64,000 bases of DNA. Origin: Saccostrea echinata. Lineage: Eukaryota. The translations under genes and the position numbers were made by a program. Positions within the stretch are counted from its first letter, which is position 1. Every line of letters begins with the position of its first letter. The notes below the pieces were generated by a model. It did no database searches. It worked only from the letters and a program-made list of their open reading frames with translations, and was not told the DNA's origin. The DNA lies in NCBI RefSeq assembly GCF_033153115.1, contig NW_026889758.1:49166001-49230000 (forward strand), written 5' to 3'. This document shows, one piece after another, positions 1 to 64,000 of this stretch.

Positions 1-601
1 AATGCCTTTTCCAAAATTGTGAAATTCATGGCCCCTGGGTCAGGGGTTCTGGTGTAAGGGCAGGGCTCTATTGATTATATAGTGAAAATGCATTAATTTT
101 TGGAAAATCTTCTCCTCTGCTCCTGGACATCAAGCAGTCAAACTGTTGGCATGATTGTAATAAGGATTGAGCCCTCTACCAAAATTGTGAAATTCATGGC
201 CCCTGTGTCAGGGGTTCTGGTGTTAGGGCGGGGCTCTATTGATTATATAGTGAAAATGCATTAATTCTTTGAAAATCTTCTTCTCTGCTCCTGGGTATTA
301 TTTAAACAAACTAAGTGCATAGTAATGGTGCAGAAGGATGCTTTTTCCAAAATTTTGAAATTCTTGGCCCCAGGATCAGGGGTTCTGGAGCTAGGGCGTG
401 TCTATATAAATCATATAGTGAAAGTGCATTATTTCTTTGAAAAATCTTTTTCTCTGCTCCTGGGTATTATTGAAACATATTGAATACATAGTTATGATAA
501 GCAAGAGTGACTCTACCAAAATTGTGAAATTCATGGCCCCAAGGTCAGGGGTTCTGGTGCTGGGGGGGGGGGGGGGCTCTATTGATTATATAGTGAATCT
601 G

Positions 602-634
<33 letters not shown>

Positions 635-1182
635 AGGTGTTCTGGTCCTGGCCAGGGCTCTATTAATTTGTATTCAACTGAGAGGAGTTATTCCCCTTTG
701 CCATTTACTTTTGATAATTAATCACTGTAAATAATGTACTTGAAAGGTTAATAGAATAAGAGAATTATGCAAGATATTTTATTGTATAATACCAAAAGTA
801 CTTTTGTAGTTTAAATGATCAGGTAGACTTGTAAGTAATAGATAAATAAAAATGAGACAAAAATAACTTGTATTATTCAATGTTCATCAAAGACCAAGAG
901 AGTCCAATGTAAGAGATTTCATCAAGGAATTAAAATGGTACAGAATCACTGATAATTTGTTAATATACTGTATGATGATAGTGATAAATGGGGAACAGAT
1001 TAAAACCTAACTTATGAACTGTTAATGAACACTAGACTAATTAATTTTGTTGATCCTGATCACCCTATTTTTCTTGCTTATGGGCAACAAAGCTTCACCT
1101 TTCAGGTCATTTTATACTCTGTGGATCCTCTAAATTGTTGTTTTATACTCAGGTGACCATTAAGGCCCTTGGGCCTCTTGTT
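1..1182 (+). mobile_element. Helentron-associated interspersed element (HINE), 5' part outside the window, with a ~170-bp internal satellite
   Basis: About 3.5 tandem copies of CCAAAATTGTGAAATTCATGGCCCC...GGGGTTCTGG lie in 1-640. The 3' end is CTCAGGTGACCATTAAGGCCCTTGGGCCTCTTGTT (short hairpin + CTTGTT), which recurs at the ends of other elements in this window. Confidence 0.8.
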
Positions 1183-2379
1183 TATTTTGATGATTGCTAG
1201 TCTTACTTAAAATAGAAATTTTTGTGAACAACTTTCAAAACGCTATTCCTTCTACAGTTTTGATCTGATTTCAATGTAACTTGGCATACATGTAGACTAC
1301 ACTAAGATATATAATTCTGTTTATCAGGTTTTGATTTTAATGATTGATGGTTACTAAAAATAGAAATTTATATCCTAATTTCTTTTCAAAACTGTACTCC
1401 TCCTACATTTTTGGTCTGCAATTAATCTTGCCACAAAAAAGACTAAACCAAGGATCATAATTCTATTTATTGCTGTTGTAAAATTTCAAATTCAAGTACT
1501 ATTTTTCTCTTTCTTTGTTATAAGTACAAACTAGTAGAGCTACAGTCTTGTTAGAGACTTCTGGTTAATTTAATAGCTATATACAGTTGAACTTTGCATC
1601 TTGAACTCTGATATCCTGAATACCATGGATATGTCAAAGTGAGTTGAAAGTCCCCAAAACATTTTTTGTCCCCCGCTTTCACTGAAAGTGTCCGTCTGTC
1701 TGTATTTCTGTCTGTCTGTAACACTTTCATTTCCACACGATATCTCGTGAACCCTGTGAGCTTTCACAATAAATTTTGCAAAGCAACTCCCTATGGCCTA
1801 AAGGAGAACCCTATTGGTTTTGAGGTCAAAGGTCAAGGTCATAAATTCATTAATTCTGTCTGTTTTAACACTTTCGTTTCCGCGCGATATCTCGAGAACC
1901 CTTTGAGCTTTTGCAATGAAATTTTACGTTACAACTCCCTGTGGCCTAAGGAAGACCCCTATTGATTTTGAGGTCAAAAGGTCAAAGTTCAAGGTCTTAT
2001 ATTCATACATTCCATCTGTGTGTAACACTTTCATTTCCAGGCAATATCTCAAGAAGCTTTTGAGCTTTTGCAATAAATTTAATATCATAACTCCCTAGGG
2101 TCTCTCTCATCCCTCTCAAAGTGTCCCGCCCCTTTTTTTTTTATTATTTATTGTATTAAAAGTCACTTGGCACTATTTTTAGCACAGGGGCATGTGGAGA
2201 GTTATTACGTATTAATACAGGTTGTCGGCGGACTTTATATTCTTATTACATCTATTAGAACTGTTTAGTAAAGGCTAAATTAGACACCATGTATTGTGTA
2301 AAACTTTGACAATATCGAACATAAATATAAACATTATATGAGACCTAATGTTTGTGTTTAATTTGCTGTTTAATCACGT

Positions 2380-2450
2380 GCCTCCATGGTTTAGGGGTAT
2401 GACTCTCGCTTAGCATGTTAGAGGTCCCGGGTTCAAATACCGTACGATCC
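2380..2450 (+). pseudogene. tRNA-Pro-derived pseudogene inside a HINE
   Basis: TGGTTTAGGGGTATGACTCTCGCTTAGCATGTTAGAGGTCCCGGGTTCAAAT resembles the eukaryotic tRNA-Pro body. The acceptor stem does not pair. A T-run follows. Confidence 0.65.
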
Positions 2451-3189
2451 TTTTTTTTGTCCCCCACTTTCACTGAAAGTGGGGGATATTAATTTGGGTC
2501 TGTCTGTCCATCCGTCTGTATTTCTGTCTGTAACACTTTCATTTCTACACAATATCTTGAGAACCCTTTGAGCTTTTGCAATGAAATTTTGCATAGCAAC
2601 TCCCTATGGCCTAAAGAAGAACCTTATTGATTTTGAGGTCAAAAGGTCAAAGATCAAGGTCATAAATTCATAAATTCTGTCTGTTTTAACACTATCGTTT
2701 CCACGCGATATATCGCGAATTCTTTGAGCTTTTGCAATGAAATTTTACATAACAACTCCCTGTGGCCTAAGGAAGACCCCTATTGATTTTGAGGTCAAAA
2801 GGTCAAAGTTCAAGGTCATAAATTGATGAATTCCATCTGTGTGTAACACTTTCATTTCTGGGCAATATCTCAAGAAGCTTTCGAGCTTCTGCAATGAAAT
2901 TTTATACCATTACTCCCTGTGGCCTCTCTTGCCCCTCTCAAAGTGTCCCGTCCAATTTTTTTAATTTATTGTATTAAAAGTCACTTGGCACTATTTGTAG
3001 CACTGGGGCATGTTATTATGTATAATACAGGTTGTCGGCAGACTTTATATTCTAAATACATTTATTCGAACTGTTTAGTAAAGGCTAAATTAGACAACAT
3101 TTATTGTGTAAAATTTTGACAATATCGAACGTGAATATAAACATTATCTGTGACCTAATGTTTGCATTTAATTTGCTGCATAATCAAGT

Positions 3190-3260
3190 GCCTCCATGGT
3201 CTAGTGGTTATGATGCTTGCTTGGCAAGCGAGAGGCCCGGGTTCAAATCCCGGACGATCC
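3190..3260 (+). pseudogene. tRNA-Pro-derived pseudogene inside a HINE (second copy)
   Basis: A-box TGGTCTAGTGG and B-box GGTTCAAATCC are intact. The 3' end CCCGGACGATCC is tRNA-Pro-like, but the acceptor stem is broken. Confidence 0.65.
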
Positions 3261-4210
3261 TCTTTTTTATTTATTTATTTATTTTTTATTATTATTTTTT
3301 TTTTTGGATTTACTAAATGATACTATACAACATGTGAAATGAAAAAGTTATGACATCTAGCCTGTACAACCCCCCCCCCCACCCCCCCACCCCCGAACTG
3401 CGCATGCTCTTCTTTTTTCCCTAAGTGGGGGACACAAATTCTCTGAATTAGCTTGTTTTTTTTTTTCATTTTTTTTTTTTTTTGGAATTTACTAAATGAT
3501 ACTATTCAACATGTGAAGTGAAAAAGTTATGATGTCTGGCTTGTACAAACTCATAAAATCATTATTACACTAACAGTGTGATAAATATTTTATATAAAAA
3601 GAATCTTCTATACACATATTAAAGAATAAGCAATCAAATCTTTATATCCATATTGGCATTTTTTATTTGCTTCATTATACATGTATACATTAAATAAATA
3701 AGGGGGGGGGGGCCGATTCCCCCAAACTGCGCATGCTCTTCTTTTTTTTTCCCTAAGGGGGGGGGGGGACGAAATTCTCTGAATTAGCTTGTTTTAATGT
3801 AATTTACCTCAATATATCTTGATCCCTTTGATATCAAGAAGTTTTTTTATGGTCCCATCAAGTTTAAGATATTGAGGTTTGACTGTATATTCAGGCCTAG
3901 GGCAATCAAACTATGTTGATGCTTCTTGGAGGGAAGGTTTGTCGCAACCCAACATTAAGTTATTTATTTAAGTGTTGTTACAAATGACAAGATCATTGCT
4001 TGCAACTATGAATATGCATGAAAAGTTGTGTAGTTATTCTTGGTGTAGTTCCAAATGGGCATACCATGTAACCAGCAATACACTTTATTATAACAATAAT
4101 ATCTGATATATTATTGAAATGAAATGATAGGGCAAAAGAAATTAAGCACTAAACATTGAATCTGTTTTTACATATGCATAGGTTTTGTTGTTGTTCAAAC
4201 TGTATTTTGA

Positions 4211-4648
<438 letters not shown>

Positions 4649-7600
4649 CATCATCACAGAAGAGCACCTCAACACAGCCTTGTCTATAGTGAAGCCCTGA
4701 ATCACCTCACTACTGACAAAATACAAACACTGTCTAAAGGCAAAAAAAAAAACTTCATCTGACATCATTGGGGAAGAGCACCTCAACACAGCCTTGTCTA
4801 TAGTGAAGCCCCCAATCACCTGCTCTCTACTGACAAAATACACTGTCCAAACGAGAAAAAACTTCACATCTGACATTATCAGGGGAGAGCACCTCAACAC
4901 AGCCTTGTCTGTAGTGAAGCCCTCAATCACCTCCTCTCTACTGACAAAATACAAACACTGTCCAAAGGAGAGAAAAAAACTTATCATCTGACATCATCAG
5001 GGGAGAACATCTCAACACAGCCTTCTCTAAAGTGAAGCCCTCAATCACCTCCTCTCAACTGATGAAATACAAACACCGTCTAAAGGAGAAAAAAACATCA
5101 TCTGACATCATCAAGGGAGAGCACCTCAACACAGGATTGTCTATAGTGAAGCTCTCAATCACCTCCTCTCTACTGACAAAATACAAACATGGCCCAAAGG
5201 AGAAAAAAATTTCATCTTGTGAACATTTTGCTGAGCAATTAACGAATGTGAAAGAATTTTTTCTATGTTCAATGAATTAATTTCTTTTGAAAGTAATTTT
5301 TTATAACACACATAAATATTTATGAATTAAAAGAGCATGATATGAATTGCAGAAGTATATGAAACTTGCATGAGTCATTGGTGTCCATTACTTAGTTTAA
5401 GAATACTTTAATAAGCTCTACTAGTCATAGCCAGAAGTGTCCATTATCTTTCCTTAAGGAGTGTAAGATTCAAGTTTCTTCAAGTTGTAGCCCTAGGGTC
5501 TCGGATATAGCTGAGAAAGGAGGTTAAAGTTCTATAGGCAGATATGCCAACGATGACAAAGCATTATTTCCACAATTTGTCATTGACAATTATGCTTTTA
5601 ATGCTTTCTTTACTCTTTGAACAAAATCTGGAATTTTTAGTTTCCCCAGACCAAAGTTTAGATTGTTCTTACCATGTTATCTGAAGCCATTATATATATA
5701 GACTACTGTACATGTATCAATATTTTTATGAAAATCTTTTAAAATATTAAGATTGTTGTTCTGTCAAAATGGGAAATAAAGGTGATGTCATTATGGTCTC
5801 AGTCTTGAATCTCGAGTCGATCTTTTCTTTATACTTAACACAGTGATTTTCATAATTTAGCAAGGATCCCTTATGAATTTGTGAAACAAAATGTGCTTCT
5901 AGTTGTGAAATCAATCAGAAAATGGGCAGCTTTTATCTCCATTTATTGAGTCCTTCTCAGAGGCTGCTGCGTGCTGGGCCTCAAACCCTTGATGGTTTAT
6001 TACACTTGTCAATTAAAATTTAAAAGTGGTTGGCAGAGCAGAATATGAAAATGGTTTGAGAAAATTTTAAAATCATCTAAAGAACCACTGAGCCACAAAA
6101 ACTGTAACAATTTCCCTATATAGTATATCGACATCGGTTTTGGTTGGAATTTCCAACTTAAAAAAAATATTACGTGGCACTAACGCTTCCGTAATTAACG
6201 GTCTGACACTGGTTTTAAAATTATGTATCAATTACTAATGAATTCTTCTTTGCATTCAAACAAGTATTAATGTCCAATTCAAACTGCCATTTGTATTGAA
6301 TAAAATGAGTGTAAAATGTAGGCAAAAATCGACAGGTAGCGTGCGCAGTTCTTTCATCTACAAAATCATACACCCATATTTTTCTGCAGCTAAGTCTACG
6401 GAATTTTGAGAAAACCCTCGTACTTGAGGGATAACTTTGCTTGTTCCTTTCTTGATGAATATATCCAACGTTTTAATGCAAGACATACTGATTGCTTATT
6501 TTCATGTATATAGTGCTGGCGGTGGTTGTTGGGAGGGAAGTGGGGGGGGGGGTGTAAAGTGTATTTCAGTATTGTCAATTGGAAACAAAACTTGCAGTAT
6601 GATATACATCTGAACGTATTCAAAGGAATGCATTTCTCTCCTTTTTTCTTCAATGTTTTTGGATTCTTGTGCAAAATAGGTAATATAACCATTTTGAATA
6701 GGTAATATCACCTTTTTTATTTTGAATTATAGTAGGTGAATCATGAAGTCACTTATCCGAATAGGCGATAAACACCTATTCAATTTATATATGAAATAAA
6801 ATTGCTAATTTACTCCATACAGAAAGTAATCATTTCAGTCTTTCTGTACATTAATGATAACAGAGATTGATTGATTGATTATTGTTGTCGTTTTTGGCGG
6901 TACAAATAAATATTCAATGAACGGTTTTAGAAAAAAGTATCAGTAAACGTAAAGCAAATCTAACGGCAAGTAAAATTTATGTAACTTCACAATGATCCAC
7001 GCGCGGATCTAGAGGGGGGGGGGGTTCGGGGGGTCCGGACCCCCTCCCCTGGAATTTGAAGAGTTTTTAAAGTATATACTGAAGCAAATTAAAAATGACT
7101 TTGGACCCCCCCCCCCCCCTGGAAAACGTGGACCCCACCACCACCATCACGAAATAGTTTTTTTTTACATTTGGGAAAGGGATTTTATGTATGTATGTAT
7201 TTTTTTTTTTTTTTTTTTTTGGATCGATAACTCATGATGTTTTAAAATATTTCAGACTGTAACAAAGGGGAAATGACAGCCTGAATTTGCTATGGGACAA
7301 TGAATAGACATATCCAGTTTGAAAAACTGGATATGTCTATTCATTGTCCCATTTTGTAAATAGGGTTGTCCTATGGACCATTTTTGTGTACATATATCTT
7401 ACAAACAGAGCCCCCTTTTTATCAATGCAATGCCGAAATAGTGGAGGAAGTTCAAAAAGTAAAAAAAAAAATTATGAACTTTTTTTTTTTTAAGTTTGTT
7501 TAAGAGTAACAAAATCAAATCATCAATTTTGAATCAATGTTAAGGAAATGAAGGTTGTAAAGATTCATCCTTTAGTTTGTATTGAAGCTAGATTGTCTTT

Positions 7601-7693
7601 TAGGAATTGACCATTTAATTCATGTTGTAAGAACTCGAATTGGTAATATCACAAATTCAAAACGAATAGATGATATCATTATCAATAGGTTTT

Positions 7694-8125
7694 CATGCGC
7701 GGATCTGGGGGAGGGGGGGGGGGTCGGGGTAACATCCCCCCTGGAATTTGCAGAGTTATAAAAAGTATATACTGAAACAAATAAGAAAGATTATGGACCC
7801 CCCTCCCCCCCCTTAGAAAACTTGGACCCCACCATCACCACCACTGATGAAAAAAGCATAGGCACTCCCCAGCTTAATTGTTTAAAAAATGTATATCTAC
7901 TTATACTATTTATAGTATAAGTAGAGATTCATTTTTAAACAATTAAGCTGGGGTGTCTATGGAAAAAAAGGTGTTTTTCACGTTTGGGAATTTACGCCTT
8001 TTTTCCTCATCAAGTAATTTTCGGAGTTTAATACGTTTGGGAAGGGAGTTTAGAAATTTTTTTTGGACTGGAGGGGACAACCCCCCCCCCCCCCCCCCCC
8101 CCGGAAAAAATCCTGGATCAGCCTG
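7694..8125. mobile_element. MITE with CATGCGCGGATC...GGATCAGCCTG termini; a related truncated copy lies at ~6996-7225
   Basis: Imperfect TIRs, G/C runs and flanking direct repeat GGTTTT (7688-7693 and 8126-8131). Internal sequence is shared with the 6996 copy. Confidence 0.65.
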
Positions 8126-8329
8126 GGTTTTATCACCCTTTAGAATAGGTATTATCACCTATTCAATTCAAAAAAGGTGATATCACGTTTTAGAATACTG
8201 AGGTGATATCACCTATTTATTTCCAATAGGTGATACGTGTATCCCCAATTTAAAAAGGTGATAAGTCTTATCTCCTTTTCGAATAAGTGATATCTATTTA
8301 ATTTGAATGAGTGAGCATCTATTTGAATG

Positions 8330-10316
8330 AAATACAAATACAAATACAAATATTTATTGGCACAAACACAATTACAATAATTGGCAAAGGCACAACACAT
8401 TATAAGAATCATCAATTGTTCATACATAAATATACAATATTTTAGTATAGAATATGAGGCTATACATAATTATAAATCATACATCATTTGTATAATAATT
8501 ATGTAATGCAATCATTTCTAGATACAAGACATTTTGTAATAAGTGAGTGTGTTATTTTCAGTATTTCTGGACAATGGCTATTAAAGCAAAGCTTAACTTT
8601 TTGAGTATAAGACATATTTGATATTTTTCCTTGAAAAAAAATCATCAAGTTCCTTTCAAAAGTTAACCTATGATTATTGTATTTATGGCAGCTGAATAGA
8701 AAATGAAATTCATCTTCAATCTCCCTTGTGTTGCAAATATTACAAAATCTTTTATCTGTGGGTATAGACAAATGTCTCCCTTTTTCTATGGCAAGGTTAT
8801 GTGCACTAAGTCTCAACCTGCTAATAATTGATCTCTCTGTTTTCATTTTTAATATATCAGTGTATCCACAGCATTTGAAATTATTAAAAACAACTTGATA
8901 AAATTTTAGTTTTGATGAATTATGAATCTTTGCATATTCCTCTTGTAAGCATTGATCTGATATTCTTTGTTTTATGTTTCTCAGAAGTGATTTTATTGAA
9001 TTTTCTTTTTTGGTAATGAATGAAAATCCTAACTTATTGAAAATTGAAAAAATATTTTTAGTCCATGAGTTTGTTTTGACTGTTGCTTTATAGATTTTAA
9101 ATACTAAAGTATTCTTGGAAGTAATAAGATGGTTCCAAAATTTTATACTTGAAAAATGTATTCTTGTCCACAAGGGTTGTCTACCTAAATCTGCTCTGCA
9201 GGGAGCATTAGTAGTTTTACAATGTACTCCTAAAATTTCCTTAATAAACTTCATGTGAAATTTTTCAATTATAGAATTTTCACCAATGTTATTATAAATA
9301 CCCCAGATCTCACAGCAATAAAGAAGAACTGGTGTTATAATTGAGTCAAAGAGTTTTTCCAAAAGTTTACATGGATTATCCAAACCAATGGTTTTCTTAA
9401 TCTTAAAATAGGCTTTTCTGGCCTTTTCCATAAGTACTGACATAGCTAAGTTCAGATTTCCATTACATTTCAAGGTTAATCCAAGATAACAAAATTTTGA
9501 TACTGTTTGAAGAACACTTCCATTATATGTAAACTCATTGATGCAAAATTTACCATTTGAGTTAAAAATAAGGACTTTAGACTTCTCAACATTGACCAGT
9601 AGTTTCCAATTAGAACAATATGTTTCAAGAATGTTCAAACAATTCTGTAACCCAGTTTTACTTTCAGATAATAAAACAATATCATCAGCATATAATAGAC
9701 AATTTACAGAGATTTCACCAATTTGAACAGGATCACAATTGCCTGTTTTAAGTTCATCAATAATACCATTAATAAAAATGTTGAAGAGAGATGGGCTTAA
9801 GATATCACCTTGCTTAACACCACATTCAGATGTGAATGATTTACTGAGACCATTAGCAAACTTTATCTTGGTTTTTGTATTCTCATACATAGAAAATATA
9901 ATATTGAACATATTGGTGTGTATATTGGATTTCAAAAGTTTATAATAAAGTCCAACCCTCCATATAGTGTCAAATGCTTTACGGAGATCGATAAAAGCTG
10001 CATAAACCTTTTGCTTTTTGTTTTTATAATAATCTGTTATAGTCTTAATTGTAAAAATATGATCTGATGTTCTGCTTTTTTCTTTGAAACCAATTTGATT
10101 TTCACTAATTAGTGATGCATCCTTGATAAAATCTAGCAATCTGAAATGAATAATCCTATTAAAAAGTTTTCCTAGGTTTGATGTAATGGATATACCTCTG
10201 TAATTACAAGGATCAAGTTTGTTACCCGATTTATGTAAGAGTACCAGAATACTTTCATTCCATAAAGTAGGAAATTGCCCTGAGTTCAAAATAAAGTTGA
10301 ACAGTTTTTGTAGTAA
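8330..10316 (-). mobile_element. 5'-truncated non-LTR retrotransposon (CR1/L2-group LINE)
   Basis: RT ORF, a short 3' UTR with AATAAA and a (TTTGTA)n tail at ~8330-8358. The frame stays open to ~10316, where host-element sequence resumes. No endonuclease domain is present. Confidence 0.9.
8499..10289 (-). CDS. LINE ORF2 fragment: reverse transcriptase plus C-terminal Cys/His motif
   Basis: 596 uninterrupted codons with NYRGISI, QIGF, FIDLRKAFD, GVKQGDILSP, LLYADD, YLG, and C-terminal CNIC...EDEFHFLFSC. The TTG start is only the truncation point. Confidence 0.92.
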   Translation of the reverse strand: MNSGQFPTLWNESILVLLHKSGNKLDPCNYRGISITSNLGKLFNRIIHFRLLDFIKDASLISENQIGFKEKSRTSDHIFTIKTITDYYKNKKQKVYAAFIDLRKAFDTIWRVGLYYKLLKSNIHTNMFNIIFSMYENTKTKIKFANGLSKSFTSECGVKQGDILSPSLFNIFINGIIDELKTGNCDPVQIGEISVNCLLYADDIVLLSESKTGLQNCLNILETYCSNWKLLVNVEKSKVLIFNSNGKFCINEFTYNGSVLQTVSKFCYLGLTLKCNGNLNLAMSVLMEKARKAYFKIKKTIGLDNPCKLLEKLFDSIITPVLLYCCEIWGIYNNIGENSIIEKFHMKFIKEILGVHCKTTNAPCRADLGRQPLWTRIHFSSIKFWNHLITSKNTLVFKIYKATVKTNSWTKNIFSIFNKLGFSFITKKENSIKSLLRNIKQRISDQCLQEEYAKIHNSSKLKFYQVVFNNFKCCGYTDILKMKTERSIISRLRLSAHNLAIEKGRHLSIPTDKRFCNICNTREIEDEFHFLFSCHKYNNHRLTFERNLMIFFQGKISNMSYTQKVKLCFNSHCPEILKITHSLITKCLVSRNDCIT

Positions 10317-10616
10317 TATTCGATAATATTGATATCACTGAAGAAATGGCAATAAACACCAAAACGGCGCCTCGTAGGTAGAGAGGAAAACACCCTAAGA
10401 TCTTCAGAGTTTAATAGTAAGGTAAGCAAACTATGAGAATGGGCTACCTGGAAAAAATATGGACATCTAGTAAAGCGCAAATCGGAACTATTTTTTTTGT
10501 ATCGTTTTTGGTTTTGTAGTTACTCTTCTCTTTAATTTTCCGGTGTTTTAATTTGACGTCGACGTTTGGCTGGCCTTCATTATTTTGAAGAAAGGAACAA
10601 TATCACAAGGTTCAAA

Positions 10617-11257
10617 ATGGTTTTTAAAAGAGTGAAAAACTTTATATCGTACTGGTATCTACAATATCTTTTGGCAACATCTGTATACATGTTGGAGCCA
10701 CTGGAAAGGAGAGTCTTTAGTATCCTTTTTTCGCCTGTGTTCCTGAATCTGTGACTCAAATTTGTAAAACCATGATCTGAAATTTTATTTAAGTTGCAAA
10801 AAAAAAAAACACTAGATCGAAAAAACACCACAATACAACTAAAGGGGTGGGGTTTTTTTTGGGGGGGGCGGGGGGTGACAGGAGGTTGTATTTTTCAATT
10901 CAAGGCTTTATTTTCAAGTTATTGATAAAAAATTTCATGTGCCAATGTTAAATTAAACGGACAAAGTTTAGTTTTTTTTAAAGGGTTATTATTTTACTTA
11001 AACAAGATACTATCTGTATGAAAGGACATGTTTGAGGAAATGGCAATACTTTACACACATCTTTTGGGCATTGAAAGTGAGTTTTTATCCTGAAGGCTGA
11101 ATGATCCTTAACTGAATTTTCAGATTGCTTGTTGATTATTGTGCTGGCAATGTTTATGTATACAAGTTATGTTTTCCTACCGGGCCATGCCAGAATGCTT
11201 ATTTATTTCATAAATACATATATACTGGGAGGGAATCCGTCAGAAGCAGGTGTTTAG
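10617..11257 (+). CDS. SPTSSA: Serine palmitoyltransferase small subunit (ssSPT, SPTSSA-like), 78 aa, 2 exons
   Basis: Exons 10617-10719 and 11124-11257 give MVFKRVKNFISYWYLQYLLATSVYMLEPLERRVFNCLLIIVLAMFMYTSYVFLPGHARMLIYFINTYILGGNPSEAGV*, with family motifs QY...YMLEPxER.VFN and YTxYVFxPxH. Confidence 0.92.
10720..11123 (+). other. U12-type (minor spliceosome) GT-AG intron
   Basis: 5' splice site GTATCCTTT at 10720, branch site TCCTTAAC at 11105-11112, and AG at 11122-11123 with only a very short pyrimidine tract. Removing it restores the ssSPT frame. Confidence 0.93.
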
Positions 11258-25500: not shown

Positions 25501-28500
25501 ACAACATCATTCTGAACTAACCTGTCTAGATATTTGAAAGGACAAAATACTAATTCATACTTTGTATCCTTAAAAGCTTTGTGTAATGTGATATAAAACT
25601 TTGCTCTTTTCTTTATAAGCTCCATATCATAAAAAAATTGCTCTTACAAAATGTTTTTCAGTAGCTGAAATGTGAATAATTGGCATTCATATTGAATAAG
25701 GCATTTTTACAGATTTTTATTTCTAGAACCCAGTGGTGTAGTCATACTAAAAGATGTCTGACATTATTGATATCCATGATTATAAGAATTGATGGATACA
25801 TCCAATATAAGCATTGAGGATATATCAAATATCAGTATTGAGGACATAACCTTCACATACACAGTCAAACCTTGTTAAAATTGATGGGACCAGTAAAAAC
25901 TTAAAGATATCTGAGAATTCAAGATATTCAGATTGAAATTCAAAATAGAAGAAAAAAAGGGTTGGAACTGCCAAATATCCATGGTATTCAAGATATTGAT
26001 GTTCGAGATACCAAAGTTCATCTGTATTTTTATGTCATTTTACCTTGAGACTTGGGTCCTCTCTTTGAAGACATTCCAAGGCCAAATCAAGGTCTTTCTG
26101 ATACGCCATTGATGGTGGCTCCACTGAGCAGAAGAAAACAGGAGATGGCACCTGTAGACCAGCCAGCACCACATCATGGTTCAGGTCATCATCATGGCTA
26201 TCATCGTGTAAATCTACCTCATCTTCATGGTGCCTGTGTTCCCTTAGAATGGGTTTTATTTTAGCTAATCCTTCTTTGGAAGTAATAGTGTCACCAGTTC
26301 TGGTCTTAATTTAGAAAAAAAAAATTAAAGTAATTTCATAAAAGTGTTAAATTCATTTTTTATCATATTTCAAAAATGTGAAAATTAATTTTAATATCCA
26401 ATGATATATCCAATGATAAAATAATTTCTTTCACCAAGACAACAATTCACGACTGAATCCCCTACATTGTATCTTTGTGCCTGTTACCATTTTCAATAAT
26501 TTTTTTTAATATATTTGCAAAATCTTACCTCTTTGAGACCAGACACACAAACAATATCCCCAGGGTGTGCTGCTGATATGTTGTGATACTCATTGGCCAA
26601 AATTCTAGATAGTGTCTTCACTTTCTCATGACAATTTCTATTTATATTGTGTACATCACTCCTTTGATGCAAACTTCCTGAGTAAATCCTAAAGAAGGTC
26701 TGAGGCATTTTTTGCTGATTATGGATAGTTTTAAATGCAAATGCACAGAGTTCTGATCCATAATACTGCAAAAATGGAAATTCTCTATCATTTGGACAGG
26801 GTAGATAGTCATATATGGCATCCATTAAGAGCTGAACACCTTTGTTTTTTAAGGAAGATCCACACATAACTGGGGTAAGCTGTCTTTTAACAGTGGCATT
26901 CCTTAAAGCCTTCCTTACTAATTCTGGTTTGATTTTGTCCATACTTGTTTCTAACAGAACTTCATCTGCAATTTTTTCATCTGTGTCACTTAATCGACCA
27001 ATAAGATTTGTCCTTTCCTTTACTGCATACTCCCAAAACTTACCGTCTTCTTTCTCTGTTAAAGGTATTACTGAAAACTTCCTCCCATCTGTAGATTTTG
27101 CCAGGTCCCATTCGTATTTCACCATATCAACTATGTCCACTAGTCCTTTGAATTTTTGTAAGCTTTCACCATAAGGAAAATTGATAAGAAATGGATCAAT
27201 GTGTAATTTCTGTCTAATGGATTCTAAGCAGAGCTCAACACTGACCCCCAATTTGTCCAATTTATTGAGGTAGATGATGGAGGGGATGTCATGTTTTGTA
27301 GCTTGTTTCCACACAGTGACAGTCTGGGCTTCAACACCTACCAAAAACAAAAGATGCAGCCTCTTGAGAATTCATTAAAAAAAACGACATAATAGTATCA
27401 AAAAGATGTGTGGGAAACAATCAAGATTTTTGATAATTTTTCTTTAATAGTCTCATGTTCTTACGGTCTGATAAGTAAGAATATTTATCAAGTTGTGGGA
27501 GGAGAGTAATTAGAAAATTGGTTGAAATACAATGAATTAATTTTACTCATTTAAAACCCTAATAATACATTTATGAGCACATGTGCTTTATATGTTGACT
27601 AAGTTACATTACCAGCAGAGGCATCCAGAATGGTGACAGCTCCATCTAGAACTCTAAGAGATCTCTCCACCTCTATTGTAAAGTCCACATGTCCTGTGCA
27701 TCAACCAGAAAAAAAGACACTTGATACAAAATCTACACAATTAAACTGAGACATACAAATCTTCAGCTAATAGTTTATACTGGCAATGCTTCTATCTCTC
27801 AACATTTTGATGTCAGTCATGAAAAGTTTATGTTTGTCATTTTTATTAATTTCATTAATTAATACTAAATCTTGAAGTACAAGTCTAAATATACAAGTAC
27901 AAGCATAAATATTACCAAAATCAAAGAAATACTGATGAGACCTAGATATAGATTCATTTACATGGATCAAATGTGTCCTCTTCATTTTCAGTCGATTGTG
28001 TTAAAACATCACTAATTTTGAAAATGCATAATTGCTTACTTTGATATTTTGATTAAGATCTGACCTGGTGTATCAATGAGGTTGACTCTGTGTTTTTTCC
28101 ATTGATACGTAACAGCTGCTGATGAGATTGTTATTCCTCGGTTTCTCTCCTCCTCTAAGTAATCGGTGACTGTGTCCCCATGATCTACATCACCTGAGGA
28201 AAGTTGAAAATTACCAGCATTTAAACATGAAAAAATGTAATTCTGAATGAAAAGTTGACCAAAACTGAAAGAAAAATCCCTAGTTTTTAGGATTTTTTTC
28301 AGACTTTTTACGGTTCTTTTCAACTGTGGCGGTCAGACGAGTTCGATCGCCGGTGGCCAGATAGCTAAGTTGGTAGAGCACCTGACTGGAGATTCAGGGG
28401 GCCCAGGTTCAAATCCCAGTCTGGTCAGCTGCATTTTTCTCCTCTCCCGTTACACAACGTTGCTTTGCAAAAATTTTGAGATATGTTTTTTTTTCTTTGA

Positions 28501-29226
28501 AACGTGTAAAATTTTAAATGAATTAAAATTAATCAAAAAAATAACACATAAATGACATTTACTGAAATGAAATAAAATGAAACTTATTATCCTGCACTCT
28601 AACATTGATTGAAAGGAATTACAAATTATCGCAATATCATAGGTAAATCATGGGGGGGGGGGGGGGGGGGGGGGTCACATACATATCGATGGTACATGGC
28701 ACATTGTTTAAATACAAGTGTGTAGTGCACTAAAGACCAAAACAGCAACAGTTTTAGGCTAGACACAAAAAAATCATTCCTAGTCTATATCAAAATAAAA
28801 AACAAATAAAAAAAAAGAAAATACATCAAAAATTCAGTACAATGATAATCTTTGTAAAATTAAGCAATTAATAACACCTCCTTATTTTGCGTTGCTTTTT
28901 TGTGTGTGTTTTCATGGGTGTTACTTGAAGGGGGATGGGGTGTTAATAAGTGTGGGCTCAACAAATGAAATGCCTTAGATTTATGTAAAACAGGAAATAA
29001 TATTTGACAGTTTACCCAAGTGCTTTGTAAAACCAGAGTAGTAAAGCATTCGTTCGGTCGTCGTCGTTTTGCCGGCGTCGATGTGGGCAATGATTCCGAT
29101 ATTTCGCAGGTCTCGAACATCTTCTCCTTTATCGGCATTTGGACCATGAGCAAATTGTGTTGCTAGGTATCTGCAAGCAACACATTTTCGCAAAGAACGA
29201 TTAAAATACAATCTAAGCAATGACAT
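19529..29226 (-). CDS. GFM2: Mitochondrial ribosome-releasing factor 2 (EF-G2mt), 774 aa, 8 exons
   Basis: Exons 29226-29016, 28193-28065, 27693-27613, 27337-26529, 26304-26044, 24726-24360, 21344-21178 and 19828-19529 total 2325 nt in frame. Motifs: [54 protein letters not shown]. The basic N-terminal presequence and [11 protein letters not shown] favour GFM2 over GFM1. Confidence 0.95.
21474..21694. mobile_element. TA-flanked MITE (TACTGT...ACAGTA family); relatives at 59885-60169 and ~61849-62043
   Basis: TIRs TACTGTGAAATCAC / GTGATTTTACAGTA, with internal GTGGGG/CCCCAC inverted motifs. Confidence 0.7.
21809..23222 (+). mobile_element. Full-length HINE with a ~170-180-bp internal satellite (Cg170-like)
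   Basis: Head TTAGCTCACCTGAGCCAAAGGCTCAAGTGAGCT, about 6 repeats containing GGGGTAGGGTGGGGCCAC, and tail CTCAGGTGAGTGATGTGGCCCATGGACCTCTTGTT. Inserted in T-runs. Confidence 0.88.
23252..23957 (-). mobile_element. HINE of a different family
   Basis: AACAAG plus hairpin AGCTTTTTCAAAAAGCT and TACCGTC at one end; palindrome ACCGTCTTCCGAGGAAGACGGT at the other. Confidence 0.6.
24750..25481. mobile_element. MITE with ~40-bp imperfect TIRs (possibly PIF/Harbinger-like)
   Basis: TAGGGCCA...CTTTGTTTCCCCTAAC..CGACCC at the left end versus GGGTCG...GTTAGGGGAAACAAAG...TGGCCTA at the right end. Confidence 0.7.
28325..28454 (+). mobile_element. Solo LTR of a tRNA-containing TRIM (Helenus-type)
   Basis: 130 bp, TGT...ACA, flanked by 4-bp TSD CAAC (28321-28324 and 28455-28458). 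Internal tRNA-like cassette at 28355-28427. Homologous to both LTRs of 60451-60811. Confidence 0.82.
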
Positions 29227-29445
29227 ACTGACTTTGCTCTTCGACAATGTGTTGAATTTGCACAGGAACTGAATCACGGTCACTAAATTATAAACCAGAG
29301 CAGCATGATCAGAATAATCAAATCCGGTTAATTTTGGTAATAAATGTATATTATAGAGAGAGCTGTAATGCTAACATTTGGAGAAATTTTATAGCCTTAG
29401 TTCACATTAAATGGCTAAAACTGCCAAGCATTTTGCATGCAAGGG

Positions 29446-31386
29446 AACAAGTAAGCTCCCCCGAAAATTGAAAGAAAAAAAAACAACAAATTCAAAGAAT
29501 TGTAGTCCCCCGCTTAAAATGTATACTTCTCAAAACTACATTAACTCTCTTCTGGAGCATAAAGGATATGGTCAAGATTAAAATTTTTGATATGTAGGTC
29601 AAACTTCTAGGTCAAGGTCATGAAGTCAAAAATGATAAACTTTCCTGAAAGGTGTTGACGTAGGTAATGTACATGTAGAAATATGAAAGCCCTATCTTCT
29701 CTCATTCAAAAGTAATTACAAATGTCAAATTAATTTGATAAAAACTGTAGGGTGAACCTTAAGGTTAGGGTCATGAGGTCAAAAACCAGAGTACACAATC
29801 GGAAAGGCCTCGAAACAGGTAATGCTCATGTCAAATGTAAATACCATATCTTCTTTCAATCAAAAGTTATCAGCAATGTTATTTTTTTTAACATTAGGTC
29901 AACCTTAGCTGCAGAACCTTTCTAGTCGTTTCTACCGACCAATAAACTCGCTTGTTGTGACTTTGTTGTCGGATGGCATAAAATTCACAACAAGCAAATT
30001 TACTGGTCTTTAAAGACGACTAGAAAAGGGTTAGGAGATGGATAAAATATACAGATCAGATTGGTTATAGAATATATCTAGAAATAGGGAATGAAAGGTA
30101 GTTGATTGACCAGTGCTGGAAAGTGGCGAAATATATCCCCAAAGTGCACAGAAAATCTTGCGCCGTAAATTGCACATATTTGCATTACGGGATCTGTAGT
30201 GTTATGGTCAAAGACTAAAATATAAAACCATAATGCTACTGTTCTGCAGCTAGGTCAAACTTCAAGGTCAAGGTCATGGGATTAAAAATCATTACGCAGT
30301 AAACTTTGAAAGGTCTTGTTCCCGGTAATGCACCTGTCAAATATGAATGCCGTGTCTTCGACTCTTCGCTTCTTTAAAAGTTAGCAACACTGATAAAATG
30401 TTTGAAAATTAGGTCAAACTTGAAGGTCAAGGTCACGGGGTCAACTAGCATAGCACATTCGGAAACACTTTTGACACAGGCAATGCACTTGTGAAACATG
30501 AATTCTCTATCATTTTTCATTCAAAAGTAATCACCAAAGTTAACATTTTTGAAAATGAGATCAAACATGGAGGTCATGATCAAGGAGTCAAAAATCATAG
30601 CATTCTTGGAAACGACTTGTCATAGTTAATGCACATGTCAAATATAAAAACCCAATCTTTTCTCTATCAAAAGTTATAAGCAAAGATAAAATTTCTGAAA
30701 AGTAGGTTAGACTTCAAGGTCACGTGGTAAAAAATCACAGTATATTTGGTGATGTCTTGTCACAGGTAATGTAGATGTGTAATATGAAAGCCTTATCTTT
30801 TCTCATTCAAAAGTTATGACCAATTTAAAGTAATGGTAATTTTTTTTTTAATTAAAGGTTAAACTTCAAGGTAAGGGAGTCAAAAATCACAGCATTTTTG
30901 GAAAGGTCTTGATACAGGTAATGCACATGTCAAATATGAAAGCCCTTACTTCTATTTTTTTTTTCTCAATCAAAAGTTATAAGCAAAGATAACATTTTTG
31001 AAAAGTACATCAAACTTCAAGGGCAAGGTCATAGGGTAAAAAATCATAGTATATTTGGAAAGGTCTTGTCAAAGGTAATGCACATATGTAATATGTACGC
31101 CCTATTTTTTATCATTCAAAATTTATGACCAATTCAAAGTAATATTAAAATTTTTGAAAAGTAGGTAAAACTTCAAGGTTGAGGTGACGGGGTCAAAAAT
31201 CATAGTATATTTGGAAAGGTCTTGACACAGGTAATGTACATGTGAAATATGACAGTCCTATCTCTTCTTATTCAAAAATTATGACCAAGATTTAAATTTT
31301 TTTTGACAGACAGACTGACAAACTGACAGTCGAATGAAATTAAATCATATAAATGTCCCCTCGCTTTCGCAAAAGCGTGGGACAAA
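29446..31386 (-). mobile_element. HINE with a long ~155-bp tandem array (GGTCAAACTTCAAGGTCAAGGTCA units)
   Basis: AACAAG end at 29446; head palindrome GTCCC-CGCTTT..AAAGCG-GGGAC and GACA microsatellite near 31310-31386; about 9 diverged repeats between. Confidence 0.75.
29906..30252. mobile_element. Non-autonomous DNA transposon, AcademH-like, nested in a HINE
   Basis: Perfect 12-bp TIR TAGCTGCAGAAC/GTTCTGCAGCTA. Flanks GGTCAACCT/GGTCAAACT give a 9-bp TSD with 1 mismatch. Internal ~110-bp hairpin at 29918-30030. Confidence 0.7.
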
Positions 31387-31491
31387 AAAAAATAACAAAA
31401 ACAACACATACGGACACACACACACACACAAACAAATGTTGGTTTTCTCAAGAAGAAAACCCGTGTGTTACCGACGATGGTTAAAAGAAAT

Positions 31492-32360
31492 AAAAGATGT
31501 GTTTGTAAAACACTGATGCCCCCGTATGGCAGCTTTCTCAAATGCAAGTCAAACTCCAAGGTCAAGAGATTAAAATGTTGTTACCCAAAAGAAAGGACTT
31601 GTGTCAACGGATATACTTGGTAAATATGAAAGCCCAAGCACCAGCCATTCAACAGTTATGGTCAAGGTCAATGATTTCTAGAAGTGGGTCAAACTCCAAG
31701 GTCAAGATCAAAGGGTGGAAATTAATGGTACGCAGGGGAAGACCTTGTCATAAGTATTAAACATGCAAAACATAAAAGCCCTACACCAATTTTTCAAAAG
31801 TTATGGCAAAGATTAAAGTTTTTAAAAGAAGGTCAAACTCCAAGGTCAAGGTCAAAATGTTTGATATCCAAAGGAAGGTCTTTTCACAAGGAATATACCT
31901 GTGAAATTTGAAAGCCCTAGTACTAACTGTTCAAAAGTAATGACCAAGGTTAACGTTTTATTAAAGTGGGTCGAACTCTAAGGTCAAGGTCAAATGTAAA
32001 AAAAACAAAACAAAACAAAACAATAAACCCATGGAAAGGTCTTGTCATGATAAATACACATGTAAAATTTGAAAGCCCAAGTCCAACTGTTCAAAAGTTA
32101 TGGCCAAGGTTGAAATTTGGTAAATGTTTGCAAAAGTGGGTCAAACTCCAAGGTCAAAAGGTCAAATATGTTGGTACCTAAAGAAAGGGCTTATCACAAG
32201 GAATACACGTGTGAAATATGAAAGCCATACCTCCAACCAATCAAAAGTTATGGGCAAGGTTAAAGTTTTTGCGGATAAACAGACAGACAGACAGATAGAC
32301 GGACGGACAGGGGAAAACTATATATCCCATCCCTGAATCTTCGATTAAGGGGGCATAAAA
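31492..32360 (-). mobile_element. HINE (ATGCCCCC family), inverted relative to the next copy
   Basis: AAGATGTGTTTGTAAAACAC..ATGCCCCCGTATGG at one end, GACA microsatellite and GGGGCATAAAA at the other, with internal ~140-bp repeats. Confidence 0.8.
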
Positions 32361-32502
32361 TACCTTGCTAACGACTGAAGGGCTGTTTGTATGGAGATGG
32401 GAGGGTCTACAGAAGGTGGAGAAAGGGAGAAGCAGTTGCATGTGGATTATCATTGGGGTCTCAAACCGCCTCCTCATTTTGCCAAATAACATAGACTCCT
32501 CC

Positions 32503-33348
32503 TTTTTATGCCCCCGTATCGAAGATTCGGGGGTATACAGTTTTTGCCCTGTCCGTCGGTCTGTCTGTTTGTCCGCAAAAACTTTAACCTTGCCCATAAC
32601 CCATAACTTTTGATTGGTTGTAGCTATGGATTTCATATTTCACATGTGTATTCCTTGTGACAAGACCTTTCTTTGGGCACCAACATATTTGACCTTTTGA
32701 CCTTGACCTTGGAGTTTGACCCAGTTTTGAAAAATTTTACCAAACTTTAACGTTGGCCATAACTTTTGAATAGTTGATGCTAGGGCTTTCATACTTCACA
32801 TGTGTAATCCTTGTGACAAGAACTTCCTTTGGATACCAACAACTTTGACTTTGACCTTGGAGTTTGACCTACTCTTGGAAAACTTTTATTTCGGCCATAA
32901 CTTTTGAACAATTGGTGCTAGGGCTTTCATATTTCACATGTGTAATCCTTGTAAAAAGGCCTTCCTTTGGATACCAACAACTTTGACCTTGACCTTGGAG
33001 TTTGACCTACTGTTGGAAAACTTTAACCTTGGTCATAACTTTTGAATGATTGGTGATTCGGCTTTCATATTTAATTTCACCTGTGTATTTCTTGGGAGAA
33101 GGCCTTTCCTTGGTTACCATTAATTTTTAACCTTGACCTTAATGTTTGACATAGTTTTGAAAAAAAAACTTTAACCTTTTCCATATCTATTCAATGGTTG
33201 CTGCCAGGGCTTTCATATTCCACAGGTTTATTCCTCGAGACAAGACCTTACTTTGGGTACCAACATATTTGATTTGCATTTGAGAAAGTTTAACCTTTGC
33301 TATAAGTAACCATACGGGGGCATAAGTGTTTCACAAACACATCTTGTT
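32503..33348 (+). mobile_element. HINE (ATGCCCCC family)
   Basis: Head TTTTATGCCCCCG...CGGGGGTATA with TCCG/TCTG microsatellite; tail CCATACGGGGGCATAAGTGTTTCACAAACACATCTTGTT. Confidence 0.82.
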
Positions 33349-34889
33349 TTTTTAGCGATTGGTGATTTGCTAATTACTTTATAAGTGTACTGTTGCGAGT
33401 ACCAAAGGATGATACAAGGATATTGTGTTTGGAGAGGACGAGAGTGTCAGACCTCCCCTTCCTTACACACACACACACACACACGCCAAAAAAGTACTTT
33501 CAGTATTGCCCCCTGGAAGCTGTTGAGTCTTCATTATCTTTTAAGGCAAAGATGTAGCATTAAATGAGGGGAAGCGCGCGCTTTCCCCCTCTGAATCCAT
33601 GAATAATAACCCTCTCCCAAAATTTTTTGTTTGTAAGCATGTTTGTCATATATTAACCCTCTTTCTTTCTATCTAGTTTGTGGATCTGCTGATAATTATT
33701 TTTTTATGAACTAGAATGCAAAATCATCATATTGTAGTTACCTTCATCCGCCTGTCTGTCACAATGTCTTGTCATAGCATTGGATCTCCCATCCTATATT
33801 TACGAGGTAGCAAAATGTGCATATATGATAAGCTATATCATGAAGAATGATATAATGATGTAGAATGAGCCATGATGTTTTGAATTTTCGCTCTCGAGGG
33901 TCCTCAAAAGTTTCCATTATAAAATCTGATCATGCATTTATAGTAAAAGATTTTTTTTCTTATTCATGATGATCGGGCATGATGTGGAATAATTATATCT
34001 AGTGTTGCAGGTGTGCACAAGGTTTTAGATGGTGCAGATGACGTTTAATCCGTAAAAGATTGGCGTCTTTTAGAATTTCATATGGGGTAATTTTTATAAA
34101 TTATGTATTTGTTGTTTGTTTTGTTCGTATATTTCTTTGATTGTTTGTAATTTTTGAGCTTCTGTTTGAGTTATTCGATTAAAAACATGGTGCAGATACA
34201 TCATTCTCAAGAGACTTTAAATCCGGCATTGTCAAAGATAGATTTGGGGAAATATAACCATTTATGCTTGAGATGAGAAGCACTGAACATTAGGATATTT
34301 AATTAATACCAATTTGTCAGATAATTACATTATCCAAAATTAAATCTGCACTAAATTTGATTTTTTTCCAAATTTGATCAAGGTGAACATTTTAAAATGT
34401 TAAAACATTCCTGGCTGCAAGAATACACGTATATTCCAGCATTTTCAAGATTTTAACTTCATGTATGGTGAAATACATGTATGCTACCAATACAGACCTT
34501 AGGAATTTAATAATAGAATAACATACAAAAATCTTCGATCTCGAATTAAATGATTTCGAAATTATATTTCCACTGCCTCTTTTATAAGAATTTCGTGATG
34601 CTTTATGAAAGCTTCTTCAACAGCCCATTAAACCATAACGCTTTATATATAAATTATTCGAGGAAACGTTTTGAAACAGTTACACCATTAAAATTTATAT
34701 ATGTACTTCAAATACTCAGAGGCCTTTAAAACGTTAATTCATTCTCAATGTTACCAATTCAAGCTGCCCATTTATAATATTCACTACAATGTTCAGCTGC
34801 AAATTCTATCGTTTTTTTCTAATACAAATACTAGTAAATTGCTTCCAAGTATGAAAATGAATTGGCTATTGTATGTTGTTGTTGTTGTT

Positions 34890-34924
<35 letters not shown>

Positions 34925-35449
34925 AAAGAGGTTATTTTTTGCTTAAAAATGTATACAATATATTCTATTGAAACAGATATCCTAAAATATTTTTTGAGAT
35001 TTGGAAAATTCTTATTTTTATTCGTAATATATTTTGTGCAAAGGTTTACTGGTAGATGGAAAATAAACAAAGCTTGTAAATATTGCATTCTTTATTTTAA
35101 ATACTGGTCATTCAGATAAAGGTTATTGAAAATTATAGATGACGCTGAAGTAGTGCTGCATCAATAATGAAAGATAGAAAATGATACTTGATATCTTAAT
35201 TAAAAAGAAAATGACAACATAAATGGTTTTTAACTTGTACACTTTTCATCACTCTCCTTTAGTAAATCGAACATTTCCTTCTATTAAAAACAACATCAAG
35301 ACTTTTTTTTTTTAGGAAAAAACTATTACAAGCAATATTTTCATTATTTTGCAGTTTAAACAAACCGATTTCGAAGGCATTCAGAAAAAAAGAGACATGT
35401 AGGAAATAAAAGGGAAGACTGAGAGAGTTGAACATTTAAAAATAAAAAA

Positions 35450-37560
35450 AACATAAGGTTGACGATGTTCATAAAAATAAATAGAACATAGGCAGGAAAA
35501 TGAGGTATAAAAGATAAGAAATGAAATAATGATTATTATGACGATGATGAAAAAAAGGTGATGATGATAATGATGAAGGAAAAAAGTAAGAAAACAAGTA
35601 ATGAGAAATTAAAGAAGTATATATACATGTATGTATATACAATCACACCTTTTTTAAATTTCAATGTTTGATTTATCTTTTATATTTACCCTCTTCTGTA
35701 ATTTTTTAAAGTAAAAAAATAATAATGATGATGGTAAGGATAACAAAGATAATGATGGTGAAAAAACCAACAAAAGAGAAAAAAATCAGTTATGAAACAT
35801 AATAATGATCTTAAAAAAAAAATTTAAAAAATGGGAGTTTAGAATCACGTCTTTTTTCATTCTTTTTTAAAATCTATCTTATATATATATATTTTTTTTT
35901 TTACTTTTTTTTTCTTATTTTTAAAAAAAAAATGATGATGATAATGTTAAGATGATGAATATGAAAAGAATAAATAAAGTAGGGAAATAAGTTATGGAAA
36001 ATAAAAAAAATAAATAAATAAAACTGACTTTAGAATCACATTTTTTTTTTCATTCTTTTTTTTATTTATCTTGTAGTTTTTTTCCTTACTTTTTTGTGAT
36101 TTTTTTAATAAAATAAAATTGATAACGAAAAATTATGATGATGATGAAAAAAGAATAAAAGTAGAAAATTAAGTTATGAGAAAATTAAAAAAAATTAAGT
36201 ATGAAAAAATAAAAAGAAGTATACAATCAAAAAAAAAAATGTTTTCATTCTTTTTTCATTTATCTTATATTTTTTCTTACTTTTTTGTGATTTTTTTAAA
36301 TAATGAGCATGATTATAACAAAAATACTGGTGATGATTAAAAAAAATGATAAAAGGAAAAATAAATGTACAAAAATTAGTTATGAGAGATATTAAAAAAA
36401 ACAAACAAAAAAATAACAAAACAAAACAAAAAAAAAAAAAAAAAAAAAAGTTAATAAGGTTATAATTTTTTTTTTTTTTAGATTTATCTTTCAATTTTTT
36501 TGGTTACCTTTTTGCAATTTTTATTAAATGAAGATGATGATAAAAATAATGAAAATGGTTGTGATGACGATGATGATGAAAAGAAGAAAAAAATAAAAAA
36601 ATAATGTAAATGAGTTTAGAATTACATCTTTTTTTCATTCTTTTTTAATTTATCTTATAATTTTTTTTTTTATTTTTTGTAATTTTCTCTAAAATGAAGA
36701 TGATTTTGATGATAACAAAAAATGATGGTTATATTGATGATGAAAAAAAAAAGAATAAAAGTAAGAAAATAAATAATGAGAAATTAAGAAAAAGTATATG
36801 AAAAGTATATGAATTTAGAATCACATATTTTTTCATTTTTTTTTAATTTATCTTATAATTTTTTTTCTTACTTTTTTTGATTTTTAAAAGTAAAAATAAA
36901 ATGATGATTATGACAAAAATGGTTATATAATAATAAGGAATGAAAGTAAGAAGAAAGGCAGGAAAATAAGTTGTGATAAAGTAAAAGAAAAAAGATAATG
37001 CTTGTACAATTGCTTCTTGTCATATCTAGCCCCCCCCCCCCTTTAAAAAAAAATGATTTTGAAGAAAATAATGATAATGATAAAGCTAATGATCGCAATG
37101 ATGATAATGATAAATGATAATGTTGGTGATAGTTGTAATGATGGCGATAATAAAAATAATAATAATTTAAAAGTAAAATGATGAAGATGACGATGATAAT
37201 AATGGTGATCATATAAAATAAAAGAATGAAATAAGTTATGAGAGAATGAAAAATGTGCATGGAGATACATTTAAATCATTCATCTTATCTTGTATGTTAA
37301 AAAAAGATGTTAAAGTTAAACTAATAATAATTCTAAGAAGAATAAATAATAATAACAAAGATGAATATGAACATTAAGAAATGATAAAAACAATACTAAA
37401 AAACAAAATATGGAACACTAGTTATAGGAAAAAGAATATCCAAGTGTATCGTCTTTTTCATTCCCTTTTAGATTTCTCTTGTACATTTGTAAAAAGATTT
37501 TTTTCATAATTTGAAATAAAAAAAAAACTTAAACTAACAAATAAAAATTAAAAATAAAAA
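35450..37560. repeat. Very AT-rich degenerate ~195-200-bp tandem repeat with (GAT)n tracts
   Basis: Anchor TTAGAATCAC..TTTTTCATTC recurs at ~35839, 36030, 36616 and 36814, with weaker copies at ~35640, 36222 and 37270. Confidence 0.7.
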
Positions 37561-37572
37561 TAAACCTAATAT

Positions 37573-50300: not shown

Positions 50301-53137
50301 GGGAAATGGAGGTGTCAATTCAAACTTTGTATGAACAGAAAAGGCATGCTTCATACATGGAATTTTGATGGGCTTCTGCTTTTTGTCTTCATCTAAATTG
50401 CAAAAAAAAAATTCTTTTACTTTACATTGATATACATCAGTGTATAACTGTATCTTTAAAACATTTATTCCCCCTTTCCTTCCCTCTTGCCACCATTTCA
50501 AGTCCCAAAAGTATAACTTGATGTGTGAGTATATATGTTACCTAAAAGAAGTAAAATAAACCTGCTTAAAACATAAATAAGTGGTTTTATAATTCCCTTT
50601 TAATTTGGCAAATTCTAGAGAAAATAATACTGAATGAAACACACTTTTATAGCAAAGTTTAAAAACCTCACTGCAGAGGGATGCTTGCAAATTAATTTGA
50701 TAATTTATATCTCAATTTTTCCTCTCTGTTGACAACCTGCCCCCATCTAATTCATTTGAAATATTGTACAATATATTTTAATCAATGGTTTGACCTCGGT
50801 ATGGGTCCAAAAGGCCATGATATGAAGACAACCTGACATCCATATATTGAAGATGCCATAGATGCTGCTGTAAAATCTATTTCTGATCCAGTGATATAAA
50901 AGAAGAATATATATGTATGTAAATGGTGATATATATGTATGTAAATGGTGATAGCAAAAAAGAATATAAATGACCACTTCTTATTTCTTGATCAGCTTTT
51001 GTTCATAAAAGGGCATGCAGTTCCCTTTCCCTAAGGCTGAAATTATACGCCCCCTCCACGATACGGTATGTATCGCGATACTTGTGTCACAATTCAATTT
51101 TTTCAATATGATTCATTTTAAAAAAGAAACAAATCATAAGATTAAAGAAAACATGTATTCAGATTTCAAAAGGCAAGTAAAAGGTGGTGATACAATAAAA
51201 AGCACTACTTGTGCTTCTGTAGATTGAAAGAGCACTTTGTTCGTGTCAATACTAGCAGTGGCAGCCTGCTCTGAAACTTTCTCCGTCTCAATTTTTCTCC
51301 CTCATCTGTGTCAAACTATTAAAATGAAGTCGAACTGTATCTATTTCAAGGAGTAACCAAACCCGATTTTAAAAAAAATGTACCCAACTGAAAATCGAGA
51401 TAGTGAATCTAACATTGAACCGAGCAGTAATATTGAACAATATCGATATTTCGGTGAATCGTTTCAGCCCTACCTTTCCCTATATATTGTTGAAACCAAA
51501 CTGGGAAGAAACATCACACATGTACACAGACAAACTTTGAAAAGGTATCAGATCTAACAAGCCTTACACTGCTAGAATATTGGATCAGAATCAACTGTAT
51601 AGTTAATGTAATAATTCTAGCTACAAAATTATTTGCCTGAAATACATTTTATTTTTAATTTATACCTGGGGAAATAATCTGACAGAATTTACAATGCTGG
51701 AGTGGAGGTACAGATGTAATGGTCATATAACATGAGGAACATCCATCTTGTGTTTGGCTCGGGAGACTGAAACAAAACAGAAATATTTAGTCACCTTTCT
51801 TTTTCAAAAACAAATAAAAGTGTAATTCACCATTCAATACATGTGCATTCATTTTCGTCTATTGTAGATTTACAAAGTTTAAAGATAATATGCATGTTTA
51901 AAAAAACCTGCCAACAAAATATTGTACATGTTAAATATAAGAAATTTGATAAAAATATACTACAAATCGTTCAAATTTGCTGATGCTAACCTGTGTCCAA
52001 ATATCAGGACCTTACACTGGTCTGATGGCCACTCACAAAAAGAAATGTACAGGTCCACGGTTAATTCCTCTTCTCCAAACAACTTGATTTCTGACACCTA
52101 CAAACGAAAATGGAAAATTTATGAAATGTATTTGATTATCTTCTGCTTGTACATGTAAATAATTTTGTTTGCTTGTCTCCAATTTGTATGTACAATAACC
52201 AATATTTATTCATAACATTTTTATGCCTTTTATTTACAAATTGCCGATAGAAACAAGTTCATGACTACTTATATTTATGGCAGAGTCTTCATGCTTGAGA
52301 AATGTCAATTACTTAAATAAGTCAGTTGTTGTTTTTTATTTAATTGTCTATTTCCTCTGTTCAATGGTTGGAATCACTTAAACAAGAGGCCCAAAGCCTT
52401 AACGGTCTTCATCCATAGAGTATAAAATAAACTGATAGATGAAGCTTTGTTGCTCAAAAGCAAGAGAAGTAAGAAGATCAGGATCAACAAAATAGTTAGT
52501 CTAATATACAGTAACAACTCATAAATTAAATTCTAATCTGTCCCCCACTTATCTCTAAATTCCCTATCACCATGCAGACTGTAAATTCCCTATCACCATG
52601 CAGACTGTAAACAAACTATCAGTGCTTCTGCACTACATGTATTTTAACCCCATATTGTAACCTCTCATATTGACCTCTCTTAATCTTTGAAGAACATTTA
52701 ATAAGATGCATGTAAGTTATTTTTGTCCATTTTTTTAATTATCAAAGGTGAATGGAAAAGGGGAATAACTTCTCAGTAGAATACAAATTAAGAGCCCTGC
52801 CCAGGACCAAATGGTCCAGATGTTCAAAAATCTGATAAAAATACCCTAAGGGCTTGCTTATTAAAACTTTCACTCAATTTGCCTCTGATATACCCAGAAA
52901 CAGGGAAGAATTTCACAGGTACAATGCATTTTCACTTCATATTCAACACAGCCCTACCCGAACACCAGAACCCATGAGCCAGGGTCAAGAAATTTACAAA
53001 TTTGGAAGAGTTACCCTCATCATCATAACTATGCACTTCAAAGAATTAACACATTTCCACTATATTATCTGGTTCCAAAGACGAAGCTGAAAATGCTTAA
53101 AAGTTTATCGCCAACGAACGATGACAGATGAAAAGAG

Positions 53138-53177
<40 letters not shown>

Positions 53178-56100
53178 TTGATAGACAAACAGATGGACAA
53201 AGTGAATACTGTTGCATAGCTGCATTTGGAAGGTGCAGCTATTTGTATTTGCACACTTTTCACAGTATATTAATACAATTTATTACATTTCCAACAGTGA
53301 AATACTAAAATATATCCATTGAATAAAATTGAAGTTTTCACAATTGTGTTATTTGCACTGTTAAAATAACAAGTGCTATTTTCACAGTAAAATAACGAAG
53401 TTGCAGTAAACCTCTCCTTCCCTTCCAAAAAAGTGATAAAGAAAACATTTATTGGATATAAGAGTGAATAAACATTCTGATACTGTCTAAATCTGCCACA
53501 CTATCTCTAAATTGTTTTTAAAATCACTGATAACAATTTTCAATCTTAAGATCACTAAGCTAAGTCATCTCATAACCCCTCAGGTATGACATCATAGCCT
53601 GCACAAATGCCTTGCGAAAAAGACAATGGGCGATAGGGGCAAAAAAAAAGGAAATCCAAAGAAACTGTTATAAACTAAAAATTCAATGTTTTGTATTTGG
53701 ATATGAAATTTTTTTACCCATAACAACTTACTCACTTACTGCCCGTGACGCCTTTGGCATACAGGGCTACCCACAACAACAGCATTTGTTAAAATATATT
53801 TTCATTTGTGCTTTGCATTCGTGAAAATAAAAAAAAATCCTGTCCCACAGTCCACACATGAATTACATTTCAAGCCCAAATACAAAACACTGAATATCCT
53901 CTATTTTTATGCAATACATGTATATACCAATTATTTTTCCACAACATGAGTATAACACTACACAAATCTAAGAAGTTGTCCAAAGGCACATGAAATAATA
54001 CCTTTTGTAATGGCTGATTGGGTACAAACCACCACCACTGCAGTCTGTATTCATATGTACACACTGGCAGCACAGATTGGTGATCAGCATCCATAGATGT
54101 TGTGTAGCTCACAACAAACTGTCCACATTTTGTGAATCCCAGAAACACATGCCTAAAAAGAAATTTGAATAAAAACTCAGTAGGACACATTTTTCCTGTA
54201 TACTGTGTGTAGCATATTTTGCTGTGACTTGATCTTTCAAAGGTATGTTCAATCGATTCTGATTTTCTTGCATCAGATTAGTTTTATTATAGAATGCAAT
54301 ATTCAAACAGTATTATAACTAGAAACTCATTACTAGTAATGAGAAGGTCTTCCGTTATACTACTTCCTGTTTGCATAAACATGTCTTTTCCAACGTCGGT
54401 ATAAGCCTAAAACTGATGTAGAAACAAAATAACTTAAAAAAATTACTTTTTTCTTCATTTCCTGTCACGACCGGAAGTAATGACGACAGACGATTTTTAC
54501 ATGATGCAAATGAACTGATGACTGACTATAAGTCCTGAAAGTTTTAGACTTCAGTCTTTTACTCTTACCGAGCAATTGTGAGAACACATTCTAATTTTGG
54601 GGACAGGAAAACACACGACCGGAAGTGAATTGAATAAAAATCTCTGAATTTTCTCATGACATTTGTAGTATCTACAGCATATGTATAAAAAAAACATTTC
54701 AAATACTTATCTTTAAGTGATATTTATGAGAAAGCTAAACATCGAAATAACGTAGTTTATCTCTTTGAACCGGAAGTTTACAGTTTTTGTTTCCGGTGGA
54801 ATCTAACATATTTCAAAACACGAAAGAGATGCAACAAAGTGATGCAAGTTATAATTTTATAAAGAAAAGTTGAAATTTTCGATTTTTTGATCACTTCCTG
54901 TGACGACCGGAAGTGACGGCTGACGCGTCTAACCCTATGTGTTTTGCCTACTCCTCAAGGTCTATTACTCATTTAAGTTTGGTGTCTTAATCTCATGCCG
55001 TTTCCGAGATCTCGCTGAGATAACTTTTCATTTTGAGGACAGGAAAAACACGCGACCGGAAGTGAATTTTACTAAGATTTTTGACGTTACTCTAGACATT
55101 TGCAGTCTGAATAACATATCTAGAAATCTTTTCAAATACTTTATCTACAAAAGATATTTAAGGGAAAGTAAAATACTCAAATTATGTAGTTTTCCTCTTC
55201 TAACCGGAAGTTGTCGTTTTTGTTTCCGGTGGGACTGACATATTTCGAAACTACACATAAGATGCAATAATGTGATGCAAAAAAAAATTCAAAAAAGAAA
55301 AGTTGAAATTTTCGATTTCTTTGATCACTTCCTGTGACGACCGGAAGTGACGGCTGACACGCTTAACCCAAATGGGCTCGCCTACTCCTCATGATCTATT
55401 ACTCGTATAAGTTTGGTGTCTTAATCTCTAACCGTTTCTGAGATCTCACTCGGAAAAAATATTTTTGAAAAAAACGGAAATCGGACATATCTGACGACCG
55501 GAAGTGAATTTTGAAAAAATGAAAAAAACGCCTCGGGGTATTTTCATTCTCTATCAACCCTGAAAATTTCAGGAAAATCCGTCCAGTCATCTCTGAGAAA
55601 TCCTGCCGACAAAAAAAGGGGAAAAAAAAAAAATAATAATAATAAACAGTACAATCACTATAAGGTCTTCCGTCTGGAACGGAAGACCTTAATTATTGTT
55701 AATAGAGCATGACATCTTTGATAAAACCATATTAGATATATTTATATTAAAATTGCAATACTTTGTATTGTCTGACCCCTCATTAAATTTATCCTACCCA
55801 TCTCAAAATGAATAAATGAATTATGACTGTTAATAAAGAAAAGGTTTCAGTATATACCATTACAATTTTTTTGAAAAATAAAATTTGTTCAAATGCTTCG
55901 AATACATTTTTAGTACTGTTAATACGTGTGTGCATGTTTTTATATACATTTATAAAACACTGAATCCAATCAAAAATAAATTTACTGCAAAATGTATATG
56001 AATGAAATTTTTAACTTAATGTCTTCTAGTGTACGATGATTTTTTTCCCCTTACCCCTCCTCCAGTGCCTCCTCTGACACCAAAGATGGAAGCCTAAAAC

Positions 56101-58585
56101 ACAATCTGTTTGGAATTTTATTGAAGAACTGGCACTGTCTCTGTCTCCTGTGCTGTTTTATTGTTCCCCTGGTCTGTTTTAAAAAAAATATAAAATTAAC
56201 CTTTAGTATTTCAGCTGTACACAATAAATTGTGCAAATTTTTAATTTAAGAAAGCTTAATCTATGAGGTGTCGTTTTGTTATTTACTGCCATTAAGTGAT
56301 ATCACCTATTTAAATAGGTGATAACACCTAATCGAATAAGTGATATCACCTATTCAGATTCTGAATTGGTGATATCACTTATTCAAATAGTTGATATCGC
56401 TTATTCGAATAGGTGATATCACCTATTCTTTTTGAATTGGTGATATCACTTATTCAATTCAAATATGTGATATCACCTATTCAAATTATTTATGAAATAA
56501 TAACTGCTCTGAAGACTATAGGGTTAGTCTTGTCCCATGATCCCTTGCACTTTGTTATTGACAACTACTGAACAAAAATAATTATAACAGAGAGAAACTA
56601 TCAAGAAATATAGCAAAACTAGCACTGCAAGTAAAAATTTATAAAATTCATATAACTTTACAAGGATCGATAACATAAGGTATTTAAAATATCTCAGACT
56701 AAAACACAGGGTAAAACTGGGCAGCCCGAACTTGCTAGGGGCAAATGGAAATCTAGATAGCCTTGAAGAAGGGAGCATTCATTATTTAATGCTGTAAGAA
56801 ATGCAAATAGGTGATATCAGCTATTCGAATTTGTGATATCACTCATTCAAATTGAATGAGTGATATTCGATATCAGCTCGAATAGGTGATATTACCTGTT
56901 CAATTTGAATGAGTGATATCACTTTTTCGAATAGGTTATATCACCTTTTCGAATAGGTGATATCACCTTTCGAATAGGTGATATTATATAAATAGTGCAC
57001 GTTTTTGAGGGTAACAGTTGAAATTGACACCCCAAGGAAAACCATTGTCAACCGACGCGTCAGCGGAGGTTGACAATGGTTTTCCGAGGGGTGTCAATTT
57101 CAACTGTTACCCTCAAAAACGTGCACTATTTATTTTATTATACTGAATGTCTTATTGATTTCGGATGTCATAAAAAAAAAATCGGAGATCGTCGTTAAGT
57201 TCACGCTTAGAAAGCTTTCAAACTCCCCGCTTCTATTTTTCTCAATAAGAAAGCTTCGGAAAAGATTTACCAACCTCTCTATTGTTTGTTTGCTACTCAA
57301 AAAGTCCTTTATCATCTAAAGTTTGCACTCGCAAGGATGTTTTGTCTGTCGTTTGTTGTTTTCAAGTAAGCTACATCGGACGCAAGCTTTTATTGACGTC
57401 GTTTATTCGGCTTCTTTCAAACGCACAACCGACGTTTTGAGAATTCTACGGTGAACCGTACGCGCATGATTTGAACGCATGTGATATTTTCGTAATGTTA
57501 CCCGTTGTCAAGTGTGTTGCTAACGCTGAGGGTAACATTACGGATTGTTAAATGCGTCTAAACCAATCAGATTTTAGTATTTAACATGAAAGTATAATAA
57601 CACTAAATAGCAATAAACACCAAAACAGTGCCTCATATTAATCTATTTTCAACTTCCAGTCAACAAAGGACATAAGGGTCAGAATCCTGTCCAACTTAAA
57701 CTTGATTTGCAACAAGGGTACCAGAAGTTAATGAATAGTATAATACATGCATGTATCTTTGTTAACTTCCAGTGCCCATGATCTGCAACTCTGTTACATG
57801 CAACCTTATGGGAGACCAATAATTTAGGATCAAAATGACTTAATATTTATGAAACAATTAATAGTGAAACAGAATTGGTTTTATCAATTAGTTTTTCTAA
57901 AAACATTGGACATACATTAATTTCTAATTCATATAACACTGGGGCTTATATAAACTGATCCAAACATTCTGTAGCTGAAATTGCAGCAACTTAAACCTTG
58001 ACTGGTACAATGTAATGTACTAGAAGAATCATTCATTCATCTCTGATTAATATAGGGCATAGAAGTACTTGAAAAGAAATCTGCTCCAAAAACTTTAACC
58101 TGGGATGCCAATGCCGAAGGTTTTACCTAAATTCCCCCCAACTTCATTAAGGTGAGCAGTAGTAAACACAAGTGACAGACACTTGTACAAACAGAGACAA
58201 TATCTTTAATCCCACAAATAGGAGGCAGATAATTTGGTATCTAAATGACTTATCTAATCAACCGCTGCATAGTGAGTAGTGCTTTCTCTTAATCTGTATG
58301 GAAATCCCCTTGATTTGGTATTTGAGCCGAGATGCATACATGATAATCAATTGTATCCACCAAATATTTGATTGTAGGAATATTTTACTCGTTCTTTTTC
58401 TAATTTTTTGAAAAATGATATACGATTGATTCTCTTAATGTCATGTGGCCACAATGATATTCTACAGTTATAGACTTTTATGCACCACCCACTAGATCTA
58501 TTCAGAACATACACAAATTGAAAATAATTGTAAAGTAATCAACCTCTCTATTGTACAGCTTTTTTAGTATACTGCAAGACATCAT
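44359..58585 (-). CDS. DCAF15: DDB1- and CUL4-associated factor 15, 747 aa, 13 exons
   Basis: Exons 58585-58544, 56173-56055, 54152-54002, 52097-51991, 51766-51666, 50392-49289, 49037-48940, 48509-48384, 47923-47832, 47518-47460, 45733-45658, 45407-45295 and 44414-44359 total 2244 nt, all GT-AG and in frame. Motifs GHVFLGFTKCGQFVVSY, LFGEEE..DLY...CEWPSD, CMKH.F.VHTK, QMTFDVE...WGH and RYVN.LSNE match DCAF15 as recalled. Confidence 0.92.
46516..47302 (-). mobile_element. HINE, same family as 21809-23222, well preserved
   Basis: AACAAGAGGCCCATGGGCCAC..GCTCACCTGAG at one end and AGCTCACTTGAGCTTTCAGCTCAGGTGAGCTAA at the other, with three ~150-170-bp internal repeats. Confidence 0.88.
51032..51472. 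mobile_element. hAT-type MITE
   Basis: TIR TAAGGCTGAAA/TTTCAGCCCTA with a perfect 8-bp TSD CCTTTCCC (51024-51031 and 51473-51480). Confidence 0.85.
52381..53174 (-). mobile_element. HINE, degenerate, related to 1-1182
   Basis: AACAAGAGGCCCAAAGCCTTAACGGTC at one end; palindromic head TAGGTCACCTGAGTGACTCAGGTGACCTA at the other. Confidence 0.75.
54317..55692 (-). mobile_element. HINE with a ~435-bp internal tandem repeat rich in CCGGAAGT
   Basis: AACTAG plus hairpin CTCATTACTAGTAATGAG and AAGGTCTTCCG; terminal palindrome TAAGGTCTTCCG..CGGAAGACCTTA. Repeat anchors at ~54460, 54892 and 55326. Confidence 0.8.
56262..57637. mobile_element. IS3EU-like non-autonomous DNA transposon with palindromic subterminal arrays
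   Basis: TIRs TATGAGGTGTCGTTTTG / CAAAACAGTGCCTCATA with a perfect 6-bp TSD TTAATC (56256-56261 and 57638-57643). Arrays of GTGATATCAC palindromes at 56296-56482 and ~56805-56984. Confidence 0.78.
56985..57600. mobile_element. Long-hairpin non-autonomous element without TSD (Crypton-like), nested
   Basis: Near-perfect hairpin at 56988-57133 (~66-bp arms) and short inverted repeat TTATTATACT/AGTATAATAA. Removing the element rejoins the host motif GTGATAT|CAC. Confidence 0.72.
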
Positions 58586-58811
58586 TTAAGTTCTATAAAT
58601 TCATTTTCAAAAAAAAATCTTTGTGTCGTCTGAGCGCTTTCGGATTGCTTCAATGTTAGTCAGACGCATCAAATAACATCAAGAAAATCATCCCTTAACT
58701 AAACGCATAACCAACACAGACTCTAAGGATTTAAATTGACGATTAGAAATCGGACCAGTTTCCGGAATCACACGTTAGTATGTCCACAAACTGAAAGGTC
58801 ATTTATGAAAC
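58586..58811. promoter_or_regulatory. Candidate bidirectional promoter shared by DCAF15 and NDUFAF3
   Basis: 226 bp between divergent start codons; locally CpG-rich; palindromic ETS-like TTCCGGAA at ~58760. Confidence 0.65.
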
Positions 58812-61800
58812 ATGTCTCGTTCAAGGTTTGGTTTGCTATGCAGAAAAGTCCTCACAAATCACATGAGGTGGGTACATAATTTCAATATGATATGATAAAA
58901 TCGAAGTTTGAGTTACACGAAGACTCATTACATAATGTAAAACAATTTTAAAAAAATCTTCCACATACTTCATTGTACTTTTAACTACTTTTAAATTTTA
59001 GTTATATAATTTCTTTTGGTAAATATTTACCAGACTCTTCTGCACCACTAGAAAAGCTACTGCTAGTTCACTAGCGAGGCAGTTTAAGCTTACAGTCTCC
59101 CACTTCGCACAGGTCCTCTCTGAGAAGGTAGTATGGAGCCTTTTCAGTAATGGCAACCTATGCCATCCATGGATGTTAAGTACGTTAATGGACACAAAGT
59201 CCTTGCCCAAGATTCTTTCTTGAAGCAGGTCTCCAAACATTAGTAGAGTCAGTAATGCTGCCACCAGTGTAATGTGAAGCGATCACCCATCCAAGGGACC
59301 AGGGCTTATTCAGGTTTGCTGCATGTAGCCTAACTGGAGAGTCTACAGTGCTGCATTACTGGAAGAGCTAGCTCACTGGCTAGGCAGTATACATTCCTAT
59401 ATATTGTCCGCTACACAATCATAGATATGTCCCAATTGTTCTAATGTTTAGTAATGTGGCTTGTAATGTAGACATGTCATAAGTTAATAGAATGCCACTG
59501 CTAAATCCAATCTTTGTATCGGGAAAGGGAGAAAGTGTGTAAGATCAGATCGGGATTCGAACCTGCATTCCCTGAACTCTAGACAATTGCTTTACCAACT
59601 GAGCTACTTGGCTATTCATGATCAAAACCTGCCTGAGTGACCACCACCATCCTCTCTCCCTAAATGTCTGTCCTTGAAGACACACACGCAGGGTCTTCCC
59701 CAGCAGGTCTTTTGCCTGTCACTTCCAGGGCATTGCATAGCACCAAATGTAACAGAGAAGGAGGAATAAATGAACACATAATGAAAAGTTATGGTTTTAA
59801 CTAGAATTGAACCAGGGACCCCTGCATTACTATTCAGGTGCTATGCCACTTTACCATTAAGGCAAATATCCATGGTACCATAAATACTGTGGAATCATCA
59901 ATGTTCATGGGGGATCAATGTTTGTGGATATCGTAGGTCACCCTTACGAATTTACATCCCCACAAATAACTATTTTGTCAATGGATATCGTGGGTCACCC
60001 TTATCCACAAATTTACATCCCCACAAATAACTATTTTGTCAATGTATTTATTCAGTGAACTTTTGTATACCGTATACAAGTTACCCATAAAATTATGTCC
60101 CCACGAACCAACAAAATTTTACTTACCCACAAACATTGACCCCCCACAAATTGAAATGATTCCACAGTATAGCCTAACTTACAACATCTGTTATACAGTA
60201 CTTATAAAAGTTTAAAAATTTATATCCTTTAATTTTGTTAAAGGTGGGCTATAATGGTCAAAGCCAAAACTCGATCATTATTTATATTACAACACACCAA
60301 AGTTTATCTTCGTGTGTGTGAGGCAGGTGTGTGCAAGGCAGGTGTGTGCACTACTGGGCAAATAACACGGTTGGTAGAGCATTGTCTAGAGTTCAGTTAG
60401 CCCGGAGTTCAAATCCTGGTCTTGTTGATTGCATTTTCTCCAGTTACATGTGTGGCGGTCTTCGGGTTTAATCGGCAGTGGTCAAATAGCTTTGATATAC
60501 CCGGTAGCACCTGACTGGAGATTCAGGGGGCCCGGTTTTGAATCCCGATCTGGTCTGTCACATTTTTCTCCTCTCGTGTGACATTTTATGTGCCATGCCC
60601 TGGAAGTGACAGATGAAAGACCTGTCAGTGAAGAGCCTGGGTTGGTGTCTTTGCGGTCAAAGACTTTTAAGGAGGGAGGAATTTGGTGGTCAGATGGGTT
60701 CAATCGCTGGTGGGCAGATAGCTCAGTTGGTAGAGCACCTGACTGGAGATTCAGGGGGCCCGGGATTGAATCCTGGACTGGTCCATCACATTTTTCTTCT
60801 CTCCTGTTACACATGTGGTGATGTGACCATGCCCAGGAAGTGACAGGTCTGTGAGGGATAAACCTAGATTGATATATTCAGTGAGCAAATATATGGGGGG
60901 GGGGGGGGGAATGCAGTAGGCAGGCAGGTTTGTCATTAGATGCTAAGATAGCACCTATCTAGATTTATGGTGCACATGATTAAAACGTTATGTATCTTAT
61001 TTATCCATTAGTAGTCATTTAGTGGATCTTTAGGAATATGGAAATAGTAAAAGATACTTATCTATTGCATTTGATTGAAACAATTCTCATTTTATAAAGG
61101 TAACACAGTATAAATCAAATCCAAAATCTTATGCAACAATACAACAGTGTATATTGTTATATTAACTACATTGTCAAGGAATATTTTATTCTGATCAGTC
61201 TTTCAAGAGAAATATTAAGAAATCGAAGAAATTGTAACAAAATTTATTGAAGGTCTTTTTACATCTCTATTTGTAGGAGGTGTGCCCGATGGGATCAGTC
61301 AAGTGCAGCCAACGTGGCCAAAGTGACCCTGAATCAGTTAAGTGATCACCTGGAGGACCAGATCATGATTAAAACCATCAGTAAATCAAGCTTTGTTCTA
61401 CACAATGACAATATCAGGATTATAGGACCCACAGTGTTCTTCCCAAGAGAGGTTCTACACTGGAATGTATGTTGCTAATTCTTGATTTTGATGTTTGATA
61501 TGTAAATTTACAATGTTTATGTTAGAATTCAACAAAGAGGGTATTGTAAAGGGTGTGATCCAATCCAGCAACATGCCTGACTTTCAAAAATTCATATAAA
61601 CACATATATTGATTTACTTTTCATTGTCTTTATTCTTAATTAAGATATTTTACCATTTCTGTATTGCATATATTATAAGGAAGCATTTACTAGTTTGTGG
61701 TAATCTTATATGACTGAATTAATTTTTTTTAAATATATTACAAATATAAAATATTTGTGATTTTTTTCTTTGACAGGTTAAAGGTATTGAGGATATAAAT

Positions 61801-63985
61801 GAAGCATCCTTGTCCTTGTTTACACTTATTGATCCAAAAGTTGGTAAGTACTGATAAATAATTTATTTTTGTGGGGTCAGATTTTTGTAGTTTGAGGAAA
61901 AGATATTGATTCCTGAGGAATTGCTTTCGTGGTTGAAGAAGATACAATTTCAACATTTTATGTGGGACATGAATTCCTGGATCTCTTCATACCGTGAAAA
62001 CAATGAAAATTAAACCCTCATGAAAATGAATGTTGTCATAGTACCGGTACAAGTAATTTATGTAAAAACCAGAAAATGCTATCATATTTATTAAACTTAA
62101 ATCCCTTTTATTATCAGGATACATTTTTAAGTGTCAGAATTTGGGATGTGTTTGTTCATCATGTTACTTTCCGATGGATCCATGACTTAATTAACTTTAA
62201 TTGTTCCTTTACATAAAAACTGTTTAATTGTTGGCCAGATTAACTATTTAAAAAAAAAAAAAAAAAAAACTCTAAGCTTTAACATATAGCATACTTGATT
62301 GTGATAGAATTCGGCCGAGCCGAACCAAGCCGGGTAAACCCTGGTACGCTCTTAGAATCAAGTGAACAGGCTCATGTAAAGTAATAGAAATATTGTATTT
62401 CTATCGTAAAACATTATCTAGCATAGAAAAGGACTACACTTTTTGAAAATATGTTCATTTCACAAGCGTACCTCGATCAAAAGCTTCACGTCTTAAAACA
62501 AACAACTTTCAACACTACTATCCCCAAGGATGCTATGTTGAAGCCGCCCGAGCCTATCAAATTTTTCCGGCTCAATCGGCTCACCCAGCTTGATGCGTGC
62601 GCAATACCGGCTCAGAATCAAGTGTGTTGCCGGTCATCGCCGGTTTACCCGGGTGCGCCGGATGGTCAGAATCAAGTATGCTAATAGGCTCTATTAATTT
62701 GTAATCATAGTTTGAATGTTGGCTGTCTGTCAATATTTTTTTTTTTTTTATTTTATTTTTCCTCTTTAGAATCATTGTCCAACTATTATTACACAGTTAA
62801 CTTGGCAGCAAGCATTCCCCAGCTAGGAGGATTCAAATTTGTGTAACAAAACCCTCATAACGAGCCATACCTATTGAAATTTAGAAAAAAAAAGAACTCT
62901 TTCAAAAATCTTTATAAATTTTACAAGAAGTGTAGTAGAGATGCACCCACTTGATTAGTCGTGGACCTTTTACATATTCATTTAACCTTTTGCAGATGTC
63001 CTATTGATCGGAGTAGGAAATCGCATGGAGAGACTGAGTCAAGAAGCTTTGAAGTATCTGAGAGTCAACAAAATTAATTTTGATGTTCTACCTACAGTAA
63101 GTATTTTGAAATACATGTACCTATTTTTACTACCAGAGAGAACATAAATTTCTGTGAAATTTTAGTTCGTTGTCTAATATTAACAAAGGTCGTTAGGAAG
63201 TGGTCCAATTACATGTTTATGAAATGAATTTTTTTTTAAATGAAATAAATAGGTTGGATATTTGAAAGTTTTAATTCACTCATAACTACATGTATAGTAT
63301 ATAAAATTCTTTGAAGGTTTGCAATAAAGTAGACAATGATCCATACTCTATTTGTATTCATTCAATTTTTGTAAAATTTTTCCAGGAGAAAGCTTGTGCA
63401 TTGTTCAATTTCCTAAATGGGGAACAGCGTCAAGTTGCTGCGGCAGTGATACCTCCCACTGTCATTGACGAGGACATGCGTATGCCAGTGGATGATGACC
63501 TGATCACCTTTGATCCCTGCGTAGATATGTTTGGTCAAGATCCCGATGTTATTATACCAGACAAAGACGAAGACTGGAGGACACCAGGAGAAAAACTCAG
63601 AGAAGCAGCCACAGGTGTGAGACTGATGATCAATAAACGAAGAAATGCTCAAAAGTTAATGGACATGCCAGCCCCAGATATTCCGGACATGCAGGATATT
63701 GTTGACCGAGTCATGGATGAAGTGGAGAAGGAGGCAGCCAAGGAACGTGCACAGAAAGAAAAAGAGAAGGCAGTACAAGAAAAGGGGACTAAGATAGAGG
63801 ATGGAGAGAAGATGGGAGAAAGGGGGTTGGAGAAAGGTGATAGAGAGAAGAAGGAAGCAAAGGGGTCAGAGAGAGGTGAATGGACTGGACAGAGTAATAC
63901 AAGTGAGGATAAATCTGGGGATAATTCAAAAAGTGCGAGAAACACTGACAATAGTGAAGCCAAAACAGATGACCCCAAATCCTGA
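58812..63985 (+). CDS. NDUFAF3: Complex I assembly factor NDUFAF3 with a C-terminal extension, 337 aa, 5 exons
   Basis: Exons 58812-58867, 61277-61466, 61777-61843, 62996-63096 and 63386-63985 total 1014 nt in frame. Mth938/DUF498 motifs: IIGP..FFPREVLHWNV...DINEASLSLF..IDPKVDVLLIGVG, ACALFNFLNGEQRQVAAAVIPP. Arg-rich N-terminal presequence. Confidence 0.9.
59515..60186 (-). mobile_element. Older tRNA-LTR TRIM copy, interrupted by a MITE (59885-60169)
   Basis: On the minus strand: LTR end GTTACA, then TT-TGGTGCTATG (PBS-like), the internal segment CCCTGGAAGTGACAG shared with the plus copy, purine tract AGGGAGAGAGGA, and a second tRNA-like LTR at 59649-59515. The right boundary is tentative. 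Confidence 0.6.
60451..60811 (+). mobile_element. Complete TRIM with tRNA-containing LTRs (Helenus-type)
   Basis: LTR1 60451-60583, 98-bp internal region, PPT AAGGAGGGAGGAA at 60669-60681, LTR2 60682-60811. 4-bp TSD CATG at 60447-60450 and 60812-60815. Confidence 0.85.
62287..62683. mobile_element. Academ-like MITE
   Basis: TIR TAGCATACTTGATT(G/C)TGA at both ends, TAG/CTA termini, 3-bp flanking repeat ATA, and internal inverted CCGGGTAAACC motifs. Confidence 0.7.
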
Positions 63986-64000
63986 GATTTACTCAGTAAT

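What the first reader, a model, noticed from the sequence alone, without database searches (positions are those of the whole stretch)
60451..60811. Miniature LTR retroelement whose LTRs carry a tRNA-like Pol III cassette
Seen: this 361-bp unit first looks like two tRNA/SINE copies, but it has LTR anatomy. Two ~130-bp direct repeats (TGT...ACA; LTR2 starts TTT) flank a 98-bp non-coding middle, a purine tract abuts LTR2, and CATG is duplicated on both sides. Each LTR holds a tRNA-like cassette (in LTR2: TAGCTCAGTTGGTAGAGC A-box/D-arm and a GGATTGAATCC B-box variant). Established: TRIMs with small-RNA-derived LTRs exist (Cassandra, 5S rRNA). As I recall, tRNA-bearing ones were named Helenus and make 4-bp TSDs in animals. 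Inference: a Pol III-driven parasite mobilised by an autonomous LTR element. Standard pipelines would mislabel it as SINE or tRNA pseudogenes.
Basis: partly seen in the sequence, partly recalled or inferred. Interest (0 to 1): 0.8.

Follow-up and report, generated by a model that had tools for sequence, protein, structure and literature searches.

The report
Old Helenus tRNA-LTR mini-retrotransposon, oyster
This is a real but long-dead copy of a 361-bp non-coding LTR retrotransposon whose repeats carry a tRNA look-alike; it belongs to the Helenus group described in 2024, so it is ordinary, although the same genome holds young copies and a likely helper element.

Summary
Window 60451-60811 is LTR (133 bp), 98-bp internal part and LTR (130 bp), with TGT..ACA ends, a purine tract against the 3' LTR and CATG on both sides.

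Genome-wide the family behaves as an LTR element, not a SINE. Of 18 unique complete copies, 15 have perfect 4-bp target duplications. The primer site is complementary to the host's own tRNA-His. Young copies have 93-100% identical LTR pairs; the window copy has 81%.

A roughly 9-kb Gypsy element with open gag and pol frames shares the tRNA-His primer site, the LTR ends and 20 of 21 bases at the purine-tract/LTR junction. It is the best helper candidate.

The host is an ostreid oyster. Helenus elements with 4-bp duplications, tRNA-His primers and Gypsy partners were described in oysters by Kojima 2024 (PMC10886601).

Pol III transcription remains inferred. A T5 terminator in the 5' LTR is an unresolved difficulty.

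The scan reached the same verdict before on other pieces of this genome (s1-820161, s1-812203).

The parts
60447..60450 (+). Left copy of the 4-bp target-site duplication, CATG. It is also the last two bases (CA) of the host element's LTR plus its 2-nt spacer.
60451..60583 (+). 5' LTR (LTR1) of the focal element, 133 bp, TGTGG...ACA. Its tRNA-like part at 60480-60556 has decayed. T5 run at 60563-60567.
   Evidence: (20.9 bits)
60584..60681 (+). Internal part, 98 bp, non-coding. It is 90.8% identical to the internal part of a young copy. The PBS remnant at about 60586-60595 carries a 3-nt deletion.
60669..60681 (+). Polypurine tract AAGGAGGGAGGAA, abutting the 3' LTR.
60682..60811 (+). 3' LTR (LTR2), 130 bp, TTTGG...TTACA. 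It holds the tRNA-like part at 60712-60784, an A box at 60719-60730, a B-box variant at 60763-60773 and a T5 run at 60791-60795.
   Evidence: (38.3 bits)
60812..60815 (+). Right copy of the 4-bp target-site duplication, CATG.
60328..60448 (+). 5' LTR ('LTR0') of an older, related host element B. It ends TTACA at 60448. Its start is uncertain (about 60308-60336) because of a 15-bp tandem duplication.
60816..60911 (+). Internal part of host element B. It runs from a PBS-like start (12 of the first 14 bases match the tRNA-His complement) to a G-rich purine run. It is only 68.8% identical to a young internal part.
60912..60990 (+). Decayed start of host element B's 3' LTR. The end point is approximate.
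59515..59880 (-). A separate old copy of a related subfamily: part of an LTR, an internal part with PBS and PPT, and a 3' LTR ending GATACA. About 73% identical to a young copy.
28325..28454 (+). Solo LTR of the same family, 95% identical to a young LTR, flanked by CAAC on both sides.

Best explanation
The 361-bp unit is an old, inactive copy of a Helenus-type TRIM. That is a non-coding miniature LTR retrotransposon whose 130-bp LTRs consist of a 30-nt leader, a 73-nt tRNA look-alike with A and B boxes, a T5 run and a 16-nt tail ending CA.

Shown here:
- It inserted, making a 4-bp CATG duplication, into an older related element, exactly between that element's LTR and its primer-binding site.
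- The family is interspersed. Young members have identical LTR pairs.
- The PBS is complementary to the host tRNA-His 3' end.
- The PPT abuts the 3' LTR.

Inferred:
- The RNA starts at the tRNA-like promoter in the 5' LTR, made by RNA polymerase III. It reads through that LTR's T5 run and ends at the T5 run of the 3' LTR, so the tRNA-like segment serves as R.
- It is packaged and reverse-transcribed from a tRNA-His primer by the proteins of an autonomous Gypsy element.
- It is integrated by that element's integrase, which sets the 4-bp duplication.

The best helper candidate is a roughly 9-kb Gypsy family ('X') in the same genome.
For: Anatomy and flanks:
- Anatomy of the window copy.
- Of the 29 non-window loci fetched, 19 hold an LTR-internal-LTR chain, 6 hold LTR-I-LTR-I-LTR and 4 are other or complex.
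- 15 of 18 unique complete elements have perfect 4-bp duplications; none match at the 3-, 5- or 6-base widths tested. The focal copy has CATG/CATG and the solo LTR has CAAC/CAAC.

Age:
- LTR pairs are 93.0-100% identical in 16 young copies, 3 of them at 100%. The window copy is at 81.1%, K2P 0.22.

Nesting:
- The inner internal part is 90.8% identical to a young internal part; the downstream one is 68.8%.
- The upstream LTR0 and the downstream remnant resemble the old subfamily copy at 59515-59880.
- Removing the insert and one CATG restores 'ACA + 2 nt + TGG', the family's LTR-PBS spacing.

Primer:
- A host tRNA-His(GTG) gene lies at L034:1451-1522.
- PBS complementarity is 10-14 nt in most copies and the full 18 nt in L032, L059 and L061.
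- The 18-mer occurs 92 times in the genome, against 0 for the reversed control.

tRNA look-alike:
- Rfam tRNA scores 56-62.6 bits in 6 of 6 young LTRs.
- The minimum-energy fold of a young LTR is a cloverleaf with an 8-nt anticodon loop.
- The A box is exact in 29 of 32 young LTRs and the B box in 24 of 32. The only T runs of 4 or more in 16 of 16 young elements are one T5 per LTR.

Helper:
- LTR pairs are 99.0-99.8% identical over about 1.2 kb in 3 copies.
- Open frames of 443 aa and 1295/1296 aa are present in 2 of the 2 copies checked.
- Pfam gives protease, RT, RNase H and integrase in Gypsy order.
- The LTR runs TGTGGTG/TGTAGTG ... GGTTACA, the tRNA-His PBS is the full 18 nt, and the PPT/LTR junction matches 20 of 21 bases.

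Literature:
- Kojima 2024, PMC10886601.
Against: - There is no transcript, start-site or Pol III occupancy evidence. Read laying placed only pieces of other repeat copies on the element and nothing specific to this locus. No listed run is on record as RNA.
- The T5 run lies 6 nt after the tRNA-like part in the 5' LTR. A standard Pol III terminator there would stop transcription before the PBS, so read-through has to be assumed.
- Gypsy X has 7 nt between its LTR end and PBS, against 2 nt in this family.
- Only 1 of 3 X copies examined shows a clean 4-bp duplication: L065 TATG/TATG, L066 3 of 4 bases, L067 unclear.
- A second Gypsy family (L072) also has a tRNA-His PBS and a similar purine tract, so the helper is not uniquely identified.
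- Three of 18 complete copies lack a perfect duplication: L004 has 3 of 4 bases, and L002 and L014 abut other copies.
Confidence: 0.85

Rival explanations
1. Head-to-tail copies of a tRNA-derived SINE (a tandem SINE array), not an LTR element. This was my own first guess.
For: Three tRNA-like units lie in a row (60355-60448, 60451-60583, 60682-60811). The direct repeat runs past the proposed end of LTR2.
Against: Genome copies begin and end precisely at LTR ends, with 4-bp duplications in 15 of 18 unique elements. They have no A-rich or simple-repeat tail. About 30 nt lie upstream of the tRNA-like part inside the repeat. A tRNA-His PBS and a PPT sit at the LTR borders. The run-on past LTR2 is explained by the older host element.
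Confidence: 0.02
2. The local structure is one tandem array (LTR-I-LTR-I-LTR, as seen elsewhere in the genome), not a younger element nested in an older one. On this reading CATG is not a target duplication.
For: Arrays with three LTRs occur in 6 of the 29 other loci. Kojima reports tandem arrays for the zebrafish family LTR-11_DR. Internal-like sequence follows LTR2.
Against: The two internal parts differ greatly in decay: 90.8% against 68.8% identity to a young copy. LTR0 abuts LTR1 with no internal part between them. A 4-nt spacer between LTR2 and the TGG of the PBS would be needed, whereas the family has 2 nt. LTR0 and the downstream remnant carry the anticodon-arm variant of the old subfamily.
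Confidence: 0.08
3. A cluster of decayed tRNA genes or pseudogenes.
For: Rfam tRNA hit above the gathering score in LTR2. ARAGORN calls the solo LTR at 28354-28429 a tRNA of undetermined type.
Against: The anticodon loop has 8 nt and no isotype is assigned in 4 of 6 young LTRs. The tRNA-like part is always embedded in the same 130-bp LTR, with a PBS and PPT between pairs. There are hundreds to thousands of interspersed copies.
Confidence: 0.01

Closest known systems
Helenus (tRNA-LTR TRIMs; 'TRIMp3'), Kojima 2024, Biology 13:119, PMC10886601; bivalve families including Ostreidae
   Same: Two short LTRs carry a tRNA-derived segment with conserved A and B boxes. A PBS lies just after the 5' LTR and a PPT just before the 3' LTR. 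Animals show 4-bp TSDs. The 362-bp length falls within the reported 311-1263 bp. A tRNA-His PBS is reported among bivalve families, and a Gypsy partner is inferred.
   Different: I could not compare sequences with the named Repbase families, because the supplements were closed and Repbase was not available. The host is not C. gigas or C. virginica: their best matches to a window protein are only 36-44% identical. It may be a species not in the paper's Table 1. The paper reports only PBS-level similarity to Gypsy for animals; here the candidate helper also shares the LTR ends and the PPT/LTR junction.
LTR-11_DR, the zebrafish Helenus family (named in PMC10886601)
   Same: High copy number, and tandem LTR-internal-LTR-internal-LTR arrays (arrays here).
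   Different: A different host phylum. No sequence comparison was possible.
Cassandra (plant TRIM with 5S rRNA in its LTRs), as described in PMC10886601
   Same: A small-RNA gene with an internal Pol III promoter is embedded in both LTRs of a TRIM.
   Different: 5S rRNA rather than tRNA, in plants. According to the paper, Pol III transcripts were shown experimentally for Cassandra; none is shown here.
tRNA-derived SINEs (SINE2)
   Same: A tRNA-like head with A and B boxes, short length, high copy number, and likely mislabelling by tRNA and SINE finders.
   Different: SINEs begin at the tRNA head, end in a tail, use LINE machinery and make variable-length TSDs. Here there are LTRs, a PBS, a PPT, TG..CA ends and fixed 4-bp TSDs.
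Gypsy-39_CGi (a C. gigas Gypsy named in PMC10886601 as using tRNA-His)
   Same: Gypsy X here also uses an 18-nt tRNA-His PBS and is an oyster Gypsy element.
   Different: No sequence of Gypsy-39_CGi was available, so the relationship is untested.

Membership tests
Helenus (Kojima 2024) | Short non-autonomous LTR retrotransposon (TRIM): two LTRs, a short internal part, no coding capacity | tested here: met
   The focal copy is 133 + 98 + 130 bp. Young copies are 357-363 bp. Stop-free stretches differ in strand and frame between copies, so there is no conserved frame.
Helenus (Kojima 2024) | tRNA-derived sequence with A and B boxes inside the LTRs | tested here: met
   Rfam tRNA scores 38.3 bits (LTR2) and 20.9 bits (LTR1) in the window, and 56-62.6 bits in 6 of 6 young LTRs. 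The A box is exact in 29 of 32 young LTRs and the B box in 24 of 32.
Helenus (Kojima 2024) | PBS complementary to a tRNA just downstream of the 5' LTR | tested here: met
   Family copies carry 10-18 nt complementary to the 3' end (plus CCA) of the host tRNA-His gene at L034:1451-1522. In the focal copy the PBS has decayed, with a 3-nt deletion.
Helenus (Kojima 2024) | PPT just upstream of the 3' LTR | tested here: met
   AAGGAGGGAGGAA at 60669-60681, present in 16 of 16 young copies with at most 1 change.
Helenus (Kojima 2024) | 4-bp TSD (animal Helenus) | tested here: met
   15 of 18 unique complete copies. The focal copy has CATG and the solo LTR has CAAC.
Helenus (Kojima 2024) | Mobilised by an autonomous Gypsy element | tested here: inconclusive
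   Candidate Gypsy X shares the PBS (18 nt), the LTR ends and 20 of 21 bases at the PPT/LTR junction. However, its spacer is 7 nt against 2 nt, and a second family (L072) is also similar. No functional test was done.
Helenus / TRIMp3 | Transcription from the internal Pol III promoter | not testable with these tools
   No RNA run is on record for this stretch. The contigs laid were pieces of other repeat copies. The paper itself says this is unvalidated for Helenus.
tRNA-derived SINE | Element starts at the tRNA head, has a 3' tail and variable-length TSDs | tested here: not met
   A 30-nt leader precedes the tRNA-like part. There are LTR ends, no tail and fixed 4-bp TSDs.
Cassandra | 5S rRNA-derived sequence in the LTRs | tested here: not met
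   The Rfam scan of 59500-61800 at E up to 10 gives tRNA hits and no 5S rRNA hit.

The most novel reading that the evidence does not exclude
This oyster genome may hold a currently active parasite-helper pair. Young Helenus copies have identical LTRs. A Gypsy family has near-identical 1.2-kb LTRs and open gag and pol frames. The two share the U5 end, the 18-nt tRNA-His PBS and a 21-nt PPT/U3 junction. That would be the first concrete helper assignment for an animal tRNA-promoter TRIM.

In addition, some Helenus-like copies carry 25-38 nt of tRNA-His complement at the PBS. Three of these runs end exactly before tRNA position 37, and the standard 18-nt PBS ends before position 58. This pattern looks like a genomic record of plus-strand synthesis running past the usual stop in the primer tRNA to the next blocking base.
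Probability: 0.45. Interest if true: 0.45.

Novelty: new member of a known kind. Interest (0 to 1): 0.25.

Why it matters
The focal copy itself matters little. It is a decayed member of a group published in 2024 for oysters and other bivalves.

Its practical value is for annotation. Rfam and ARAGORN score these LTRs as tRNAs, so tRNA and SINE counts in oyster genomes will be inflated unless the family is masked as an LTR element.

The side results are more useful:
- A tidy nested insertion dates two waves of the family.
- The candidate Gypsy helper shares the sequences that reverse transcriptase and integrase act on.
- The extended tRNA-His primer copies give a testable handle on how these elements are copied.

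Tried and rejected
**Tandem-SINE reading.** I first read the locus as tandem tRNA-derived SINE copies, at 70% odds as stated, because the repeat runs past LTR2. I rejected this after the genome-wide copies showed LTR architecture and 4-bp duplications.

**Host species.** Run and organism names are coded, so I inferred only the family. I searched with a window ORF: the best named hit was Saccostrea cucullata at 65% identity, and Crassostrea hits were 36-44%. The species stays undetermined. An Ostrea-like or Saccostrea-like oyster is my inference.

**Expression.** The look-up of sequencing runs found 9 runs, all with small shares, and none is on record as RNA. Read laying on 59400-61400 with 4 runs placed only pieces 88-95% alike, from other repeat copies, on the element. 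Nothing bridged its flanks. Only 61275-61400 was held exactly. So this told nothing about transcription or about presence/absence of this insertion.

**Other helper candidates.** L069 has no ORF of 200 aa or more. L072 has four broken ORFs and a similar but less close PPT and LTR start. L070 and L071 have different ends.

**Further checks.**
- Internal similarity between Helenus and Gypsy X beyond the junctions: none above chance.
- Fold z-scores of the tRNA-like parts are unremarkable (-1.46 to 0.93). The case for tRNA likeness rests on the covariance-model scores.
- Literature: the terms Helenus + LTR retrotransposon + tRNA found 4 papers, 3 listed. Helenus + TRIM + retrotransposon found 4 papers, 3 listed. 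Only PMC10886601 treats the group. I saw the other two as listings only. A search on the primer stop at m1A58 was seen as a listing and abstract starts only.
- Supplements of PMC10886601 (Table S1, Figure S2C) were not seen. They may list this very family or species.
Full report
**Observation.**
- There is a 133-bp repeat (60451-60583, TGTGG...ACA), a 98-bp middle (60584-60681) and a 130-bp repeat (60682-60811, TTTGG...TTACA).
- A purine tract, AAGGAGGGAGGAA, lies at 60669-60681, directly against the second repeat.
- CATG lies on both sides, at 60447-60450 and 60812-60815.
- The two repeats align at 103 of 127 paired positions (81.1%, 9 gap columns, K2P 0.22).
- On the Rfam tRNA model the second repeat scores 38.3 bits (gathering score 29) and the first 20.9 bits. 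ARAGORN calls neither.
- The first repeat has lost its D arm: 5 of 12 A-box positions differ from young copies and it no longer folds as a cloverleaf.

- A third, more decayed LTR-like unit ends with TTACA at 60448, two bases before the focal element.
- After the right-hand CATG the sequence continues, from 60816, with internal-like sequence, a long G run and a decayed LTR start.
- Because the repeat seemed to run past the proposed LTR end, I first favoured tandem SINE copies.

**Genome-wide test.** The window is part of a 923-Mb assembly in 425 contigs. A 221-base query (LTR2 plus what follows it) gave 89 scored matches and 1363 first-look candidates. I mapped the LTR and the internal part onto the 30 fetched loci.
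- Among the 29 loci other than the window, 19 hold an LTR-internal-LTR chain, 6 hold LTR-I-LTR-I-LTR and 4 are other or complex.
- Twenty-one elements have both outer LTR ends. Twenty start TGTGG (L013 starts TGTGA) and all end TTACA.
- Three are duplicates by their flanks (L013 and L021 of L012; L027 of L007), which leaves 18 unique elements.
- Fifteen of the 18 have identical 4-bp flanks. None matches at widths 3, 5 or 6. L004 has 3 of 4 bases in a TA-rich repeat. L002 and L014 abut other copies.
- Eight loci with truncated or complex ends (L006, L008, L016, L018, L022, L023, L025, L026) and the window's own locus L001 were left out of this count.
- No copy has a SINE-type tail.

**Anatomy of the family.** Young elements are 357-363 bp, with a 130-bp LTR and an internal part of about 102 bp.
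- The LTR has a 30-nt leader starting TGTGGCGG and a 73-nt tRNA look-alike at LTR positions 31-103.
- One T5 run follows at about positions 110-114, and the tail ends CCCGTTACA.
- The look-alike scores 56-62.6 bits on Rfam tRNA in 6 of 6 LTRs tested.
- Its minimum-energy fold is a clean cloverleaf, but with an 8-nt anticodon loop.
- ARAGORN assigns no isotype in 4 of 6 LTRs and Ser(GGA) in 2.
- The A box is exact in 29 of 32 young LTRs and the B box in 24 of 32.
- In 16 of 16 young elements the only T runs of 4 or more are the one T5 per LTR.
- The elements have no conserved reading frame.

**Primer site.** The internal part begins with TT and then a word complementary to a tRNA 3' end.
- A pattern search found 16 places (9 exact). 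One locus checked with ARAGORN, L034:1451-1522, holds a tRNA-His(GTG) gene.
- Read against that gene plus CCA, the PBS match is 10 nt in most copies, 14 nt in L004 and the full 18 nt in L032, L059 and L061.
- The 18-mer occurs 92 times in the genome, against 0 for the reversed control.
- In the focal copy the PBS has a 3-nt deletion.
- The host element's PBS at 60816 matches 12 of the first 14 bases.

**Nested insertion.**
- The inner internal part (60584-60681) is 90.8% identical to a young internal part. The downstream one (60812-60911) is 68.8% identical and resembles, at 72.5%, the internal part of another old copy on the minus strand at 59515-59880.
- The upstream LTR0 shares that old copy's anticodon-arm variant. 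The sequence after the G run aligns with the start of the old copy's LTR.
- Taking out 60451-60811 and one CATG leaves 'TTACA + TG + TGGTG...', the family's normal LTR, 2-nt spacer and PBS arrangement.
- The focal element therefore inserted into an older relative at its LTR/PBS border, and CATG is a true target duplication.
- The rival reading, one tandem array, needs an odd 4-nt spacer, does not explain LTR0 lying directly against LTR1, and does not fit the unequal decay. I give it 0.08.

**Age.** LTR pairs of the 16 young copies are 93.0-100% identical (3 at 100%), and copies differ from each other by a median of 4.7%. The focal copy's LTRs are 81.1% identical, and the copy is a median 84% identical to the young ones. 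It has extra T4 runs and broken boxes. It is old and dead, while the family has been active recently.

**Other members in the window.** The window also holds a solo LTR at 28325-28454 (95% identical to a young LTR, flanked by CAAC) and the old minus-strand copy at 59515-59880.

**Helper candidate.** I examined 30 of the 92 sites with the exact 18-nt tRNA-His PBS.
- Seven belong to one family, here called X, and at least nine have tRNA-like LTRs upstream.
- For three X copies the LTR pairs are 99.0-99.8% identical over about 1.2 kb, about 6.3-6.6 kb apart.
- Two of two copies checked have open frames of 443 aa and 1295/1296 aa.
- Pfam finds aspartyl protease, RVT_1, RNase H, the integrase zinc domain, rve and the integrase C-terminal domain, in Gypsy order. 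The 443-aa frame has only weak Gag-like hits (PNMA, SCAN; both below the curated cut-off).
- X's LTR starts TGTGGTG or TGTAGTG and ends CCGGTTACA. Its PPT/LTR junction is identical to Helenus at 20 of 21 bases. Its U5 end and PBS align with a 5-nt gap.
- The degenerate 21-mer occurs 220 times, against 0 for the control. Of the first 100 listed, 11 are the X variant and 89 the Helenus variant.

Points against the pairing:
- X has 7 nt between its LTR and PBS, against 2 nt in this family. Other Helenus-like families here have 5-6 nt of the same spacer.
- Only 1 of 3 X copies shows a clean 4-bp duplication.
- A second, broken Gypsy (L072) has a similar but less close PPT.

X is the best candidate, not a proven helper. 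I describe these copies only: I built no consensus and single out no copy.

**How it most likely works.**
- Shown: LTR anatomy, 4-bp duplications, a tRNA-His PBS, a PPT, recent activity and nesting.
- Inferred: Pol III starts at the tRNA-like promoter in the 5' LTR, reads through that LTR's T5 run and ends at the T5 run of the 3' LTR. R is then the tRNA-like segment, U3 the 30-nt leader and U5 the 16-nt tail.
- Inferred: the RNA is packaged by the helper's Gag, primed by tRNA-His, and integrated by the helper's integrase.
- The T5 run in the 5' LTR is a real difficulty for this model. The published description also states that Pol III activity is unvalidated for Helenus.
- I could get no RNA evidence.

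**Comparison with what is known.** Kojima 2024 (PMC10886601) was read as abstract, the Results and Discussion sections, and figure legends and tables.
- It defines Helenus as TRIMs with tRNA-derived LTR sequence, a PBS and a PPT, with 4-bp TSDs in animals.
- It reports them from five orders of pteriomorph bivalves, including the ostreids C. gigas, C. virginica and S. glomerata, with tRNA-His among the bivalve primers and Gypsy partners inferred from PBS similarity.
- Every defining feature that I could test is met.

**Host.** The host here is an ostreid oyster. A 798-aa window ORF has its best named relative in Saccostrea cucullata (65%), and Crassostrea relatives at 36-44%. So it is not C. 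gigas or C. virginica; the species is undetermined. Earlier notes of this scan on other pieces of the same genome reached the same verdict.

**Verdict.** It is probably an unlisted member in another oyster. The focal copy is a dead, nested relic. Interest is 0.25.

**Side observation.** Six Helenus-like or related copies carry 25-38 nt of tRNA-His complement at the PBS.
- Three (L063, L074, L076) end exactly at 38 nt, just before tRNA position 37.
- The ordinary 18-nt PBS ends just before position 58.
- That positions 58 and 37 carry reverse-transcriptase-blocking methyl groups is recalled knowledge for position 37. For position 58 I saw only the abstract start of PMC8599865.

Noticed in passing
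L063:1501-1538, L074:393-430, L076:352-389, L032:1498-1533, L073:361-390, L075:366-390: Helenus-like or related copies whose PBS region holds 25-38 nt complementary to the host tRNA-His instead of 18. Three end exactly before tRNA position 37. They look like records of plus-strand synthesis copying the primer tRNA past the usual stop. After the tRNA-derived part each continues with different sequence, so they may be independent events or separate families.
   Followed up: partly
L065, L066, L067 (with L051, L056, L035): A roughly 9-kb Gypsy family with 99.0-99.8% identical 1.2-kb LTRs, open 443-aa and about 1295-aa frames, an 18-nt tRNA-His PBS set 7 nt from the LTR end, and a PPT/LTR junction 20 of 21 bases identical to the Helenus family.
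   Followed up: partly
window 28325-28454: Solo LTR of the same family, 95% identical to a young LTR, with a CAAC duplication. ARAGORN calls it a tRNA of undetermined type. It lies about 1 kb from an EF-G (GFM2-like) exon at 26493-27350 on the minus strand.
   Followed up: yes
window 59885-60170: A different high-copy repeat, with a 61-bp unit repeated twice at 59925-60044. Many contigs from all four runs pile up here, with varied internal deletions.
   Followed up: no
window 61275-61400: Held without any difference by contigs of 1.3-1.5 kb in three runs guessed to be RNA and by a 206-base contig in the run guessed to be DNA, including the one labelled as a second organism. It may be an exon or another conserved piece, and 'organism B' must be very close to the host.
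   Followed up: no
window 8499-10289 (-): A 596-aa ORF with a reverse-transcriptase domain (RVT_1, E 9e-42), so another retroelement lies in the window.
   Followed up: no
L012, L013, L021 (contigs C77, C75, C75); L007, L027 (C46): The same Helenus insertions, with the same flanks and duplications, occur at two or three places. These are segmental duplications or uncollapsed haplotypes in the assembly.
   Followed up: no
window 37573-39969 (-): A 798-aa ORF with no Pfam domain. Relatives are found only in oysters (Saccostrea cucullata 65%, Crassostrea 36-44%).
   Followed up: partly
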